NCBI GenBank assembly: GCA_963769885.1
Contig: CAVYNH010000007.1
Location: 224,001-288,000 of the forward strand
Direction of reading: 5' to 3'
DNA from: Methanobacteriota archaeon
GTDB taxonomy: Archaea; Thermoplasmatota; E2; DHVEG-1
Length of the DNA stretch: 64,000 nt
Part shown: piece after piece, positions 1 to 64,000 of the stretch
How the letters are laid out: each line of letters opens with the position of its first letter
Position numbering within the stretch: position 1 is the first letter of the stretch
Program-made: the position numbers and the translations under genes
Notes under the pieces: generated by a model
What the model was told of the DNA's origin: nothing
Databases searched by the model: none
Seen by the model: only the letters and a program-made list of their open reading frames with translations

Positions 1-569
1 TCTTCCATGAGCTTCTCGGGAGGAACGACCCGGTTTATTAGGCCGATGCGGCAAGCCTCTTCCGCCGTGACTGGCGCGCCGGTCATGAGCAGTTCTTTCG
101 CCTTCGCCGCGCCGACGAGCCGAGGGAGGCGCTGGGTGCCGCCGAACCCCGGGTGAATCCCAAGGTTGATCTCCGGCTGCCCGATTTTCGCAGCGGTTGA
201 AGCCACAACGATGTCGCAGGCCATGAGGACCTCGCATCCCCCGCCGAGAGCGAATCCGTTCACCGCGGCAATGACCGCCAGTCGATTGGCCTCGAGACGG
301 CGCATCACGCGGTGTCCCAACTCCCCGAATTCACGGGCCTGTACCGGGGTCATCGCCTTCATCTGGCTGATGTCCGCCCCGGCGATGAACGCCTTGCCCT
401 CACCAGTGAGGATCAAGACTCTGATATTCACGTCAGCTTCGAGAGCGGTAATCGCCTCTTCAAGCTCCTTGAGTGTTTCGATATTGAGGGCGTTGAGGAC
501 CTGGGGGCGGTGGAAGGTGATAGTCGCAACTTTGCCTGAGGTGGTGACGAGTAGGTTCTTGTAATCCAT
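1..569 (-). CDS. crt: Enoyl-CoA hydratase/crotonase (3' end beyond window)
   Basis: Not in the ORF track. Manual translation from ATG 569 gives MDYKNLLVTT...AFIAGADI...AVNGFALGGGCE...GQPEINLGIHPGFGGTQRLPRLVG. Lies downstream of hbd and thiolase. Confidence 0.95.
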   Translation of the reverse strand, partial: MDYKNLLVTTSGKVATITFHRPQVLNALNIETLKELEEAITALEADVNIRVLILTGEGKAFIAGADISQMKAMTPVQAREFGELGHRVMRRLEANRLAVIAAVNGFALGGGCEVLMACDIVVASTAAKIGQPEINLGIHPGFGGTQRLPRLVGAAKAKELLMTGAPVTAEEACRIGLINRVVPPEKLME

Positions 570-574
570 ATGGC

Positions 575-1435
575 TCACCCCTTCTTTGGGTAGTCGTAAA
601 ATCCTTTCCCGGTCTTTCGTCCGAGGTAGCCTGCCTGCACCATCTTTTTTAGGAGTGGGCAAGGGCGGTACTTGGAGTCATTGAACCCGGTATATAGGAC
701 GGTCATGATGCTGAGCGCGGTATCGAGGCCGATTAAGTCTGCAAGCTCAAGTGGGCCCATGGGGTGGTTCATGCCGAGTTTCATGACGCCGTCAATGGCC
801 TCGACGCTAGCGGTGCCGTCTTGGACGCAGAAAATCGCCTCGTTGATCATCATGAACAGCACGCGGTTGGAGACGAACCCGGGCCCGTCGTTGACCTCGA
901 TAGGGATCTTGTCCAGCTTCGTAGACAGCTCGATGACGGCCTGCGCAGTTGGCTGTGAGGTGCGTAGGCCGCGGATGACCTCGACGAGCTTCATGAGCGG
1001 CACGGGGTTCATGAAGTGCATGCCGATGAACTGTTCCGGGCGTTTCGTCGACGAGGCGAGGTCCGTAATCGGGATTGTCGATGTGTTGGAGGCGAGGATG
1101 GCCTCCTTCTTGCAGATGTGGTCGAGCTTCGCAAACAGCTCTTTTTTCACGGTCGGGTTCTCGACGATGGCTTCAATGACCAAGTCGCAGTCCGCGAACC
1201 GCTCCAGCGCAGTCGTCGTCCCGATCTTGGCAAGCAGCGCGGTCTTCTGCTCCGCTGTCATCTTGCCTTTCTCCACACTCTTGTCGCAGAACCGCTCGAT
1301 TGCAGCGTGTCCTTTCTTCACGAGGTCCTCGGTAAGGTCCTGCAGGACGACGTCGTAGCCATGGTGCGCGCAGACCAGGGCGATGCCATGGCCCATGGTC
1401 CCGGCGCCGACGACTCCAATCTTCTTCATGGTCAC
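575..1435 (-). CDS. hbd: 3-hydroxybutyryl-CoA dehydrogenase
   Basis: GVVGAGTMG Rossmann motif, [35 protein letters not shown]. Confidence 0.95.
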
Positions 1436-2610
1436 CTCTCCACCACGAAGGAAACTGCGTGACCGCCGCCCAGGCAGATCGTGGCGAGCCCACGGTGCTT
1501 GTTCAGCCGTTTCATGTTATGCAAGAGGGTGACGAGGATGCGTGAGCCGCTGCTGCCGATGGGATGCCCCAGGGCGATGGCGCCGCCGTTGATGTTGAAG
1601 ATCTCCCGGGGGATGCCCAATTCTTTGATTAGCGCCACCGACGCAGAGGAGAACGCCTCGTTGTGCTCCACGAGGTCGAAATCAGCGATTTTCAGATGCA
1701 TCTTGCTCAGAAGCGCCCGGACACCGGGAATCGGGGCCTCCATGACCAGCTCCGGCCGGACGCCATAAGTCCCATAGCCAGCGATCCGCGCGAGGGGCTC
1801 CAGGCCGAGGCTGTCCGCCTTCTTTTTGCTCATGACGACGACCGCGGAGGCGCCGTCCGTGATCTGCGAGGCGTTCCCCGCGGTGATCACGCCGCCCTCT
1901 TTGAAGAAGGGCTTCAGCTTCCCCAAGCTCTCGGCCGTGGTGTCCTTGCGGATACCTTCGTCCTTGCTAAACACAACGGGCTCGCCTTTTTTCTGCGGGA
2001 TGGTGATGGGAATGATTTCGTCTTTGAACGCGCCGGACTCGGTCGCCCGGGCAGCCTTTTGATGGCTCTCTGCGGAGATTTGGTCGCAGTCCTGCCTCGA
2101 GATATGGTACTTCTCCGCGACGATCTCCCCGGTCATGCCCATGTGGAAATTGTTGTAAGCGTCCCAGAGGCCGTCGTGGACCATGGCATCGATGACCTTG
2201 CCGTCGAAGATGCGGTACCCGAACCGGGCCTTGTCCAGGATGAATGGCGCGTTGGTCATGCTTTCCATGCCGCCGGCCACTAAGCAGTCGGCGTCCCCGC
2301 ATTTGATCGCCTGGGCGGCGAGGACCACGGCTTTCAATGATGACCCGCACACCTTGTCCACGTGCAGGCACCCGACTTCGTAGGGCATCTGCGCGGCGAC
2401 CGCGGCCTGTCTGGCGACGTTCTGCCCGAGGCCTGCGGAGACCACGTTTCCCATGATAATCTCATTGACTTCTTGAGGGCTGACACCGGCTTTTTTCACT
2501 GCTTCTTTGATGACGATGCCGCCGAGCTGAGGGGCGGAGAATTCCTTGAGTGTCCCGTCGAATTTCCCCTGGGCTGTGCGGACTGCTGCGACGATTACCG
2601 CTTCGTTCAT
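1432..2610 (-). CDS. thlA: Acetyl-CoA C-acetyltransferase (thiolase)
   Basis: KVCGSS nucleophile Cys, [24 protein letters not shown]. Start set at MNEAV behind GGAGG. Confidence 0.93.
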
Positions 2611-2900
2611 AACTTCACATGCCTCCTCCGTTGACAAAGGCATGCAAGCTATCGCCAAACAATTTAAATCACTTTCCGAAAATAACGGAGAATATCCGGT
2701 TGTGGAAGAAGGAAGGGGGAATTTGTAAGGGGGATAATATGAAGAGCAAAAGAAGCATCCCTTCCTCCTCTCCTCCCGGACACTTCTCTACTTTAGCTTG
2801 ACAAGCCCTTCAATACATATCCATATTTGCTATTTGTTAGCATGCAGTATGCAGTTTCTCTTTATAAATTTTACCTTCAGGGAACCTTCAACACAGGTCG

Positions 2901-3257
2901 CTATTTTTCCTCCAAATACGTGGCGATGGCTGGTGAGAGCCTGAGTCTTTTTCTCCCGGTCGTGCTCTGAAGCGTTAGAATATCTGATTTGAGAAGCTCG
3001 GTGATGATCCGGTATTTCGTCATGTGGCTGAGGGCGGGATCCATGCCGAGGCGATGCGCGAGGGCGTCCGTGCTTCGGATCACCCCCTCTATGCTGCGGC
3101 TCAAGGCGGTTTTATGTCGGAAGAACACGATGGTGGCGAGGCTGGCATACGTGTAGGATTTCATCTGGATCCCCCAGGCCTGTATCCCATATTTGATATT
3201 AATACTGGCAGGGCTCGACGCCCTGCCAATTTTGTTTGGATCGTTGATTTCGGTCAC
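2901..3257 (-). CDS. Hypothetical protein, possible C-terminal winged helix
   Basis: ORF fills the intergenic gap. The C-terminal pattern (TKYRIITELLKSDILTL...GRKRLRLSP) is wHTH-like. Start uncertain. Confidence 0.5.
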   Translation of the reverse strand: MTEINDPNKIGRASSPASINIKYGIQAWGIQMKSYTYASLATIVFFRHKTALSRSIEGVIRSTDALAHRLGMDPALSHMTKYRIITELLKSDILTLQSTTGRKRLRLSPAIATYLEEK

Positions 3258-3426
3258 CTTGAAGGTACGGATTGTGGACCGTACGATGTTTGCCTGTAGG
3301 TCTTGCCACCGTCTCCAAGGATCCTCCCCTTACAGTGCTACGAAGCGGCTTTCCTAGCTGATGCACATATTCATTGAATTCGAGGGGAAAAATGGTTAAG
3401 AACCCTTCAATCCTTGCGGAAGACGC

Positions 3427-4302
3427 ATGAAGATCGATGCACAGTGCGTCCCCTGCCTGCTAAAACGGGTGCTGTTCGAAACCGGACTGGCCTCGTCCTC
3501 GGACTCAAAGAAGACCAAGGCGGTGAAAGAGGCTTGCCGCGCACTCTCCCTGCATTACGATTCACGAGGCTGCAGCGCCGCCATCGCGACCGCCGTCCAC
3601 CGCGCCGTCTACGATGCCCTCGGCACGACGGATCCATACTATGACCTCAAGCGCCGCAGCACCAGAGAAGCGATGGGTCTCATGCCGACCGTGGAACGCC
3701 TCCTCAATGAGTCGGCAGACCGTATGAAGACAAGTCTGCTCTGCGCCGGAATCGCCAATATGCTTGATTTCGGGATAGAAGGCGCCGAGGCTACCCCTGA
3801 GCAGCTCTCTCAGGTCTTCACCCGCCTCTACCAAGAGGGGTTCGGTCATGACGATTCACCGCTCCTGAAGCAGCTGCTGAGTCGGTCGCGACGGCTGGTG
3901 TTCTTTGCCGATAACTGCGGGGAGCATGTCTTTGACAAAGTCCTCTGCCGCGAACTGCGCCGGGCCTATCCGGACCTCTCCATAACTCTGGTGGTCAAGG
4001 GCGTCCCGATCCTGAGTGATGCGACGCTGGAGGACGCCGCTGCCGTCGGCTTCTCAGAGGTCGTCTCGTCGGTTCTGACGACAGAGGCGTTCGCCGTCGG
4101 GGTCCCTGTCCCCCTGCCGAAAATCGTGGCGTCGGCGGTCGCTGGTGCAGACCTCGTGCTCTCCAAGGGGATGGCGAACTACGAGTCGCTGTCGGAGACT
4201 TCCATCCGGCCGATAGCGCACCTGCTGCGCACCAAATGCGCGCCGATCGCCGCTTCCCTAGGGCTTCCGGCCCACATCAGCGTCCTCAAAGTCTACGACT
4301 AG
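3427..4302 (+). CDS. DUF89/ARMT1-like damage-control phosphatase
   Basis: N-terminal CxxC, DPY..LK, ANMLDFG, DNCGE..FD, SDAT, KGMANYESL, KC..IA. Confidence 0.9.
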   Translation: MKIDAQCVPCLLKRVLFETGLASSSDSKKTKAVKEACRALSLHYDSRGCSAAIATAVHRAVYDALGTTDPYYDLKRRSTREAMGLMPTVERLLNESADRMKTSLLCAGIANMLDFGIEGAEATPEQLSQVFTRLYQEGFGHDDSPLLKQLLSRSRRLVFFADNCGEHVFDKVLCRELRRAYPDLSITLVVKGVPILSDATLEDAAAVGFSEVVSSVLTTEAFAVGVPVPLPKIVASAVAGADLVLSKGMANYESLSETSIRPIAHLLRTKCAPIAASLGLPAHISVLKVYD

Positions 4303-4421
4303 CCATCCTTGCAGCACATTGTATCTGATGACGTTTTAGCCCTCTCCTTATAAAAATAATATTATTTGAATAATAAAATTTAAATATTAAATAATGTATA
4401 ATTATATAATAGAGGGTTTCT

Positions 4422-4553
4422 ATGAACGAAACTGCTGTCCAAAACCTCTATCGCGATGCGCTCTCCGTCCATCTTCGAGGCATGGGACTCCCAGACTACA
4501 TCGCAGACTTCGAAGCAAACCGCATTCTGCGCCGCTGGCTCAAACTCGACTAA
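4422..4553 (+). CDS. Small hypothetical protein (43 aa, MNETAVQNLYRDALSVHLRGMGLPDYIADFEANRILRRWLKLD)
   Basis: Below the ORF-track cutoff. Preceded by an AT-rich TATA region and AGAGGG, followed by a pyrimidine tract. Sequence looks helical and amphipathic. Confidence 0.55.
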   Translation: MNETAVQNLYRDALSVHLRGMGLPDYIADFEANRILRRWLKLD

Positions 4554-4743
4554 CCGCCACACAACAAAGCAGCCGCTCTTCTTTTCGAAAAAAAACACTT
4601 CTTGAGAATGGGAGAAGGATCTGGAGGGGTAGGGGTTAGGAGAGATGGAAGGGAGAAGGAACGGAAATTCCAGATCCTCCATGTTATACTTTACTACTCA
4701 AACTATATAAAACTTACGAGAAAAACCGCCACAACCCGCCAAA

Positions 4744-5253
4744 TCACCGCCGCCCCTCACACCAAGAAAACGCCTGCTCCACCGCCTCCGCCGCGGACCC
4801 AGCAACTGAAAACCGACAGCCACACGACGACAGCGTCTGACTCGTCACCACATCATCCACACACCCCCCCGACCCCCGCACCAACACTAGCGGCCGACCG
4901 AAGATCTGCGCAAACGAAATCTCATTCAACGTCCCCCACCGACCATTCACCGCAATCACCACATCCGCCGCATAGACAATCAGCATGTTCCGTCGCGTCC
5001 CCAGGCCAGTCGCCAAGGGCACATCCACCCACGCATTCGCCTCATCCTTAGACTCCGGCAACACCCCAACCGTCAAACCACCGCCTGCCTTCGCGCCTTT
5101 GCAGACAGCCTCCATGACCCCACCGCGACCACCGCAGACCACGATGCCACCCCGCGCCGCAATCAACCGACCAATCTCTTCAGCCGTCTGCAACGTCGAC
5201 GACGCCAACTCCTCACACGTATCGCTCCCGCAGACCGCAATCAGCCACGGCAT
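4744..5253 (-). CDS. TIGR00725/LOG-family Rossmann-fold nucleotide-binding protein
   Basis: VCGGRGGVMEA, VGVLP, TGLG..RN, GRWGTLNEI. Confidence 0.9.
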   Translation of the reverse strand: MPWLIAVCGSDTCEELASSTLQTAEEIGRLIAARGGIVVCGGRGGVMEAVCKGAKAGGGLTVGVLPESKDEANAWVDVPLATGLGTRRNMLIVYAADVVIAVNGRWGTLNEISFAQIFGRPLVLVRGSGGCVDDVVTSQTLSSCGCRFSVAGSAAEAVEQAFSWCEGRR

Positions 5254-5305
5254 ACAACCGACGGCAACCCACCGAGGGCTATATATGATTTCCGTTTAAG
5301 AAAAA

Positions 5306-5510
5306 CCGATGCCCGACCGTGCCAACCACCTCACCACCTCAAGGTCTTGAGCGAGCCGCACGAGGCCTGCCGCCCGCTTTAGGAATTCACATCAGAGATT
5401 GACACGGCGCATCGATTCCCAAGCCCGATGTCCACCGACAGGATAAGGAGCGTCGGCCGGCCGCAAGAGCTAGCAATAAAGTTGAGGACACCGCAGCCAT
5501 GGCATCAGGC
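5306..5510 (-). ncRNA. Candidate structured non-coding RNA (~205 nt), family unknown
   Basis: TTTAAG about 30 nt upstream, 5' and 3' ends complementary, several internal helices with G-U pairs on the minus strand, T-tract immediately downstream, no credible ORF. Confidence 0.55.
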
Positions 5511-5574
5511 ACACACCCAACAACGGCAGGTAGACTTAAACGACTTATGGAGCGGTTTTTTGACCCCCGCCCGC

Positions 5575-6933
5575 CTACACGTCATCAACGACGGGCGTCC
5601 CCTGAGCCGGACCCGCCACGGGCTCCGGCGGATAGCACCGCGTCTTGCGCCCCCGGCGCTGCACCCGGATGAGTCCCGCCTGTTCCAGGACCTTGACGTT
5701 GTAGTTCACGGTCTGCGGCTTCTGCCCCAGACGCCGGGAAATCTCCTTCTGGGTCCCACCGGGATGCGCCGTGATCTCGTCGATAATTCGGACCTGCAGC
5801 TCCGTCAACCGGAACCGTTCCTCCTTAGGAAACATCATGTCCGTCGGGTAAAACGCCCGGTACTTCAACCCCTCACGACGCGACTTAATCAACTGCGTCT
5901 TCTCCAAGACCCCCAGATGATAGGACAACGTCCCGTTCTTCACCCCAATCTCACGGAGGATCTGGTTGTAATGGACCCCAGGGTTCGTCTTAATGTACCC
6001 ATAAATCTGCCCGCGGACGAACTGATCCAGGACATCCTCCTTCTGAATCCGCGTATACATCGGGAAGAACAACGCCAGGAATGACAGCAGCCGGTACTTC
6101 CCACTCTCCGTGAATACGAACGCGCTCACCACAAGCAGCCCCAGCCCCGCTGACCCCATGGCGGCCACCGGCCCCTCGTTCTTCTTCGCCCACAGGTACG
6201 TATGCGCCACGTTCCCCTCATAGTTCACCTGATACACCTGCACTGTTGAATACGTGACCCCTAGGCTATCCGTCGCATGGATCTTCATGTAATACACCCC
6301 GCTGCTTTGATACGTATGCTCCGTGGTGACCTGCCCCCCAGGATAGGAATCCTGCGCGCCGTCACCCCACTCAATCGAATACCGAGCAATAACCACAGGC
6401 GACTCCCGATTCATCGCCAACGGGAAAATCACACTCACATGATATGCATCCAGCTCCGGCACCGCCTGATACATCATCGCCTTCTCAGTGAAATTCTCTA
6501 ACGGCGACACAATAATAGCAGATACCGCAATCGCAGTCTGCCCAGGAACCTGAATACATGGCGACCCGCCGTACTCGGTCACCGTACTCCCATTCGGCAA
6601 CAGGCTCAACGCGTCATTCCCGTACTTCACCGCCACCCGATAATCAGGCAACAGGACACCAACGCTCTCCCGCGGCAGCGAAAACAACTCCGTCCGCTCC
6701 CCGTTCAACGTTACCGTCCGCTGATCAACCGATGGATCACGGGCAACCGCCGAGAAAAACGCAGATAAGTTCCCAGAATCCGAGGCATTCCCCACACGCA
6801 GCGAATGCAGAATCGGGACCGCAGCATAATCCCCGTTCGCCACCGCAGCAGATCCACTCGGAACAAAGCATAAAAAGAAACCGATAAGAATCATCGAAAA
6901 CACGATTGACTTGCACAATCGACCAGGCTGCAT
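5575..6933 (-). CDS. Membrane-anchored regulator: signal peptide + PKD-like ectodomain + TM + tandem winged HTH
   Basis: Signal peptide (FFLCFVPSGSA), PKD motif IEWGDG...EHTYQSSGVY, TM segment, two wHTH (VRGQIYGYIKTNPG...LSYHLGVLEK; HPGGTQKEI...VNYNVKVLEQAGLI). Confidence 0.85.
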   Translation of the reverse strand: MQPGRLCKSIVFSMILIGFFLCFVPSGSAAVANGDYAAVPILHSLRVGNASDSGNLSAFFSAVARDPSVDQRTVTLNGERTELFSLPRESVGVLLPDYRVAVKYGNDALSLLPNGSTVTEYGGSPCIQVPGQTAIAVSAIIVSPLENFTEKAMMYQAVPELDAYHVSVIFPLAMNRESPVVIARYSIEWGDGAQDSYPGGQVTTEHTYQSSGVYYMKIHATDSLGVTYSTVQVYQVNYEGNVAHTYLWAKKNEGPVAAMGSAGLGLLVVSAFVFTESGKYRLLSFLALFFPMYTRIQKEDVLDQFVRGQIYGYIKTNPGVHYNQILREIGVKNGTLSYHLGVLEKTQLIKSRREGLKYRAFYPTDMMFPKEERFRLTELQVRIIDEITAHPGGTQKEISRRLGQKPQTVNYNVKVLEQAGLIRVQRRGRKTRCYPPEPVAGPAQGTPVVDDV

Positions 6934-7331
6934 GGGTGACCGGACTCCCTACCTACTAGCAAAGGTATTACACCTTATAAATATATTATGTGACACTTTT
7001 TTGATTCATTCAAAAATCCATCAACTTACCTTATTGTACCGTTGATAGCCCTCATGGACGTTCTTACAGGCTCGTCACAACAAATGACGGCAGGGGACGA
7101 GGAATTCGATGTGCATGAAATCGCTGTTCCGGGGCATCGAGGAGGGGGTGTTTCTGCCGGCGTGGGGCTACGCACTCTTGGCTAGGGGTTGGTTCGTTGG
7201 TCCTCTCCTCGCCGTGGTCTTGGTGTCTGAGCGGCGGGAGGAGTAGGGGGGTTTTGCTCTTCGGAGCGGTGCCCACAACTTTTATAAATAAGACTTTCTT
7301 TTCCTACCCACCATCTACTGGAGAACACCCT

Positions 7332-7697
7332 ATGGCGAAGCTGGTACCAAAGACCAATCCTCACCTCATTGCGTTGATTCAGGATTTGAAGAAGATTTCC
7401 AACGAGCAGCAGGCACCCATCTGGAAGGATGTGGCAGAACGGCTCGAGAAGCCGCTGCGCAACTGGCCCGAGGTCAACCTCTCGCGCATCGAGAAGAACC
7501 TGGGCGACAACGAGACGGCCCTTATCCCTGGTAAGGTACTATCGCCTGGTGCATTGACCAAAAAGGCAAGCATCGCCGCCTGGTCGTTTTCCGAGAGCGC
7601 CCGTGAGAAGATCAAGAAGGCTGGCGGTAAGACGCTGTCGATTGATGAGCTAATGAAGCATAACCCGAAAGGGAAGAACATCCGGATTCTGGGGTAA
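7332..7697 (+). CDS. rpl18e: 50S ribosomal protein L18e
   Basis: KTNP...APIWKDVAERL...VNLSRI...PGKVL...AWSFSESA. Confidence 0.97.
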   Translation: MAKLVPKTNPHLIALIQDLKKISNEQQAPIWKDVAERLEKPLRNWPEVNLSRIEKNLGDNETALIPGKVLSPGALTKKASIAAWSFSESAREKIKKAGGKTLSIDELMKHNPKGKNIRILG

Positions 7698-7704
7698 TGA
7701 GACT

Positions 7705-8118
7705 ATGGTGACGATTATTGACGCTGACGGCGCCGTCCTCGGACGACTTTGTACGGTGGTCGCGAAACGCCTCCTGAAAGGGGAGGAGATTGCCGTCGTC
7801 AACTCCGAAAAAGCGATTGTGACGGGGAAGAAGACGATGGTGAAAAACCATTATCGGCATGAGCGCGAGGTGGGGACCTACCGGAAAGGGCCGTTCTACC
7901 CGCGGATGCCGGACCGTCTGGTGAAGCGTACGGTGCGCGGCATGATCCCATATCAAAGTCCACATGGCCGTGCGGCGTACCGCCGGCTGAAATGCTACAT
8001 CGGGATCCCAATCGCGCTGGCGAACCAGCCGGTGGAGAAGGTTCCCTCGGCCCAGAAGAAGGTGGCCAACTATATGACGATTCAAGAGATTTCACAGTTC
8101 TTAGGGGCGAAATGCTGA
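7705..8118 (+). CDS. rpl13: 50S ribosomal protein L13
   Basis: IDADGAVLGRL, KGPFYPRMPD, VRGMIP. Confidence 0.97.
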   Translation: MVTIIDADGAVLGRLCTVVAKRLLKGEEIAVVNSEKAIVTGKKTMVKNHYRHEREVGTYRKGPFYPRMPDRLVKRTVRGMIPYQSPHGRAAYRRLKCYIGIPIALANQPVEKVPSAQKKVANYMTIQEISQFLGAKC

Positions 8119-8522
8119 TGACGAAGAAAGTCGTGAATACCTCGGGGAAGCGGAAGACCGCGATCGCCAAGGCGACAGTGACCAAGGGACAGGGCCGCGT
8201 CCGGATCAACAACAAGCCGGTCGAACTCTATGAGCCTCAGATAGCCCGGTTCAAGATTATGGAGCCGCTTACCATTGCGGCGGGGCGGACTGATGACCTC
8301 AATATCGAGGTGACCGTGGCCGGTGGGGGGTTTATGAGTCAGGCGAACGCCTGCCGGACCGCGATTGCGAAAGGGATCCTCGAATATACCGGGGATCCGG
8401 CATTGAAAGTGTCGTTCCTGGACTTTGACCGTAGTCTGCTGGTGAGTGACTCGCGGTTTAAGGAGCCGAAGAAGCCGTTGGGCCGTGGTGCCCGCAAGAA
8501 GCGGCAGAAATCCTATAGGTGA
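8118..8522 (+). CDS. rps9: 30S ribosomal protein S9
   Basis: SGKRKTAIAKA, GGGFMSQA, EPKK..G.GARKKRQKSYR. TGATG coupling with rpl13. Confidence 0.97.
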   Translation: MTKKVVNTSGKRKTAIAKATVTKGQGRVRINNKPVELYEPQIARFKIMEPLTIAAGRTDDLNIEVTVAGGGFMSQANACRTAIAKGILEYTGDPALKVSFLDFDRSLLVSDSRFKEPKKPLGRGARKKRQKSYR

Positions 8523-8525
8523 GCT

Positions 8526-8750
8526 ATGATCATCCCTGTCCGTTGTTTTACCTGCGGTTCGGTTATTGCGCCGCTGTATGAGGAGTACCGGAAGCGTTGT
8601 GAGGAGTACTCGAAGGCGGTGGCGGCGGGGGAGAAGCCGAAGGAGACTCCGAAGCAGATCCTCGACAACCTCGGGGTTGAGCGGTACTGCTGCCGCCGGA
8701 TGATCATCTCCCACATCGACTTGCTGAAGGAAGCCGCGCCGTACGAATAA
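8526..8750 (+). CDS. rpoN: RNA polymerase subunit N (Rpo10)
   Basis: MIIPVRCFTCG...RYCCRRM. Confidence 0.98.
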   Translation: MIIPVRCFTCGSVIAPLYEEYRKRCEEYSKAVAAGEKPKETPKQILDNLGVERYCCRRMIISHIDLLKEAAPYE

Positions 8751-8807
8751 CTCGTTTCGAAAAATCATCAGGCGGCGCAGCCCGAATTCTCTTTTCTAAA
8801 ATGGTTT

Positions 8808-8909
8808 CTATTGATGCATGATTTTAAGGAGGTACCGGTAGAGTGAGATTACGGTCATTGTCAGCAGGCCGGCCATGAATCCAAGGAGGACGTAGAGCGC
8901 GGCCGGCAT
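8808..8909 (-). CDS. Possible 33-aa single-TM peptide (MPAALYVLLGFMAGLLTMTVISLYRYLLKIMHQ)
   Basis: Manual translation; GGTGA just upstream; one hydrophobic helix followed by basic residues. Confidence 0.35.
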   Translation of the reverse strand: MPAALYVLLGFMAGLLTMTVISLYRYLLKIMHQ

Positions 8910-9208
8910 AGTCACCGGCGCCTCTCTGTGTTTATGTTTTTGCGGTGGTTACCGATGGACATCACCTCATTGCTAAATTTTATCACGATATTATGTGTCA
9001 TTCTCAGTATTTATATCTTTCCTGAAAAAACGACCTTAGAACCTGTTCAAGCCGCCGGTTTTTATACCTGCGCAAAGCATATAATCCGACCACGGATTCT
9101 CCTCCTGGGTGATGTGGGATGCAAAAAACCTTACTCGATTTTATGGACCTCGAGTGCGCGCCAAAGAAGAAGCCCTCGGCTAAATAACCATGGTCCAGGT
9201 GAAAACCC

Positions 9209-9784
9209 TTAGATTTTCACGGACCTGTTTGCTTGGTACCGCCATATCGCAACACAGCACACCGCGATGAACACGGCGAAGCAGGCGACCGCGGCATAGA
9301 GGAACAGTGGATCTTGGAAGAACACGGCCCCGACTGTAGTCGGCGCCGGCACGGCCAGCTCATTGGTGCCCGTGCCGCCTCGGGAGGCGACCCAATCTTT
9401 GACTGAGTTCTCGGCTTGTATAACGTGCGGCTGGATCAGCGTCCCTTTGATGTAAGAGACGATATTTAGGATGCTGACAGCAAGCGCCACGAACGTCATC
9501 GTGAAAAGGACGACGATTCGCGTATTCTCGGGGTGCAAGAGGCTTTCACCCTTCCACGTCAACCGGTAGTACACCCACTTATGGCCCTCGCGCTCCGACC
9601 GTTTTATCAATCCGGCCTCGTTGAGCTTCGTCAAATGCTCATGCAAGGTCGCCTTGTTAAGGTTCGTCACCTTCGCGATATCGTTAAGGCCCATCGGCCG
9701 ACCGTCAAGATTCTTGAGAATATCCAGCCGCGTATCCGAGGCGAGTGCCTTGAAGGTCTCACGGTCAAGCGTGATCTTGGTCAT
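9209..9784 (-). CDS. ArsR-type wHTH regulator with two C-terminal TM helices
   Basis: FKALASDTRLDILKNL...KATLHEHLTKLNEAGLI...KWVYYRLTWKG, then two hydrophobic segments. Confidence 0.88.
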   Translation of the reverse strand: MTKITLDRETFKALASDTRLDILKNLDGRPMGLNDIAKVTNLNKATLHEHLTKLNEAGLIKRSEREGHKWVYYRLTWKGESLLHPENTRIVVLFTMTFVALAVSILNIVSYIKGTLIQPHVIQAENSVKDWVASRGGTGTNELAVPAPTTVGAVFFQDPLFLYAAVACFAVFIAVCCVAIWRYQANRSVKI

Positions 9785-9921
9785 TGAAGTCTCCTATAGT
9801 ATCAGTCTATATCTTAAAACCTTAAAAAGTATTGGTTTACGTTTGGTGTTTTCCAAACACGGTCCAGAAGGCCGGTGAGGCAAATATCTAATATGCATGT
9901 TTCGATACGGTAACCCTAAGT

Positions 9922-10455
9922 ATGACGAAGGAGGAGCTTATTCAAGGATTGAAGGACTGCGGCGCCATCAAGTTCGGCCGCTTCGTCCTCACCAGCGGCG
10001 CCATCAGTGACTACTACATCGACATCAAGAAAGCCAGCACGGACCCTCGAATCCTGAAGACGATTGCCCATGAAATGAGCACCTACGCCGACGGTTACGA
10101 TTTGCTGGCGGGTATGGAGCTGGGCGCGGTCCCCCTTGTCGTCGCCGTCGCCCTAGAGACCGGCATCCCCTACGTTATCATCCGCAAGGAGAGACGAGAG
10201 CACGGGACCGGCAAACAGATCGAAGGCCCTGACGTCGGCGGCCACCACGTTCTCCTCATCGAAGACGTCACCACCAGCGGTAGCTCGGTCGTGAAATCCA
10301 TCGGCATCCTGCGGGCAGGCCACGCGTACGTAGATAAAGTCCTCACTGTCGTCGACCGGGAGGCCGGCGCACGGGATATCCTCGGCAAACTTGATGTCAC
10401 CTTCACTCCGTTACTGTCAGTCAGTGAAATTCTTCACAAGAAGAAAGAAGCATGA
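9922..10455 (+). CDS. pyrE: Orotate phosphoribosyltransferase
   Basis: GRFVLTSG..SDYYIDIK, IRKE, IEDVTTSGSS. Confidence 0.96.
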   Translation: MTKEELIQGLKDCGAIKFGRFVLTSGAISDYYIDIKKASTDPRILKTIAHEMSTYADGYDLLAGMELGAVPLVVAVALETGIPYVIIRKERREHGTGKQIEGPDVGGHHVLLIEDVTTSGSSVVKSIGILRAGHAYVDKVLTVVDREAGARDILGKLDVTFTPLLSVSEILHKKKEA

Positions 10456-10472
10456 GGGAAAGGGGAGAAACG

Positions 10473-11807
10473 ATGAACGTTCTAGTGGTCGGTGGTGGAG
10501 CCAGGGAACATGCTATTTGCTCAGCCGTCGCCAAATCGAAGAACGCGACCTTGTTTTCAGTCATGGGAAACCGTAATCCGGGTATCGAACAGTTGGCGAC
10601 GGAGATCCTCATAGAAAAGGAGACGGACATCGGAGCGGTCACCAAGTTCGCCGTTGACTGCCATATCGATCTCGTCTTGGTCGGCCCGGAGGCACCGTTA
10701 GAGGCCGGGCTCGTTGACGAATTGCAGAAGGCGGGGGTCGCAGCTTGTGCTCCGACGAAGGCGGCGGCCCGTATCGAGACTGACAAGGAATTCATGCGCT
10801 CTCTTCTGCAGCGGCATCATATCCCGGGGCAGCTCGCCTATGAGGTTGTGACGAACCCGGCGGATGCGAAGGCGTTTATCGACAAATTCCATGGAGAAGT
10901 CGCCCTCAAACCGATCGGGTTGACCGGTGGGAAGGGCGTCCGCGTCGCCGGCGATCATTTCACGGGCATCCAGGAGGCTCTCAACTACGTCACTGAGGTG
11001 ATCGAGAAGAAGATCGGCGGGGCCGCGAAGATTCTGCTTGAGGAGAAGGCCACGGGGGAGGAGTTCACGCTGCAGGCGTTCACGGACGGGGAGCATCTCG
11101 CGCCGTTGCCCGCGGTCCAGGACCATAAACGGCTGCTGCCGGACGATAAGGGACCGAACACCGGAGGTATGGGGTCGTACTCCTGCATCGACGGTCTGTT
11201 GCCGTTCCTGCGGGAAAACGAGTACAAAGAAGGCCTGCATATCCTTGAGTCGATCGTTCAGGCGTTAAGGAAGGAGGGCCACCCCTACATCGGCCCGATC
11301 TACGGGCAGTTCATGCTCACGCATTCAGAGGTGAAGTTGATCGAGATCAACGCGCGGTTCGGAGACCCTGAGGTGATGAACGTGCTGCCCTTACTGCAGA
11401 CGGATTTATTGGAGGTCTGCTCTGCGATGCAGACGCAAACACTGGCAAAGCATCCGTTGGTACTGGCGAAGAAATCCACGGTCTGCAAGTACGTCGTCCC
11501 AGAAGGCTACGGGGTGCAGAGCATGAGCGGGTATCCGATCTCCGTGGATGAGGCTGCCATAAAGTCGCTGGGAGCCCTCGTGTTCTATGCGTCTGTGAAC
11601 AAGACGGACCAGGGGATTCTGACGGGGATGAGCCGTGCGGTCGCGGTCGTGGGCATCGCGGATACCATCGACGCTGCTGAGAAGCAGTGTGAGGCCGGAC
11701 TTTCGTATATCACAGGCGAGCATTTGTTCGTCCGGCATGACATCGGCACTCGTCCGCTGCTGGAGCGGCGCAGCACCCATATGCAGAAGATCCGAGGGAA
11801 GCCATGA
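10473..11807 (+). CDS. purD: Phosphoribosylamine-glycine ligase
   Basis: VVGGGAREHA, VGPEAPL, QDHKRL..D.GPNTGGMG, EINARFGDPE. Confidence 0.97.
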   Translation: MNVLVVGGGAREHAICSAVAKSKNATLFSVMGNRNPGIEQLATEILIEKETDIGAVTKFAVDCHIDLVLVGPEAPLEAGLVDELQKAGVAACAPTKAAARIETDKEFMRSLLQRHHIPGQLAYEVVTNPADAKAFIDKFHGEVALKPIGLTGGKGVRVAGDHFTGIQEALNYVTEVIEKKIGGAAKILLEEKATGEEFTLQAFTDGEHLAPLPAVQDHKRLLPDDKGPNTGGMGSYSCIDGLLPFLRENEYKEGLHILESIVQALRKEGHPYIGPIYGQFMLTHSEVKLIEINARFGDPEVMNVLPLLQTDLLEVCSAMQTQTLAKHPLVLAKKSTVCKYVVPEGYGVQSMSGYPISVDEAAIKSLGALVFYASVNKTDQGILTGMSRAVAVVGIADTIDAAEKQCEAGLSYITGEHLFVRHDIGTRPLLERRSTHMQKIRGKP

Positions 11808-12583
11808 GTGGCGAGGAACCGATCTATGTGTATTTTATCGGGACCGCAGGGTCGGGGAAGTCGACGCTTGCGGCGAATTTCAAGAAATGGATGGGCCTGC
11901 GCAGCCTGGATGCGATCACCGTGAACCTCGACCCAGGCGCGGAGCACCTACCGTACGAACCTGATGTTGACATCAGGGATTGGATCAGCCTTGAGGAGGT
12001 GATGGAGACCAATGAGCTAGGGCCGAACGGCGCACAGGTCGTCTGCGCGGACATGATTGCCCTTAACACCGGCGAGGTCGAGGAGAGCATCGGCACGTTC
12101 AAACCAGATTATATCCTGATGGACACACCCGGGCAGCTGGAGCTGTTCGTGTTCCGAGAGGCGGGGAAGTACACCATCCAGTTCCTCAGCCCCTGCAACG
12201 CCGCGGTCTGCTACTTGCTCGACCCCCTGTTGGCACGGACGGCGTCCGGGTTCGTGTCTCAATTGTTGTTGTCACTGACGACGCACTTCCGGCTGAACCA
12301 GCCGCAGGTCAACGTCCTCAGCAAAGCTGACGTGCTCGCGCCAAAAGAGCTATGGCTGGTGCAGAAATGGTCGGATAACCCTGACGAGCTAGAGACCGCG
12401 CTGATGACTGAGGCGTCCTCAGTTTATCGCGAATTAAGCGAAGGTATCCTGCGACTGCTCAAGGAGGTCGGCGGCTACACGCGACTACTCGCCTCGTCAA
12501 AGGAGAATCTCAAAGGCATCGACGACATCTATACCCGCCTTCAGATGCAGTTCCACGGCGGGGAAGACCTTACAAAAGACTGA
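11804..12583 (+). CDS. GPN-loop GTPase
   Basis: GTAGSGKST, VNLDP, LGPNGA, DTPGQLELF. Confidence 0.95.
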   Translation: MSGEEPIYVYFIGTAGSGKSTLAANFKKWMGLRSLDAITVNLDPGAEHLPYEPDVDIRDWISLEEVMETNELGPNGAQVVCADMIALNTGEVEESIGTFKPDYILMDTPGQLELFVFREAGKYTIQFLSPCNAAVCYLLDPLLARTASGFVSQLLLSLTTHFRLNQPQVNVLSKADVLAPKELWLVQKWSDNPDELETALMTEASSVYRELSEGILRLLKEVGGYTRLLASSKENLKGIDDIYTRLQMQFHGGEDLTKD

Positions 12584-12630
12584 CCAGACGTCTCTTCACA
12601 TCCAGTCATTTTTCAATCAGAGAAGGCAAT

Positions 12631-13560
12631 TTAGGTTGTTTTGATCGTCCCGAGCACCGGCTCGAAGACGAACCCCTTGTCCATCAGTCCTGTGAGCGCC
12701 TCTTCGACCGCGGTCTCGGTCAATCCCTGCTTCTTGCATTCCTCCACGATCGCGTCCCAGGGCGCGCCTTCTGCGCTCTCCAGGCTCTTGACAACCTCGA
12801 GCACCACGGTCTCCGCGTCCTTCGCCTCCTCTTTCTTCGCGGCAGGTGCTTTCTGTTTCGTCTTCTTCGCTGCGGGAGGGGCTTTCTCGCGATGTTCCTT
12901 GGCCTCGGTTGCTTCTTGCGTCTTGGCTTCCTCGAAGTCCTCTTTTCCGGTCGGCGCGATGTACTGCAAGGATTCGCGGATCAAGGTGACGTACTTCGTC
13001 GTATCCAGCGACCCATACCGCTTCAACGCGGTGACGACGCCCTCCGCCAGGTCCTTGCTGACTCCGACCTTACGGAGGTCGTAGACGTTGGGCTGCACCA
13101 TCTTCATCGCCTCAGTAATCGCGAGGATCCGCTGCCGCGTCTGCTGGCACGTTTCGATGATCCAGCGGTCGCGAGCCTCCGCCGTCACCTCGTGGACCAT
13201 CTCCGGGCGCACCGATAGATACAGCGTCCCTGGCTCCGGCTCATACGTGCGGACCTTGCCGACGATGGCGACGAACGCCGGGACCTCGATACGTTGCAGA
13301 TGGTTCGTGGCCTCCTGCTGGTACTGCCCAGAATAAATGGTGAACACCCCGGTGGGATCGGAGATGTGCGCGCGAAGATAGTCGCCGCCCTCGGTGACGT
13401 TCTCCACATCGGTGAGCACCCCGGTGATGTAGACCCGGTTTATCTTCCCCCCAAGCGGGGTGACGATATAGGAGGGAACTTTCTCGCCGGTGCCTTTCAG
13501 CTCGATGGTCGCGTCGTTGTACTCCGCGGCGAACACCCGCCAGGCCGGCTCTCGCTTCAT
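12631..13560 (-). CDS. RPA-associated/RPA32-like OB-fold protein with C-terminal wH
   Basis: REPAWRVFAAE, TPLG..INRV, DPTGVF..YSGQYQ, C-terminal wH (LMDKGFVFEP); ATGA-coupled to rpa. Confidence 0.85.
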   Translation of the reverse strand: MKREPAWRVFAAEYNDATIELKGTGEKVPSYIVTPLGGKINRVYITGVLTDVENVTEGGDYLRAHISDPTGVFTIYSGQYQQEATNHLQRIEVPAFVAIVGKVRTYEPEPGTLYLSVRPEMVHEVTAEARDRWIIETCQQTRQRILAITEAMKMVQPNVYDLRKVGVSKDLAEGVVTALKRYGSLDTTKYVTLIRESLQYIAPTGKEDFEEAKTQEATEAKEHREKAPPAAKKTKQKAPAAKKEEAKDAETVVLEVVKSLESAEGAPWDAIVEECKKQGLTETAVEEALTGLMDKGFVFEPVLGTIKTT

Positions 13561-14848
13561 CGTAGGTCCTCCAGCTGTTCCGTGATCGCCTCGGCCTCCT
13601 TAGTAATGTCGAAATCATGCAGGCTGGCGTCATGCGCGATGATGGTGACGCCGAAGTTGTCGCCCAGGGCGTTGCCGGCGACGAGGAGCCGATGGCCGAA
13701 GAGCGTCTTCGATAGAGTTTCTTCCAGCGTCGCCGCTTGCTCTTGTAATTCGGAGAGGGATTTGCCTAGGAGTTTTTCGGTCTGCGGTCGGCCCAGGATC
13801 GTGCCGATCGAGCCGCTGCCGTCGTCCACGGTCAGTTTCAGGCGGACGTCGGGGATGCCGGTGACCTGCCCATGGGTCGGGCAGCCTGTCTCCAGTAGCA
13901 CGCGGTTGCAGTCGGGGCAGCGTAGGACGACGCCGGAGCCGCGCCGGACCTCGATGATGGTTCCTTCCACCTCGATGTCAAGTGCACCGTTGCGGTCCAC
14001 GAGTTCCGAGAGTGAGATCCGTTGGGTCTTCACCTCTTTCTTGGGGATGATGTCCGCGTCGACTGTTTCGACCGCGGATTTTTCGTCGAACGAGAGTTGT
14101 GGGATGCCTTTCCAGGTCTTGACGTAGCCGCCGGAGACCTTGATGACCATGTCTTCTTTGAGGCTGAAGTCATGCCAGGCGGTGAACTGGGCTTTGCCGG
14201 TTTCGTCGCCGATCAGGCCGGAGTAGACGGTCTTTTTCTGTCCATTGGCTTCGACCTCGCGTGTCGTCAATTCGAGGATGCGGCCGGTGAGTTCGACGGC
14301 GGAGAGTCCCCCGCGGAGGTCCTTGACCTTGAAGGCGCGTGGCTCTGAGCTGATCTCGGGGATTCTGGCGTCGTCGGTCTTGGTGAGTCGGGTGCGGTCG
14401 CCGAAGTTGAGTTTGACTACACCTTGCCATTCCTTGGTGTAGGCGTTGGCGATTTCGAGGACGTCGCCTTTGTTGATGTCGAAGTCTTTCCAGGCGGTGA
14501 AAGCGACGGTGCCGGATTCGTCGCCGAGGATGCCGTAATAGATCGTGCGTTTTTCTCCTTTGACGGTGATCTCGCGGGGGTTGACGGAGACGATGCGGGC
14601 GAGGATGTTAACGCTTTGGAGGTTGGGTTTGAGGTCGACGATGAGGGTGCGTTCCGTGGATGGCCGTGGGCGTTCGGTGGTCGTGTATTTCTTGACGAGG
14701 GTCTGTTTGGCGTGGTCCGCGGGGACGCCGTAGTCGAGGAAGCGGCGGAGCTCTTTTCCAGCTCCTCGCGGCTGACGTCTCTGCCTTGGTTTTCGCGGAG
14801 TTCTTCGAGGATGTCGTCGATGTACTGCGCGAACTCGTCGTCGGTCAT
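13557..14848 (-). CDS. rpa: Replication protein A (multi-OB + Zn finger), frameshift at about 14754-14757
   Basis: Joining MTDDEFAQY...ELEK to ELRRFLDYGVP... gives tandem OB folds (GILGDESG, GLIGDETG) and RCPDCNRV...CPTHG. Confidence 0.88.
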
Positions 14849-15345
14849 GGCCCTCAATCCTCTCCCATTCTATTCTCGATGGTGGAATAGGTACACGCTA
14901 TATAAAACCTAAGGAGCAACCATTTTCTTACAGAAGAACAATATTCACTCCGCACGGCCTTCGAGGGTGCGATACTATTTCTTCTGGGAAATCACTATGC
15001 GAACTTTGATGCGCCTCGCGCACGTTGTCCTTCTCGACCTGGTTCAACGAGATGTCATGTTTTTGCTCATGCGTCCTCAATACACGGTATCTCACGGGGT
15101 GTTAACAGGAGATGATTACTAAAATGAAAAATCATTGACCATTATTCTTTTCCTTTTTCAAATATTCAGCGGTCTCAGGTAATATTTCGTCTTTTATTGA
15201 AGAGTATGATTGATTACTAGTCCTGCACCTCCCCGAGAAACGCTATTTATTGGTTATTTTGTATCGAATACAATCAATGATAAATGTTAAATATAAAATA
15301 GGGTTTTCTCAATTTACATAATTTTTGACGGAGGAGGAATAAACA

Positions 15346-16527
15346 ATGGAAAGAAAAATTGTAGGCATGGCTATTTGTATGCTGATGATAGTCGCTGCCA
15401 TCGTACCAGCAGCAATGACGCGAGAGAACAGCAGCTCACAGCAGATGGATGCTGCTACCGCGGTACCCGAAACCGAAAACGGCTGTGGTTGCTTCGGTGA
15501 GTCGGTAGTCGCATGGGAGCAGCTGCCCGACATAAATGAAACGGGCATTGATATCTGCGTGGATCGCATCGAGGGGAATATTACCCGGATGATTGCGGAT
15601 GACTTCCGCTGTAATTCGACTGGGCCGCTCACCGATATCCATCTCTGGGGCTCCTGGTTGAATGATATCAAAGGGAATATCACTAAAATCCATCTGAGTA
15701 TCCACTCGGACATCCCTGTTGGACCAGGCCAGAATTATAGTATACCTGGTCAAGAGCTCTGGCAAAAGGATTTCTACCCTGGACAATTCACCGAGTGGTT
15801 ATACTACCAAGGGAGCAATTACCCAGAATGGTGGTGGGATCCCTGGACTGGCTTGCTGCTTCCCCATAATCACGTCAATATCTGGGAGTACGATATCACT
15901 GTTCCTGACAATCAGACGTTCAAGCAGAATGGGACCACGCAGAAGCCTGTCGTCTACTGGCTTGATGTCTATGTCGAGGTGCAGGGCGGACGATTTGGGT
16001 GGAAGACCTCGTGGCAGCACTGGAACGACGATGCAGTCTTATATAACAGTCAGCAACCCCCGCACTGGTTTGAGTTGCGGTACCCTGAACCGCATCCTAA
16101 TTATGGGAAGTCTATCGACATGGCATTCCGGATCACCAAGCCGAAATGCTGTTTCATACAGACGTGGCCAACATTGAAGCGAAAGCTCTTCATCGGGACA
16201 TTCCAGATTCCTGTCCTTAACATCTGCAATCAGAGCTTCCCCAGCGGTTCTGTGCGCGTCACGTGGACGTTCACAAACACAGGGCCTTCGAACATGATTT
16301 GTTTCCCGGCAAGCCCCTGGTTGGTTCCAACTACAGTTACAGCGACGAGAACCTTCATGCTCACATACTCGGGCAGTTGGGTGTCAGGGGGGACAGAACC
16401 CGTTAAGACTCCGATATTAATAGGGTTGCCGAGGAACTCTTTTATTGTCACCCTGCAGATAGATGACTGCCCACCAGAAGTCCACCACGGTGGAATGTTA
16501 TTCCTCTTTTTCGGCTGGTATCAGTGA
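15346..16527 (+). CDS. Secreted protein (signal peptide, Trp-rich beta domain, C-terminal module)
   Basis: GGAGG RBS, Sec signal, WEQLPD...ADDF.C...IHLWGSW...YWL...GWKTS...DMAFRI domain. Confidence 0.8.
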   Translation: MERKIVGMAICMLMIVAAIVPAAMTRENSSSQQMDAATAVPETENGCGCFGESVVAWEQLPDINETGIDICVDRIEGNITRMIADDFRCNSTGPLTDIHLWGSWLNDIKGNITKIHLSIHSDIPVGPGQNYSIPGQELWQKDFYPGQFTEWLYYQGSNYPEWWWDPWTGLLLPHNHVNIWEYDITVPDNQTFKQNGTTQKPVVYWLDVYVEVQGGRFGWKTSWQHWNDDAVLYNSQQPPHWFELRYPEPHPNYGKSIDMAFRITKPKCCFIQTWPTLKRKLFIGTFQIPVLNICNQSFPSGSVRVTWTFTNTGPSNMICFPASPWLVPTTVTATRTFMLTYSGSWVSGGTEPVKTPILIGLPRNSFIVTLQIDDCPPEVHHGGMLFLFFGWYQ

Positions 16528-16540
16528 AAATTGATATCGC

Positions 16541-16570
16541 CTTCCCCCCCTTTTTTTTATCTTTTTTTAT
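16541..16570 (+). terminator. Pyrimidine/T-tract archaeal terminator (similar tracts at about 33901-33932, 35630-35667, 38270, 39640, 44600, 47760)
   Basis: CTTCCCCCCCTTTTTTTTATCTTTTTTTAT immediately after the stop codon. Confidence 0.6.
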
Positions 16571-16612
16571 CTTAAATTCATTTCATGAATCATTTTCTGG
16601 AGATGATACCCC

Positions 16613-18514
16613 TTGATAGACCATCGACCGAAGAAAAGCAATCACCACGGATTTTTGATAATAGCAGTCGCCGTCGTCGTGTCGTTGACCTTGGTTTTGC
16701 CAACGGAGGCTGCTATAGTAGGCGAAAAAACACCCCGCCCGGGTCCGGTTCTGAATGAAATAAAAGAGTATCGAGTGATAAAACCACTAGCAGGGCGAGG
16801 CGACGACATTTTAATCTCAAATTCATCAGGCGATAATATTCTACCGAGTATCACAAAAGACGCAGCAGGCAATACCGTCGTTACCTGGACCAACCAACAG
16901 AACCCAACAACATGGAACATGGGAATCGCGTACTCCCCCACTCCTACAAATCCGATGTCTTGGACTGGTTATGTCATAACCTTACAAGGAACTACCAAGG
17001 TCTATTCCTCTGATACTGCCTACGTAAACGGTCCCGGCCCCAATGGATACCAAGGACTATATGGAGTCGACATATACTCTGACACTCAAAAAGTTGGTTA
17101 CTACCAAATTGCAGATATTACAACTGATCCAAACACCTGGCTCTTCTACTACAGGAATAACACAGCTGAAAATTCAACCTATGCAACTGTTGAAGATCAA
17201 GGTTACTACTCTGAACCCTATATGAACAATACCGGCCCGGTAAACATGTATATCTATCACTGGAATTCATCGGGTCATAACATCCCTGACTGTCCAATAT
17301 ACCTGCTATTTGACCCGTTCAAAAACTCATCTACCACATTCTTTGATGGGCAATCTCACCTCTGGACTGCACCTGCCAAAGACCCGGCCATGGCGATGAA
17401 ACCAAATTGGTTCCATCTTATTTGGCAATATCACAATGCAACCACGAATAAGGATCAGATTGTGTATAAGAAGATAAAACCGTCTGTAGAAGCAAACATC
17501 GAATCTACCCCCTATCAAATGTACATAGGGAATGGAACGAACCCTGCTATCACCTCTTATGTGAGCAGAATTTCAAATATTTCCAATCACACTGCGGTGG
17601 TCTATATCGCTGGCGGAGTGATCGTCGTCGTCACAACAAGAGATGATGCAGAGGAATTAAAATGGACACCTCCGGTCGTCATCGGACCAGGAGCGTTCCC
17701 CGATATCGTGGCAAGAGGTGACAAATTATATTGTGCATATGTCAATAATGGGAACCTCTATGTTACCATGTCAGCGGATGATGGGGGAAACTGGACGACA
17801 CCTGAACAAATCAATGATGTGAACGGCACAGTTTCCGCAGAAGAAAACGAAATTGACATACACTCTGCAGGCGTAGTATGGGTGGATACTAGAGGTGCAG
17901 ACAAGGAAATATACTATGCCCCTCTCCCTGGTTTGGCAAATGACCCACCGAACCCCCCAACCATCGATGGCCCAACAAGTGGAAATGCGGGGGCTCACTG
18001 TCAATATGGGTTTACTGCTTTAGACCCAAATGACGACAATGTCTCCTATTTCATCGATTGGGGCGACCACACAACTAGCGGCTGGCTTGGTCCCAACCCT
18101 TCAGGACAAGAAATAGTTGTCAACCATACCTGGACTCAAAAAGGTGCTTATACAATTGCCGCGAAAGCACAAGATATCTATGATGATGAAAGCAACTGGT
18201 CGACGTTCAACGTTTCTATGCATGGCCCACGGACGTTTCTCATTGGACTCATTCACAATTTGACTTTTTCAGGGGATTATATCACCTTCAATCCAACCTT
18301 GGTTCTGGCGGTATGGCTGTCTCCATTCAGTTTCACTACGTATGCTAGCGGGCAGATAATGATTTCAAAGAATCATACTGGAGTCTTGGGGAAACGGTTC
18401 ATCGTCGGTATGTTCAGCGTGACTGTGCTCACCAAATTTTCATTATCAAAATTTGACCACAATAGACATTCATCTTTTCCTCTGGTTTTCCCTCGAGAAA
18501 TCATAGACCTTTGA
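16613..18514 (+). CDS. Secreted BNR/Asp-box (sialidase-like propeller) protein with PKD domain
   Basis: Signal peptide, Asp-box SADDGGNW, PKD IDWGD...NHTWTQKGAY; lower GC than flanks. Confidence 0.8.
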   Translation: MIDHRPKKSNHHGFLIIAVAVVVSLTLVLPTEAAIVGEKTPRPGPVLNEIKEYRVIKPLAGRGDDILISNSSGDNILPSITKDAAGNTVVTWTNQQNPTTWNMGIAYSPTPTNPMSWTGYVITLQGTTKVYSSDTAYVNGPGPNGYQGLYGVDIYSDTQKVGYYQIADITTDPNTWLFYYRNNTAENSTYATVEDQGYYSEPYMNNTGPVNMYIYHWNSSGHNIPDCPIYLLFDPFKNSSTTFFDGQSHLWTAPAKDPAMAMKPNWFHLIWQYHNATTNKDQIVYKKIKPSVEANIESTPYQMYIGNGTNPAITSYVSRISNISNHTAVVYIAGGVIVVVTTRDDAEELKWTPPVVIGPGAFPDIVARGDKLYCAYVNNGNLYVTMSADDGGNWTTPEQINDVNGTVSAEENEIDIHSAGVVWVDTRGADKEIYYAPLPGLANDPPNPPTIDGPTSGNAGAHCQYGFTALDPNDDNVSYFIDWGDHTTSGWLGPNPSGQEIVVNHTWTQKGAYTIAAKAQDIYDDESNWSTFNVSMHGPRTFLIGLIHNLTFSGDYITFNPTLVLAVWLSPFSFTTYASGQIMISKNHTGVLGKRFIVGMFSVTVLTKFSLSKFDHNRHSSFPLVFPREIIDL

Positions 18515-20147
18515 TGTTGCCTTTGCTATCTAGCGTGATCTTCGCGGAGTGCGGGGTCGGCGGGAGTCCCGGCATAGTGGTGATCTTGCCGGTCATGGGG
18601 ACGAGGAACCCGGCGCCGGCGGAGAACTTAATCTCCCGGATCGTGATCTTGAAGCCGGTGGGCCTGCCGAGGAGCGCGGGATCGTCGGAAAGGGAGTACG
18701 GCGTCTTGGCGATGCAGATGGGGAGGCGGCCCAGGCCGAGTTCTTCGGCGAGTTTGACGTCGCTTTCCGCGGCGACCGTGTAGATGACGCGGTCGGCGCC
18801 GTACATAGTGATAGCGATGGTCTCGATCTTCTCCTTGATAGGGAGTTTTGGGTCGTAGAGCATCTTGAAGTGAGAGGGGGTGTTGTGGATGAGGCTGATG
18901 AGTTTTCCGGCGAGTTCGACGCCGCCTTCGCCGCCGTGGTCCCAGACTTCGACGGGAGCGACGGGGATGTGTTTCTGGTTGCAGTAGGCTTCGACGACGT
19001 CGATTTCCTGGTCGGTGTCGTCGAGGAAGCGGTTGATGGCGACGATGACCGGTACTTGGAAGCGGGCGATGTTCTCGAGGTGTTTTTCGAGGTTGGCGAA
19101 GCCTGCTTTGACGGCGTTGAGGTCGGTGCCGCCGCCGTGGCGTTTGAGGCCTTTGATCGTGACCACAAGAACGACCGCGTCGGGTTTGAGTTTGCCGGTG
19201 CGGCAGACGATATCGAAGAATTTCTCGGCGCCGAGTTCAGAGCCGAATCCGGCTTCGGTGACGAAGTAGTCGGCGAGCTTCAATCCAATGGTATCGGCGA
19301 GGAGGCTGTTGGTGCCGTGGGCGATGTTGGCGAAGGGGCCGCCGTGGACGAAGGCGGGGACGCCTTCGATGGTTTGGACGAGGTTTGGCATGATGGCGTC
19401 TTTGAGGAGGACGCTCATGGCGCCGACGGCGTTGAGCTCGGCGGCGGTGATTGGGGTGCTGGTGTAGGTGTAGGCGACGATGATGCGGCCGAGGCGTGTT
19501 TTGAGGTCTTTGAGGTCTTTGGCGAGGCACAGGATCGCCATGACCTCGGAGGCGGGTGTGATGGCGAATTCGACTTCGTGGGGGACGCCATCGCTGGGGC
19601 CGCCCAGGCCGATGACGGTGTTACGGAGGGCGCGGTCGCTGATGTCGAGGACGCGGGGCCAGACGATGTAGCGGGGGTCGATGTGGTAGGTGTTGCCGTA
19701 GTGGATGTGGTTGTCGACGAGGCTGGCGAGGAGGTTGTGGGCGCTGGTGATGGCGTGCATGTCGCCGGTGAAGTGGAGGTTGATGTCTTCCATGGGGAGG
19801 ACTTGGGCGTAGCCGCCGCCGGTGGCGCCGCCTTTCATGCCCATGATGGGGCCGAGGCTGGGTTCGCGGATGGCGAGCATGGTTTTTTTTGCGAGGTGTT
19901 GGAGTGCTTGGGCGAGGCCGATGGTGACGGTGGTTTTTCCTTCGCCGGCGGGGGTGGGGTTCATGGTGGTGACGAGGATGAGCTTGCCCTGTTTTTTATT
20001 AGCAAGTTTGGGGAGGATGTCGAGTTTTACTTTGGCTTTGTGTTCGCCCCAGCAGATGTAGTCGTCGGGGGTGAGGCCGGCTTTGGCGGCGATCTCGCTG
20101 ATGGGGAGGATGGTGCTGGTGCGGGCGATCTCGAGGTCGGATTTCAT
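18501..20147 (-). CDS. fhs: Formate-tetrahydrofolate ligase
   Basis: PTPAGEGKTT, KGGATGGGY, INLHFTGD, HGGPFANIAHG, TEAGFG, TMPGLP. Confidence 0.98.
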   Translation of the reverse strand: MKSDLEIARTSTILPISEIAAKAGLTPDDYICWGEHKAKVKLDILPKLANKKQGKLILVTTMNPTPAGEGKTTVTIGLAQALQHLAKKTMLAIREPSLGPIMGMKGGATGGGYAQVLPMEDINLHFTGDMHAITSAHNLLASLVDNHIHYGNTYHIDPRYIVWPRVLDISDRALRNTVIGLGGPSDGVPHEVEFAITPASEVMAILCLAKDLKDLKTRLGRIIVAYTYTSTPITAAELNAVGAMSVLLKDAIMPNLVQTIEGVPAFVHGGPFANIAHGTNSLLADTIGLKLADYFVTEAGFGSELGAEKFFDIVCRTGKLKPDAVVLVVTIKGLKRHGGGTDLNAVKAGFANLEKHLENIARFQVPVIVAINRFLDDTDQEIDVVEAYCNQKHIPVAPVEVWDHGGEGGVELAGKLISLIHNTPSHFKMLYDPKLPIKEKIETIAITMYGADRVIYTVAAESDVKLAEELGLGRLPICIAKTPYSLSDDPALLGRPTGFKITIREIKFSAGAGFLVPMTGKITTMPGLPPTPHSAKITLDSKGNIKGL

Positions 20148-20239
20148 AAGGATTGGTGTTGGGAAGGGGTGGTGGGTATTTAAAAAAAACGATTGTTTTC
20201 TACTTGTTTAATCTCCCTTGAAGGTGTATTCAAGGGAGG

Positions 20240-20629
20240 TTACTGTGAGGATGATGGTTTTCGCATCGTCCAGAGCCGGTCCGGCAGGCTCGTGTAAATC
20301 GTGCCTCTCGCCCGGTGACCGACGACCGTTCCTTGGATAAACGGCTTGACTTCTTCCGCGATCGCCAGCCGCTGCAGGATCCAGAGGTGGATTCGCCATG
20401 TCCGCCCGTCGTGCAGGACGAACTCCTCCCGCTGGGACTTCACTAGGCCTCGCTCCTCGAGCAGATAGAACAATTTGCGGTCCGTGTTGTCGAGGAGGTT
20501 ATCCAAGACGCAGTCGTCGAACCCGAACAGATCCATGACGATGCCCGCAAACCGGTGCGCCTCCTCTGTGTTGATGGCGAGCCGTAGCTCGATAGCCTTT
20601 GCTAAAGAATGAATCGTGATAACCGGCAT
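20240..20629 (-). CDS. DUF6015-like winged-helix protein
   Basis: VMDLFGFDD..LDN.L...DRKLFYLLEERGL....REE..L.DGR.WRIH.W...IY..LPD..W; paralogue at 28554. Confidence 0.7.
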   Translation of the reverse strand: MPVITIHSLAKAIELRLAINTEEAHRFAGIVMDLFGFDDCVLDNLLDNTDRKLFYLLEERGLVKSQREEFVLHDGRTWRIHLWILQRLAIAEEVKPFIQGTVVGHRARGTIYTSLPDRLWTMRKPSSSQ

Positions 20630-20768
20630 TCCGCGTCAGAGCCCCCCGAAATCCATTAATACATGTTTTTATCTCAAGGTTTAAATAATTTTTGATTCCG
20701 TTTAAGAACAGGAGGGAGCCTTGGAGGGTGAACAAACCCTTAAATCACACGGACCGATTCCCAGCCCC

Positions 20769-21599
20769 ATGGCCCCGTTCACCGTCGCCTTAGCCAGCCT
20801 GCAGCCCCACATCGCGGACAAGAAACAAAACCTCGCCCTCATGCAGCGCACCCTGAAGAAGGTCAAGGCGGACATGTACATCTTCGGCGAGTTCTTCCTC
20901 ACCGGCGACCGGTGCAAGGACGAGTACCGGGACCTCGCCGAGCCGCTCACCGGGCCGACGCTCGCCGCCGTCTCAGAGCTCGCCCGTAAGCACAAATGCT
21001 ACATCATCACCGGCATGGCGCTTAAGGACGACAAGGTGCGAGGCCTCATCTACAACGGCGCCGTCCTGGCCCACCCCTCTGGAAGCCTGGATGCCTACCA
21101 CAAATGGTTCCTCCCCACCTTCGGGCCGTTCGAGGAGAAGATCTTCTTCGACCAAGGCGAAGACCTCAGGGTCTTCCCGACGTCCTTCGGCAAGGTCGGT
21201 CTCCTCGTCTGCTACGACGTCTTCTTCCCGGAGCTCGCCAAAGCCCTCGCGCTGCAGGGCGCGGACTTCATCGTCTACATCTCCGCGGCCCCCTCCGTGA
21301 GTCGCCCCTTCTTCGAAACCATCCTGCCCGCCCGCGCCATCGAGAACACCGTCTTTGTTGCCTACGCCAACCTCACCGGCACCCAGGAGGACCTGGTCCA
21401 CTGGGGCGGCTCGCAGCTCTACGGCCCTCTTGGCAAATGCCTCGTCAAGGCACCCTATTTCAAGGAAAGCGTCGTCACCTGCACCATCGACCTCGCCGAC
21501 GTCGAAGTCGCCCGCGCCCGACGACCAGTCCTCAGAGACATCAGACCAGAAATCTACCACAACCTCTACACCTTCGCACGGACCCATAAAAAACAATAG
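20769..21599 (+). CDS. Carbon-nitrogen hydrolase (nitrilase/amidase family)
   Basis: E-K-C triad (FGEFF, YHKWFL, VCYDVFFPE), ARAIEN. Confidence 0.92.
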   Translation: MAPFTVALASLQPHIADKKQNLALMQRTLKKVKADMYIFGEFFLTGDRCKDEYRDLAEPLTGPTLAAVSELARKHKCYIITGMALKDDKVRGLIYNGAVLAHPSGSLDAYHKWFLPTFGPFEEKIFFDQGEDLRVFPTSFGKVGLLVCYDVFFPELAKALALQGADFIVYISAAPSVSRPFFETILPARAIENTVFVAYANLTGTQEDLVHWGGSQLYGPLGKCLVKAPYFKESVVTCTIDLADVEVARARRPVLRDIRPEIYHNLYTFARTHKKQ

Positions 21600-21702
21600 A
21601 CTCAGCCTCGGAATTTAGAAGTCATCCCGCCGTTTTCTCACCTGATTCCAAAAAGTAATATACAGACAAAAGATACAGACCCCAACGGTTACCAAACGAA
21701 CC

Positions 21703-22578
21703 ATGGGCGGGGCAACACCAGTGAAAAAAGAACAGGCATCCTTTATAAAAGAACTCGACCTCATCGCCGTCAAAATACGCAAACACGTCATCGAGATGCT
21801 CTACCGCGCCAAATCCGGCCACCCCGGCGGCAGCCTCAGCGCCGTCGACGCCATGGTCGCCCTCTACTTCCACCACATGCACATCACCCCCAACAACCCC
21901 CAGGATCCCACCCGCGACCGCTTCATCCTCAGCAAAGGACACGCTGCCCCCACCCTCTATGCCATCCTCGCCGAACTCGGCTACTTCCACACCAACGAAC
22001 TCCAATACCTCAGACAAATCAATCACATGCTCCAAGGCCACCCCGTCTGCACGCACATCCCCGGCGTTGAAGCCAGCACCGGCTCGCTCGGCCACGGCCT
22101 CTCCTTCGCCAACGGCGTCGCCCTCGCCGGCAGACTCGACCACAGAACCTACCGCGTCTACGTCCTCCTCGGCGACGGTGAAACCGACGAAGGCCAGATC
22201 TGGGAAGCCGCCGCAGCCGCCTCCCACTACAGACTCGACAACCTCTGCGCGCTCCTCGACCGCAACTACCTCCAGATCGACGGCAACACCGAAGACGTCA
22301 TGAAACTCGAATCCATCCGTAACCGCTGGGAAGCCTTCGGCTGGCACGTCCTCGAAGTCAACGGCCACAACATCGCCGAAATCGTCGACGCCCTCCTTTT
22401 GGCCAGCGACCTCAAACACCAGCCCACTATCATCATCCTCAACACCATCAAAGGCAAAGGCGTCAGCTTCATGGAAAACAACATCGACTTCCACGGCGTC
22501 GCCCCCAACGAGATGGAATACAAGCTCGCCATGAAAGAGCTCACCGCCCAACAAGAGGCACTCGAGGCCGCCCAATGA
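21703..22578 (+). CDS. tkt: Transketolase N-terminal (TPP-binding) subunit
   Basis: SGHPGGSLS, RDRFILSKGH, STGSLGHG, GDGE..EG. Confidence 0.95.
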   Translation: MGGATPVKKEQASFIKELDLIAVKIRKHVIEMLYRAKSGHPGGSLSAVDAMVALYFHHMHITPNNPQDPTRDRFILSKGHAAPTLYAILAELGYFHTNELQYLRQINHMLQGHPVCTHIPGVEASTGSLGHGLSFANGVALAGRLDHRTYRVYVLLGDGETDEGQIWEAAAAASHYRLDNLCALLDRNYLQIDGNTEDVMKLESIRNRWEAFGWHVLEVNGHNIAEIVDALLLASDLKHQPTIIILNTIKGKGVSFMENNIDFHGVAPNEMEYKLAMKELTAQQEALEAAQ

Positions 22579-23525
22579 ACAAAAAAACCATGGCAAACCC
22601 CCGAGATGCCTACGGCGAGACTCTCGCCGAGATCGGCGGTAAATACCCCAACATCGTCGTCCTCGATGCTGACCTCTCCAAATCCACCAAGACCGTCTTG
22701 TTCGCCAAGAAATACCCGGACCGGTTCTTCGAAATGGGCATCGCAGAGGCAAACATGATTTCCACCGCTGCCGGTCTCGCCAGCACCGGAAAAATCGCCT
22801 TTGCCAGCACGTTCGCTGTCTTCGCCACCGGCCGCGTCTACGACCAGATCCGCATGGACGTCGCCTACAGCATGGCCAACGTCAAGATCTTCGCGACCCA
22901 CGGCGGCATCAGCGTCGGCAAAGACGGCGCCAGCCACCAGATGATCGAGGACATCGCCCTCATGCGCGTCCTCCCAAACATGACCGTCATCACCCCCAGC
23001 GACGCCCCGCAGACCCGCTGCCTCGTCGAGCTCATGGCACAAACTCCTGGGCCGATGTATGCCAGGGTCGGCCGCGCGAACGCCCCCATTATCTACAGTG
23101 CCGACAACCTCGCCGGCCTCAGACTCGGCAAAGGAATCATCACCCGTGACGGCGACAACCTCACGATCATCGCCTGCGGCACCATGGTAGACCAGGCCAT
23201 TGACGCCTACGCCAAACTCAAAGAAAAAGGCATCAACGCCCGCATCGTCGACATGCATACCATTAAGCCCCTCGACGAAGCCTTGGTCCTAGACTGTGCG
23301 AAGAAAACAAACGCCATCATCACCGTCGAGGAACACTCCATCATCGGCGGCCTGGGCAGTGCCGTCGCCGAAGTGCTCGCCGAGCACGCCTGCGCCATCC
23401 CCTTCACCAGGATCGGCGTCCGCGACGTCTTCTGTGAATCCGGGGAGCCCGAGGAGCTCCTCGACAAGTACCAGCTAAGCTCCCCCCACATAGTCGCCGC
23501 TGCCCAACGGCTCCTCAAGCACTAA
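22575..23525 (+). CDS. tkt: Transketolase C-terminal subunit
   Basis: DADLSKST, GIAEANM, GKDGASHQ, IKPLD, VEEH. Confidence 0.95.
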   Translation: MNKKTMANPRDAYGETLAEIGGKYPNIVVLDADLSKSTKTVLFAKKYPDRFFEMGIAEANMISTAAGLASTGKIAFASTFAVFATGRVYDQIRMDVAYSMANVKIFATHGGISVGKDGASHQMIEDIALMRVLPNMTVITPSDAPQTRCLVELMAQTPGPMYARVGRANAPIIYSADNLAGLRLGKGIITRDGDNLTIIACGTMVDQAIDAYAKLKEKGINARIVDMHTIKPLDEALVLDCAKKTNAIITVEEHSIIGGLGSAVAEVLAEHACAIPFTRIGVRDVFCESGEPEELLDKYQLSSPHIVAAAQRLLKH

Positions 23526-23656
23526 CTACTTAAGGATTTCTCATACAACTGTTACCCGTTTTCAACAGACACTCCGATTGTTTTTAGGAGAGAACCGTCC
23601 AACAACCCTTTTATAGTTATATAGGGAATAAATATTACCCTCCAGTAGGCCTCCCT

Positions 23657-25657
23657 ATGGACCGCGAGAACTTCCCTTCCTATATACCAGCTGACAAGGA
23701 AATCCCGGAACTCACAGCACGGGCTATCCTCGTCGGCATCTTCCTCGCCATCGTCCTCGGAGCAGCCAACGCCTACCTCGGCCTCTACGCGGGCATGACC
23801 GTCTCCGCCATCATCCCCGGCGCCGTCATCGCCCTAGGCATCCTCAGACCCTTTAAACCAACTATCCTTGAAGTCAACATCGCCACCATGGGCGCCTCAG
23901 CCGGCGAATGCATCGCCGCCGGCGTCATCTTCACCATCCCCGCCCTGCTCTTGCTCGGCACCTGGTCTGAGATCAATTACCTGCAGACCACGATTATTTC
24001 CCTCGTCGGCGGAATGCTCGGCGTCTTCTGGATGGTGCCCCTCCGACGGGCCCTCGTGGTCAAAACAGACCTCCCGTTCCCGGAAGGCATCGCGGTCGCT
24101 GCCGTCCTCACCACCACGGTCGGGGGAAGAAAAAAAGATAAAAGAACCGCGCGCCTCAGCGGCATCTGGCTCGTCTACGGCGCCGTCATCGCCGCCCTCT
24201 TCAAATTCTTCCAGCTCACCCTTGTCCTTTTCCGCGAGACCGTGGACGGCATCGTCAACATCGGAAAATACGACATCGTCGGGAAAACCAGAGAAGCCTG
24301 GTTCTACGGAGGCACCACCCTCTCCCCAGCACTAGCCGCGGTCGGCTGGATCATCGGCCCGCAGATTTCCTCCTACGTCCTCGTCGGCGGCCTCATCGGC
24401 TGGGTCATCATCGCCCCGCTCATGATCCTTAGCAACGGACTCCCCGCTCCCCTCCCCGAATATTCAGGATTGGGGCCGCTCATTGGCGGATTCTACACCC
24501 TCTGGGGGAACCAAGTCCGCTACATCGGCGTGGGCACGATGCTTGTGGGTGGGCTCTGGGCGGTCTACTCGATCCGCAGCAACCTCGTCGAAAGCGTCCG
24601 CGAAGCCGTCATCGGCATCCGTTCTGGCGGCGGCCCCGCCAGGAAACGCACCGAACAGGACCTCAGCTACAAGCTCGTCTTCGTCGCCATCGGCCTGCTC
24701 ATCATCCCGACCTTCTTCCTGTACCAATGGCTCTCTGGACTCACCCTCGTTTCATTAATCATGGCAGTCCTAACCGTGTTTCTCGCATTCATCGCAAGCG
24801 CCCTCGCCGGATACCTGACCGGACTCGTAGGATCCTCGAACTGTCCCATCTCGGGGGTCACGGTCACGGTGCTGCTCATCGTCAGCCTCCTGTTGTTCGC
24901 CCTTGGAGTCCGCGGAGGCAATGGCATCGCGATCGCAATCTTCATCTGCGCTGTGGTCAGCATCGGCGCCTCAATCTCAGGCGATCTTCTGCAGACCATG
25001 GCGTCGGGGCAGATGATCGGGGCGACGCCACGGCGCCTGCAAATCTCCATGATCTTCGGCGTCATCACGGTCTCCGCAATAGTGGGCGTCATCGTCGGCG
25101 TCCTCAATCAAGCGTTCAAGATAGGGAGCCAGAAGCTACCCGCGCCTCAGGCGTTCCTCATGAAAGGCATCGCGGAGCAGTTCTTCGGAACCGGGGGAAA
25201 TGCGCTGCTGCCGTTCTTCATCGTCGGCGCGGTGCTCGCCTTCGTCCTTATCCTCATCAACCTGCCGGTGCTACCGGTTGCCATCGGCATCTACCTTCCC
25301 TTCACGTTGTCTGTCCCGATTTTTATCGGCGGGGTGACCCGCTATCTCCTTGACCGAAGCCTCATGAAACGCTACGGGAGCGCGGGAGAAGAAGAGCTGA
25401 CCGCCTGGGAGGCGGCAATCCAGGACACAGGTATCTCAGATAAGCAGAAGGCGATCCGCACTGGGCTGCTGTTCACCGCCGGCCTCGTCGCCGGCGAGGC
25501 GCTCATGGGCGTTGTCGCCGCCGTCCTCATCGTCCTCGGGTTGAACCTCGCGGTCTTCACGGACGCCCCAGTCTGGCCAGGGCTCCTGCTCTTCAGCTAC
25601 ATCTGCGTCATGCTCGTCTACATCCCCTTCCGAGTCCTGAAAAAAAAGAAAGCATAA
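23657..25657 (+). CDS. OPT-family oligopeptide transporter
   Basis: ELTARA, NAYLGLYAGMTVSA.IP, LPFPEG.A, GSSNCPISG, LPAPQA, GLVAGEAL; many TMs. Confidence 0.94.
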   Translation: MDRENFPSYIPADKEIPELTARAILVGIFLAIVLGAANAYLGLYAGMTVSAIIPGAVIALGILRPFKPTILEVNIATMGASAGECIAAGVIFTIPALLLLGTWSEINYLQTTIISLVGGMLGVFWMVPLRRALVVKTDLPFPEGIAVAAVLTTTVGGRKKDKRTARLSGIWLVYGAVIAALFKFFQLTLVLFRETVDGIVNIGKYDIVGKTREAWFYGGTTLSPALAAVGWIIGPQISSYVLVGGLIGWVIIAPLMILSNGLPAPLPEYSGLGPLIGGFYTLWGNQVRYIGVGTMLVGGLWAVYSIRSNLVESVREAVIGIRSGGGPARKRTEQDLSYKLVFVAIGLLIIPTFFLYQWLSGLTLVSLIMAVLTVFLAFIASALAGYLTGLVGSSNCPISGVTVTVLLIVSLLLFALGVRGGNGIAIAIFICAVVSIGASISGDLLQTMASGQMIGATPRRLQISMIFGVITVSAIVGVIVGVLNQAFKIGSQKLPAPQAFLMKGIAEQFFGTGGNALLPFFIVGAVLAFVLILINLPVLPVAIGIYLPFTLSVPIFIGGVTRYLLDRSLMKRYGSAGEEELTAWEAAIQDTGISDKQKAIRTGLLFTAGLVAGEALMGVVAAVLIVLGLNLAVFTDAPVWPGLLLFSYICVMLVYIPFRVLKKKKA

Positions 25658-25690
25658 CCACATCACCAATGAGGCATTGAAGAATCCGTT

Positions 25691-26074
25691 CTATGACTGC
25701 TTCTCGGTCAGTTCGTAAAGATTCCCTGCAACGTCCCGCACGAAAGACAAGGTTTTCTCTCCCCGCGGCACCGTGAAACACTCCACCCCATGCTCCTTGC
25801 ATGCTGTAAAAACCCTGGCGAGATTATCAACCTCAAGCCCCACATGCAGATACCCGATGGCCGCCGTCGACGACGTAATGAACGCCTCCACCCTCATATG
25901 CCCATTGTCATAAACGAGGACCTCGACCGCCCCAGACGCCCTGAAGATCAGGGACGACAGCTCAGAGGACACGGAGAACGACCGCGTCCGCGGCACCCCA
26001 AGAATCGTGCAAAAGAACACGTCCGCATCCCGCCGACTCCGGCAGGGAACCCCAAAATGACTCACCGACACCAT
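25691..26074 (-). CDS. VOC/glyoxalase-family protein
   Basis: SHFGV...FF..ILG...HVGLEV...FVRDVAGNLYEL. Confidence 0.8.
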   Translation of the reverse strand: MVSVSHFGVPCRSRRDADVFFCTILGVPRTRSFSVSSELSSLIFRASGAVEVLVYDNGHMRVEAFITSSTAAIGYLHVGLEVDNLARVFTACKEHGVECFTVPRGEKTLSFVRDVAGNLYELTEKQS

Positions 26075-26240
26075 ACCCCACCCATACCCTTCCACCGTAC
26101 ATAAACATGAGCATAAAAAAACGGACTACGAAACGAGAAAGAAAGGGGGATGGCAGATCCTCACCACGAATCAACCACGACTCGAAGACACTCCCATCCA
26201 GATCCGAAACAACAAATTCTTGGACTTCTCAGATAACCAT

Positions 26241-26414
26241 TTAGTACCGCTTCGGCCGATGATTCTGATAACAATCCTTGCAGTACACCGGGCGCGACCC
26301 GTCGGGTTTGAACGGAACCTGCGTCTGCTTCCCGCAATCCGCACACGTCACATCATGCATCTCACGAGGCGCACCAAAATTCCGCCCTCGATCAAATCTA
26401 CGTTGTCTTTCCAT
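26241..26414 (-). CDS. CxxC-x17-CxxC zinc-ribbon protein
   Basis: PREMHDVTCADCGKQTQVPFKPDGSRPVYCKDCY. Confidence 0.9.
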   Translation of the reverse strand: MERQRRFDRGRNFGAPREMHDVTCADCGKQTQVPFKPDGSRPVYCKDCYQNHRPKRY

Positions 26415-26595
26415 AACAAACACTTCCTTACACAGTTCTTCCAAGCCCCTAAATCCAAACCGGGGCCCATACCCACAGCGAATCCCTATTCAGTTTATAA
26501 TAATATCCGACACCCCAAAAAAACCACCACCCCACAGCAATACATTTTTATAACGACACAACCTTAAAACTATGTACAGAAAAGGGGATCACCAT

Positions 26596-28517
26596 ATGAA
26601 GACCATCACCAAACCAGCCATCAGCCTCCTTATCCTCACCCTCATCGCCTTCAGCGGCACCACCGCTCTCGCCACACCCCAACCCAGCACCCACAGCATC
26701 CATGACACCATCACCACACCCACCCCAACCCTCACCCCCACCACGACCGGAACCAGCATCACCCTCACCACCGCCGACACCTACACCAGCACCCCCGGCG
26801 ACCCCCAACTCCCCACCATCCACCGCACCTACGAGTTCCCCCTCGGCACCACCATCGCCTCCATCACCGCCATCCCCCAAGTCATGATCACCATCCCCCT
26901 CATCGGCCTCGTCACCACAACCCCACGGCCCCTCGCCGACCCAGCCTCACAATCCCCCGTTGTCACCCTCAGCCCCGCCTACACCATGGACCAGGCATAC
27001 CCTCTCACTTGGTCGTCATACTACCTGACCGGTGGTCTAAACCGCCAAGACCAGTCCACCGCATTCCTGACCATCGAACTCCACCCAGTCCGCTATAACC
27101 CCATTCGCCAGACACTCCAATATACCACCGAATTCACCCTCGACATTAACTACCTCTTACCTCAGTCAACCCCCACTCTCACCAACGAGACCACGCTCGT
27201 CATCCTCACCGCTGATAATTACAAGCATCTCCTGACTCCCCTGATGAACCATAAGATCGCCTGCGGCATCAGCACTAAAATCGTCACCATCGACGACATC
27301 AAAAAAGGAGCCTATTTCCCGGCCAACGGGCGCGATATCGCTGAACAGATGAAGTATTTCATCAAGGCCGCGCACGAAAACTGGGGTACCTGTACGTGAT
27401 GCTGGTCGGCGACTTCAGAAAAATCCCGACCCGGGACGTCTGCATCGAGACGGATACCGGCGGACTGTATCAAGAACTTGACTTCCCATCAGATCTCTAC
27501 TTCGCCGATCTCTACGACGGAACTGGTAACTTCTCCAGTTGGGACACCAACGGTAACGGCAAGTACGGCGAATGGCCGTTTCCAGAGGGTCATGCCATGG
27601 TCGACGCTATGGACTTCGTCCCGGATGTCCATGTCGCCAGACTCGCCTGTCTCTCCAAAGCAGAGGTACGAACCCAGGTATCGAAGATCATCCTGTACGA
27701 GACCATGACCGCGAACGCCAGCTGGTTTTCCCGGATGGTCGTCGCTGGCGGCGACACCTTCGATAAAGCCATGGAGGGCGGCACCGACTACAATGAAGGG
27801 GAGGTCACCACCCAGGCGGCCCTCGACGTCATGGACAGCTTCACTCCAATCAAGATTTGGGCATCATTGGGGAACCTGACCACGGCCAACATCCAATCGC
27901 AAATCGACCAGGGCGCGGGGTTCCTCTACCTCTGCGGCCACGGCAGTCCGAAGAACTGGGGAACTCACAACAATGGCGACTATAAGAACTGGACTGAGGG
28001 CATGCACAACTCTGAGATCAGGGAGCTAACGAACAGGAATAAATGCCCGGTGCTCATGGTCGGTGGCTGTCACAACAGCGAAATTGACGTCGCACCCATC
28101 AACCTCATCAAAGGCATCCTGACTGAAGGACGCGATTACTTTACGATTACGGCTGACCATCTTGGCGGCTACTTCCTCTACAACTACGCGCTTTGGACTT
28201 GGAGCTGGGTCTTCGTCAAGGACTCTACCGGCGCGATCGCCTCCATAGGAAGCAGCGGGTACGGGTGCGTGGACATCGGGGACCACGACCATGATAACAT
28301 CCCTGACTGCACCGAGCGGTACGATGGATGGCTCGAGATCGAGTTTTTCCGACTCTACAGCCAGAATCACCTCACGGTCTTAGGGCAGACGTACGGCGCA
28401 GACATCACCGAGTACGCCCACAACTTCCCGGTCCTGACGAACAGGTATGATGCGAAAGTCGTGGCCACACACGTGCTCCTCGGCGATCCATCGCTTCTTA
28501 TCGGCGGATACAAATAA
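26596..28517 (+). CDS. C25 (gingipain-like) cysteine peptidase with propeptide, frameshift at about 27389
   Basis: Signal peptide, C25 propeptide (PGDPQLP, HPVRYNP), then YVMLVGD, SDLYFAD, catalytic GHG and GGC, LLGDPSL. Confidence 0.88.
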
Positions 28518-28553
28518 AAAAAATGGAAGGAGGAAGAAAAAAGACTCCTTGCC

Positions 28554-28907
28554 TTAGGTATTAGAAGAGTGGACCAGCCAGGCATCCCGTGGGATCTTGT
28601 CGTAGATTGCGTAGGGTGTCTCCTCAGCGAGCCTGCGTTTCGCGCCGCCGCGGATGCCGTCGATGTTGAAGGACCAGTAGAATTTGCGGACGTACTTGCC
28701 GTTTTCTTTGATTTCTTCGCGGCGCAGGTTGAGGAGGTTTTTCTGATGGAGTTCGTAAAAGAGCGAGCGGACATGCTTGTCCAGACTCATGTCCTCGACC
28801 TCCTTGCGGCCTCGGAAGGCCTTTGTGATGGTCCTTGCGAGCGCCTCTGCGTCCTCGCTTGACATGTCGAAGCCGTTTTTCAGTGCCCGTTTAAAGAGTG
28901 TGTTCAT
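28554..28907 (-). CDS. DUF6015-like winged-helix protein (paralogue of 20240)
   Basis: VRSLFYELHQKNLLNLRREE..E.GK..RKFYW...IYDKIPRDAW. Confidence 0.7.
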   Translation of the reverse strand: MNTLFKRALKNGFDMSSEDAEALARTITKAFRGRKEVEDMSLDKHVRSLFYELHQKNLLNLRREEIKENGKYVRKFYWSFNIDGIRGGAKRRLAEETPYAIYDKIPRDAWLVHSSNT

Positions 28908-29043
28908 ATCCTCGTCACCACACTCTTCCCTTTGCCAAGTCTTCTTATTAACGAGTTATGCGACGGGCCTTACCCGGTTCCTGTACAACTGTTGCCTGAA
29001 CCAAAAAACTTGAAAAAAACAGGTCAATGCATAGTCAGTCTAA

Positions 29044-29235
29044 TCACTCGTTCTTGACAATGCCGAAGAGGGCGATAAAGAAGGCGACGATCTCGATGAT
29101 GACCAGGGGGAAGAGGAGGTCGTTGATTTTCGCGGCGCTGAGGTTAACGCTACCCAGCGACGAGCTGAAGATGAACCGAAGCAGTAACATGACACCCCAG
29201 ATGCCGACGCCGAGTGCGATGAATGTCTTGTTCAT
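29044..29235 (-). CDS. Small two-TM membrane protein
   Basis: 63 aa, two hydrophobic helices, purine-rich upstream sequence. Confidence 0.6.
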   Translation of the reverse strand: MNKTFIALGVGIWGVMLLLRFIFSSSLGSVNLSAAKINDLLFPLVIIEIVAFFIALFGIVKNE

Positions 29236-29343
29236 AGACTCATCCCATTTCTCCTTGACAGCAACTCAATATTCATGGCGACATTATAAGACCTTCGGCA
29301 GAGGCGAAGCCTATTAAGGATTCATCGAGATTCCTTGGTCACC

Positions 29344-30009
29344 ATGCCTTCCTATGTCATTCAAGGGTCCCATCAACGCCTCAATGTGGGGAAGATTATC
29401 GGCCTCGCCCGGACGTACCGAGCGCATGCCGCGGAGATGCATGCAACGGTCACCGAAGAGCCTCTGCTGTTCCTGAAGCCGGAGAGCGCGGTGATCTTCA
29501 ACGGTGACAGCATCATCATCCCGCGATTATCACACTGCCTGCACCATGAGGTCGAACTCGGCGTGGTCATCGGGAAGAGCGGGACCGCGATACCAGAAGA
29601 AGAAGCCCGGAATCATGTTTTGGGATACCTGGTCGCATTGGACATCACCGCTCGCGATATCCAGGATGAGGCGAAAAAGAAGGGTTGGCCGTGGGCGATC
29701 GCCAAGAGCTTCGACACCTTCGCCCCTATCAGCGACGTCGCGCCACGCAGGCTCGTCCCTGACCCCATGAATTTGGAGCTATCGTTGCAGGTGAATGGGG
29801 AACGCCGTCAGCATGCGAATACTAGCCTGCTGATTTATTCCCTCGATCACATCATCTCGTTTGTCTCAGAGGTCATGACCCTGTGTGAAGGTGACCTAAT
29901 TATGACGGGGACGCCGGAGGGTGTTGGTGAGCTGCGAGAAGGGGACGTGCTGGAGGCCAGGTTGGAGGGGTACTGTACCCTGCGGGTTGATGTGCGTCGG
30001 CATCTTTAG
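29344..30009 (+). CDS. Fumarylacetoacetate hydrolase family protein
   Basis: PLLFLKP, HHEVEL, DITARD, AKSFDTF, GDLIMTGTPEGVG. Confidence 0.93.
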   Translation: MPSYVIQGSHQRLNVGKIIGLARTYRAHAAEMHATVTEEPLLFLKPESAVIFNGDSIIIPRLSHCLHHEVELGVVIGKSGTAIPEEEARNHVLGYLVALDITARDIQDEAKKKGWPWAIAKSFDTFAPISDVAPRRLVPDPMNLELSLQVNGERRQHANTSLLIYSLDHIISFVSEVMTLCEGDLIMTGTPEGVGELREGDVLEARLEGYCTLRVDVRRHL

Positions 30010-30924
30010 GCGATTTTGAGGCGTTCTTTTAACATACAGGTTTTACAGGTACTGCTGGGAGGTCGGCTCCTGGCAGCCTTTGCAGTGGTTCAGAGGGACA
30101 GCCGGATATTTCTCTAGGAGAAGGCCTCTGAGACCGTCGTAGCTTTTCAGGATGCTGTGGCGAGTCCCAGGACTGGCGTCCTCGAGCTTCGCCAGGATGT
30201 CGCGGTAGGTTCCGCGGGCAGCGCGGACCGCATAGGGGCATTCAGCGTTGTGGAACTCGAAGCCGCGCAGAATTGCGTAGAGCATGACTTCCTGTTCAGG
30301 GATCGTGCGCAAGGGCAGGCCGCGGGGGATGAACCCGGGCTGGATCCGGCTGTGGGGGCCGAGTCGGGTGAGTTTTTCGAGGTCGGCGTTGACGAAGTTC
30401 ATGAGGATGGATTGCGCCATGTCGTCGAGGTTGTGGCCGGTCATGAGCCGGTCGACACCCAGCTGCCGGCTGGCGTGGTTGAGGCAGCGGCGGCGGAAGA
30501 CGCCGCAGTAGCTGCATTCGCCGATCTCATCGTGCCGCGTAGCAATCTCATCCATGGTCGCGCCGATGAGGTCTTTGAATGGGATGATGTGGTGTTCGAT
30601 GTCGAGAGCGTCGCAGGTTCGTTTTGTAATCGGGAGGCTGTGGTCGCGGTAGCCGTGGATGCCTTCGTCGACGGTGATGGCATGGAGGGTGATGCCGCGT
30701 CTTTTGGCGAAGATCTGGTGGGTGAGGTGGAGGGTAGTGGTGCTGTCTTTGCCGCCGGAGAGGGCGACGGCGATGGTCTCCTGGCCTGTGGTCTTCCATT
30801 GTTTCTTGAGGTCTTTCTTGACGCGACGTTCCACGTAGTCCTGGAAGTGGGCGGCGCAGAGGTGGGCTCCGCTGTAGCGGATGTAGGTGGCGGCAGGGGC
30901 GCGGCATTTGTCGCAGGTGGTCAT
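30006..30924 (-). CDS. ttuA: tRNA 2-thiolation protein TtuA/NcsA (TIGR00269); probable frameshift at about 30050 hides the last CxxC
   Basis: CDKC...C..HF, PP-loop SGGKDS, CSYCGVFRR, GHNLDD, CPY. The C-terminal CKGC...CKTC is restored in the adjacent frame, which ends at 30006. Confidence 0.9.
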
Positions 30925-31146
30925 AGGTGGGCGTTGGTCCTGTGGATGTTTGGTGCTGATTCTCTGGTTGTATTTAGAAGTTTCCTCTTTCGGGGAGAGG
31001 ATAGTGGGTGTGTTATCAGGAGGTGCGGATGGTTTTTCTCGGAGGGTGGTGTGTTTTTTCCAAGGTTTTATATTTCACGAGCGTATATCATCAGGCAAGA
31101 TACACTCTAACTAGTCGTTCGTGTGAGAAGAGTCGAGGAGAGTGCT

Positions 31147-31905
31147 ATGCCGGTTAAGCGTGAAGTATGTAGCACTGGGATTGAAGAGTTGGATTTGAAG
31201 ATGGAAGGCGGCATCCCCCTGGGGAGCACGGTGTTGATCACGGGCTGCAGTGGGTCCGGGAAGACGACGCTGTGCATGCAGTTCCTGTTCAATGGAGCGC
31301 GGAAGGGGGAGCGTGGCGTGTTTTTCACGATCACGGAGCCGCTGTTCAAGTTGACGAAGAACCTGGAAGGGTTCGGGTTCTATGACAAGAAGCTCATCGA
31401 GTCCGGCATGGTGAACATCATCGACCTGCGGATCATCAGTGAGCGGCTGGGGCTTGATGCGGAGAAGTACACGGTGGAGGACGCAGGCGCCCTCTTGGAT
31501 ATCTTGAAGGATATCGCGGATGAGCTGGATGTGAAGCGGCTGGTGATGGATTCGATTACGGCGCTGTGTTATCGGCTGCAGACGCGGGAGATGATCCGGG
31601 ATTTCATCTTTAAGCTGGGGACGTCGTTGGCGGTGATGAACTGTACGACGATGTTGACGTCGGAGGTGCCGCCGCAGACGTTTAAATTTTCTCAGTATGA
31701 GATCGAGGAGTTCATCTCCGATGGTATCTTTTTCCTTGGCGATGTGGAGCGGAAGGGGGATTTGATTCGGACACTGCAGGTGATCAAGATGCGTGGAACG
31801 CCGCATTCCCGGACGAAATTCTCCATGAATATCTCGGCGCAGCGGGGCATCGAGCTGATGCCGCTGTTGAAGTCCAGTGAGTTTGAATCCTTCTTGAAGA
31901 GGTGA
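31147..31905 (+). CDS. KaiC/RAD55-like single-domain ATPase (intact)
   Basis: TGIEELD..GGIP, Walker A GCSGSGKTT, RLVMDSI, EEFISDG, KMRGT. Confidence 0.92.
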   Translation: MPVKREVCSTGIEELDLKMEGGIPLGSTVLITGCSGSGKTTLCMQFLFNGARKGERGVFFTITEPLFKLTKNLEGFGFYDKKLIESGMVNIIDLRIISERLGLDAEKYTVEDAGALLDILKDIADELDVKRLVMDSITALCYRLQTREMIRDFIFKLGTSLAVMNCTTMLTSEVPPQTFKFSQYEIEEFISDGIFFLGDVERKGDLIRTLQVIKMRGTPHSRTKFSMNISAQRGIELMPLLKSSEFESFLKR

Positions 31906-31913
31906 GTCATAAC

Positions 31914-32489
31914 ATGGCGGATGCAGTCATCGAAGGCATACGGGATCGGGTGTCGGCCGCGATCCGGGTGAACAACTCGGTGGGGATCCAGGTCCCGGAG
32001 AATCGGCATGCGGACCTGCTCGAGGCGGTCTTCGCCTCCATGTTCAAGAACACGCGTGACACCTGGGCGTTCGTGACCGCCAGTAAGACCTACGACTTCA
32101 TCAAGAAGGAGTACAAAGAGTTGGACGAGTTCACCAACATCCGGTTCATCGATTGCATCTCCCGAGCTGCCGGCGTCGGCGGCAAGCATGACAACTGCAT
32201 CTACGTGGACAGCCCCTGTATGCTTGAGCGTATCATTCTTGAGCTGCTGAACAGCTTCCGTGGCCTCAAAGGAGATATCGAGAAATTCATCATCATCGAT
32301 TCCCTCAGCGCGCTTATGATCTACAACGACGCGGAGATCATCCGCGAGTTCATCGCCCTGCTCATGAACCGCGCGCGCTCAGAGAACATCCATGTGATCT
32401 CAATCCTGGTCGAGGAAGAGATGGACTCCAACAAGCTCATCCAGATGAACGATAAAATCATCGTGTTACGGGATTCCTTCATCGACTAG
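31914..32489 (+). CDS. Inactivated KaiC/RecA-fold protein
   Basis: No Walker A, but retains FIDCIS and FIIIDSLSALMIYN. Confidence 0.7.
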   Translation: MADAVIEGIRDRVSAAIRVNNSVGIQVPENRHADLLEAVFASMFKNTRDTWAFVTASKTYDFIKKEYKELDEFTNIRFIDCISRAAGVGGKHDNCIYVDSPCMLERIILELLNSFRGLKGDIEKFIIIDSLSALMIYNDAEIIREFIALLMNRARSENIHVISILVEEEMDSNKLIQMNDKIIVLRDSFID

Positions 32490-32501
32490 AGGAGGGGTAT
32501 T

Positions 32502-33068
32502 ATGAAGGAACCGACAACCACGATGAAACGCCCTCTGCCCTCATGGGAATCATTACCGGATAATGCCTCAGGGCTGCAGTCCTGGCGGGACTCGGCCTTC
32601 GCCGCGGCGATGGCGAAGTTCCAGGCCAGCCACGGCAACGCCGAGGCCGTCCTGCAAACCGGGGAGGCCTTCGGCCGCGCAATCTTCAGCAACCACCTTG
32701 CGGACACGACAGACCGGGACCTGGAACAGTGGTGCGCTGAGGTTTCCAACCTGCTCGCCCCCCTCGGCGACTCCTTCGCGCTGACCAGCGCCCGCCATGA
32801 CGTCGTCGCGACCTTCCTGCGGCGCAATCCCTTAACCCATCATCGTTTGGACCGGCCGCTGGAGTCGTTGTTCACCTATGGGACCCTGCGCGGGCTGTTC
32901 CTCAGTGCGTTCCCCGAAGGAGAGCTCGTGGTCGCCCCCTCCTCGCCGTCCGGGGACGACTCCCCCGGCAGCCTGATGTTCAAGCTTCATCCGTCCAGCC
33001 TTGACCGCCTCGCCCGGGAACGAGTGAAGGATGCGTATTCTGTGATGAATCGCCATGACACCCCCTGA
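32502..33068 (+). CDS. Hypothetical protein in the KaiC-like operon
   Basis: GGAGGGG RBS; overlaps the next gene. Confidence 0.7.
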   Translation: MKEPTTTMKRPLPSWESLPDNASGLQSWRDSAFAAAMAKFQASHGNAEAVLQTGEAFGRAIFSNHLADTTDRDLEQWCAEVSNLLAPLGDSFALTSARHDVVATFLRRNPLTHHRLDRPLESLFTYGTLRGLFLSAFPEGELVVAPSSPSGDDSPGSLMFKLHPSSLDRLARERVKDAYSVMNRHDTP

Positions 33069-33873
33069 GACAATGACAGCATCGTTTGTCGACCCTCGGT
33101 CCACTCAGAAACGGGAAGGGTTCATCAGTACCGGGATCGACAAGCTCGACCGCCTCTTGGAAGGGGGCCTGCCCGCGGGGTTCACGACGGTCATGCTCGG
33201 CGCGCCAGGCAGCAGCACCGAGATCCTCGTCAAGCAGATCGCCGCCACCGGGTATTCAACCTATATCACCACGGAGGAGACAAAGGACGAGATCCTGGAC
33301 ACGATGAAGCGGTTCAAGTGGCAGGTAACCGATATCGACTTCGTGGACATCTCCGAGAAGTACTACTCCAACGTCCTGCGCGGGGAGCAGAAGCGGGTCA
33401 GCATCTACGAGCAGCGGTCCAAGATGAAGCTCAAGGAGCTCATCGAACTCGGCTCCACAGCGATGCCGACGACGGTCACCGGCGATGAGGACTTCCTCGC
33501 AGTACTCTCCAACAAGGCGAAGAGTGGGTCACCGAACCAGAAGATCATCATCAACTCCCTGGATTTCTTCCTCAGCCAGTACGGCCAGGAGGATGTCCTG
33601 CGCACGATCTACGCCTCGAAGGTCAACAACCTCAAGAACAAGGGGGCGTTAATCATCATCATGACCAAGGGCATCCATGGGGAGCTGTTCGAACGGAAGA
33701 TGGAGGGCCTGGCGGACTGCGTCCTGGAGCTCAACGTCATCCAGAAAGGATCCTCCTTCGAACGGTACCTATCCGTCAAGAAGATGCGCAACTACGCCAA
33801 GAAGATCGGTATCGCGCGTTACGTCATTGACGACAGTGGCTTCGTCCTCGAGATGATCGAACGGATTATGTAA
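33055..33873 (+). CDS. KaiC/RAD55-like ATPase with degenerate Walker A
   Basis: STGIDKLDRLLEGGLP, GAPGSSTE (no Lys), IIINSLD, LADCVLEL, KKMR. Confidence 0.88.
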   Translation: MTPPETMTASFVDPRSTQKREGFISTGIDKLDRLLEGGLPAGFTTVMLGAPGSSTEILVKQIAATGYSTYITTEETKDEILDTMKRFKWQVTDIDFVDISEKYYSNVLRGEQKRVSIYEQRSKMKLKELIELGSTAMPTTVTGDEDFLAVLSNKAKSGSPNQKIIINSLDFFLSQYGQEDVLRTIYASKVNNLKNKGALIIIMTKGIHGELFERKMEGLADCVLELNVIQKGSSFERYLSVKKMRNYAKKIGIARYVIDDSGFVLEMIERIM

Positions 33874-33932
33874 TCAAGGCATGATCACAAGTCTTTTCTA
33901 AGAAAAAGAAAAAAAGGGAAAAAGAGGGGGGC

Positions 33933-35544
33933 TTAAATTTTCACGTAGAAGAAGATGACCTTCCCCGTGAAAGTCTTGGAGTCAGAGACACCCTGGTCAC
34001 AGCTTGCTGTCATCTCGATGCTGATTGTACCTAATCCCAAAAAGATGCCGGATTTGAATGTCTCATTGCTGCCGACGGCAACTGCCGAGAAGTTGAACGG
34101 CTTCGAGATATTAATCCTGTGCAGGATGCCACCGGTTACCTTGAGCGTGCCGGCGACGTTGGTTGCCTCGGCCTGCCCATCATTGGTCACGGCTCCAGTT
34201 AACCCCATTCCGCCACTTACAAGGCTCAGTGTCAGGTGCGGCAGCAGCGGTGGAGGCGCTCCGTAGTAGTCGTAGTAGAGATCCTGGTCCGTCCCCCTGG
34301 TGTCGCTCCAGATGATGTCAGGGACCTTGATATCGGACTCGTGCCAGTCATCGACCACAGTGCCAGCGTTGTCGTTGATCTGAATCGGTGCGTCCCAAGT
34401 AGCCCCAGAGTCGTTGGAGATGGTGAGCCAGAGATCCCCACCCTTCACATAGGTACAGTAGACCGTGTCGCCGACCATAGAGACGCGGGGTGAGACTTCA
34501 TCAGAACTCGTGCCTGCGACCGTGATATCATGAACCCAGTTCACACCGTTGTTCGTGGTATAGCTGCATTTGAGGTCCTGGTTGCCGGCAACATCAGTCT
34601 GGTACACGACGATGGCATTGGTCCCGCTCGCGCCCACGGCCGGGTTGATGCAGTTTGCCGAGTACCGGAGTCTCCCACATGCCCCACTGGGTCTTCCACA
34701 GCTCCATGTCGGGCTGGGCTACGGCATCGCCCCAACGGACGTTGATGATATGCTTTCCAACCGTGAAGTTCTCATATTGGAAGGCGAAGAAGAACAGGGT
34801 GTTGGTGGCGGCGATGTCGGTGTATTGAGCCGGGGTGCCGTTCCAACTACTGTCCCAGGTGAACGTGTATCCTGTGGGATCTCCGTTGTGGGTGACTACC
34901 GCGGCAGAGGGGACGCTGTACGGTGGATACACAATGTCGCAGGTATAGGTGAACGCGACGATGGTGCGGTCGGTCTTGTAGGTGGCGATTCCGCCGCAGT
35001 CATGGTTAGCGACCTGCTGAGTCGAGGGAGTGAATAAGGACCATGTCCAGGCCGTCGGGTCGATAGTCGGGTCTTGTCCTTGGAGAAGATATTGGGTGTC
35101 TTGTCCTTCGTCGATGAAGGCTACCCAGAGCATACCATCAGAATCTACGGTGGCAACGGGCGTGGTCTGGCTTCCATCGACATTCATATACCAGGGGGCT
35201 GACCAGGTTTGTCCTTCGTCCGTGGAATTTCTCATGTAGACTTGTGGATCGACGCCGTCATCGAAGATATAGAAAATCCAGATGGTCCCATCTTGGTCTC
35301 TGACGATAGCGGGCGTCTTTTCAATACCGACTTCTCCAGAGGCGAGGACGTCGGTGCCTCGTCCTAGTGGCGTGGCAGAGGTGTCTTTTTGGAAGTGAAT
35401 GGACGCTGGGTGCGTACCGGCTGGTGTCGTGCTCGTGGTTGCTTTGGTCGTAAAAGCTGCCGAGCTTGGCATGAGGAAGGCCAAGGCGACAGCCATTACT
35501 ATGGCTACCTTTATAAAGGTGGTTTTATAAGGTACAGTTTTCAT
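33933..35544 (-). CDS. Secreted BNR/Asp-box protein with C-terminal module, frameshift at about 34650-34670
   Basis: Signal peptide, Asp-boxes STDEGQTW, TTNNGVNW, SNDSGATW; similar to the 16613 protein; two ORFs join in adjacent frames. Confidence 0.8.
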
Positions 35545-35668
35545 AGAACTTCCCCATCATCTATTTTCATTCACCCTATTTAAATATTTCGTGGTTTTAT
35601 TAAAATTAGGTGTTCTGTCCGTTCCAGGAGAAGAAAAAAAGAGAAAAAGGAGGGGGAGGAGACCCCTC

Positions 35669-37159
35669 TTAGATGGTCACTTTTGAGAAGAAGATCTTCG
35701 CGGTCACGTTCGCGCCCGCGGTCTTGTTCTCATTGCACGTCACCGTCAGGGTGATGACTGGTTTTGGCTTGATGATACCAAGGCCAATGCCCATGACGGC
35801 GAACGTCTGGGTGTAGTTGCCGCCGGCAGCGATGATGCCCGGTGTCCCAGGGAATTCCCGCTGTTTCATGAACAGGCCGCCGGTGATGTTCGCGTTGAAG
35901 GTCACGCCTGTGGCAGCGCCGTCACCGATGTTGTTGATCTGGATGGTGAAGCCCTTGCCGCCGCTGATGCTTGCGGTCAGGATAGGCTCCGGAGTGGTGG
36001 TGCCGGGGATGTGCTTATACATGCCGCCCGTGATGCCTCCCGAGTCGGGGTACGCGCCGGCGAAGGCGATCTTGCCTTCCACGGCGTCGAGTGCCATCAT
36101 TTGAATGCTGAGGACCTCGGGGTAGTCGGTCCAGGTCGCGCCGCCGTCCATACTGTAGGAGGCGCCATAGAGGGCTTGGTAGTTCGCGCCGGTGCTGATA
36201 TACATATTCGTGGTCCCGGGGCAGTAGGCGACGTCGTAGTCGTAAGCAGTGCCCGTGTGGGTCAGCGCGGTCCAGTTGTGGCCGCCATCGCTAGTCGCAT
36301 AGAGTGAGAGGTCGCCGGTGCCTTCGTCATGCCCGGCCATGCCGTGTTGGGAGTCGCGGAAGGCGATAACGTTGACGCCGCCGTTCGTACCACCAGAGCT
36401 GCAGCCGGAGTAGCTGCCGAAGTAGGTGTGGCCGCGGTCGTTGGAGATGAAGACATTGCCCATATTAGAGCCGAAGATGACGGTGTTGCCGATGACGTCC
36501 ACGACACCGGTCCAGCCGCCTTCACTGCTACCAGCGGCGACGCCGGTGTAGTTCGCCTGCGGGACACGGGTCCAGTTGGTGCCGCCGTTCGAGGTGAAGT
36601 AGTCTTCGAAGTACCCATCCTTGGTGTCACCGAGAGCGACGCCATGGTTCTCATCCCAGAAGATGACGTTGTTACAGAAGGAGATGGGTTCGTTTCCAAG
36701 CTGGGTCCAGGTGAGGCCGCCGTTCGAGGTCTTCCAGGGACCGCAGGTCACATCTTGGCTGCTGGCATGGTTGTAGACCGCCGCGTAGGCGACAGTGCCG
36801 CTCAGGGCGCAGATGTTGCCGCACCCATGTTCGAGGTCGTCGATTCCTCGGACATACCCGGTTGTCCAGAGAGCACCGCCGTTGGTCGTCATGGTGAACT
36901 GGGTCGTGGGCGTATCTGATCCGCTGCCGTCTCGAGCGACGGCCCAGGCGGTATCGTTATCGACCGCGTCCAGGAACCGGACTCCTTGGCTTGTGCCAAG
37001 ATTGGAGTCCTGTTTGTACCATTCACCCTTACCGAGATTCGCGTTCGTTTGAACGGCGACGTTTGAGTGGGTAACGACTGCGCTGCCTGGCAGGATAAAG
37101 GCCAGGGTGATAGCGCAGACTATGGCTGCCTGTATTAATGTCCTTGTTTTTTTGGTCAT
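35669..37159 (-). CDS. Secreted Ycf48/BNR-repeat beta-propeller protein with C-terminal module
   Basis: Signal peptide, repeated Asp-boxes (TTNGGALW, TSNGGLTW, TSNGGTNW, SNDRGHTY, TSDGGHNW, SMDGGATW). Confidence 0.85.
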   Translation of the reverse strand: MTKKTRTLIQAAIVCAITLAFILPGSAVVTHSNVAVQTNANLGKGEWYKQDSNLGTSQGVRFLDAVDNDTAWAVARDGSGSDTPTTQFTMTTNGGALWTTGYVRGIDDLEHGCGNICALSGTVAYAAVYNHASSQDVTCGPWKTSNGGLTWTQLGNEPISFCNNVIFWDENHGVALGDTKDGYFEDYFTSNGGTNWTRVPQANYTGVAAGSSEGGWTGVVDVIGNTVIFGSNMGNVFISNDRGHTYFGSYSGCSSGGTNGGVNVIAFRDSQHGMAGHDEGTGDLSLYATSDGGHNWTALTHTGTAYDYDVAYCPGTTNMYISTGANYQALYGASYSMDGGATWTDYPEVLSIQMMALDAVEGKIAFAGAYPDSGGITGGMYKHIPGTTTPEPILTASISGGKGFTIQINNIGDGAATGVTFNANITGGLFMKQREFPGTPGIIAAGGNYTQTFAVMGIGLGIIKPKPVITLTVTCNENKTAGANVTAKIFFSKVTI

Positions 37160-37306
37160 AGAATTATTTCCCCAGGTATTCAATATAAGAGTCAGATTAT
37201 TTAAATTTAACCAAACCGGGAGGGGGCAGGGGTTTACCACATAAAATTAATTTCTATACACATATTTATTAAGAGCCTGTCTATTTCCTGGTCCCTGGAG
37301 GTTTAT

Positions 37307-38266
37307 ATGGGAAAAGAGAAGCAGCCTGAGTCGCCGATACAAGGTCTTCCTGGTGTTGGCCCTGCCATCGCGGAAAAGCTAGTCGAAGCCGGGTTTTCAG
37401 ATATGATGACCATCGCGGTCTCGTCCCCCAAAGAGCTGGCGGACGTCGCGGAGATCGGGGAGGCTACAGCTACCAAGATCATCCAGGCCGCGCGAAAGCA
37501 GGCCGACATCGGCAGTTTTGAAACCGGCGTCGCCCTGCTCGAACGTCGGTCGCGCATCGGCTGCATTACCACCGGATCCAAATCATTCAACGAACTCATG
37601 GGCGGCAAGGGATTCGAAACTCAGGCGATCACCGAGTTGTTCGGCGAGTTCGGCTCAGGGAAGACGCAGCTGGCGCTCCAGCTCTGCCTGAACGTGCAAC
37701 TTCCGCCAGAGAAGGGCGGCTTGGACAGCCAAGTCTTCTTCATTGATACCGAGAACACGTTCCGACCGGACCGGATCACCCAGATGGCAGAGGGCCTGGA
37801 GATGGACCCCTCGGAGGCCCTGCAGCGAATCCATGTCGCCCGAGCGTATAACTCCAGCCATCAGATGCTGCTCGTAGAGAAGGTCAAGGAGCTGTCCAAG
37901 GAGTATCCCGCGCGGCTCCTCATCGTCGACTCGCTCACCTCGCATTTCCGCGCGGAGTACGTGGGACGGGGGGCACTGGCGGACCGGCAGCAGAAGCTCA
38001 ATAGGCACATGCATGATCTCCTCAGGTGGGGGGACATCAACAACGGCGCAGTTGTCGTCACCAACCAGGTCGCGGCGAAGCCAGACGCGTTCTTCGGGGA
38101 CCCGACCCGACCCATCGGCGGCCACATCGTCGGTCACACCGCGACGTTCCGTTTGTACCTGCGGAAGAGCAAGGGTAATAAGCGCATCGCCCGGCTCATC
38201 GACTCCCCGCATCTGCCGGAGGGCGAAGCCGTCTTCTCCGTCAACCAAACCGGAATCGGGGATTAA
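37307..38266 (+). CDS. radA: DNA repair and recombination protein RadA
   Basis: HhH N-domain, [46 protein letters not shown]. Confidence 0.98.
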
Positions 38267-38313
38267 CACCCTCTTTTTCCTTTTATAAAAAACAGGGACG
38301 TAGGCCAATGGGC

Positions 38314-39075
38314 CTACGCCTTCTCATCATAGCCATTGACCGTGGCGCAGGCGACCCCGGGGCGTGCTGGAGACGGCATCTTCCTAGTTTTCATGATGAC
38401 TCTTTTCGCGAGGGCGGAGGTGAGGAACACGCAGCCGACGCCTGCGAGAAACGCGGGGTCGACTAACACGGCCTTCTGACCAAGGAAGATGAGGGCGGCA
38501 ACCGTAAACGCAAGCCCACCCATGAGAATGCCGCTGACCTCAAGGGGCAACTCGAAGCGCCCCAGCCGCATCATCATCGGACGACCCAACCGCTGTTCAA
38601 CCTTGTCCAAGCGTTCCGTGACAGAGGTCGCAAGCTGCGTTGAATCCGTTTTCACTGCCTCGTGAAGCGCCGCAGTCTCCGTCATCGATTTTTCGACAGC
38701 GGTGAGGCGGTCTGCGGTCGAGCCGAGCCTGACGCCATGGTCTTGGACGGATGTCTGCAAGAGGGTGAGCTCCTGGTCAAGGACCCGGGCCCATGCCTTC
38801 ACATTCATGGCATGGTTCTTTCGTCCCTCTCCGAGAAGTCGCTGCACGGGCCCGCCCGTCTCCTCCCTCATTTCAGGGCCGGAGAGTGGCGCGACGAGAG
38901 ACAGCCTTGTTTCGACGACGGCCAATCGCCCGCTGATGCTCGCAATCATCTGTTCGTTCTTCTGCATCCAGCTATGAAGCGCGGTGATGCTTTCCTGTGG
39001 CGGCTCAACAGCCTTCTGGCTTTGAGACGGGTGGGGGAATATCCTCATCGCCTTTCCCTTCCTAAAAAATCTCAT
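38314..39075 (-). CDS. Coiled-coil protein with two C-terminal TM helices
   Basis: Heptad segments followed by two hydrophobic helices; directly downstream of the pilin-like gene; start uncertain. Confidence 0.7.
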   Translation of the reverse strand: MRFFRKGKAMRIFPHPSQSQKAVEPPQESITALHSWMQKNEQMIASISGRLAVVETRLSLVAPLSGPEMREETGGPVQRLLGEGRKNHAMNVKAWARVLDQELTLLQTSVQDHGVRLGSTADRLTAVEKSMTETAALHEAVKTDSTQLATSVTERLDKVEQRLGRPMMMRLGRFELPLEVSGILMGGLAFTVAALIFLGQKAVLVDPAFLAGVGCVFLTSALAKRVIMKTRKMPSPARPGVACATVNGYDEKA

Positions 39076-39078
39076 TGG

Positions 39079-39546
39079 CTAACCCAGGCGGATGACGGTG
39101 GCGGCCTCAGGGTCGGTATAATCGTTGTATCCGGCGGCTTTCACTGTTAGTGTCATGTGCGCCTCATTAATGTTGGCGTCGAGGCGTGGCTTGATGCCTG
39201 TGATCTTGGCGGAGCCGTTGGCCAGGGTCTTGGCTTGGCCGGCGACGTTCGCCCCGACCAAGGTAACGGTCGCCCCATAGATTGGATCACTCCGCTCATT
39301 ATTGGTCGTCACCCGGACCCAGATGGTATATGTCTTGGAGAAATTGAAGTCACCACCCCCGGATGCGGTTTCGGCGAGCAGGGCATTGGCGGTGACTTGC
39401 GCCGTCATGGTCCGAGTCCCTTTGGGGATCATGTAGATGACGGAGGCGATTACGGCGACTGCGACGATCATGATGATTATTAGATACATCGGGATCCCGA
39501 GGATGTCTCCGGCCTCATTCGTTTTCAAATTCCTTCGTACTATCAT
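39079..39546 (-). CDS. Type IV pilin-like protein (class III-like signal peptide) with Ig-like domain
   Basis: GGAGG RBS; RRNLKTNEAG followed by a hydrophobic helix; PIYGATVTL...VKAAGY beta-sandwich. Confidence 0.65.
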   Translation of the reverse strand: MIVRRNLKTNEAGDILGIPMYLIIIMIVAVAVIASVIYMIPKGTRTMTAQVTANALLAETASGGGDFNFSKTYTIWVRVTTNNERSDPIYGATVTLVGANVAGQAKTLANGSAKITGIKPRLDANINEAHMTLTVKAAGYNDYTDPEAATVIRLG

Positions 39547-39663
39547 TTGGTTTACCTCCCAAACTTTGATTTTAAAAATAATATACAATTTTGTTTTTAA
39601 TAGTTAACTATACCTATTTATAGTTGAGAGGGGAACAAGAAAAAAAGGGGGGTCAATTGAATT

Positions 39664-40446
39664 CTATTTCAGTGATTTGAGGATGACCTCTGCCGCACGT
39701 TTTCCGGAGAGGAGCATGCCACCGAAAATCGGACCCATGCGTGGTGCCCCATAAACGGCGTTGGCGCCCATGCCAGCGACGATCAAGCCGGGGTAGACTT
39801 CCTTTGTGTTCTCCACCACCGTCCTCTCCCCAATCGCGGCACACATGGATCGTTCCTTTTCGATATCGCCGCTGGGGGTGTTCAGCGGTCCGACCTTGTT
39901 GCGCACGATATGGCAGATTTCGACCGCATGACCGGTGGCGTCGATGCAATACTTGGCGCGAATCGCTAGGGGATCCACGTGCAGTCCGGCGATCTCCACG
40001 GCGCTCCAGTTGATGACGAAGCCATTGACGCGCCTACCGTCCAAGAGGACATCCTCAACGGAGATGGCGTTGAAGATCCGTGCACCGGCATCAATTGCAG
40101 CGGCGCACAATTTAGCGACGACTTCGATAGAGTCAGCGCTGTAGTACCCCTTGCCTTCATCGGTAATCTTGACGCCCGCCTGCTTCAAGATTTCAGTTGA
40201 TTCTTTTTGGATGACGATGACGGGGAAGGTCATGCCTCCGCCCCAGACGCCACCGCCGACGGAGAGTCTGCGTTCGAAGACCACGACCTTCTTGCCCGCC
40301 TCGGCGAGACACCGAGCGGCAGTCAGGCCAGCGGGCCCGGCGCCAGCGATTGCCACGTCGACATCAAAGTGACCTAGAAACTCTTTGCTGAACCGTGAAA
40401 AGATACAGCGTGAGACCGCGATGTCATCAATTGTGATACGAGACAC
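39664..40446 (-). CDS. thi4: Thiazole biosynthesis enzyme Thi4 (His-type, sulfide-dependent)
   Basis: GAGPAGL, GGGVWGGG, GLHVDP, DATGH, PRMGPIFGGMLLSG. Confidence 0.94.
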   Translation of the reverse strand: MSRITIDDIAVSRCIFSRFSKEFLGHFDVDVAIAGAGPAGLTAARCLAEAGKKVVVFERRLSVGGGVWGGGMTFPVIVIQKESTEILKQAGVKITDEGKGYYSADSIEVVAKLCAAAIDAGARIFNAISVEDVLLDGRRVNGFVINWSAVEIAGLHVDPLAIRAKYCIDATGHAVEICHIVRNKVGPLNTPSGDIEKERSMCAAIGERTVVENTKEVYPGLIVAGMGANAVYGAPRMGPIFGGMLLSGKRAAEVILKSLK

Positions 40447-40526
40447 CTCTTGGCTGGCCGTAAGCCTCCCGCAATTCTTAAACATGCCGCTATAGGTTTA
40501 TACGATAGGATGCATTGGGGGGCTTC

Positions 40527-40997
40527 GTGGTCAGGATTCGTCACGCCCAGGCGGAGGATATCGTTACCATCACGCAGCTGGCCTACACTCTCTTGCCTGA
40601 GCGGTATTCCACAGGCGTCTTCACCTCGCTATTCGAGCGGTTTCCTGATGGGCTGCTGGTGGCGGAGGAGGGATCCGTCATCGTCGGGTTTCTCATCGGC
40701 GTCATTCCGGTCGAGGCATCGGCCCGGGTCCTGATGCTCGGCGTCCTCCCGGATTTCCGACGTCGTGGAGTCGGCGGCAGTCTGCTGCATGCGTTTGAGG
40801 CCGCGATGAACCCGCATCATGTTTCCTCGATCCACCTCGAGGTTTTGACCACAAACGAAGCCGCAATCATGTTTTATAAGAAAAACGGGTTCGAAATCCA
40901 GGAACGCATGAGGAATTTCTATGTGACCGGCGAGGACGCGTTCATGATGCGTAAGCCGGTTATTGCTTCGCCTGCTCGCGTTCCTTTTCCGTCATAA
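40527..40997 (+). CDS. RimI/Ard1-like GNAT N-acetyltransferase
   Basis: VLPDFRRRGVG, LEV...NEAAI.FY, FY..GEDAFMM. Confidence 0.9.
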   Translation: MVRIRHAQAEDIVTITQLAYTLLPERYSTGVFTSLFERFPDGLLVAEEGSVIVGFLIGVIPVEASARVLMLGVLPDFRRRGVGGSLLHAFEAAMNPHHVSSIHLEVLTTNEAAIMFYKKNGFEIQERMRNFYVTGEDAFMMRKPVIASPARVPFPS

Positions 40998-41271
40998 ACC
41001 GCAGTGCCATCTGGTCCAGGCGGGTCGCGATCTTCTCCAGGCTAGGGTCCTTGGTGTTGTCGGAGATGAGTCCGGCGATGTCCTTGCTGAGGGTGAAGAC
41101 CGCCAGCTTGTGCTCGCGCTTGGATTTATGGATTTGATAAGGAGTGATCATGAGCTTGGCGTAGCTGCTCTCGTGGCCGTTGTTGTGGTTGTTCTTCTCG
41201 TACATCTGTTCGAGCTGGGAATGGATTTGATAGAGAAAAGTATGAAGTTGAATGAGCTCGTCCTTCTGCAT
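40960..41271 (-). CDS. UPF0058-family protein
   Basis: MQKDELIQLH...I.P.QIHKSKREHKLAVFTL. Confidence 0.85.
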   Translation of the reverse strand: MQKDELIQLHTFLYQIHSQLEQMYEKNNHNNGHESSYAKLMITPYQIHKSKREHKLAVFTLSKDIAGLISDNTKDPSLEKIATRLDQMALRFMTEKEREQAKQ

Positions 41272-41370
41272 TGGTCGCCCTTCCCGATAGTGCATGGGTT
41301 AGTCTGTTTTTATATCTTTTCACGAGCTCAACACGTTGGGCGTTTCGTTGAGGGTTCGTCGTCGGCGCGT

Positions 41371-42642
41371 CTATTGAAAATCGTTTTTTGTCAACACTTT
41401 CACCGACTTGGGCATCTTAACGACGTTGCCAAGCTTAATGCCGATGATCTCCCTGACGTTTTTGTTGTTGGCGATGTCCAGAAGCCGCTGCGTGATGATG
41501 CCGTCGAAGACCACGGCGGTGATGTTGTCCGCCTTCTTGATTTCGTCGGTGAGTTCGCGCACCGGGATTGTACGGAGCTCTTTGCCGTTTTCATCGAGAA
41601 GAACGGCTTTCAATGAGCCGGAGATCTCGTTGAGGATGTTCTCGTAGGCCTTCTGCTTCTCAGAGGTGATGACGGGTTCTTCCACGTCTTCCTCGCGGCG
41701 CTGCTGCTGTTGCTGCTGCTCCTTCTTCTTCTGGAAGAACTCCTTCTTCATCTTCTGGCCTTTCTCACCGTTCTCACGGTGGTCCTCGGTGCGCTCGCGG
41801 CCCTCGACCTTGATGTTGAACATGTCGATGTACTGCTCGCGCGGGATCTTGTTCTTCAAGGACTTCATGATCAGCTTCTGCGGGATCTCCTCGACCTCAC
41901 GCGTCTGAGGCGCCCGGGCGATGAAATCGATGTCCGCGACCTGGAGGAGCTCGCGCAGGATGAGTTCCCCACCGCGGTCGCCGTCCACGAACACAGTCGT
42001 GATCTTCTCCTTGGTCAGGTCGATGACGGTCCGGGGTACGTTCGTGCCGCCCACGGCGATGACGTTCTTGATGCCGAACTTCAGCAGGTTGAGGACGTCA
42101 CGGCGGCCCTCGACGATGATGATCGCGTCGCTGTCGTCGATGTTGGGCCCGGCGGGGCAGTGGTCCTGACCGTAGCTGACGATCTCCTCGACCTGGATGG
42201 ACTGGCGGATGTTCTCGGAGATGCTCTCGCCTTCGACCTTGCTCTTCTCCATGATCTCGTTGAGGAGCTGCTTGGCGCGGTCGATGACCTGCTTACGCCG
42301 GGAAACGCGGACGTCTTCGACTTCGGAGACCACGATGGACGCCTTGCAGGGGCCGACGCGGTCGATGCTTTCGAAGGCGGCGGCGAGGATAACGGTCTCG
42401 ACCTTGTCCAGCGAGGTTGGGAGGGTCATGAGCCCTTCGCTCTTGCCGCCCTTGGATTCGAGGTCGACTTCGATTCTGCCGACGCGTGCGGAGCGCTGCA
42501 ATTCCCGGAGGTCGAGTTCGTCCCCGAGGAGCCCTTCGGTCTGCCCGAAGATGGCGCCGACTACGTCTGATTTCTCGATGATACCGTCTGCTTTGATTTT
42601 GGCCTTAATCATGTATTTGGTAGTAGATGGATCGATGACCAT
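41371..42642 (-). CDS. dnaG: Archaeal DnaG (TOPRIM, exosome-associated)
   Basis: DVVGAIFGQTEGLLG, VEGRRDV, DGDRGG, FDGIITQRL. Confidence 0.97.
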   Translation of the reverse strand: MVIDPSTTKYMIKAKIKADGIIEKSDVVGAIFGQTEGLLGDELDLRELQRSARVGRIEVDLESKGGKSEGLMTLPTSLDKVETVILAAAFESIDRVGPCKASIVVSEVEDVRVSRRKQVIDRAKQLLNEIMEKSKVEGESISENIRQSIQVEEIVSYGQDHCPAGPNIDDSDAIIIVEGRRDVLNLLKFGIKNVIAVGGTNVPRTVIDLTKEKITTVFVDGDRGGELILRELLQVADIDFIARAPQTREVEEIPQKLIMKSLKNKIPREQYIDMFNIKVEGRERTEDHRENGEKGQKMKKEFFQKKKEQQQQQQRREEDVEEPVITSEKQKAYENILNEISGSLKAVLLDENGKELRTIPVRELTDEIKKADNITAVVFDGIITQRLLDIANNKNVREIIGIKLGNVVKMPKSVKVLTKNDFQ

Positions 42643-43151
42643 TGTCTATTCACCTTCATGTTTGGAGTATCGACCGTTGAAAAACAGCACCCTGCCTCTG
42701 CTGTGAACTGCAGAGTCGTGGGACTTGAGTTTTTTGCTCCTTTCCGGCCTTTTTCCTCTGGTGAAGCAGGTTAAAGGGTTAAATGTCAAGTGGTAAGTGG
42801 TCCTCTCACACGAAGGTACCGTTTTCCAGTGGTGATTCAATCTGTATGCAGATACGTAGTTTTAAGCAATATATAAATCTTATGGCTATAACCTAGGGGG
42901 GAATGAATCGTTTTGTTCTAGGTTTGTCCTTGGAATATGCCGGGTTTGTGTGATATGCGGGTAAGCCTCAGGGTCGCTCGAGGCATCAAGCCTGTATTCT
43001 GCGTTAGGCGGGGTTTTTATTAAGTACCGGCGGGGAAAGTGCTAAATAGCAATATCTTCTTATACAGTAGAGTACCGTGTTACCATTCCACAACCTTTTT
43101 TTCAATGTGGGGTGGAACCCCATAAGTGCGTAAGGGGGTGAGCGGGAGGAA

Positions 43152-44591
43152 ATGCCTATGATTCAAGGGAGAAAAAAGGGTCCTATATGTCTTGCACTCT
43201 GTGCGATGCTGATGATGAGTGGCCTTCTCGGATTCGTTATGCCTAGCCAGGCGAAGCAGACTATCACCAATGAAAGAGCTGTAGGCCGGTCTTCGACCGC
43301 GGGTGACAGCCGGTTCTGGGCGGTCCTCATTTGCGGAGACGATGATTACAACGCCGGCTTTGAGACCGACATCCGGGACATGTACCTACTGCTGACCCAG
43401 AACCTTAGCTACGACCCCGACTCCATCTACTACGTCGCTCCGTCGAACTGGAACAGCGCACCGCACTACTATGCGCTCTCGAAGGCCAACATCCAGGCTG
43501 CGATCCAGGCGCTCGGGGCACGGACGGCGGCAACTGACAACGTCTTCGTCTTGTTCGAGGGGCATGGCTCTCACGATCCGTGGGTCATCGGTCCGAACGT
43601 AAGCCCTGCCGACCTCGATGGGTGGCTGGACGCGATCGACCCCTGTTGGATCTATGGGCAACCCCGCCATTGCCAGCAAATGGTGATCCTCCTACAGTCC
43701 TGCTACTGCGGCGGGTTCATCACTACGTTGACGCAGCATCCGGCATCCTGCCATCGGCAGCGCCTCCTCATCACCTCCGCGGACTCGGTGACCAAATCCT
43801 GGGAGGACATGAACGGGGTCGGGGACCCCGCCTGGGACCCCAACGGCGCCAACGACGATGGGGCCACAAACCAGGGGAGCGCGAACTATGACGGCAGTGA
43901 GTTCTGCAGCGGCTTCCGCATGGCGCACCGGGACGTCGACGGTGACGCGTACCGCGAGGCCGACGACAACCCCTACATGAAGAAGCCGGGCTACAACCCG
44001 GACAACACCGCCCCGTACGGCAACCACAACGGCATCGTCTCGGTCAAAGAAGCCTTCAATTTCGCGAAGTTCGAGGACTGTTACTCGACCTATTGGCAGT
44101 CCTACGTGCTGGGGCAGGGCTGGGCGGTTGAATTCCCGCAGTTCTGGGACCCGATCACCTGGGGTGACCCTCAGGGCATCGACCCGGCGACGACGTACAT
44201 CTACTCCCGGGCACCCGCGAAACCGAGCACCCCCGCGGGACAGGCACAGGGAGGCATCAACAAGCCGTATACTTATACCAGCAGCGCCACAGATCCGGAC
44301 GACGACCAGGTCTACCTCCAGTTCGACTGGGGCGATGGGACCGCCAGCGCCTGGGTCGGCCCGTATGCCTCCGGCGCGACCGGGAACGCCACACATACCT
44401 GGACGACGAAGGGATACTACCAGGTCAAGGTCAAGGCGAAGGACATCCACGGCGTTGAGGGCCCCTGGTCGGATCCACTCCCCATCCAGATGCCTGTCAC
44501 CAACACGTATCATCAGACGCCGCTTCTCGTGCGATTCCTAGAGCATCATCCCCACCTGTTCCCGCTGCTCCGACACCTCTTCGACCGGTAG
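43152..44591 (+). CDS. Secreted clan CD (C13/legumain-like) cysteine peptidase + PKD + amphipathic tail
   Basis: Signal peptide, WAVLICG, FEGHG, LQSCYCGGF, PKD FDWGDG...HTW..KG.Y. Confidence 0.8.
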   Translation: MPMIQGRKKGPICLALCAMLMMSGLLGFVMPSQAKQTITNERAVGRSSTAGDSRFWAVLICGDDDYNAGFETDIRDMYLLLTQNLSYDPDSIYYVAPSNWNSAPHYYALSKANIQAAIQALGARTAATDNVFVLFEGHGSHDPWVIGPNVSPADLDGWLDAIDPCWIYGQPRHCQQMVILLQSCYCGGFITTLTQHPASCHRQRLLITSADSVTKSWEDMNGVGDPAWDPNGANDDGATNQGSANYDGSEFCSGFRMAHRDVDGDAYREADDNPYMKKPGYNPDNTAPYGNHNGIVSVKEAFNFAKFEDCYSTYWQSYVLGQGWAVEFPQFWDPITWGDPQGIDPATTYIYSRAPAKPSTPAGQAQGGINKPYTYTSSATDPDDDQVYLQFDWGDGTASAWVGPYASGATGNATHTWTTKGYYQVKVKAKDIHGVEGPWSDPLPIQMPVTNTYHQTPLLVRFLEHHPHLFPLLRHLFDR

Positions 44592-44680
44592 AAGCCCTCC
44601 TCTTTTTCCTTTTGTTTCGTCTGAGATACGGTAGGGAATACAATTAAAACACCTCACACGGTTTCCTTGCGCGAGTCCCT

Positions 44681-46819
44681 ATGCCATCCCCTGAGAAGAT
44701 CTTCATCGGGGTCGCCTGGCCCTACGCCAACGGCTCCCTGCACCTCGGCCATGTCGCCGGCTGCTACCTACCCGCGGATATCTTCGCCCGCTACCACCGC
44801 CTCATCGGCAGTCAGGTCCTCATGGTCTCCGGCAGCGACGAACACGGCACCCCCATCACCATCACCGCGGAGAAGGAGAAGACAACCCCGCAGGCCGTCG
44901 TCGACCACTTCCACAAGGAACACACCGAGAACATGCAGCAGCTCGGCATCTCGTTTGACCTCTTCACCCGCACCACGACCACCAACCACGAGGCGACCGT
45001 CCAGGAGATCTTCCTCGACCTCTACCAAAAACAGCTCATCGTCAAACGCAGCATCGACGCGTACAGCTGCCCGACCTGCGCCCGCGGCCTGCCCGACCGC
45101 TACGTTGAGGGCACCTGCCCCTACTGCAACTCCCCTGAGGCCCGCGGCGACCAATGCGACAACTGCGGCAAACTCCTCGACCCCAGTGAGCTCATCAACA
45201 TCCGTTGCAAGCTCTGCGGCGGCACCCCGGTCAAACAGAAGACCGAACATCTCTTCTTCCTTCTCAGTTCCTTCGAACCGAAGCTGCAGGCCTGGCTGAA
45301 CGATAAGACCTACTGGAAGCCCAACGTCCTGCGGTTCACGAACAACTGGCTCGCCGGCGGCCTGAAAGACCGCGCCATCACCCGCGACATCACCTGGGGC
45401 ATCAAAGTCCCGATCTTCGGCTTCGAAACCAAACGCGTCTACGTCTGGTTCGACGCCGTCATCGGCTACCTCTCCGCCAGCAAAGAATGGGCCAAGAAAC
45501 ACAAAGAGCCCACCAAATGGAGAGACTGGTGGACCGACCCCACCACCAAGAGCTACTACTTCCTCGCCAAAGACAACATCCCCTTCCACAGCATCATCTG
45601 GCCCTCCATCCTCATGGGCTACGGCCATAACCTCAACCTCCCCTACGACATCCCCGCCAACGAATACCTCACCCTCAAAGGCGAGCAGTTCAGCAAGAGC
45701 CGCGGCATCGGTATCTTCGTCCCCGAGATCCTCAAACGCTTCGACGCCGACGTCATCCGCTACTACCTCAGCATCAACATGCCGGAGAATAAGGACACCG
45801 ACTGGGTCTGGAGCGATTTCGTCGCCAAAAACAACGACGAGCTCGTCGGCACCTACGGCAACTTCGTCCACCGCGTCCTCACCTTCACCGCCAAGAACTT
45901 CGACACCATCCCACCCACCGGTACCCTCACCCCAGCCGACGAAGACGCCCTAGCCAAGATCAAGGACACCCTCTACGAGGTCAACCAAAGCATCCACGAC
46001 TGCTCCTTCAAGAAAGGCCTCCGTAGCGCCATGAACCTCGCCCAGTTCGGCAACCAATACTTCGACAAGAACCAGCCCTGGACCCTCCTCAAAACCGACC
46101 GGAACCGCTGCGCCACCGTCCTGCACGTCTGCCTCAGAATCATCCAAGCCCTTGCCGTCTGCACCGCCCCCTACCTCCCCTTCTCCGCAGAACGCGTCTG
46201 GCGGATGCTCGGCCACACCCACCCACTCCACCACTGGGACGCCGGATTCCGCGAGCTCCCCGCCCAGGCCAAACTCGAGACACCGGCACCTTTATTTAAG
46301 AAACTGGAATTATCCGAAATCGTGACCGAAACCGACCCCTTCGCCAAACTCGACCTACGCGTCGCCAGAGTCCTCGACGTCCAAGACCACCCCCAGGCCG
46401 ACAAGCTCTACATCCTCACCATCGACCTCGGCCCGCTCGGTAGACGCACCATCGTCGCCGGCATGAAACCCTGGTACACCAAAGAGCAGATGACCAGTAA
46501 GCTCATCATCGTCGTCACCAACCTCAAGCCCGCCGTCATCCGCGGCCAGGAATCCAAAGGCATGCTCCTCGCCGCCACCGACAAGGCCAAGGGCATCGTC
46601 ACCCTCCTCAACCCCAAAGACAGCACCCCAGGCGCCGAGGTCGGCGTCGACGGCATCCCCCGCGAGCCCACCCCAAACCTGGAGTTCCCCGCCTTCCAAC
46701 AAGCCCCCATGATCGTCGACGCCAAAGGCGAGGTCACCTACAACGGGAAACCTCTTAAGACCAAAGGCAATATCGTCGTGCCAGACCAACCGGTCGCCCC
46801 TGGGGCCACCGTCTCATAA
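44681..46819 (+). CDS. metG: Methionyl-tRNA synthetase
   Basis: WPYANGSLHLGH, GSDEHG, Zn knuckles, YVWFDA, QFSKS, C-terminal tRNA-binding OB fold. Confidence 0.98.
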   Translation: MPSPEKIFIGVAWPYANGSLHLGHVAGCYLPADIFARYHRLIGSQVLMVSGSDEHGTPITITAEKEKTTPQAVVDHFHKEHTENMQQLGISFDLFTRTTTTNHEATVQEIFLDLYQKQLIVKRSIDAYSCPTCARGLPDRYVEGTCPYCNSPEARGDQCDNCGKLLDPSELINIRCKLCGGTPVKQKTEHLFFLLSSFEPKLQAWLNDKTYWKPNVLRFTNNWLAGGLKDRAITRDITWGIKVPIFGFETKRVYVWFDAVIGYLSASKEWAKKHKEPTKWRDWWTDPTTKSYYFLAKDNIPFHSIIWPSILMGYGHNLNLPYDIPANEYLTLKGEQFSKSRGIGIFVPEILKRFDADVIRYYLSINMPENKDTDWVWSDFVAKNNDELVGTYGNFVHRVLTFTAKNFDTIPPTGTLTPADEDALAKIKDTLYEVNQSIHDCSFKKGLRSAMNLAQFGNQYFDKNQPWTLLKTDRNRCATVLHVCLRIIQALAVCTAPYLPFSAERVWRMLGHTHPLHHWDAGFRELPAQAKLETPAPLFKKLELSEIVTETDPFAKLDLRVARVLDVQDHPQADKLYILTIDLGPLGRRTIVAGMKPWYTKEQMTSKLIIVVTNLKPAVIRGQESKGMLLAATDKAKGIVTLLNPKDSTPGAEVGVDGIPREPTPNLEFPAFQQAPMIVDAKGEVTYNGKPLKTKGNIVVPDQPVAPGATVS

Positions 46820-46842
46820 TCAAAAAAACTAAGGAGGGGAGA

Positions 46843-47751
46843 GTGCTTCGCGTGAAGACCACCACCGTCATTTCTGAAACAAACCTACCCATCAAGCGCG
46901 TCAGCAAAGGAAAAGTCCGCGACATCTACGAAGTCGACGGCCAACTCCTTCTCATCGCCACCGACCGCATCAGCGCCTTCGACTACGTCCTCCCCGACCC
47001 CATTCCCACCAAAGGCATCTGTCTCACCCAGCTCTCCAAATTCTGGTTCGACTACACCCAAGACCTCGTCCCCAACCAAGTCATCACCACCAACATCAAC
47101 GACTACCCCAAGACTCTGCACCCCTATCAAAAGGAACTGCGCAACCGCAGCATGATCGTCAAAAAAACCAAGGTCGTCCCCATCGAATGCATCGTCCGCG
47201 GCTACCTCTCCGGCTCCGCCTGGAGCTCCTACCAAGAAGACGGTACCGTCTGCGGCATCACCCTCCCCAAAGGCCTCCGCGAATCAGACAAATTTGACCA
47301 CCCACTCTTCACGCCCTCCACCAAAGCAGCCTCCGGCCACAACCTCAATATCTCAACCGAGGAGATGAATAAGCTCGTTGGATCAAAAATCGGCAAACAA
47401 CTCGAAGATTACAGCCTCACCATCTACGAAACCGCGGCCAAATACGCCATAACCCGCGGTATCATCATCGCCGACACCAAATTCGAATTCGGCCTCTACC
47501 ATGACCAGCTCATCTGGATCGATGAGGCCCTCACCCCCGACTCCTCCCGCTTCTGGCCCGCGGATAAATACAATCCTGGCCGCCCCCAGCCCAGCTTCGA
47601 CAAACAATACGTAAGGGACTATCTCCTCAGCATCGGCTACGACAGAAACAGCCCACCGCCACACCTCCCACCCGACATCATCAAAGGAACCACCAAAAAA
47701 TACCAAGAAGCCTACGAAAAAATCACAGGAAAAAAATTCACTTTCACCTAA
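46843..47751 (+). CDS. purC: SAICAR synthetase
   Basis: KGKVRDIY, TDRISAFD, ECIVRGYLSGS, ADTKFEFG, DEALTPDSSRFW. Confidence 0.97.
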   Translation: MLRVKTTTVISETNLPIKRVSKGKVRDIYEVDGQLLLIATDRISAFDYVLPDPIPTKGICLTQLSKFWFDYTQDLVPNQVITTNINDYPKTLHPYQKELRNRSMIVKKTKVVPIECIVRGYLSGSAWSSYQEDGTVCGITLPKGLRESDKFDHPLFTPSTKAASGHNLNISTEEMNKLVGSKIGKQLEDYSLTIYETAAKYAITRGIIIADTKFEFGLYHDQLIWIDEALTPDSSRFWPADKYNPGRPQPSFDKQYVRDYLLSIGYDRNSPPPHLPPDIIKGTTKKYQEAYEKITGKKFTFT

Positions 47752-47849
47752 CCCCCACATACCCTTTTCCTTCCTCCTCTTTACATAGTTCTGGCAAAGT
47801 ATTAACTAGCAGAATCACCCTTCTCCACACCAAGGGGGAACTTGCCACT

Positions 47850-50393
47850 ATGAACCACTTACCACTCATCCTCATCCTTGTCGCCCTCATGGTCACACCC
47901 CTCCCACTCCAAGCATATCACACCACTCCAACCCCAAACACCACCCACACCGATGACCTCAGCCACTACACCAAACTCGAATGGACCGCCCCTACCAACA
48001 TTCTCCCCGGCACCTACCAAGACTACCTCACCACCCACCCCCTCACCGCCGCCCAGTACCATACCCCGCTCACAAGCCCTAAAACCTGCAATTACGCCAT
48101 CCTCGTCGACCACACCCTCTACCCCGACATCCAACCCGCGCTCACCACCTACCTCAACGACCTCACACGCGAAGGCTACCAACCCTACCTCGACACCATC
48201 ACCGGCGGCACCCCAGCGGACATCAAAGCCTGGGTCACCGCCCGCTACGCCCAAGGAGCCCGCGGCGCCCTCTTCATCGGCGACATCACCGCGGCCTGGG
48301 CCGATGTCAGCAATGATACCTTCCCCTGCGACCTCTACTATATGGACCTCAACGGCACCTGGAACGACACCGACGGCGACGGCGCCTACGAAACCCACAC
48401 CGGCGACATGGCCCCCGAACTCTACATCGCCAGACTCTACGCCACCACCCTCACCTACAACACCGAGGCCGCCCTCATCACCCAATACTTCACCAAAGAC
48501 CACGCCTACCGCACCGGCGACCTCACCGAGCCCTGGCGCGGCCTCGAATACATCGAAGAAGACTGGTACGATATGGACGTCAACCTCGACAACATCTACC
48601 ACGACAACGTCACCCGCTACGACTACGGTTACTTCACCACCGCCGCCGATTACCTCAACCAGATGGACCTCGGCCAATACTACACCCAAGTCTGCGCCCA
48701 CAGCTACTCAGGCGGCCACCACTTCGGCACCCGCCCCACCGAATCCGTCGCCTACGGCCACATCTACGTCTACAGCCCTACTACTCGTCTGGCCGTCCTG
48801 CTGCTCGGCAGCGATGACGGCATCGCCGCCTGGCTCAATGGAAACAGAATCTACTTCAACGACAAGTACGGCGGCTGGCACCAGGACCAGTTCCACGTCA
48901 ATATCACGCTTACCTCCGGCTGGAACAGCCTCCTCCTCAAAGTGAGCCAAGCAGGCGGAGACTTCCTTAGTTCTGCCCGCATCACCGACCCCAATGGTAA
49001 CTCCTACCCAGACATCACCTATCAGCTTAACAACCCTCAAACCCACGGCCCCGATGGGGATTACATCCGTAGCTTCCTACTCAACGGCTTCCACCAAGAC
49101 GAGTCAGGCAACTTCTGGCAGTACCTTACGACCAATTATCTCGGAGTCGATGAAGCCAGCCTCGACCCGCATACCGGTGAGCTCAATGGCGGATGCGTCT
49201 GGACCCCATACAACTCCAGCAGCCCCTACATCAATCTGGGGGCCTACTGCAATGGCGCGGACTACGGGGTCTGCTACGCCTATTGCCGCGTAAACTCAAC
49301 GTCTCAAATCAGCTGTCAGCTGCGCCTTGGCTACGACGACGGAGCCCGGGTCTGGCTCAACGGCCAGGAAGTACTCCTCGATAACCGTTATGGCAGCTAC
49401 ATCCCGGACATGACCACCGTCAATGTAACGCTTCAGAGCGGTGAGAATAGACTTATGATAAAGATCTCGGAATGGATGGGAGATAATGGCTTCAGCGCCC
49501 GGTTCTGCACCCCGACTGGTCAAGCAGTCTCTGGGCTTAGCTACGACCCCGAACCGGTCCCGGTTACACATATTGGGACGTGGTTGTTTAACGGGCCTTA
49601 TGTGAATTCCGATGTGCATACGCGTCTCTCCACCGATTATCTTAATGGGGAGGCTACGGTGGCGCCTAGCGAGGGGGATGCTGCTCCGTTCGGCAGTTGG
49701 CTGAAGGCTATCGGTGAGGGACGCCCATTCAATATCGGTGGTTTTTACGATCACGGGGACTGGGTATTTTCCAGTACCATCCAGGAGCGTGACCCCCCGG
49801 TCTTGTTCTTCAATCTCTTCGCTTGTGGACCCGGGCGGTTCACGGATGAGAACTACCTGGCTGGGGCGTACCTCTTCAATACGAGCGTGGTGCTCAGTGA
49901 TGTCGCCTCGTCGAAGAGTGGCAGTATGTTGAACTTCAAGGATTTCACGAAGCCGCTTGGCCAGGGATTGAGTCTGGGGGAGTCGTATCATATCTGGTGG
50001 GATAAGCAGGCTCCGTATTCGTTGTCGGAGAAGGAATGGTTCTACGGTTTGATCTTGAACGGTGATCCGACGCTATGCATTCCGAGTTCAGTTCAAGTGC
50101 AGGTGATAAAACCGGTGAAGGGTTTGTATCTGCGCGATCATCTATTATGCGCGTTCCCGGTGCCGGTCTGCTTGGGGAAGGTCACGGTCGAGGTTGAGGC
50201 GTTCTGTCCGCAATCGTCGATCAGCCGCGTGGAGTTCTTGGTTGATGGTGTCGTGCAGGCAACGGTAACTTCTGAGCCGTTTGCTTGGACGTGGTTGTCT
50301 CCGGCGTGGTTCCGTCATGAGCTTGGCGTCGTGGCTTATAATGCGCAGAATCGGTCAACGGCGCAGAATGTGACGGTCTGGCGGTTCTTCTAA
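47850..50393 (+). CDS. Secreted C25-like peptidase with inserted tandem beta-sandwich modules and a C-terminal Ig-like domain
   Basis: Signal peptide, LFIGDI, CDLYYMDLNG, PELYIARL, CAHS, FACG, LNGDPTL; two xDDGxxxWLNG...G.N.L..K repeats; VEFLVDG Ig domain. Confidence 0.8.
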   Translation: MNHLPLILILVALMVTPLPLQAYHTTPTPNTTHTDDLSHYTKLEWTAPTNILPGTYQDYLTTHPLTAAQYHTPLTSPKTCNYAILVDHTLYPDIQPALTTYLNDLTREGYQPYLDTITGGTPADIKAWVTARYAQGARGALFIGDITAAWADVSNDTFPCDLYYMDLNGTWNDTDGDGAYETHTGDMAPELYIARLYATTLTYNTEAALITQYFTKDHAYRTGDLTEPWRGLEYIEEDWYDMDVNLDNIYHDNVTRYDYGYFTTAADYLNQMDLGQYYTQVCAHSYSGGHHFGTRPTESVAYGHIYVYSPTTRLAVLLLGSDDGIAAWLNGNRIYFNDKYGGWHQDQFHVNITLTSGWNSLLLKVSQAGGDFLSSARITDPNGNSYPDITYQLNNPQTHGPDGDYIRSFLLNGFHQDESGNFWQYLTTNYLGVDEASLDPHTGELNGGCVWTPYNSSSPYINLGAYCNGADYGVCYAYCRVNSTSQISCQLRLGYDDGARVWLNGQEVLLDNRYGSYIPDMTTVNVTLQSGENRLMIKISEWMGDNGFSARFCTPTGQAVSGLSYDPEPVPVTHIGTWLFNGPYVNSDVHTRLSTDYLNGEATVAPSEGDAAPFGSWLKAIGEGRPFNIGGFYDHGDWVFSSTIQERDPPVLFFNLFACGPGRFTDENYLAGAYLFNTSVVLSDVASSKSGSMLNFKDFTKPLGQGLSLGESYHIWWDKQAPYSLSEKEWFYGLILNGDPTLCIPSSVQVQVIKPVKGLYLRDHLLCAFPVPVCLGKVTVEVEAFCPQSSISRVEFLVDGVVQATVTSEPFAWTWLSPAWFRHELGVVAYNAQNRSTAQNVTVWRFF

Positions 50394-50504
50394 ATTGGTT
50401 TTTATCAGTAGCGGCCGGGAATACTGCGTGGTCTGAACAACAGTGAAGACCCGCAGATGAGAGGCCGCTCGTCGTCTTTTTCTCACAACACACGTTACAT
50501 TTTT

Positions 50505-51101
50505 TGTCGCGGCGGGCAGGCGTCCGCCTGCCCCTTTACCGCGCGACAGGAGTACAAAAACTTATGGAGAGTGTATCGAGCGGCAGCTCTAAAAAGGTTG
50601 CGGGTGACACCCGCAACAACTGGGTGACCATAATGTTCCCGACACACAAAAGGTACCGGAACTTCCGAAAACAAAGCCACATCGACACCTGCACCCAGAC
50701 GTTCCACGACCTGGAACGCCTTGGGTTCGAGTTCGGCGAATTCGGATTCGCCGAAACCCATGTACATCTCCAGGTCAACGTTCCCAAGCGGTACTCCATT
50801 GAAACCGCTGAGATTATTCTCAAGTCTTACACCTCCCGGAGAATGTTCCAGGCTCACCCCGGGTTCCACAAACGCTACCCCCGCGGGGGATTCTGGAGCG
50901 GGTACGAGCACCACGAGTCCACCGGATTGACCAGCCTTGATGAATCCTCAGCCTACCTGCGCGATCAGCAACACCATCACAACGTGACCATCATCGACAA
51001 CCGACAACAACGCCTGACCGCCGAGTGAGATACGGCAATGCCCAAGAGGGCTTGCCGAGGAACGAAGGCGGAACGGGGTCATAGGGGCGCAGCCCCTATT
51101 T
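50505..51101 (+). mobile_element. IS200-type insertion sequence (tnpA only)
   Basis: Y1 transposase flanked by hairpins: left TGTCGCG-GGGCAGGC-gtcc-GCCTGCCC-CGCGACA, right ATAGGGG-cgcag-CCCCTAT. Exact ends uncertain. Confidence 0.8.
50564..51028 (+). CDS. tnpA: IS200/IS605-family HUH (Y1) transposase
   Basis: FPTHKRY, ETHVHL (HUH), ILKSYTSR, FWSGY, AYLRDQ catalytic Tyr. Confidence 0.92.
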   Translation: MESVSSGSSKKVAGDTRNNWVTIMFPTHKRYRNFRKQSHIDTCTQTFHDLERLGFEFGEFGFAETHVHLQVNVPKRYSIETAEIILKSYTSRRMFQAHPGFHKRYPRGGFWSGYEHHESTGLTSLDESSAYLRDQQHHHNVTIIDNRQQRLTAE

Positions 51102-51103
51102 CA

Positions 51104-51925
51104 TTATCCTTCCTGGACGGGGGATCGCCAGTCGAGGCCAGGGGTGCGGATGCCGAGTTTGGGGACGAGTGGGAAGCGGCGTTTGTGCTGGCTACGTACA
51201 CGCATAACGCGGATACGTTCCACCTGAGCTTTGGTGGCATCGGCTTCTCGTTGGATAAGAGGGGGTGGGAGTTTACAATCGAGGCCGAAGAGAATCTCAT
51301 CGAGGGTTTCGTATTTCATTTTGAGTTCGCTTTCGTCAGTCTGGCCAATCCAAAGGCCGGCGGTAGGCGGTTTGGTAATGATGGGGTTGGGGATGCCCAG
51401 GTACTTTGCGAGTTGGTAGATCTGGGACTTGTAGAGGTCGCCGATGGGCTGGATGTCGACGCCGCCGTCGCCGTATTTGGTGAAGTAGCCGACGAGTATC
51501 TCTGATTTGTTGCTGGTTCCGCAGACGAGGCGGTGGGTCTGGTTGGCGTAGGTGAAGAGGAGGATCATGCGGGCGCGTGCCTTGATGTTGGCGAGGGTCT
51601 TTTTTGGTGGGCGTCTACCGAGAACGGTGGTGTAGGTATCGATGATGGGGGTGATGTCGATGGTGGTGCAAGGAATCTTGTATTTTGTTATGATGAGTTT
51701 TTGGTGGCGTCGGTCGCTTTGGGGGGTGGCTTCGTCCGGCATGAAGAGGCAGTGGACATGCCTGCGGCCGAGGGCTTGGGTGGCGAGTAAGGCCACGACT
51801 GCGCTGTCGACGCCGCCGGACAGTCCGATGATGACGCCGTTTGCGCCGGCTTGGCGGACGTAGGTTTTGATGAAGTCTTTGATGACGATGCTTGCTTCTT
51901 CGGGGTTGATGGTGGGGATGGTCAT
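51104..51925 (-). CDS. nadE: NH3-dependent NAD+ synthetase
   Basis: GLSGGVDS, NIKARARM, GTSNKSE..GYFTKYGDG, PTAGLW.GQTDE, SQHKR. Confidence 0.97.
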   Translation of the reverse strand: MTIPTINPEEASIVIKDFIKTYVRQAGANGVIIGLSGGVDSAVVALLATQALGRRHVHCLFMPDEATPQSDRRHQKLIITKYKIPCTTIDITPIIDTYTTVLGRRPPKKTLANIKARARMILLFTYANQTHRLVCGTSNKSEILVGYFTKYGDGGVDIQPIGDLYKSQIYQLAKYLGIPNPIITKPPTAGLWIGQTDESELKMKYETLDEILFGLDCKLPPPLIQREADATKAQVERIRVMRVRSQHKRRFPLVPKLGIRTPGLDWRSPVQEG

Positions 51926-53256
51926 CGTTGCCAGGTCTCCAGGGATTCTTTGGTGATTTCCATGGCTTGGGTGAGTATTTTATTGTCAACGGGGGAGAAG
52001 GAGGCGCGGGCGATGGCGAAGGGGATGCGGCGGAGGTAGTCGCTCATTCTGAGGTCGCGGCGGAGGGTGGTGTTGATGTGGGTTTCGACGATGGTGTTCA
52101 TGTCTTGGAGGTAGCGTTCGACGGCGGTGTCGGTGGCGGTGATGGTGGGCTGGTGGGTGCGGGCGAGTTTGAGCCATTGGTCGTAGTAGTCGTGTTTGTC
52201 GACGGCGTCGCCGGCGCCGTAGAATTTTTTGCGGAAGAGGGCGAGGCGGTCTTCGCGGCTGATGTTTTCGACTCTGACAACGAGGGCGCAGCGGCTGAGG
52301 AGCAAGGGTGAGAGTCCGATGTCGCTGAGTGCTTGTTTGCCGAAGACCTTGCTGCGTGGGTTGGCGAAGGCGATCATGATGAACTGGCTTTCGATGGTCT
52401 GGTGGAGTTTCGAGGAGTGGACGCTGCATTTGCCGTTGCTGAGGAGTTCGTAGCAGTATTCGATGTCATCTTCGGGGATTTTGTCGAATTCGTCGACGAG
52501 GACGAGCTTGTGGTCGGCGTGGGGGAGGGCGCCGAGTTCGCCGGTGCCGAGGTGGCAGACCAAGCCACTTCGTGTGGTGTTGGCGCCGATGGTCATGACG
52601 TCGGTGAAGTCGGTGCTGATGATTTCTTTGGCCATGGTTTTGCTGCTGCCGGGTTCGCCGATGATGAGGGAGTGAACGGGCTCATCGAAGGTGCTGAAGA
52701 GGCTGGTGGCGACGACTTTTTTCATGGTGTCGTTGCCTTGGATGTCGTGGAAGACGTTCTGCCAGAAGCCGTCGAAGCCGCGGTTTTGTGCGAACTGACG
52801 GAGGTCGTCTTCGGGCAGGGTGATGCCGTGTCGTTCGTGGTCTTGGAGGTGTTTGGCTTCGAGGATTTCTCTGAGTCCTTCGGCTTTGGTGATGACTTGG
52901 GTGAAGGTCGGTGATTTTCTGGTGAGCCGGAGGATGTTGCCTTCGATGCTAAGGGCGGTGTTTCCCCAGCCAACCGCATAGACGTCGAGGGCGTTGAGGA
53001 CGGATTTGATGACGGCTCTGTCGCGTTTTTTGACGGTGATTTCGACGAGGTCGTCGGTGGTGATGGTGATGTCGAGGATGTTTTGGTTCGCGAGGATGTT
53101 GCGGGCGCGCTGGATGAGCATGGTGCCTTTGCCTGGGCCCATGCCTAGCGATTGCACTGAGCTGAGGGCGATCTGTTCGAGGGTGGTAATGCCCATGCTC
53201 TCCAGTTTCTTCCGGTCGGAAGGGATGACTCCGAGCATGGTGAGGGCGTCTTCCAT
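51922..53256 (-). CDS. Atypical MCM-like AAA+ protein with RadA-like HhH N-terminal domain
   Basis: IQGND..K, HSLIIGEPGSSKT, TTRSGL, GALPHAD, VDEFDKI, AFANP, LLSRC; N-terminus aligns with the RadA N-domain. Confidence 0.85.
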   Translation of the reverse strand: MEDALTMLGVIPSDRKKLESMGITTLEQIALSSVQSLGMGPGKGTMLIQRARNILANQNILDITITTDDLVEITVKKRDRAVIKSVLNALDVYAVGWGNTALSIEGNILRLTRKSPTFTQVITKAEGLREILEAKHLQDHERHGITLPEDDLRQFAQNRGFDGFWQNVFHDIQGNDTMKKVVATSLFSTFDEPVHSLIIGEPGSSKTMAKEIISTDFTDVMTIGANTTRSGLVCHLGTGELGALPHADHKLVLVDEFDKIPEDDIEYCYELLSNGKCSVHSSKLHQTIESQFIMIAFANPRSKVFGKQALSDIGLSPLLLSRCALVVRVENISREDRLALFRKKFYGAGDAVDKHDYYDQWLKLARTHQPTITATDTAVERYLQDMNTIVETHINTTLRRDLRMSDYLRRIPFAIARASFSPVDNKILTQAMEITKESLETWQR

Positions 53257-53363
53257 AGGCTGCCTTGTGATGAAACCGGATAGAAACACTCTTCTGACTA
53301 AAAACATTTTTGGTAAAATCCCACTATCTTTTTTGAGGCGCGCACGAAGTAATAGGGGAGTGT

Positions 53364-54419
53364 CTAGCCCTCGGTTTGAGATTGAAGGGCTAGGTCGCGT
53401 TCGATTGTTTGGAGGCAATAGGGATCGGCGTGCGATTGCTCTGTGTGTGCGGCGGAGACGCAGAGGCAGCCGCCTTTGCAGGAGGCGCCAAAACGACAGC
53501 CTTGACAGGTAGCGTTTAGGTCTTTTTTAGTGAACTCTCGGTTATAGGTGAAGCAGGCGGGGTCGTTCCAGATCGAAGTCAGCGATTGGGAAAGAAGGGA
53601 GCCTTCTATGAACGATGGTGGGAGGGAGAGGCATCCTTTCACGGCACCGTCGCTTTGGATGCCGAGGTTGCTGATGCCGGCCTGGCAGCCGATCCAGCGA
53701 GGGAGGATGTTGATGTTGGGAAGTATCTTTGAATTGTAGCCGAAGCAGTGGGCGCCGACGATGGGGAGTTCTTTCATGCTGTATTGGTTGCGCGTGCCGG
53801 CGATGAAGAGTGCGACGGCGTAGAATTCATCTTTGGAGAGGGTGAGGTTTGGTGGGCATCGGCCGATGGCTGTGGCAACCTGGAGTTGCCATGCGACGCC
53901 GGTGTTAAGGAGGTGCTGTCGGAGGAGAGGGAGTTCGGGGAGGTTTTGTTTGTTGACGGTGGTGACAACGCTGACGCGGATTCCCGCATCTGTGAGGAGG
54001 GGCATGACTTCGAAGCATTTTGCAAATGAGCCGGGCCTTTGTCTGATGGCGTCGTGGGTCGCGGGTGTTCCTCCGTCGATGCTGAGGGCGATCGTGCGGA
54101 AATCGAGTGTGCGGAGTTTTGTTATAATCTCTGGGGTGATAATCCAGCCGTTGGTGACCATGCTTGGCATAATCCCGTGGTCTTTGATGTCGGAGGCGAC
54201 AGCGTACCAGTCGGGGTAGAGGAGGGGTTCACCGCCGAGTAGGGAGATTTTCTTGGTGCCGAGATCTGCGAGTTCTTTGGTTGTGCGGTTCCAGATGGCG
54301 GTCGGGAGTTCCTTGGTCCGTGGTCGGCCGGCTGCAGAGCCGCAGTGGATGCAGTTCATGTTGCAGCGTAGGCTGAGTTCATACGCAACGGCAAAGGGCG
54401 TGTAATGTTTCCATTTCAT
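53364..54419 (-). CDS. Radical SAM/SPASM-domain protein
   Basis: CNMNCIHC, GGEP, SIDG; SPASM GCQAG...DGAVKGC...CQGC..C.GGC...DPYC. Confidence 0.93.
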   Translation of the reverse strand: MKWKHYTPFAVAYELSLRCNMNCIHCGSAAGRPRTKELPTAIWNRTTKELADLGTKKISLLGGEPLLYPDWYAVASDIKDHGIMPSMVTNGWIITPEIITKLRTLDFRTIALSIDGGTPATHDAIRQRPGSFAKCFEVMPLLTDAGIRVSVVTTVNKQNLPELPLLRQHLLNTGVAWQLQVATAIGRCPPNLTLSKDEFYAVALFIAGTRNQYSMKELPIVGAHCFGYNSKILPNINILPRWIGCQAGISNLGIQSDGAVKGCLSLPPSFIEGSLLSQSLTSIWNDPACFTYNREFTKKDLNATCQGCRFGASCKGGCLCVSAAHTEQSHADPYCLQTIERDLALQSQTEG

Positions 54420-54457
54420 GGTGTGGTTCACCTTTTGTTTGAATTTGTTTGTCGGAT

Positions 54458-54485
54458 GGCCGGTGTCCCTTGAGGGGCACCGGTC
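54458..54485. promoter_or_regulatory. Intergenic GC-rich hairpin between the small ORF and the rSAM gene
   Basis: GGCCGGTGTCCC-ttga-GGGGCACCGGTC inverted repeat. Confidence 0.6.
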
Positions 54486-54495
54486 ACGGTTCTGT

Positions 54496-54780
54496 TTAGA
54501 ATCGGCCGAACATCTGGTAGATGGCTTGGCCGATGTTGTCGAAGTCCTGGGTGCTGACACTGTGGTAGCGTCCTGGGGTGGCGAGGATGAGTGATGAGAC
54601 GGCGCCAAGGACGGTGACGGCAAGGATGAGCAGACTGTTGATGAGCCGTCTATTGCGTCGAATGGTGCGGTTAACTGCATCTTTCGTCATCCCTAATTTT
54701 TCTCCTAGTGTGTACAGCGTTGGTGATGTCAATCCGGTCTGGATTGTGCCTGCCTTTGTCTCTTCATATGGGTTTTCCAT
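54496..54780 (-). CDS. Small single-TM protein (94 aa), candidate rSAM substrate or partner
   Basis: AGGAGG RBS; soluble N-region, basic patch, TM helix, short C-tail. Confidence 0.75.
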   Translation of the reverse strand: MENPYEETKAGTIQTGLTSPTLYTLGEKLGMTKDAVNRTIRRNRRLINSLLILAVTVLGAVSSLILATPGRYHSVSTQDFDNIGQAIYQMFGRF

Positions 54781-54890
54781 TGTTTCCTCCTTTGTCCACA
54801 AATGCATTTTGTTGTGGAGCGGGGAAAAGAGAAATTATTGTTGTAGGTGTTTTTTTGGAGGATTTAGAAAATGGTTGGTTTTGATTGCTT

Positions 54891-54953
54891 TCAGGAATGA
54901 AGGAGATCAAGAGTCGCCTGTGTGACGTCTGTGTTTATAGGGGTGACGCTCAT
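54891..54953 (-). CDS. Possible 20-aa peptide MSVTPINTDVTQATLDLLHS
   Basis: TTTAAATA box at about 54995-55002, GAGGT RBS, first ORF of the putative transcript. Confidence 0.35.
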   Translation of the reverse strand: MSVTPINTDVTQATLDLLHS

Positions 54954-55058
54954 TTTAACCTCGTGGGAAATACGTGGGAATAAACGAGGGTTGGTATTTA
55001 AAACTTGTGTCAAAACAACAGAAAAACCCTTATTGGAAGGACCATGAGCAACTTCGTG

Positions 55059-55592
55059 TTAAGCGATCCCGAGCCGGATTTTCTTCATTTCCCGTTCAAG
55101 GAACCGGTAGACGGTGGGATGTTGACTGCCGGACAAGAGCATATCCAGCGCGCGTTTCGCGACATCCATGCCTTCGAAATCCGCGATCAAGCCGACAGTA
55201 TGGCCGTAGATGACGACGCTGGCGCCGGTGATCGATTCGATGACGCGCTTCGTCTTCCCATCCCGACCGATGACACGCGCCTTGACCCGTTCGAGATGCG
55301 ACTCGGTCTTTCCCGCATAGTCATAGATATCGAAGATGTACAACTCCACATCATCTTTGAAAAGCCGGAACGCAGCCTCAGGCGAGAACCCGCGGCCGAT
55401 CGCGCGGACGATATCCTCGACCTTCAGCCCAATCAGCGGGTCCTGCGCTTTCGTGTCATCGATGGTGACCTCGCCTTCCTCAGAGTCGATCTCAAGGTGA
55501 ACATGGGCCCTCTCCTCAATCGACTGCTTCGTCTCGCCATTGTGGCCGATGAGGACCCCGACACGTTCCTTAGGGATGCGTACGTACCTCAT
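55059..55592 (-). CDS. KH-domain pre-rRNA processing protein (Dim2/Pno1-like)
   Basis: RVGVLIG..G, AIGRGFSPE, RVIGRDGKT; conserved aIF1A-RIO1-KH synteny. Confidence 0.95.
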   Translation of the reverse strand: MRYVRIPKERVGVLIGHNGETKQSIEERAHVHLEIDSEEGEVTIDDTKAQDPLIGLKVEDIVRAIGRGFSPEAAFRLFKDDVELYIFDIYDYAGKTESHLERVKARVIGRDGKTKRVIESITGASVVIYGHTVGLIADFEGMDVAKRALDMLLSGSQHPTVYRFLEREMKKIRLGIA

Positions 55593-56377
55593 GACGACGT
55601 CTCCTTCTTTTTTGTCAGCCTAGCAAAAATCTTCTCATCGTCGCCCTTGATGCCGTACTTCTGGAAATACCGCACCAGGTTTTTAAGGTCGCGCTTCAGA
55701 TACTCCAACGCCTGCGGATGATCTAGTAGCACCGCCTGCCCCACGTCAATGATATAGGGTTTCCCCCGGTAGAACAGGACGTTGAACGGGCTGAGATCCG
55801 CATGCACCAGCCGGTCCTTGTACATCTTCTTCACAAACCCCAGAAGCTCGTCGTAGACCGCCTGAGGGTCGGGTGGGTCCACGTCCTTGAGCATCGGCGC
55901 CGCACGGTCCTTCGTCCCGATGTAATCCATGACCACGATGTTATGCAGCCGCTTCAGCGGCGTCGGCACCCGGATAGAAAGCTCAGAGAGCCGTGAGAGG
56001 TTCTTGAACTCCTTCTTCGCCCACTCGTCCAGGATGTCCCGGCGGCTCTTGATGTTATGCTTGAACCGCGGATCCCCCTCGATATAGGAGGCGATGTGCT
56101 TGAACGTCAGGTTCGACGTCCGATAGATCTTGATGGCGACCAGATTCCCTTCAGGCGTCGTCCCCCGGAAGATGTTCGCCTCTTTACCCGTCGAAATCGG
56201 AAAATCCATCTGCTGCAGCGTCCCATCTGAAAACAGCTTGCTGAGCCGCAAGAGCGTGGTCTTGTCGAAGACCTCGCCGAAGGTCTTCCGATCCAATCCG
56301 ATATGCTGGGCCAGCGCCTGGGAGGTGCGGTCCAGCTTCTTCAACCATCGGTCACTGAGCAGGTCTTCAGAAGACAT
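55589..56377 (-). CDS. rio1: RIO1 serine/threonine kinase
   Basis: ISTGKEANIF, AIKIYR, WAKKEFKNL, VHADLSPFN, IIDVGQAV. Confidence 0.95.
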   Translation of the reverse strand: MSSEDLLSDRWLKKLDRTSQALAQHIGLDRKTFGEVFDKTTLLRLSKLFSDGTLQQMDFPISTGKEANIFRGTTPEGNLVAIKIYRTSNLTFKHIASYIEGDPRFKHNIKSRRDILDEWAKKEFKNLSRLSELSIRVPTPLKRLHNIVVMDYIGTKDRAAPMLKDVDPPDPQAVYDELLGFVKKMYKDRLVHADLSPFNVLFYRGKPYIIDVGQAVLLDHPQALEYLKRDLKNLVRYFQKYGIKGDDEKIFARLTKKKETSS

Positions 56378-56720
56378 TAATGGCCTCAGGGAGCAGATGC
56401 CGCTTGGCCAGGCTGATCGCCTGCGTGCGGCTGTAGCGGAACACGATGTCCGCCTTCGCATTCTGGATATCCCAAGGCTTGATAATCAACAGGTCGCCGG
56501 CGCGCACGCGGGCCTTCCGCTTCATCTTCCCAGGGATCCGGGCGAGACGGCCCTTGCCGTCCTCGCAGACGACCTGGATGCGGGAGCCTCCCATGAGGCG
56601 GTCCGCGATCGCGAACATCTCTTTCTGGTGACGCCGCGGCAGCGGGAGTCGGACGTACTCTTCGCCTTCTCCGCCCTCGTGGCCTGAAGGACCTTGATGA
56701 CCTACTTCTTCTTGCACCAT
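56367..56720 (-). CDS. eif1a: Translation initiation factor aIF-1A
   Basis: VRLP, MGGSRI.V.C.DG..RLARIPGKM, PWDIQ..KADI..RY. Confidence 0.96.
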   Translation of the reverse strand: MVQEEVGHQGPSGHEGGEGEEYVRLPLPRRHQKEMFAIADRLMGGSRIQVVCEDGKGRLARIPGKMKRKARVRAGDLLIIKPWDIQNAKADIVFRYSRTQAISLAKRHLLPEAINVF

Positions 56721-56724
56721 GGGA

Positions 56725-57279
56725 CTATAGCTCCAACGACTTAGAAATCCCCTGACAGGCCTTCAGACTGAGGCCCAGGAATTCCTCCAGTGAAAGACCA
56801 GTATCCTGACAGAGTTCAATTCTCTTTCGGTTACAGCCCGCCGCAAACGACTTATCCTTAAACTTCCCCACCAGGGTCTGGACCGTGACATCCGCCAGAT
56901 TCTTCGACGGCATCACCAACGCGGCTGCGACGACCAGCCCGGAGACCGCATCCGCCGCGATCAACCCCTTATCCAGGTAGGACTGGGGAATCTCCGCAGT
57001 GTATTCGAAGTTATGCGCCTTAATCGCGTTCACGGACTCCTCCGGGAGGAGTTCGCCGACGAGCTTGATGGTCATCAGCGAGTGTTTCTCTGGCTCTTCC
57101 TTGGTGAAGTCGAAGTCCAGGTCATGCAGCAGCCCGGTGATGCCCCACAGCTCTGGGTCTTCCCCCAGTCTGCCCGCGAGTGTGCGCATGATTGCCTCGA
57201 CCGCATAAGAATGTTTTACGAGGTTCTTCGTCCGTAGGTATTTCTGCATGAGGACGATAGCTTGTGACCGTGTAATCAT
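56725..57279 (-). CDS. HD-domain (HDIG-like) phosphohydrolase
   Basis: KHSYAVEAIM, GLLHDLD, IKAHN, AADAVSG, KFKDKSFAAG. Confidence 0.9.
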   Translation of the reverse strand: MITRSQAIVLMQKYLRTKNLVKHSYAVEAIMRTLAGRLGEDPELWGITGLLHDLDFDFTKEEPEKHSLMTIKLVGELLPEESVNAIKAHNFEYTAEIPQSYLDKGLIAADAVSGLVVAAALVMPSKNLADVTVQTLVGKFKDKSFAAGCNRKRIELCQDTGLSLEEFLGLSLKACQGISKSLEL

Positions 57280-57381
57280 TAAGTGGGACGTAGCAAACCT
57301 GCGTCATTTAAAGCTTGTTGTGCAAAAGCATATATAATTCCAAGATTGTTTCCAAGCTTCAAGCGTAGGAGAATGGGAACG

Positions 57382-57684
57382 ATGCGGACGATCATGGTTG
57401 TCGACAAGGAACAGAGCCTCCAGGCCACCATCGCCCAATACATCTCTAAGGAGGACATCAAGGTCATGGCCGCTGCGACCAACCGCGAGGCCGTCACCCA
57501 GCTTGAGGACACAAAAGAGAACGAAGTCGCGTTAATCCTCGTCGACCGGCAAATCCCAGGGACAACGATCCGGGCCCTCTACCCGGTCAAACCAGGGGAG
57601 AAAACCCAGGACCCGAAAGAGGCGGTCCTCTTCAAACCGTTCACGAAGGAGCAGCTCCTCAGCTTCCTACAGACCCAGCTCTAA
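57382..57684 (+). CDS. Stand-alone shortened receiver (REC)-like protein
   Basis: IMVVD, LILVD.QIPG, LFKPFT..QL; central region shorter than CheY. Confidence 0.7.
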   Translation: MRTIMVVDKEQSLQATIAQYISKEDIKVMAAATNREAVTQLEDTKENEVALILVDRQIPGTTIRALYPVKPGEKTQDPKEAVLFKPFTKEQLLSFLQTQL

Positions 57685-57694
57685 CCCCATTTTT

Positions 57695-58351
57695 TTATTT
57701 AAGGGTCTTCACCCATTCGTAGACGGGCTCGACCAGCGCCTTGATCCGCCGCTTCTCATCGTTCATGGGCGATGGCTGCCAACCGTCCGCCGGCTCGAAA
57801 TGGAAGTCGGTGATCACACCCTGCCGCTGGTCTTTGGACTTGAAGACTACCTTGAGCGGCATACCGAACTCAACATCCCAGGGCTTAATCCCTCGCAGCT
57901 CATTAGCGATGGCAACACTGCTGTCTCCGATAATCGCGTAGACGAGGATGATCGGCAGGCGTTTCAGTGAGGACCGTCCGCTCCACCCGGCCACCGTCCA
58001 GGTGTGCACGGTCGCGGTCAAGGGCATCTCGACCCATTCGGTCTCTGCGAGCTCGCAGTCCAGGTTCCAGCAGTGCGTTCGGACTGGCACCCAGCTTGTC
58101 CCGCACCGCGGACAACGCGTCCCCATAATTTTTCCCTCGATTAGGCCGACGAAGAACGGGCTGTTCTTCCCATGTCGGATCGTATATAGCTGGTCATAGT
58201 GGAGGAACTGATTCATCGTCTTCCGGTCATCAGAGATTTCGTAACCGACGAAGGCCAGACCGGTTTCTTGGACGCCGGCTGGTCGGAATTCTTTTTTCTC
58301 GGTGAAGGTCGGTCCACTAGCGTACTTCGTTTTTTTCCGTTGTTGTACCAT
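57695..58351 (-). CDS. DUF35 Zn-ribbon/OB-fold protein (thiolase partner)
   Basis: SPFF.GL.EGKI.GTRCPRCG...PVRTHC..C, VHTWT, FGMP. Confidence 0.9.
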   Translation of the reverse strand: MVQQRKKTKYASGPTFTEKKEFRPAGVQETGLAFVGYEISDDRKTMNQFLHYDQLYTIRHGKNSPFFVGLIEGKIMGTRCPRCGTSWVPVRTHCWNLDCELAETEWVEMPLTATVHTWTVAGWSGRSSLKRLPIILVYAIIGDSSVAIANELRGIKPWDVEFGMPLKVVFKSKDQRQGVITDFHFEPADGWQPSPMNDEKRRIKALVEPVYEWVKTLK

Positions 58352-58368
58352 TACGGTTCCCCCCATGT

Positions 58369-59616
58369 TTATGGCCTCCTGATGATAAAGTTGGAAATGC
58401 TCGTCCCGGTCCCCGCATGGCTGTTGACGATGCCGGTGGTCGGGTCGGGGACCTGCGTCTTCGAGCTGAGATGCTTCTTGGGGATCAGCCCCGAGAGCTG
58501 ATAGAAGCATTCGATGGTGCTCATGATACCAGTCGCACCGACAGGATGCCCGTAGCCGAGCAGCCCGCCGCCTGGGTTCATTGGGATCTCCCCGTCCATA
58601 TGGGTGCTCTTGTCCCTGAGGAACTGGGCGATGTGGTCACCGTCTGCGAGCCCCAGCGCCTTGTAGATCTGCGCCTCCGAGGTGGAGAACGCGTCGTGGA
58701 TCTCCCCAAAGTCAATTTGGTGAAGGGGGTCGGAGATCCCTGCCATCTTGTATGCCTTTTCCGCGGAGTTGCGGCAGGCCGCGAACTCGGTCATATCCGG
58801 GTACCCGGGCCCGTACCGTTCCTTCCAGGCGGGGTAGTTGATGCGGTCGCCGGCTCTGATCGTGCAGCTCGAGAGTCCGATGCCGTCGATGGTGACATAG
58901 CCGTCTGGGTTCACCTGTTTGGCGTATTCCTCGCTGCAGACGAGGAGGAAGGCGACGCCGCGGCTCATCAGGCAGCAGTCGTACTTCTTGAGGGGGTAGG
59001 CGATGAGCCGTGAGGCCATGACATCGTCCACGCTGATGTAGCGATGATCGTTGCGGTACCATTGGGCCTTGGGGTTGTCCATGGCGTTGTTTTTGTTCTT
59101 GGCGGCGATGCTGGCGACGTCTTCTTCGGTGACGTGGTTCTCCTTCATCCATTTGTTCGCCATGGCCGCATAATAAATGGGGTAGATGCCGCCGACCAGC
59201 AGCTCATACCGGATGTCGCTGGCGAGGGCGATGAACTCGCTGCCCTGGGACTGTGAGACGGAGTCCATGGTCTCCCAGCCGACGATGCCGACCACGTCAT
59301 GTTGCCCGCTCATGACCGCGAGCACCGCCGCGTAGAGGGCGGAGCCGCCGGTGTTGCCGCCGTTTTCGACGCGGTAGTGTGGCAAGCCGGCTAACCCAAG
59401 GTGGTCGTGGATAATCCATTCGGGCGCGAGCTGGTGTCCGAAGTGCACTGAGAAGTGCGCGTAGAGCATCAGGTCGAGGTCTCTGAGGCGAAACTCCGGC
59501 AGGTCCTGCATCGTCTCTTTGACGCAGTCCGCGGCGCCGCCTTCTATGCTTTCGAACCCGGTTGGACCGTAGTCGAACGGGGTTGTCGCTCCTCCGACTA
59601 TACAGACTCGTCTCAT
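58369..59616 (-). CDS. SCP2-type thiolase-like protein lacking the nucleophilic Cys
   Basis: RVENGGNTGG, KNKNNA..NP.AQ, DCC..S.G, EIHDAF, NPGGGLLGYGHPVGATG. Confidence 0.9.
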   Translation of the reverse strand: MRRVCIVGGATTPFDYGPTGFESIEGGAADCVKETMQDLPEFRLRDLDLMLYAHFSVHFGHQLAPEWIIHDHLGLAGLPHYRVENGGNTGGSALYAAVLAVMSGQHDVVGIVGWETMDSVSQSQGSEFIALASDIRYELLVGGIYPIYYAAMANKWMKENHVTEEDVASIAAKNKNNAMDNPKAQWYRNDHRYISVDDVMASRLIAYPLKKYDCCLMSRGVAFLLVCSEEYAKQVNPDGYVTIDGIGLSSCTIRAGDRINYPAWKERYGPGYPDMTEFAACRNSAEKAYKMAGISDPLHQIDFGEIHDAFSTSEAQIYKALGLADGDHIAQFLRDKSTHMDGEIPMNPGGGLLGYGHPVGATGIMSTIECFYQLSGLIPKKHLSSKTQVPDPTTGIVNSHAGTGTSISNFIIRRP

Positions 59617-59749
59617 GCCTTTTCTCCTCAAGGAACCTTAGAACCCCACCGAGGGAATAAGTGCCCCAGACCCCTAAGCAAATGTTGCGTTATAAAAATA
59701 TTCTTTTTTTCAATCCAGCTCAACGAACAGGGATGCTTCCATAAGGATA

Positions 59750-61555
59750 CTATTTTTGGATCACGATGCCTGCCGGGTCAATCTCCCGTAAGAGCCGCTG
59801 CTCTTTCTCGGTCGGCGCCGCCGTCTGAGCGACCTTTTTGGAAATCAAGAGCGGGAAGCCGCTGTTCTGCCGTACCATCTCTAGTGTGACGCCTGGATGC
59901 AACGACAGCAATGTCATCCGCTTCGACGCTGCATCGAACCCATAGACGCCCAGCTGGGTGATCACTCGATACGGACCGCCATTCTTGGGCAGGCCCTCTC
60001 GCTCCCGCGCCCCCGCACCATCAAGATATCCCGGCGTCGTCAGGAAATCGATTCGAGGGAGGAACCTCTCCTTGTCCTGCCGCATGATGATAATCGTCCT
60101 GTGGCAAAGGCTCCCCACGTCGTTCGCGCCGCCGCTCCCAGGCAGCCGGACCTTCGGATGCTCATATGGGCCGATTACCGTTGTGTTGATGTTCCCATAC
60201 ATGTCAATCTGCGCCGCACCTAGGAACCCGTAGTCGAGGTACCCGGCCTGGCTCATGGACATGGTATCATGCATGCTCGAGGCCGCGACTGCATGGTAGA
60301 ACGTCCGCGAATCCCCCACCGAGATCGGCAGCACCGGCATCTGCGGCCCGATCCCCCCCGCCTCGAATACCAGCAGGAGGTTCGGCGCATGCGTCCGCTG
60401 CGCCAGCATCGCTGCAATCATCGGCAGTCCCGTCCCCACGAACACAGACCGGCCATCCTCCAAAGCATGCGAGGCCGCCGACGCCAACAACTCCGTCGAG
60501 GAATACCCACTCTTCGGCGTTCCCTCTCCTTTCTTGATCCACGGTGCCGTCATCGATTCCTCGAAATGCTCGATTCTCCGCAGCCGCTGCAGCGTCCGCG
60601 ACCCACCAATACGCTTGAGATACTCAGCGTGATCATCGCAGCCATACACGTACTTCGCCAGGTACGCCTCCACGCCCTCATCCGACCGCGACGACGACAG
60701 CCACTCCCCGATATGCGCTTCATCGAAGAAATACAAATACGGCATCTGACACGGATGTGAGCCATACGGCACCTGCACCACGGCATCCACCAGATAGAAC
60801 GGGATCACCGTCTTCCACGGTTCCGCACGAATCCTTGAAGAGGCAATGATCTTCTCAGTGGAAATAACCACTCGCCGGGACGCACGCGCCAACTCAAAAT
60901 CCTCAACCATGATCCCATCAATCTGCGCATTCCCATACTTATCAGCCCGCGGGACATGGATCACCGCTACATCCGGGATGCACGCCGGTAACAGACAGAT
61001 CGGCTTCCCACTGAACGGATCCTCAATGACCTTCGCAGAACTTCGATTGAACGTATCGGTCCCCAGCATCACTCGCGTCGGGATGAACGGCAGCCCCATC
61101 ATACCAGCCAGGAACCGCCACTGATACCCCGCGTTGCTGATCTCCCCGATGACCTTGCAACAACCCTGCTCGACTGCGCGCCGTGACGCCGGCGACAGCC
61201 CGCGCAGCTCATGCCCAAACGCATACGCGACCTCAACAGCATCAACGCATCCAGCCCCAACGAGCACATCCAGGTCATGGACCGCAGTCTTCCCCGCCAT
61301 CGTCAGATGCCGCTTGTGCTGCCGCACCATCTCGTAGACGGCAGCCATCGAGACACGCACGTGCCCGAACCCGCCCATCGCAAGAAACGAACCATCAGCC
61401 ACAAGAGAACGGATCGCCTCTGACATCGGCATCCGCTTATCCACAAGACTCCGCGTCTTGTTCGCAACGATCCACGCCCGGTTCTCATCCGGATCATGCC
61501 AACCGACAAGCTTCCCCGTCCCAGCCTGAACCACAGATGGCACCTGACCACTCAT
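59750..61555 (-). CDS. Family I CoA-transferase, fused alpha+beta (glutaconate CoA-transferase-like)
   Basis: Alpha part DVAVIH..RAD.YGN; beta part VFVGTGLP, LVFEAG (catalytic Glu), AQID.YGNIN, RLPGSGGAND. Confidence 0.92.
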   Translation of the reverse strand: MSGQVPSVVQAGTGKLVGWHDPDENRAWIVANKTRSLVDKRMPMSEAIRSLVADGSFLAMGGFGHVRVSMAAVYEMVRQHKRHLTMAGKTAVHDLDVLVGAGCVDAVEVAYAFGHELRGLSPASRRAVEQGCCKVIGEISNAGYQWRFLAGMMGLPFIPTRVMLGTDTFNRSSAKVIEDPFSGKPICLLPACIPDVAVIHVPRADKYGNAQIDGIMVEDFELARASRRVVISTEKIIASSRIRAEPWKTVIPFYLVDAVVQVPYGSHPCQMPYLYFFDEAHIGEWLSSSRSDEGVEAYLAKYVYGCDDHAEYLKRIGGSRTLQRLRRIEHFEESMTAPWIKKGEGTPKSGYSSTELLASAASHALEDGRSVFVGTGLPMIAAMLAQRTHAPNLLLVFEAGGIGPQMPVLPISVGDSRTFYHAVAASSMHDTMSMSQAGYLDYGFLGAAQIDMYGNINTTVIGPYEHPKVRLPGSGGANDVGSLCHRTIIIMRQDKERFLPRIDFLTTPGYLDGAGAREREGLPKNGGPYRVITQLGVYGFDAASKRMTLLSLHPGVTLEMVRQNSGFPLLISKKVAQTAAPTEKEQRLLREIDPAGIVIQK

Positions 61556-61727
61556 ACCCTGCTCACCAAGCATTAAAACTTTCCCATTCACCAGAAACAC
61601 CACAATCCTAATAAAAACTATTGTCTAAGAACACTCCAGGGAGTCATCAACATCACTACCTCGAGGGAAGACGATTTAATACCATAAAAAAACAGAAAAA
61701 AGAAAGAGACCAGGCTTGCCGCCTAAT

Positions 61728-64000
61728 CTACCAACCGTCGACGGTGAACTCCCAGGAGGCCATCATCAAGCGGCCATCGTCGCACCTCAAAATGTTACCA
61801 TCGGAGTCCTGGAGCGTAACGACGAGCCGATGCGGCACATTCTCAGGATGCAACTCATTGGCGCGAAGTTCCTGGGCATTGAAGATCTCATCCAGCGGAA
61901 GGACCCCGCCAACCCCTATCTGCCGAAGCTGGGTCTCATTCACCACGGTCACATCCGGCAGCCATTCCTGATAGCCTTCGTCAAAGTACTGGGCCTCGAT
62001 GTAGACGAACCCGGTGATGTTCGTCGTCCCGGTGTTCACGATCTTCGACTCCCGCCCGGTATAGAACTTGTAGATGGGGCTCCAGGTCGTCCCCGAGGTG
62101 CTCTCCGCCTTCACCTTCCAGTACCACCACTGCCCATTCCACAGGGCACCAGTGTACCGTTGTCGATACGTGCCGTTGCCGACGCTTGCGTTCTCCCCGA
62201 AATAGTTCCACCCCGTGCTGTTCGAGTAGTCACACATACACAATAAGCTGGGTGCAGCGTGACTCACCCTCGGTGCCGATGAACGCGATCCCCGCCTGCA
62301 ACGCGTCGATGTCGGACCACGTCCAGGGTTGATTCGAGGGGTTCGTTGATCGGGTGAATGAGAAGTTCGCGTAGACAGACGGGGTGAAGACAGGGCTCAG
62401 AACGCGGTTGTTGCCGACCTTGAGAATGATTTTCGCCTCGCTGGGAACCGGTGGAAATAGGAATTCGCTGGTGCGTTCGCAGCGCGCCACGACGCAGACC
62501 TGACTGATCACGCCCGACTCATCCGTGTGGTCCGTGAGCAAGTAGGTGTCGTTTGCCCAGGTCGTATCCTGCCGGCACACATAATCCTCATCTTCATTTG
62601 CTATGGTCTCATCCACGCACTCATAGTTCGCTTTGCCGGTGTTCCTCCCCAGACCGGTCGTGCTTCCGTTCCCATCGGGATACAGGATCAGGGTCGAGGG
62701 CGTCGAGTTGGTGTACCAGGTGAGGTTCATCATGCCGCCCGCAGGGTCAGCAACAGTGACGTTCACCCAGGGCGTCAGGCTGATTCCGATGCTGCCGTAG
62801 GCTGGCTCGGGGGAGGTGATGCTGGGCGCGGTGCCGTAGGTTACGCGGAGTTCCACCATTGAGCAGAACACAAATTCATTCTCCTGGTCCACATGGGCTT
62901 CGACCTCGCAGGATAACGACTTGACCTGCTCCCAGGTCCAATGTTCCTCTGATGTGAGGTTGTTGGTGACTTCTACCCAGGGCGTCCACTCCGGCACATC
63001 GGACACATTAAAGGTATGGTTCTCGCCTTTTTCTTGGATATACGGCCACAGGGTGATTGAACCGTTTTTTCCTTCCCGATAGCAGCAGGCCCGGATCTCG
63101 ACTTTCTGGATGCTACCGAGGTCGGTGCCATTGCAGGTGGTGCCGTTCAGGAGCTGGGTTTCACCGTCGAGTTTTGTGTAAGCGAACGTCTCGTTGGTTT
63201 CGTCAACCATGTTTTCTGGGTCGGCGTCCCAGGCTTGTTTAGGATCATAGCTGTTGAAGTAGTACGTGGTTTGGAGGGCGTCGTACCAGTGGAGCTGGGT
63301 CTGCTTCTGTTGGCCGGGAGCCAGTGTCCCGATGCGGATGAAGAGGGAGACGGGGGCGTTCGTTTGGCCTTGGCGAGATTTGACTTGGAGGAGGTAGGTG
63401 AGGCTGGGGTTCCAGTGGAGGTACAGGGTCGAGATGGAGTTGTCGGTGTGGTTCTCCTTGAGGAAGACCGTGGTATCAGTCAGGGTGGTGTAGGTGCGGT
63501 TGAGGGATTGGTTAAGCAGGTACGTCGTGCCGTCGATGCTGACCGTGTCGTTTTCGGTGGTGTCGTCGATGTGGATGTCGTTGATCTCCCAGCCAAAGCC
63601 AAGGGTGTAGGGGATACTGGTGGTGCCGAGGTTCTTGATGGAGGGGATGACGATGAGGTTGGTGTCGTACGTGCCGAGGTGGTAGGTGAGGGTGAGGCGG
63701 ATGGGGTAGCCTTGGTAGGTGAGGTCTTTGGTGTAGGTGATGTTGATGGAGGTGGTGTTGTCGGTGTCTATGGTTTGGGTGAAGCCGGTGAGTTCGTCGG
63801 TGCGGAAGAGGATGTGCCAGCCGGTTTGGGTGTGGTAGCCGAGCATGAGGACGTTGTGGGACCAGTAGTGGTTGTGGTGGTTGGTGAGTTGGACGCCGGT
63901 GGTGTTGTCGAGGTAGTAGCTGTCGTGTTGGTTCCAGAAGTGCAGGATGGTGCCGTTGTCGAGGTGTTCGACGCCGAGGCTGGGCGGGGTGGGTTGTGGG
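61728..64000 (-). CDS. Large secreted/surface protein (5' end beyond window), frameshift at about 62235
   Basis: Open frame from the window end; Thr/Asn-rich beta domains with many N-x-S/T sites; RCTQL.VYV joins DYSNSTGW in the adjacent frame. Confidence 0.7.

Follow-up and report, generated by a model that had tools for sequence, protein, structure and literature searches.

We describe a short archaeal ATPase, here called HhH-MCM, in which an MCM-type AAA+ motor is preceded by a head of two helix-hairpin-helix (HhH) motifs. The head forms a five-helix bundle and is similar in sequence to the N-domains of Rad51 and RadA. The gene is intact, strongly conserved and chromosomal, and belongs to uncultured sediment archaea. 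It matches no characterised family and coexists with a normal replicative MCM. The protein may well be, though we stop short of calling it probable, a non-replicative DNA motor that is tethered to DNA by its HhH head.

Results

Gene and domain layout

The window analysed here is a stretch of 64,000 nucleotides. The features to which we refer are as follows.

51922 to 53256, minus strand: gene of the short HhH-headed MCM-family ATPase (P0001), 444 aa plus stop; open reading frame and translation
53083 to 53256, minus strand: (HhH)2 domain, Rad51/RadA-N-like, aa 1-58; profile A3 against PDB, hhalign, VIA-align; dN/dS 0.044
52909 to 53082, minus strand: small beta-beta-alpha-beta-beta domain of uncertain fold, aa 59-116; secondary structure of the model
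52753 to 52908, minus strand: two long helices joining head to AAA+ core, aa 117-168; model helices 118-142 and 149-168
52267 to 52752, minus strand: AAA+ alpha/beta core, aa 169-330; Pfam MCM 1.4e-14, alignment A4 with canonical MCMs; dN/dS 0.027
51925 to 52266, minus strand: helical lid with sensor-2 R403, aa 331-444; alignments A2 and A4, structural alignment to MCMs reaching residue 444
51104 to 51925, minus strand: nadE (NAD synthase), Pfam NAD_synthase 7.5e-82; its start overlaps the ATPase stop (ATGA)
37307 to 38266, plus strand: RadA, comparator for the head domain, unlinked to HhH-MCM; Pfam Rad51 6.4e-86, translation P0121

The reading frame runs on the minus strand from an ATG at 53256 to a stop ending at 51922. 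The same start is used in 23 orthologues, all of which open with M-[ED]-D-x-L. A longer frame, with a TTG start at 53418, extends into the radical-SAM gene upstream and lacks conservation. The AF2 model of the protein has a pLDDT of 88.6 and a pTM of 0.77.

The motor belongs to the MCM clade

Residues 157-335 match Pfam MCM (PF00493) with an E-value of 1.4e-14 and 54.2 bits, against a cut-off of 23.3, while Pfam Mg_chelatase stays at 19.3 bits, under its cut-off of 20.3. All 73 sequence matches in PDB are MCMs, and so, without exception, are the top 50 Foldseek matches (E about 1e-16). VIA-align gave Z-scores of 22-28 for eleven MCMs, MCM8 and MCM9 among them, over 276-297 residues; the scores of non-MCM AAA+ proteins were 17.3 for RavA, the best of these, 16.3 for BchI, 16.1 for BrxL and 15.6 for ComM. 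The motor is thus an MCM-clade AAA+ and not one of the Mg-chelatase/ComM/MoxR type, in agreement with the placement proposed in the initial annotation.

The MCM motifs named there are all present and conserved: I172-G174..K179, Walker A GEPGSSKT (200-207), Walker B DEFDK (255-259), sensor-1 ANP with N299, the SRF-type arginine finger LSRC with R322, and sensor-2 R403. Residues K206, D255, E256, N299, R322 and R403 are invariant within the family and in comparison with canonical MCMs (alignments A2 and A4). The pre-sensor-1 hairpin (276-289, with model strands 276-280 and 285-289) has the same length as in canonical MCMs; most members carry a basic K/R283 at its tip, two positions later than the canonical lysine.

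Other parts of a canonical MCM are reduced or missing. The helix-2 insert (about 233-242, modelled as a short hairpin at about 235-241) is 9 residues below the canonical length, so that its shortening, noted earlier, holds. The external beta-hairpin insert before Walker A is absent, leaving a gap of about 10 residues relative to canonical MCMs. The lid terminates at the invariant W442 with no winged helix after it, and the protein ends some 70 residues short of canonical MCMs in alignment A4. Pfam returned no match to MCM_N or MCM_OB, and for residues 1-116 the fold is (HhH)2 followed by a small alpha/beta domain; the Zn/OB tier and the winged helix are indeed lacking, as the initial reading had it. 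Against the full-length MCM model NCBIfam NF040949 the protein reaches 36 bits, where the cut-off is 940. According to published mutagenesis of the Sulfolobus solfataricus MCM, helix-2 insert and external hairpin both contribute to unwinding. Since the former is short and the latter missing in HhH-MCM, the protein may translocate without unwinding, or may act on something else. A homodimer prediction (two copies, alignment A2) scored 0.00, a value that says nothing either way on ring formation.

The head resembles Rad51/RadA N-domains

When single sequences were compared, BLASTP gave no alignment between residues 1-65 and the RadA N-terminus, and profile methods were therefore needed. Single-sequence Pfam searches with the head and middle domain returned IMS_HHH_1 at E 0.036 and noise, and nothing else; the Pfam Rad51 match in the window is to the separate RadA gene only. 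With the family profile A3, residues 4-56 matched the human RAD51 N-domain (1b22) best among PDB entries, at an E-value of 1e-5, with further matches to RadA (1pzn, 1.6e-3; 2bke, 1.8e-3) and to the NusA AR (0.02). Alignment of the family N-terminal profile with RadA of the window by hhalign (E 1.8e-5, probability 78%, 36% identity) pairs head residues 8-54 with RadA residues 15-65 and contains a 4-residue gap. The likeness previously seen by eye is thereby reproduced, gap included. Relative to Rad51/RadA, the second hairpin of the head lacks 4 residues.

The head also models as (HhH)2. Its VIA-align scores are 9.7 for AF1548, 8.6 for NusA-AR2, 8.2 for PolQ and 7.8 for Rad51 (yeast, over 58 residues), and it has structural neighbours in the (HhH)2 modules that DNA enzymes carry, namely AF1548, PolQ, Rad51, Y-family polymerases, UvrC and DisA. 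Structural matches further include several SAM domains, as well as NusA-AR2 bound to the RNAP alpha-CTD. Foldseek with the model of residues 1-150 found no PDB match at E 0.001 or better. By structure, then, the head is a generic (HhH)2 domain, and the preference for Rad51/RadA comes from the sequence profile. (HhH)2 and SAM-like folds serve in protein-protein contacts too.

The resemblance to recombinases ends with the head. No FxxA polymerisation motif follows it, residues 55-75 being devoid of phenylalanine, and it is succeeded by an alpha/beta domain and the AAA+ core, with no RecA-type ATPase core.

Middle domain and linker helices

Matches of the middle domain are weak (ACT and EIIB, Z 5-6; ArgR C-domain, TM 0.46-0.51), and its fold was therefore left without assignment. 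In three relatives (P0125, P0131 and P0197) this domain carries a Cys/His, B-box-like insert of Zn type. The two linker helices align with the pre-AAA+ helices of MCMs from about residue 143, and structural alignments to MCMs begin at 137-148.

Genomic neighbourhood

We examined the surroundings of the gene. No neighbourhood is conserved throughout the family, and none of the conserved neighbours is a recombination or repair gene. The genes nearby change from clade to clade and are of housekeeping type: KH/RIO1/eIF1A, TBP, enolase, an HflX-like GTPase, archaemetzincin. The initial annotation had described the gene as coupled to nadE; the ATGA overlap of stop and start is present in the sequence, but the linkage is confined to some genera of one family. 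An IS200-type transposase gene adjoins nadE. The recombination link that had been proposed along with the architecture fared less well than the architecture itself, the HhH head and MCM core being sound while recombination genes are missing among the conserved neighbours and RadA is unlinked, at a distance of 14 kb.

In several genera the gene is preceded by a cluster of HD, eIF1A, RIO1 and KH (Dim2-like) genes, and in another genus an HflX-like GTPase is adjacent. Such surroundings would fit a protein working on a substrate other than DNA, either a remodelling ATPase similar to MoxR/RavA or a ribosome-biogenesis factor, whose head would contact protein or RNA. The head, being structurally as close to NusA-AR2 and SAM domains as to Rad51, points the same way, as do the rank of RavA among non-MCM matches and the weak likeness of the alpha/beta domain to the ArgR oligomerisation domain. 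However, the HD/eIF1A/RIO1/KH cluster is intact in four related genomes without HhH-MCM beside it, so the adjacency is lineage-specific and not functional. For this reason we dropped both nadE and KH/RIO1 adjacency as clues to function. Furthermore, MCMs lead MoxR-type proteins by 5-10 Z units and the sequence profile of the head favours Rad51/RadA. We regard a non-DNA substrate as quite improbable.

Distribution, phylogeny and selection

Across Thermoplasmatota, where mapping had been suggested, the gene is present in 53 of 401 sampled genomes; it is single-copy. Within its own family it was detected in 35 of the 53 genomes and is, evidently, dispensable. Matches among the sequencing runs listed were wetland and sediment DNA contigs, with none from RNA. 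A canonical MCM of 700 aa is encoded on another contig of the same genome, and in the five relatives tested, as had been anticipated.

The family is monophyletic (SH-aLRT 100), with a long stem, and stands outside canonical MCMs; its nearest neighbours in the tree are other short MCM-like proteins of 346-403 aa. The separate canonical MCM, the score against NF040949 and the clade of its own together argue that HhH-MCM is not the replicative helicase.

The median dN/dS is 0.058 and no domain exceeds 0.09, which corresponds to strong purifying selection. Between genera, HhH-MCM is 68-72% identical; in the same genome pairs the values are 75-78% for MCM, 79-80% for RadA and 52-66% for nadE/RIO1/KH. 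Thermoplasmatota copies show stable chromosomal synteny among housekeeping neighbours, and are vertically inherited.

A shape search in the ESM Atlas returned the family's own cluster and nothing further. No description of the HhH-MCM architecture was found in the full-text literature, as searched with a minority of subscription journals in scope. The earlier view that the architecture is not an already characterised family is therefore retained.

Divergent relatives in genomic islands

Divergent relatives (35-50% identity) in other archaeal lineages occur in defence-like or island-like contexts. The initial annotation saw no viral context, a statement to be qualified in view of the clusters of these distant members and of the transposase abutting nadE.

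In the P0141/P0295 branch a conserved cassette consists of an HTH protein, a 340-aa protein, the short MCM and a XerA-like tyrosine recombinase. In four samples the contigs end at one and the same left edge. Searches in Pfam, PHROGs, PADLOC, NCBIfam and the Atlas gave no match for the 340-aa partner. For the recombinase, XerA-type is the best match, but with 157 bits it is below the cut-off of 220. The cassette contig of about 4.6 kb has no terminal repeat indicating circularity, and neither att/flanking direct repeats nor a tRNA target were found; we therefore do not call the cassette a plasmid or an integrated element. A Bathyarchaeota-labelled branch lies in an island that ends in an Orc1/Cdc6-like gene. 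The PHROG 'DNA helicase' family phrog_10371 was matched at 1.6e-19.

The passage of MCM genes from archaeal hosts to mobile elements and back is well known (Krupovic et al. 2010, as cited in PMC6563490 and PMC5862659). Together with this traffic, the cassette and its shared left-edge break, the Orc1/Cdc6-like gene, the short MCM-like proteins next to the family in the tree and the phrog_10371 match suggest another origin and role: HhH-MCM might be a domesticated replication helicase that stems from small plasmids or integrated elements, its head and alpha/beta domain being for contacts to origin or loader, and might be kept for a replication-linked task as a backup, restart or second-origin helicase. 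This we consider unlikely, because the Thermoplasmatota gene has stable synteny, housekeeping neighbours and no integrase nearby, because it is almost as conserved as MCM and RadA, and because the cassette itself offers a recombinase below cut-off and no att repeats, tRNA target or circularity signal.

Two other branches have a defence-like setting. The P0290 branch is located between McrB-McrC and a CARF protein, near an SMC/SbcC-like ATPase and a MazE-PIN pair. In the P0278 branch the gene is coupled in translation to uncharacterised proteins, and its neighbours are a type II DNA methyltransferase and, by a faint match, a BrxD-like ATPase. PADLOC matches to the candidate defence protein PDC-M37B are weak (E 5e-7 to 2e-11) and cover the Walker B to sensor region only. 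With BrxL as a structural neighbour, these settings could indicate a defence or conflict motor, an AAA+ ring that loads on foreign DNA like BrxL or McrB, the Thermoplasmatota gene acting alone or in trans. But the Thermoplasmatota clade has no defence neighbours or effector partner, and it combines vertical inheritance with very low dN/dS, whereas fast turnover and changing positions are usual for defence genes. The partial PADLOC matches, moreover, are to be expected of any MCM- or chelatase-clade AAA+. A defence role thus appears rather improbable to us.

Discussion

MCM is the textbook replicative helicase of archaea and eukaryotes, and its N-terminal Zn/OB tier is deemed integral to loading and unwinding. 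HhH-MCM is an MCM core that has no such tier, winged helix or external hairpin and bears a recombinase-type head; selection constrains it nearly as tightly as MCM and RadA, in cells that have a normal MCM beside it.

We envisage an active ATPase that assembles as a ring like other MCM-clade motors and translocates on DNA by means of the pre-sensor-1 hairpin and the shortened helix-2 insert; both the ring and DNA as the substrate are what we infer here. The (HhH)2 domain would grip the DNA backbone with no sequence preference, and the small alpha/beta domain with the two long helices may stand in for the missing Zn/OB collar. A (HhH)2 clamp joined to an AAA+ pump follows the logic of RuvA-RuvB, MCM8/9 or ComM, which makes DNA remodelling the most likely job: the motor would remodel duplex or branched DNA, in branch migration, fork reversal or restart, and not unwind it in an origin-dependent way. 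By analogy with RuvAB or MCM8/9, the role could lie in recombination or repair.

As to origin, the gene may go back to a pool of short MCM-like ATPases that reside in variable genomic islands; in a Thermoplasmatota lineage (SM1-50/UBA33/UBA202-type MAGs) one branch would have become fixed in the chromosome and passed on vertically. HhH-MCM would then exemplify an island-type helicase turned into a fixed cellular gene. A narrower proposal, somewhat unlikely in our estimation, is that it is a single-chain archaeal counterpart of RuvAB that came from short MCM-like helicases of islands and drives branch migration of Holliday junctions, or fork reversal, in a lineage of Thermoplasmatota; it would then supply the branch-migration step of archaeal recombination, which is poorly defined. 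Should HhH-MCM act on branched DNA, it would be the prokaryotic equivalent of MCM8/9, and a candidate for the motor, so far ill-defined, of branch migration or fork remodelling in archaea. Mechanistic studies, too, gain a minimal MCM motor.

Comparison with known systems

With replicative MCMs (S. solfataricus 3F9V/6MII, Pyrococcus furiosus 4R7Z, Mcm2-7) HhH-MCM shares core and lid (Z 22-28), but it is without their helical/Zn/OB tier, winged helix and external hairpin, and its helix-2 insert is shorter by 9 residues. MCM8 and MCM9 (7WI7, 8S91; Z 23-26), which serve in recombination, are likewise a second, non-replicative ring ATPase of the helix-2-insert clade, the likeness in role being proposed only; they retain the OB/Zn N-tier that HhH-MCM lacks. 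Bacterial ComM (8RXD, Z 15.6), also a non-replicative recombination motor of this clade, has a different N-domain and a core of Mg-chelatase type. Rad51/RadA N-domains (1B22, 1PZN, 2BKE) are like the head by profile; in HhH-MCM, however, there is neither FxxA nor a RecA core.

In RuvAB, HhH motifs hold the DNA backbone while an AAA+ hexamer pumps duplex DNA. HhH-MCM would combine the same backbone grip and AAA+ pump, and RuvB is a distant structural match (Z 9.6). RuvAB, however, consists of two proteins, with RuvB from a different AAA+ clade, so that the parallel is one of analogy and not of homology.

Finally, an MCM-type or related core with a non-canonical or reduced N-terminus is also found in the Bacillus cereus prophage protein BcMCM, described as an active helicase (PMC2715239), in the Methanopyrus kandleri MCM2 homologue (3F8T, Z 26.1) and in SCCmec Cch (5DGK, Z 9.2). 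What they carry at the N-terminus is primase-like or a reduced MCM N-domain, not (HhH)2. These three are element-borne or inactive paralogues, whereas HhH-MCM is a conserved chromosomal gene.

The short MCM-type ATPase and its motifs

The features of the window considered here are as follows (strand in brackets).

37307-38266 (+): gene of RadA (P0121)
47850-50393 (+): gene of a predicted secreted protein of 847 aa, its N-terminus signal-like and its C-terminus carrying an Ig-like domain (Big_7)
50504-51028 (+): IS200/IS605-type Y1 transposase gene (Pfam Y1_Tnp, 5.9e-11)
51104-51925 (-): nadE, NAD synthase gene
51922-53256 (-): gene of P0001, a short MCM-type ATPase
53364-54680 (-): radical-SAM/SPASM gene

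P0001 is an intact, selected ATPase of the MCM clade that carries an (HhH)2 head. Its minus-strand reading frame extends from an ATG at 53256 to a stop ending at 51922 and encodes 444 aa; this ATG is the right start, since 23 orthologues (70-90% identity) share the beginning M-[ED]-D-x-L. A longer reading from a TTG at 53418 enters the upstream radical-SAM gene and is unconserved.

Residues 157-335 belong to the Pfam MCM P-loop family (E 1.4e-14, 54 bits vs cut-off 23), the Mg_chelatase score lying under that model's cut-off, and all 73 chains returned by a PDB sequence search are MCMs, S. solfataricus MCM being the best (7e-10). Each MCM motif listed in the initial annotation was found, and K206, D255, E256, N299, R322 and R403 are invariant when the family, P0001 and its relatives, is aligned with canonical MCMs. 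Publicly, the protein is annotated as "hypothetical" or as a generic Mcm2-family helicase, and a literature search of incomplete coverage found no paper on the HhH-headed short MCM architecture.

A tryptophan 1-3 residues before the C-terminus (W442; window 51925-51933, minus strand) is invariant family-wide, including members of 35% identity. The residue may belong to the core of the lid or serve for docking.

Structure of the AAA+ core

The AlphaFold2 model of P0001 is confident (pLDDT 88.6, pTM 0.77) and was built from an alignment of 21 sequences. Its best 50 Foldseek matches are all MCMs (about 1e-16), and an exhaustive structural scan set MCMs clearly apart from other AAA+ proteins: residues ~145-444 matched eleven MCM representatives, among them P. 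furiosus MCM-AAA, a Thermoplasmatales MCM, Mcm2-7 subunits, M. kandleri MCM2 and MCM8/9, with Z 22-28, whereas RavA reached 17.3, BchI 16.3, BrxL 16.1, ComM 15.6 and the others 11 or less. Because of this gap the core does not group with chelatase, ComM or MoxR, and the MCM assignment made from sequence stands.

P0001 was compared part by part with the MCM of its own genome and other canonical MCMs. These have an external-hairpin insert of ~10 residues before Walker A, which P0001 lacks; its helix-2 insert falls 9 residues short of theirs, and it stops at the lid, whereas they have a winged helix. The alignment thus bears out the shortened helix-2 insert and missing winged helix read earlier from the sequence. 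P0001 is not the replicative MCM. A canonical 700-aa MCM, expected elsewhere in the genome (2.09 Mb, 92% complete), is indeed encoded on another contig, and canonical MCM is also present in all five relatives tested.

The (HhH)2 head and the middle domain

BLASTP of residues 1-65 against P0121 gave no match, and single-sequence Pfam searches of the head yielded noise only. Searched against the PDB, a profile built on the first ~150 residues of the family found the human RAD51 N-domain best (1b22, E 1e-5), then archaeal RadA (1pzn and 2bke, about 2e-3) and then NusA acidic repeats (0.02-0.06). Aligned with P0121 by hhalign, this profile matched residues 8-54 to RadA 15-65 (E 1.8e-5, probability 78%, 36% identity), reproducing the alignment first made by eye, including a 4-residue gap in the second hairpin. 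Modelled separately, residues 1-150 (pLDDT 88) show a five-helix (HhH)2 bundle at positions 1-58, as the proposed HhH nature of the N-terminus implied. Structural neighbours are AF1548 (Z 9.7), NusA-AR2 (8.6), PolQ (8.2) and Rad51 (7.8); Y-family polymerases, UvrC and DisA rank below them, and SAM domains occur among the neighbours too. Owing to this spread, the modelled fold is a generic (HhH)2, and it is the sequence signal alone that points to Rad51/RadA.

Residues 59-116 form a beta-beta-alpha-beta-beta domain weakly resembling ACT, EIIB and ArgR-C. In some relatives (P0125, P0131, P0166, P0197, P0208 and L131:2902-4398) it carries a B-box-like insert of ~40-50 residues with 7-8 Cys/His, predicted to bind zinc (Pfam zf-B_box/ANCHR-like BBOX, E 3e-6 to 3e-3). 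P0211, a 407-aa metagenomic protein, joins the same HhH and alpha/beta head, here with a Cys/His insert, to a different, much shorter AAA+ core that has no helix-2 insert. The head module might be transferable from one ATPase to another.

Distribution, descent and selection

The family profile detects the gene, always as a single copy, in 53 of the 401 Thermoplasmatota genomes sampled: 35 of 53 in the window's own taxonomic family, 4 of 4, 12 of 12 and 1 of 1 in three others, and none in the remaining sampled families. It is dispensable at family level. A pattern scan over genomes of 185,579 species found 86 copies; all of the 80 listed are in MAGs labelled Thermoplasmat- or with older Euryarchaeota/Methanobacteriota names, save one labelled just "uncultured archaeon" and another on a contig assigned to a Smithellaceae bin. 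The latter (L131, JBEKVB010000026.1) holds the only bacterial-labelled copy among loci listed, of 498 aa and 42% identity, adjoining a fused double ABC exporter; the label could reflect a binning error or transfer.

Identity falls with taxonomic distance, from 87% within the genus to 66-75% among members of one family and 46-58% beyond it, a pattern that fits vertical descent with losses. Median pairwise dN/dS is 0.058 (34 non-independent pairs with unsaturated dS), with 0.027 for the core, 0.044 for the head, 0.076 for the lid and 0.092 for the middle domain. Across the same genome pairs, P0001 proteins are 68-72% identical, MCM 75-78%, RadA 79-80%, and nadE, RIO1 and KH 52-66%.

Searched exhaustively, 1.8 billion cluster representatives yielded ~20 full-length family clusters (35-50% identity), canonical MCMs following only after these at ~1e-16. 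With the family AAA+ profile, members score at least 360 bits and all else at most 148. Maximum-likelihood analysis of the AAA+ region places all members in one clade (SH-aLRT 100), whose stem is long, at 1.9 changes per site; nearest are other short MCM-likes (346-403 aa), and both groups are set apart (SH-aLRT 97) from the canonical and eukaryote-length MCMs. This deep placement is tentative, because the tree is a quick, unrooted one with long branches. Another 13 short MCM-likes (373-489 aa; P0173, P0181, P0213, P0217 and others) form a second, separate clade, which branches beside the canonical MCMs. Pfam matches them in full to the MCM P-loop and lid (P0173: 1e-42), and their N-terminus of ~100 residues is unrelated.

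Genomic context

The ATGA overlap with nadE, reported in the initial annotation, is present in the sequence. The order HD / eIF1A / RIO1 / KH / short-MCM / nadE was found in five related genomes; in the window, unlike there, KH and the ATPase gene are separated by the radical-SAM/SPASM gene. It looks like a local insertion, since KH directly precedes the ATPase gene in all five. A long low-complexity N-terminal extension of its ORF is probably untranslated. The Y1 transposase gene abuts nadE immediately downstream, a spot where syntenic relatives have nothing, and the 847-aa secreted protein is kept beside nadE in two relatives.

HD / eIF1A / RIO1 / KH is intact in four related genomes without an adjoining ATPase gene, and nadE does not follow the cluster there either. 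In other clades the neighbours are different housekeeping genes: archaemetzincin and a methyltransferase, an Ig-like protein and enolase, or TBP, thioredoxin reductase or an HflX-like GTPase. No family-wide conserved neighbour was found among the clades compared, and gene context therefore gives no functional clue.

Relatives of P0001 sit in variable islands. The divergent clusters, with labels including Bathyarchaeota, Nitrososphaerota, Alkanophagales and Aenigmatarchaeota, have contexts unlike those in Thermoplasmatota. One is a cassette of HTH / 340-aa unknown / short-MCM / XerA-like recombinase adjoining nadC, whose recombinase scores under the XerA cut-off; a search of this cassette for an att site, a tRNA or signs of circularity came back empty. 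Another copy lies among McrBC, a CARF protein and a MazE-PIN pair, a defence-like island, and a further one in a BrxD-like / unknown / short-MCM / DNA-methyltransferase array ending near an Orc1/Cdc6-like gene. PADLOC gave no more than partial matches, to the candidate defence protein PDC-M37B. One copy is near Lhr and an SMC-like ATPase.

Candidate partners or loaders are the proteins encoded upstream of divergent members and translationally coupled to them, of 340 aa (L045:767-1789, L020:660-1682) and 487 aa (L050:6536-7999). Searches of Pfam, PHROGs, PADLOC and NCBIfam gave no match for either.

Possible function and comparison with known systems

P0001 would assemble into a ring and move on DNA, its (HhH)2 head gripping the DNA backbone. 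Against a DNA-remodelling job, the shortened helix-2 insert and absent external hairpin may weaken unwinding, and no recombination gene is linked to the P0001 gene. Contacts with proteins are another use to which (HhH)2 domains can be put. Among the rival readings, a domesticated replication helicase of an element seems unlikely, and a defence motor or a remodeller of something other than DNA quite improbable. In this design P0001 parallels RuvA-RuvB, and in role it might parallel MCM8/9 or ComM; on account of these likenesses we tentatively favour remodelling of duplex or branched DNA, at slightly less than an even chance, as its job.

Follow-up and report, generated by a model that had tools for sequence, protein, structure and literature searches.

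The locus described here lies within a 64,000-nucleotide stretch of archaeal DNA, the whole of which is referred to as the window, and consists of two genes that form a mobile unit: one encodes a radical-SAM enzyme of the splicease clade, the other a small membrane-anchored protein, almost certainly the substrate of that enzyme. The elements listed in an earlier note on this DNA, namely a TATA-like box, 20- and 94-codon open reading frames (ORFs) with ribosome-binding sites, a hairpin, and a radical SAM (rSAM)/SPASM gene, were all present on the minus strand, as follows.

53364–54419, minus strand: radical SAM/SPASM maturase gene; 351 aa including the start, ATG at 54419, stop codon at 53364–53366
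54457–54486, minus strand: G+C-rich hairpin in the space that separates the precursor gene from the enzyme gene; stem of 13 pairs, including 9 G-C
54496–54780, minus strand: putative precursor gene; 94 aa, stop codon at 54496–54498, GGAGG at 54786–54790
54541–54576, minus strand: core motif of the precursor, residues 69–80, with R71-Y72-H73 and D79-F80; predicted modification site
54580–54645, minus strand: transmembrane (TM) or signal-anchor segment, residues 46–67; hydrophobic, preceded by an Arg-rich stretch
54661–54735, minus strand: leader helix, residues 16–40; conserved [LI]-x-x-[IL]-G-x-x-L-G-[LI]-x-x-x-[ED]-[IV]
54891–54953, minus strand: 20-codon ORF with GAGGT just upstream; probably not a gene of the system
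54995–55003, minus strand: TATA-like box TTTTAAATA; possible promoter, some 215 nt ahead of the precursor's start

The pair is flanked by genes for a KH-domain protein and an MCM-type ATPase (Pfam search), and the wider neighbourhood comprises KH, Rio, MCM-like and NadE genes. The KH and MCM-like genes are 58 nt apart in genome G018, while in the congener G001 an unrelated gene occupies the slot that holds the pair in the window. Because relatives keep the Rio-KH-MCM-like synteny without the pair, the pair is an inserted cassette. It was not found in G001 (same genus, 91% complete; best match 3.2e-13), and no convincing direct repeats flank it as marks of insertion. Enzyme and precursor occur together across many archaea and some bacteria, and a homologous pair (L075) is present in a cultured bacterium, Geomobilimonas luticola JCM 17780, in which the small protein has a Kunitz domain.

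Several nearby elements were considered as further components and set aside. An AbrB/ACT-like gene lies upstream of the pair in four related loci (L002, L003, L004 and L013), but the homologue of this gene is here on another contig, which indicates local synteny and not a component of the window's module. The 20-aa ORF was rejected as a second precursor, as it has no Tyr and no counterpart in L002, L013 or the contig of the closest relative. Only about 75 nt separate the AbrB-like gene from the precursor in the first two, and a 92-aa gene takes its place in the third; as a chance background, 114 ORFs of at least 20 aa were counted in an 8 kb region. A secreted 847-aa protein (47850–50393) gave no Peptidase_C25 match in Pfam, and the idea that it is a gingipain, which would have supported a protease-inhibitor role, was dropped.

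The hairpin in its 96-nt context folds at −25.5 kcal/mol (z = −2.9; 1 of 200 shuffles folded as well) and is not followed by a U-tract in the window. The arrangement noticed earlier, in which the precursor gene is followed by a hairpin, is seen again in several homologous loci: L002, L013 and L003 have one in the corresponding place (z −4.2 to −4.7), L021 has one locally, and none was found there in L005, L006 or L015. Rfam gave no match to the 5' region or the hairpin (53200–55300). Of the elements listed, the enzyme gene, the conserved 94-aa ORF and the recurrent hairpin position exceed what chance would give; the 20-aa ORF and the TATA-like box may be chance occurrences.

The enzyme and its relatives

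The enzyme belongs to the radical SAM/SPASM superfamily, with both the cluster motif and the SPASM cysteine set present. Its CX3CX2C motif (residues 19, 23 and 26; nt 54342–54365) is invariant at C19, C23 and C26 in alignment A1, as are the seven SPASM cysteines C245, C263, C305, C308, C314, C318 and C335 (nt 53415–53687). Pfam matches were to PF04055 (2.4e-23, 83.6 bits) and PF13186 (29.9 bits, above the cut-off of 21.5). The start was placed at the ATG at 54419 because homologues are 342–353 aa long, and a 438-aa version of the ORF was discarded as a spurious 5' extension.

Among the curated NCBIfam models, the best match was to TIGR04103 (195.5 bits, cut-off 725), followed by TIGR03913 (178.9 bits, cut-off 591.75) and TIGR04133 (rSAM_w_lipo; 142.3 bits, cut-off 425). 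The resemblance to spliceases proposed in the earlier note is borne out, in that the first two are the nearest curated families, though the scores are only about one quarter to one third of the cut-offs, which excludes equivalog status for both. The AhbC/AhbD/NirJ models (TIGR04545/04546/04051) gave 130.6, 94.1 and 102.9 bits against cut-offs of 500–650, with AhbD at 130.6, and MftC and PqqE were among the lower matches (115.2 and 78.9 bits). The same order, with TIGR04103 and TIGR03913 ahead of AhbD, was seen in 10 relatives. None of 20 relatives tested reached a curated splicease cut-off, the highest being P0201, a TIGR03913-like protein at 473 bits.

In phylogenetic trees, the enzymes accompanied by a precursor with a Y-x6-D-F-type core formed one clade (SH-like 98, FastTree; SH-aLRT 93, IQ-TREE), nested within a splicease-like clade with a support of 96 versus outgroups. 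This larger clade also held P0201, TIGR04103-like proteins, and enzymes encoded beside short X-Y-G peptides; such short classic peptides adjoin related enzymes in Zixibacteria/Ignavibacteria and in Myxococcota. By HMM rank and tree, the enzyme falls in the wider splicease clade, closer to it than to other rSAM/SPASM families. The signature residues of the clade are E14, A30-G31, W71, W177, Q178, Q180, G227 and W242. The enzyme motifs quoted earlier are all present, and four of them (HCGSxAG, WQxQ, GY and WxGCxAG) are shared throughout the splicease-like clade but missing from SPASM enzymes of the outgroup. The family-specific residues Y200, H224 and S230 differ from those of other splicease-like enzymes.

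The enzyme stood apart from the other SPASM paralogues of its own genome, and an AhbC/D/NirJ or lipid-modifying identity was ruled out by HMM ranks and trees. A grouping with AhbC/D/NirJ had been named in advance as an outcome that would count against a peptide-modifying role; the enzyme ranks nearer to the splicease families, which supports the proposal of a RiPP-like protein-modifying unit. No heme or d1 gene context was seen around it, the neighbours being the KH, Rio, MCM-like and NadE genes. Among solved structures there was no splicease, and the nearest chains were generic SPASM proteins (SkfB, PqqE, viperin) with E values of about 1e-16 or weaker.

The precursor and its predicted docking

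A homologue of the small ORF lies beside the enzyme gene in 48 of 55 related loci (47 detected by HMM and one by motif), which span Thermoplasmatota, Asgard archaea, DPANN, Elusimicrobiota and Thermodesulfobacteriota. Most share the strand of the enzyme gene and many are within 100 nt of it. Conserved in this way across phyla, the 94-aa ORF is a true gene. Co-occurrence had been suggested as a check on both small ORFs: the 94-aa ORF keeps its place beside the enzyme gene in homologous loci, where no counterpart of the 20-aa ORF occurs. In the closest relative (P0278) the precursor is 82% and the enzyme 72% identical, and the ten-residue core is the same. The precursor gene is single-copy in the window's genome. 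Searches with ten diverse members gave no Pfam or NCBIfam family match, and no Nif11 or NHLP leader was matched in Pfam.

These small proteins are built alike: a helix at the N terminus, in most cases a TM or signal segment, and a core at the C terminus. Bacterial homologues are lipoproteins or secreted Kunitz-domain proteins that end in the same core, with lipobox or signal-peptidase sites following the same leader helix. Homologues of 57–67 aa in L007, L008, L016 and L017 have no TM segment, and multi-core or multi-copy precursors, some with two or three tandem cores, occur in L008, L009, L016, L019 and L021. The locus follows the general RiPP-type plan, with a leader-and-core precursor encoded beside a maturase. 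The membrane tethering of the precursor that had been suggested agrees with a conserved TM segment, which has a 19-residue Kyte-Doolittle maximum of 2.44, flanks with net charges of +5 (N side) and 0 (C side) that predict an N-in/C-out orientation, and is kept in 11 of 11 members of the window's subclade.

The core provides the candidate site. Tyr72 (codon at 54565–54567) is the only invariant column of alignment A2, while D79 and F80 are conserved at 90% or more. In 76 non-redundant cores the residue after Tyr is Gly in 37, Ser in 14, Ala in 12, Thr in 3, and others in about 10 (His, Asn, Tyr and Phe being found besides the small residues), such that a small residue follows in 66 of the 76 and Gly is the commonest. 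The preceding residue is usually Arg, Lys, His or aromatic. As was noted before, neither the 94-aa nor the 20-aa ORF contains Tyr-Gly; the window's R-Y-H aligns with the X-Y-G of about half of the homologues (the L007 and L008 types are examples with Tyr-Gly), and P0278 also has R-Y-H. The absence of Tyr-Gly is a lineage-specific substitution, conserved in the closest relative, and the new substrate chemistry proposed from it is possible but not required. Nor did attention to the tyrosines of the C-terminal tail prove well placed, as the better candidate is the invariant Tyr72 within R-Y-H.

Structure modelling predicted that the leader helix and core dock onto the enzyme. The enzyme-precursor model had an ipSAE of 0.76 (best control, 0.00), a value that expresses the model's own confidence. 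In calibration, 58 of 80 solved complexes attained this value, as did 2 of 110 mismatched pairs, although this job, unlike the calibration, used custom alignments and ligands. Across three model runs, at least 73% of contacts were common and the partner pLDDT was at least 60. The modelled leader helix contacts enzyme residues 160–164, 197–215 and 232–234, with the lowest expected errors, and core residues 67–80 span the barrel mouth, where they contact residues 10–14, 57–61, 86–88, 108–111, 148–154, 174–180, 221–225 and 263–265, including the clade-signature residues E14, Q178 and Q180. D79-F80 is modelled as pairing with enzyme strands, and the TM segment makes no enzyme contacts.

Candidate chemistry and comparison with known systems

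Splicease types were reportedly defined by Scott et al. in 2022 (Chem). The splicease reaction is a net loss of a tyramine equivalent (C8H9NO, about 135.06–135.07 Da) that yields an alpha-keto-beta-amino amide. Like the type I systems PlpXY/PcpXY (TIGR03913) and the nif11-class maturase 3 (TIGR04103), the window enzyme has the signature residues and full SPASM cysteine set, and falls in the same clade; it differs in being shorter (351 aa, where the profiles have 477 and 412 positions, respectively), in having no C-terminal extension, and in the absence of a PlpY-like gene and of a Nif11 or NHLP leader. TIGR04133 enzymes are paired with a small lipoprotein in a system that is uncharacterised. 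Bacterial members of the present family resemble them in being paired with small lipoproteins, with a lipobox after the leader helix, but the window enzyme scores 142.3 bits against a cut-off of 425, and no partner-protein model matched any precursor searched. The rSAM/SPASM enzymes MftC (mycofactocin) and PqqE modify a Tyr within a small ribosomal peptide; they depend on an RRE protein of the PqqD type, and their substrates end in Val-Tyr or contain a Glu...Tyr pair; the window core resembles neither, and both families rank lower by HMM.

The closest parallel is with the binary (type II) spliceases RhaX/RhaA, RcsX/RcsA and RasX/RasA of Rheinheimera (PMC11414181, PMC11626197), which likewise consist of an rSAM/SPASM enzyme and a precursor without a Y protein. 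In published AlphaFold models of these, the leader helix stands in for the Y protein, with the X-Y-G site placed in the active site (PMC11414181); a leader alpha-helix bound to the enzyme and a core Tyr in the active site are likewise predicted for the window pair. No PqqD/RRE or Y-protein (PlpY-like) gene adjoins the pair in the window, as the earlier note had also remarked of the former, and the missing RRE can be explained because binary spliceases use the leader helix instead (PMC11414181). Unlike the binary spliceases, the window pair is archaeal, has a TM or signal anchor between precursor leader and core, carries a Y-x6-D-F core with a variable post-Tyr residue (here His) in place of a strict X-Y-G, and has no transporter or protease gene adjacent to it.

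The reading we favour, with a probability of roughly one half, is that of a binary, Y-protein-free maturase of the splicease clade that acts at Tyr72 of an exported, membrane-anchored precursor, with tyramine excision suggested by homology. The 94-aa precursor would be synthesised in the cytoplasm, its helix 16–40 would dock on enzyme helix 197–215, and core residues 67–80 would be laid as a strand over the open face of the SAM barrel. Reductive cleavage of SAM by the enzyme would lead to attack at Tyr72; a tyramine equivalent would be excised, and the Arg71 carbonyl joined to the former Tyr carbonyl in an alpha-keto-beta-amino (ketoamide) linkage. Positively charged on its N side, the hydrophobic segment would then enter the membrane N-in/C-out and leave the modified tail of 27 residues exposed on the cell exterior. 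If the tail is exported, modification would have to come before membrane insertion, an order that is assumed here. What we infer in this scheme is the chemistry, the sequence in which modification and export take place, and a protease-inhibitor role, if any; the docking mode is predicted, and the analysis itself establishes the TM segment, the invariance of Tyr72, the place of the enzyme in the clade, and the presence, conservation and mobility of the gene pair. By analogy, tyramine excision at Tyr72 is plausible, but the target described for characterised spliceases is X-Y-G (PMC11414181, PMC9811515), whereas the window site is R-Y-H and about half of the family lacks Gly after Tyr, and the near-invariant Asp-Phe is not a described feature of spliceotides.

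These same points would fit a different radical chemistry at or near Tyr72, with the same pair and docking, in which Y-x6-D-F marks a new modification and no splice site; the possibilities include cross-linking of Tyr, through C-C or C-O, with a residue further downstream, beta-hydroxylation, dehydrogenation, and core epimerisation. Gly after Tyr is dispensable in the family (Tyr-His being kept in the closest relative), D79 and F80 hardly vary and keep a constant distance from Tyr, Y200, H224 and S230 are unlike those of other splicease-like enzymes, the scores are far under the splicease cut-offs, and other SPASM enzymes (MftC, PqqE) treat Tyr otherwise. We nevertheless regard it as a somewhat doubtful alternative: the nearest relatives by HMM rank and tree are splicease-like enzymes beside X-Y-G peptides, Gly is the modal residue after Tyr with a small residue in 66 of 76 cores, and Asp-Phe may be a mere recognition anchor, paired as it is with enzyme strands in the model.

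It is unlikely that the small protein is a membrane anchor or activator, and no substrate, for an enzyme that modifies a lipid or other small molecule at the membrane. The many homologues without a TM segment (such as the 57–67-aa proteins of L007, L008, L016 and L017), the tandem cores or several gene copies per enzyme in some loci, the bacterial lipoproteins and secreted Kunitz-domain proteins with the same terminal core, the prediction that the sole invariant residue, a Tyr, lies in the barrel mouth, and the separation of the enzyme from its genome's other SPASM paralogues all speak against it, even though members of the window's subclade all keep the TM segment, rSAM enzymes are heavily used in archaeal lipid tailoring (PMC11186832, PMC11214058), and spliceotide precursors have leader helices that serve as activators (PMC11414181). 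Decay is still harder to credit. The 94-aa ORF or the pair could be a remnant, with Tyr-His marking loss of function and a merely historical association, as might be read from the His in place of the canonical Gly and the absence of the pair from G001; both genes are intact, however, with strong ribosome-binding sites, all cluster cysteines and clade-signature residues are retained, and the nearest relative has the same ten-residue core at 82% precursor and 72% enzyme identity.

Possible surface display and wider implications

On a more far-reaching and somewhat doubtful reading, the Y-x6-D-F family would be a distinct, previously undescribed class of surface-displayed ribosomal products with a Gly-independent Tyr modification, possibly a protease-inhibitor warhead at the cell surface. 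Such a class would be common to Asgard, Thermoplasmatota and DPANN archaea and several bacterial phyla, and the enzyme reaction would be either tyramine excision of relaxed specificity or a new reaction. As the recognition helix lies upstream of a Sec-type anchor, lipobox or signal peptide, export would also remove or sequester the leader. The Arg, Lys, His or aromatic residue before Tyr, together with the Kunitz domain of some bacterial precursors, means that the product could be a protease-inhibitor warhead.

To our knowledge, spliceases are the sole enzymes that excise backbone atoms from a finished protein, leaving a beta-amino ketoamide. This group serves as a protease-inhibitor warhead and as a handle for protein labelling. 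Characterised spliceases are, as far as the literature was surveyed, bacterial and act at X-Tyr-Gly sites. If the present family splices, the reaction would extend to archaea, including Asgard archaea, and to exported or membrane-anchored proteins; Gly would be dispensable, which would give a wider choice of splice tags, and the design would be compact, with the leader ahead of the export signal. Within the literature surveyed, it would also provide the first radical-SAM-modified peptide with known structure or function from these archaea. If the family does not splice, the invariant Tyr...Asp-Phe core would mark a new radical modification; in either case the question can be tested directly with two genes.

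Gene pair, surroundings and mobility

A radical SAM/SPASM enzyme (351 aa) and a membrane-anchored protein of 94 aa, encoded side by side, are likely to be maturase and substrate (probability about 0.85), because of the gene pairing, an invariant tyrosine in the small protein, and the clade placement of the enzyme. The locus comprised the following features:

55003-54995, minus strand, TATA-like sequence TTTTAAATA, read from sequence
54953-54891, minus strand, 20-codon ORF, read from sequence
54780-54496, minus strand, 94-codon ORF (precursor), with GGAGG directly ahead
54486-54457, minus strand, G+C-rich hairpin between the precursor and enzyme genes
54419 (ATG) to 53364 (stop), minus strand, radical SAM/SPASM gene, its start matching homologues

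The 438-aa frame given by an ORF finder was rejected as a 5' extension that runs into the small gene, since homologues start at the 54419 position and have lengths of 342-353 aa. Rfam held no family matching the locus region, and the 20-codon ORF, which the earlier note had counted as part of the locus, had no counterpart in the other loci compared. The same note's hairpin after the precursor gene was present in the window (96-nt stretch, -25.5 kcal/mol, z = -2.9, 1 of 200 shuffles equally stable), in the precursor-enzyme spacers of homologous loci L002, L013 and L003 (strong, z -4.2 to -4.7), and locally in L021, but folding of the L005, L006 and L015 spacers gave none. U-tracts follow the hairpins of L002 and L013 but not that of the window. 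As the hairpin sequences differ, it is the position that recurs among loci and not the sequence, which would fit partial termination, or transcript stabilisation favouring the precursor.

Housekeeping genes surround the pair: upstream lie those for eIF1A, Rio kinase and a KH-domain protein, downstream those for an MCM-type ATPase and NadE. The ATPase (51922-53256, minus strand, 444 aa, P-loop type; PF00493, 1.9e-14) is highly conserved, with 68-87% identity in relatives, and its true start is probably ATG 53256 rather than TTG 53418, which overlaps the radical SAM gene. Genome G018 has the Rio, KH and MCM-like genes in an unbroken row, only 58 nt separating KH from MCM-like, and its own precursor-enzyme pair sits elsewhere, beside an AbrB-like gene. 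In G001, a 91% complete genome of the same genus, an enzyme orthologue was not found (best match 3.2e-13), and the exact place between the KH and MCM-like genes that the pair occupies in the window is taken by an unrelated ORF of 283 aa on the opposite strand (L098:430-1281, minus), which begins with a signal-like segment and is matched by no Pfam family. The contig of the closest relative carries yet other genes around the pair. Close homologues are labelled Thermoplasmatota or Thermoplasmatales archaeon. Of the 24 other genomes searched from the window's family, only 8 gave strong matches (E ~1e-90 or lower), some of them with two or three copies. Precursor and enzyme genes form a cassette, and the stretch between the KH and MCM-like genes seems open to cargo of different kinds.

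In four loci whose surroundings otherwise differ, the gene immediately upstream of the precursor encodes a 139-aa SpoVT/AbrB-plus-ACT-like protein (L002:630-1052, L003:659-1078, L004:659-1078, L013:5124-5543); its homologue in the window's genome is on another contig (G000:C6:229432-229833, 55% identity).

The precursor family

Relatives of the window's genome carry a small ORF of the same build directly upstream of the enzyme gene, and a profile built from these was run for three iterations over 93 loci. Co-occurrence of the 94-aa ORF with enzyme homologues, a point raised in the earlier note, was borne out: a precursor homologue adjoins the enzyme in 47 of 55 enzyme-clade loci, plus one more by motif, mostly on the same strand and in many cases within 100 nt. 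Hosts include Thermoplasmatota, several Asgard lineages, Undinarchaeota, Nanohaloarchaeota, Elusimicrobiota and Thermodesulfobacteriota. No Pfam or NCBIfam model matched any precursor checked.

The family has an N-terminal block, [LI]-x-x-[IL]-G-x-x-L-G-[LI]-x-x-x-[ED]-[IV], and a core in which Tyr72 is the sole invariant column of a 28-row alignment, with Asp79 and Phe80 conserved at 90% or more. That neither small ORF contains Tyr-Gly, as the earlier note had remarked, agrees with the R-Y-H at the window's conserved site; among 76 non-redundant cores, Tyr is followed by Gly in 37, Ser in 14, Ala in 12, Thr in 3 and other residues in about 10. The closest relative (enzyme 72%, precursor 82% identity) retains an identical ten-residue core, and Tyr-His is therefore a state that has been kept up and no sign of decay. 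In some homologues the core occurs two or three times in tandem, or there are several precursor genes together with two or three enzyme genes in tandem.

In the window's protein, residues 50-68 reach a Kyte-Doolittle maximum of 2.44, and flanking net charges of +5 (N) and 0 (C) predict an N-in/C-out orientation. The hydrophobic segment is present in 11 of 11 members of the window's subclade, and a second Thermoplasmatota subclade is without one. Bacterial homologues retain the leader helix and each terminates in the same core; a lipobox-type signal follows the helix in Elusimicrobiota, and a signal peptide and Kunitz/BPTI domain (PF00014, ~1e-14) in Thermodesulfobacteriota. Since the enzyme lacks a signal sequence and carries Fe-S clusters, modification would take place in the cytoplasm, prior to membrane insertion.

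Many Thermoplasmatota loci (L008 in G012, L007 in G017, L016, L017, L019, L066) combine two or three paralogous enzyme genes, arranged in tandem, with an equally small set of two or three precursor genes lacking a TM segment, and the L009 and L019 precursors have three tandem cores each. Two stretches of protein P0121 (731 aa) match the enzyme, and the protein may be a two-enzyme fusion. A second precursor subtype (L010, L044, L047, L050, L053, L056, L041, L045; DPANN, Asgard, some Thermoplasmatota) contains a pair of hydrophobic segments as well as G-Y-P-[YF] in its interior, and ends in Y-[GDN]-V-[FY]-S-[KR] in place of Y-x6-D-F; up to five tandem copies occur (L050). Several loci with TM-less or repeat precursors are flanked by a large ORF starting with a methyltransferase-like L-N-[IL]-G-C-G (L007:1-1107, minus; L008:1-428, minus; L058:1463-2881; L063:2707-4002), absent from the window; Pfam gave a weak Methyltransf_11 match for L007 and none for L058, and it may be a further tailoring enzyme.

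Enzyme relationships and predicted complex

The enzyme matches PF04055 and PF13186, and alignment showed a CX3CX2C motif and seven invariant SPASM cysteines. Its splicease-like character, proposed from motifs in the earlier note, was upheld by NCBIfam, where the top matches were TIGR04103 (nif11-class maturase 3; 195.5 bits, cut-off 725) and TIGR03913 (PlpX family; 178.9, cut-off 591.75), followed by TIGR04133 (142.3, cut-off 425) and AhbD (130.6, cut-off 500). Given this ranking and the sub-cut-off scores, the enzyme is closest to spliceases, yet an equivalog of none of these families. The ranking was identical for ten relatives, archaeal and bacterial. A sequence search of PDB chains gave generic matches only, and no solved splicease structure.

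Trees from FastTree (110 rows) and IQ-TREE (LG+C20, short search, 56 rows) agreed. Enzymes paired with the precursor type described above formed one clade (SH-like 98; SH-aLRT 93), a descriptive result, as the group was set by its precursor before the tree was viewed. Near it are Myxococcota enzymes whose neighbour genes encode repeats with a P-G-T-[RK]-Y-G site; more distant are proteins scoring 247-279 bits on both splicease models, and Zixibacteria/Ignavibacteria enzymes whose loci encode short peptides with L/C/M-Y-G close to the C-terminus, along with a second rSAM, a B12-rSAM and an ABC transporter. A protein resembling TIGR03913 (473 bits) was basal in the splicease-like clade, which was split from this genome's other SPASM paralogues with support of 96. 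Residues E14, A30-G31, W71, W177, Q178/Q180, G227 and W242 are common to the whole clade and missing from outgroups, and Y200, H224 and S230 are specific to the enzymes with this precursor type.

The Zixibacteria/Ignavibacteria peptides (L065, L072, L077, L084, L069) are 36-58 aa long, encoded ~1.4 kb upstream of the splicease-like gene, with the Y-G motif in a C-terminal Cys-rich stretch; with their 450-aa second rSAM, B12-binding rSAM and ABC transporter, the loci resemble classic spliceotide clusters equipped for additional tailoring. The Myxococcota precursors (L057:6082-6393, L058:6253-6444) lie downstream of two tandem splicease-like genes and consist of repeated units, each a short helix-like segment plus P-G-T-[RK]-Y-G-L, with a core similar to the Thorarchaeota form of the precursor family described above.

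The enzyme and precursor were modelled together, with alignments for both chains, SAM and three clusters. The ipSAE was 0.76 against 0.00 for the best control. Of 80 solved complexes 58 attained this mark, as did 2 of 110 mismatched pairs; these counts are only roughly applicable here, as the calibration was ligand-free and used other alignments. Three runs shared at least 73% of contacts, with partner pLDDT of at least 60. In the model, precursor residues 16-40 contact enzyme residues 160-164, 197-215 and 232-234, residues 67-80 contact 10-14, 57-61, 86-88, 108-111, 148-154, 174-180, 221-225 and 263-265, and the hydrophobic segment is contact-free. In binary spliceases, the leader helix fills the place that the Y protein takes in ternary systems, and SAM is close to the splice site (PMC11414181); the predicted complex is alike in leader-helix docking and core placement and, as a prediction, supports binding of the precursor by the enzyme.

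Possible chemistry and role

Spliceases excise a tyramine equivalent at X-Y-G, so that the carbonyl of X becomes linked to that of the former Tyr (PMC9811515, PMC11414181). By homology, tyramine excision has about an even chance of being the chemistry here, in which case R71-Y72-H73 would yield an arginine-derived ketoamide. Against excision speak the missing Gly after Tyr in half of the family, this locus included, the Asp-Phe anchor, which is not among known spliceotide features, and splicease-family scores far under cut-offs. Another Tyr-centred reaction is a less probable, rather doubtful, alternative.

By a review's account, the spliceotide-defining survey turned up such enzymes across 189 bacterial genera, and 27 pairs were confirmed (PMC10849128); one later paper touches briefly on archaeal genomes (PMC11626197). 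The literature consulted described neither this precursor family, with its leader followed by a signal anchor, nor sites without Gly, nor the spread among archaea; the clade may have been listed in the primary survey.

A protease-inhibitor role of the product is a speculation, based on the activity reported for spliceotides (PMC11626197), on the residue preceding Tyr, which is basic or aromatic, and on the Kunitz fusions. The latter run from leader helix through signal peptide and Kunitz/BPTI domain (PF00014, ~1e-14) to a K-Y-G-G-V...D-F core (L075:3565-3999, Geomobilimonas luticola JCM 17780; L024:3571-3996; L023:3595-3996). As G. luticola JCM 17780 is a cultured strain, native study of the Kunitz-type system is possible.
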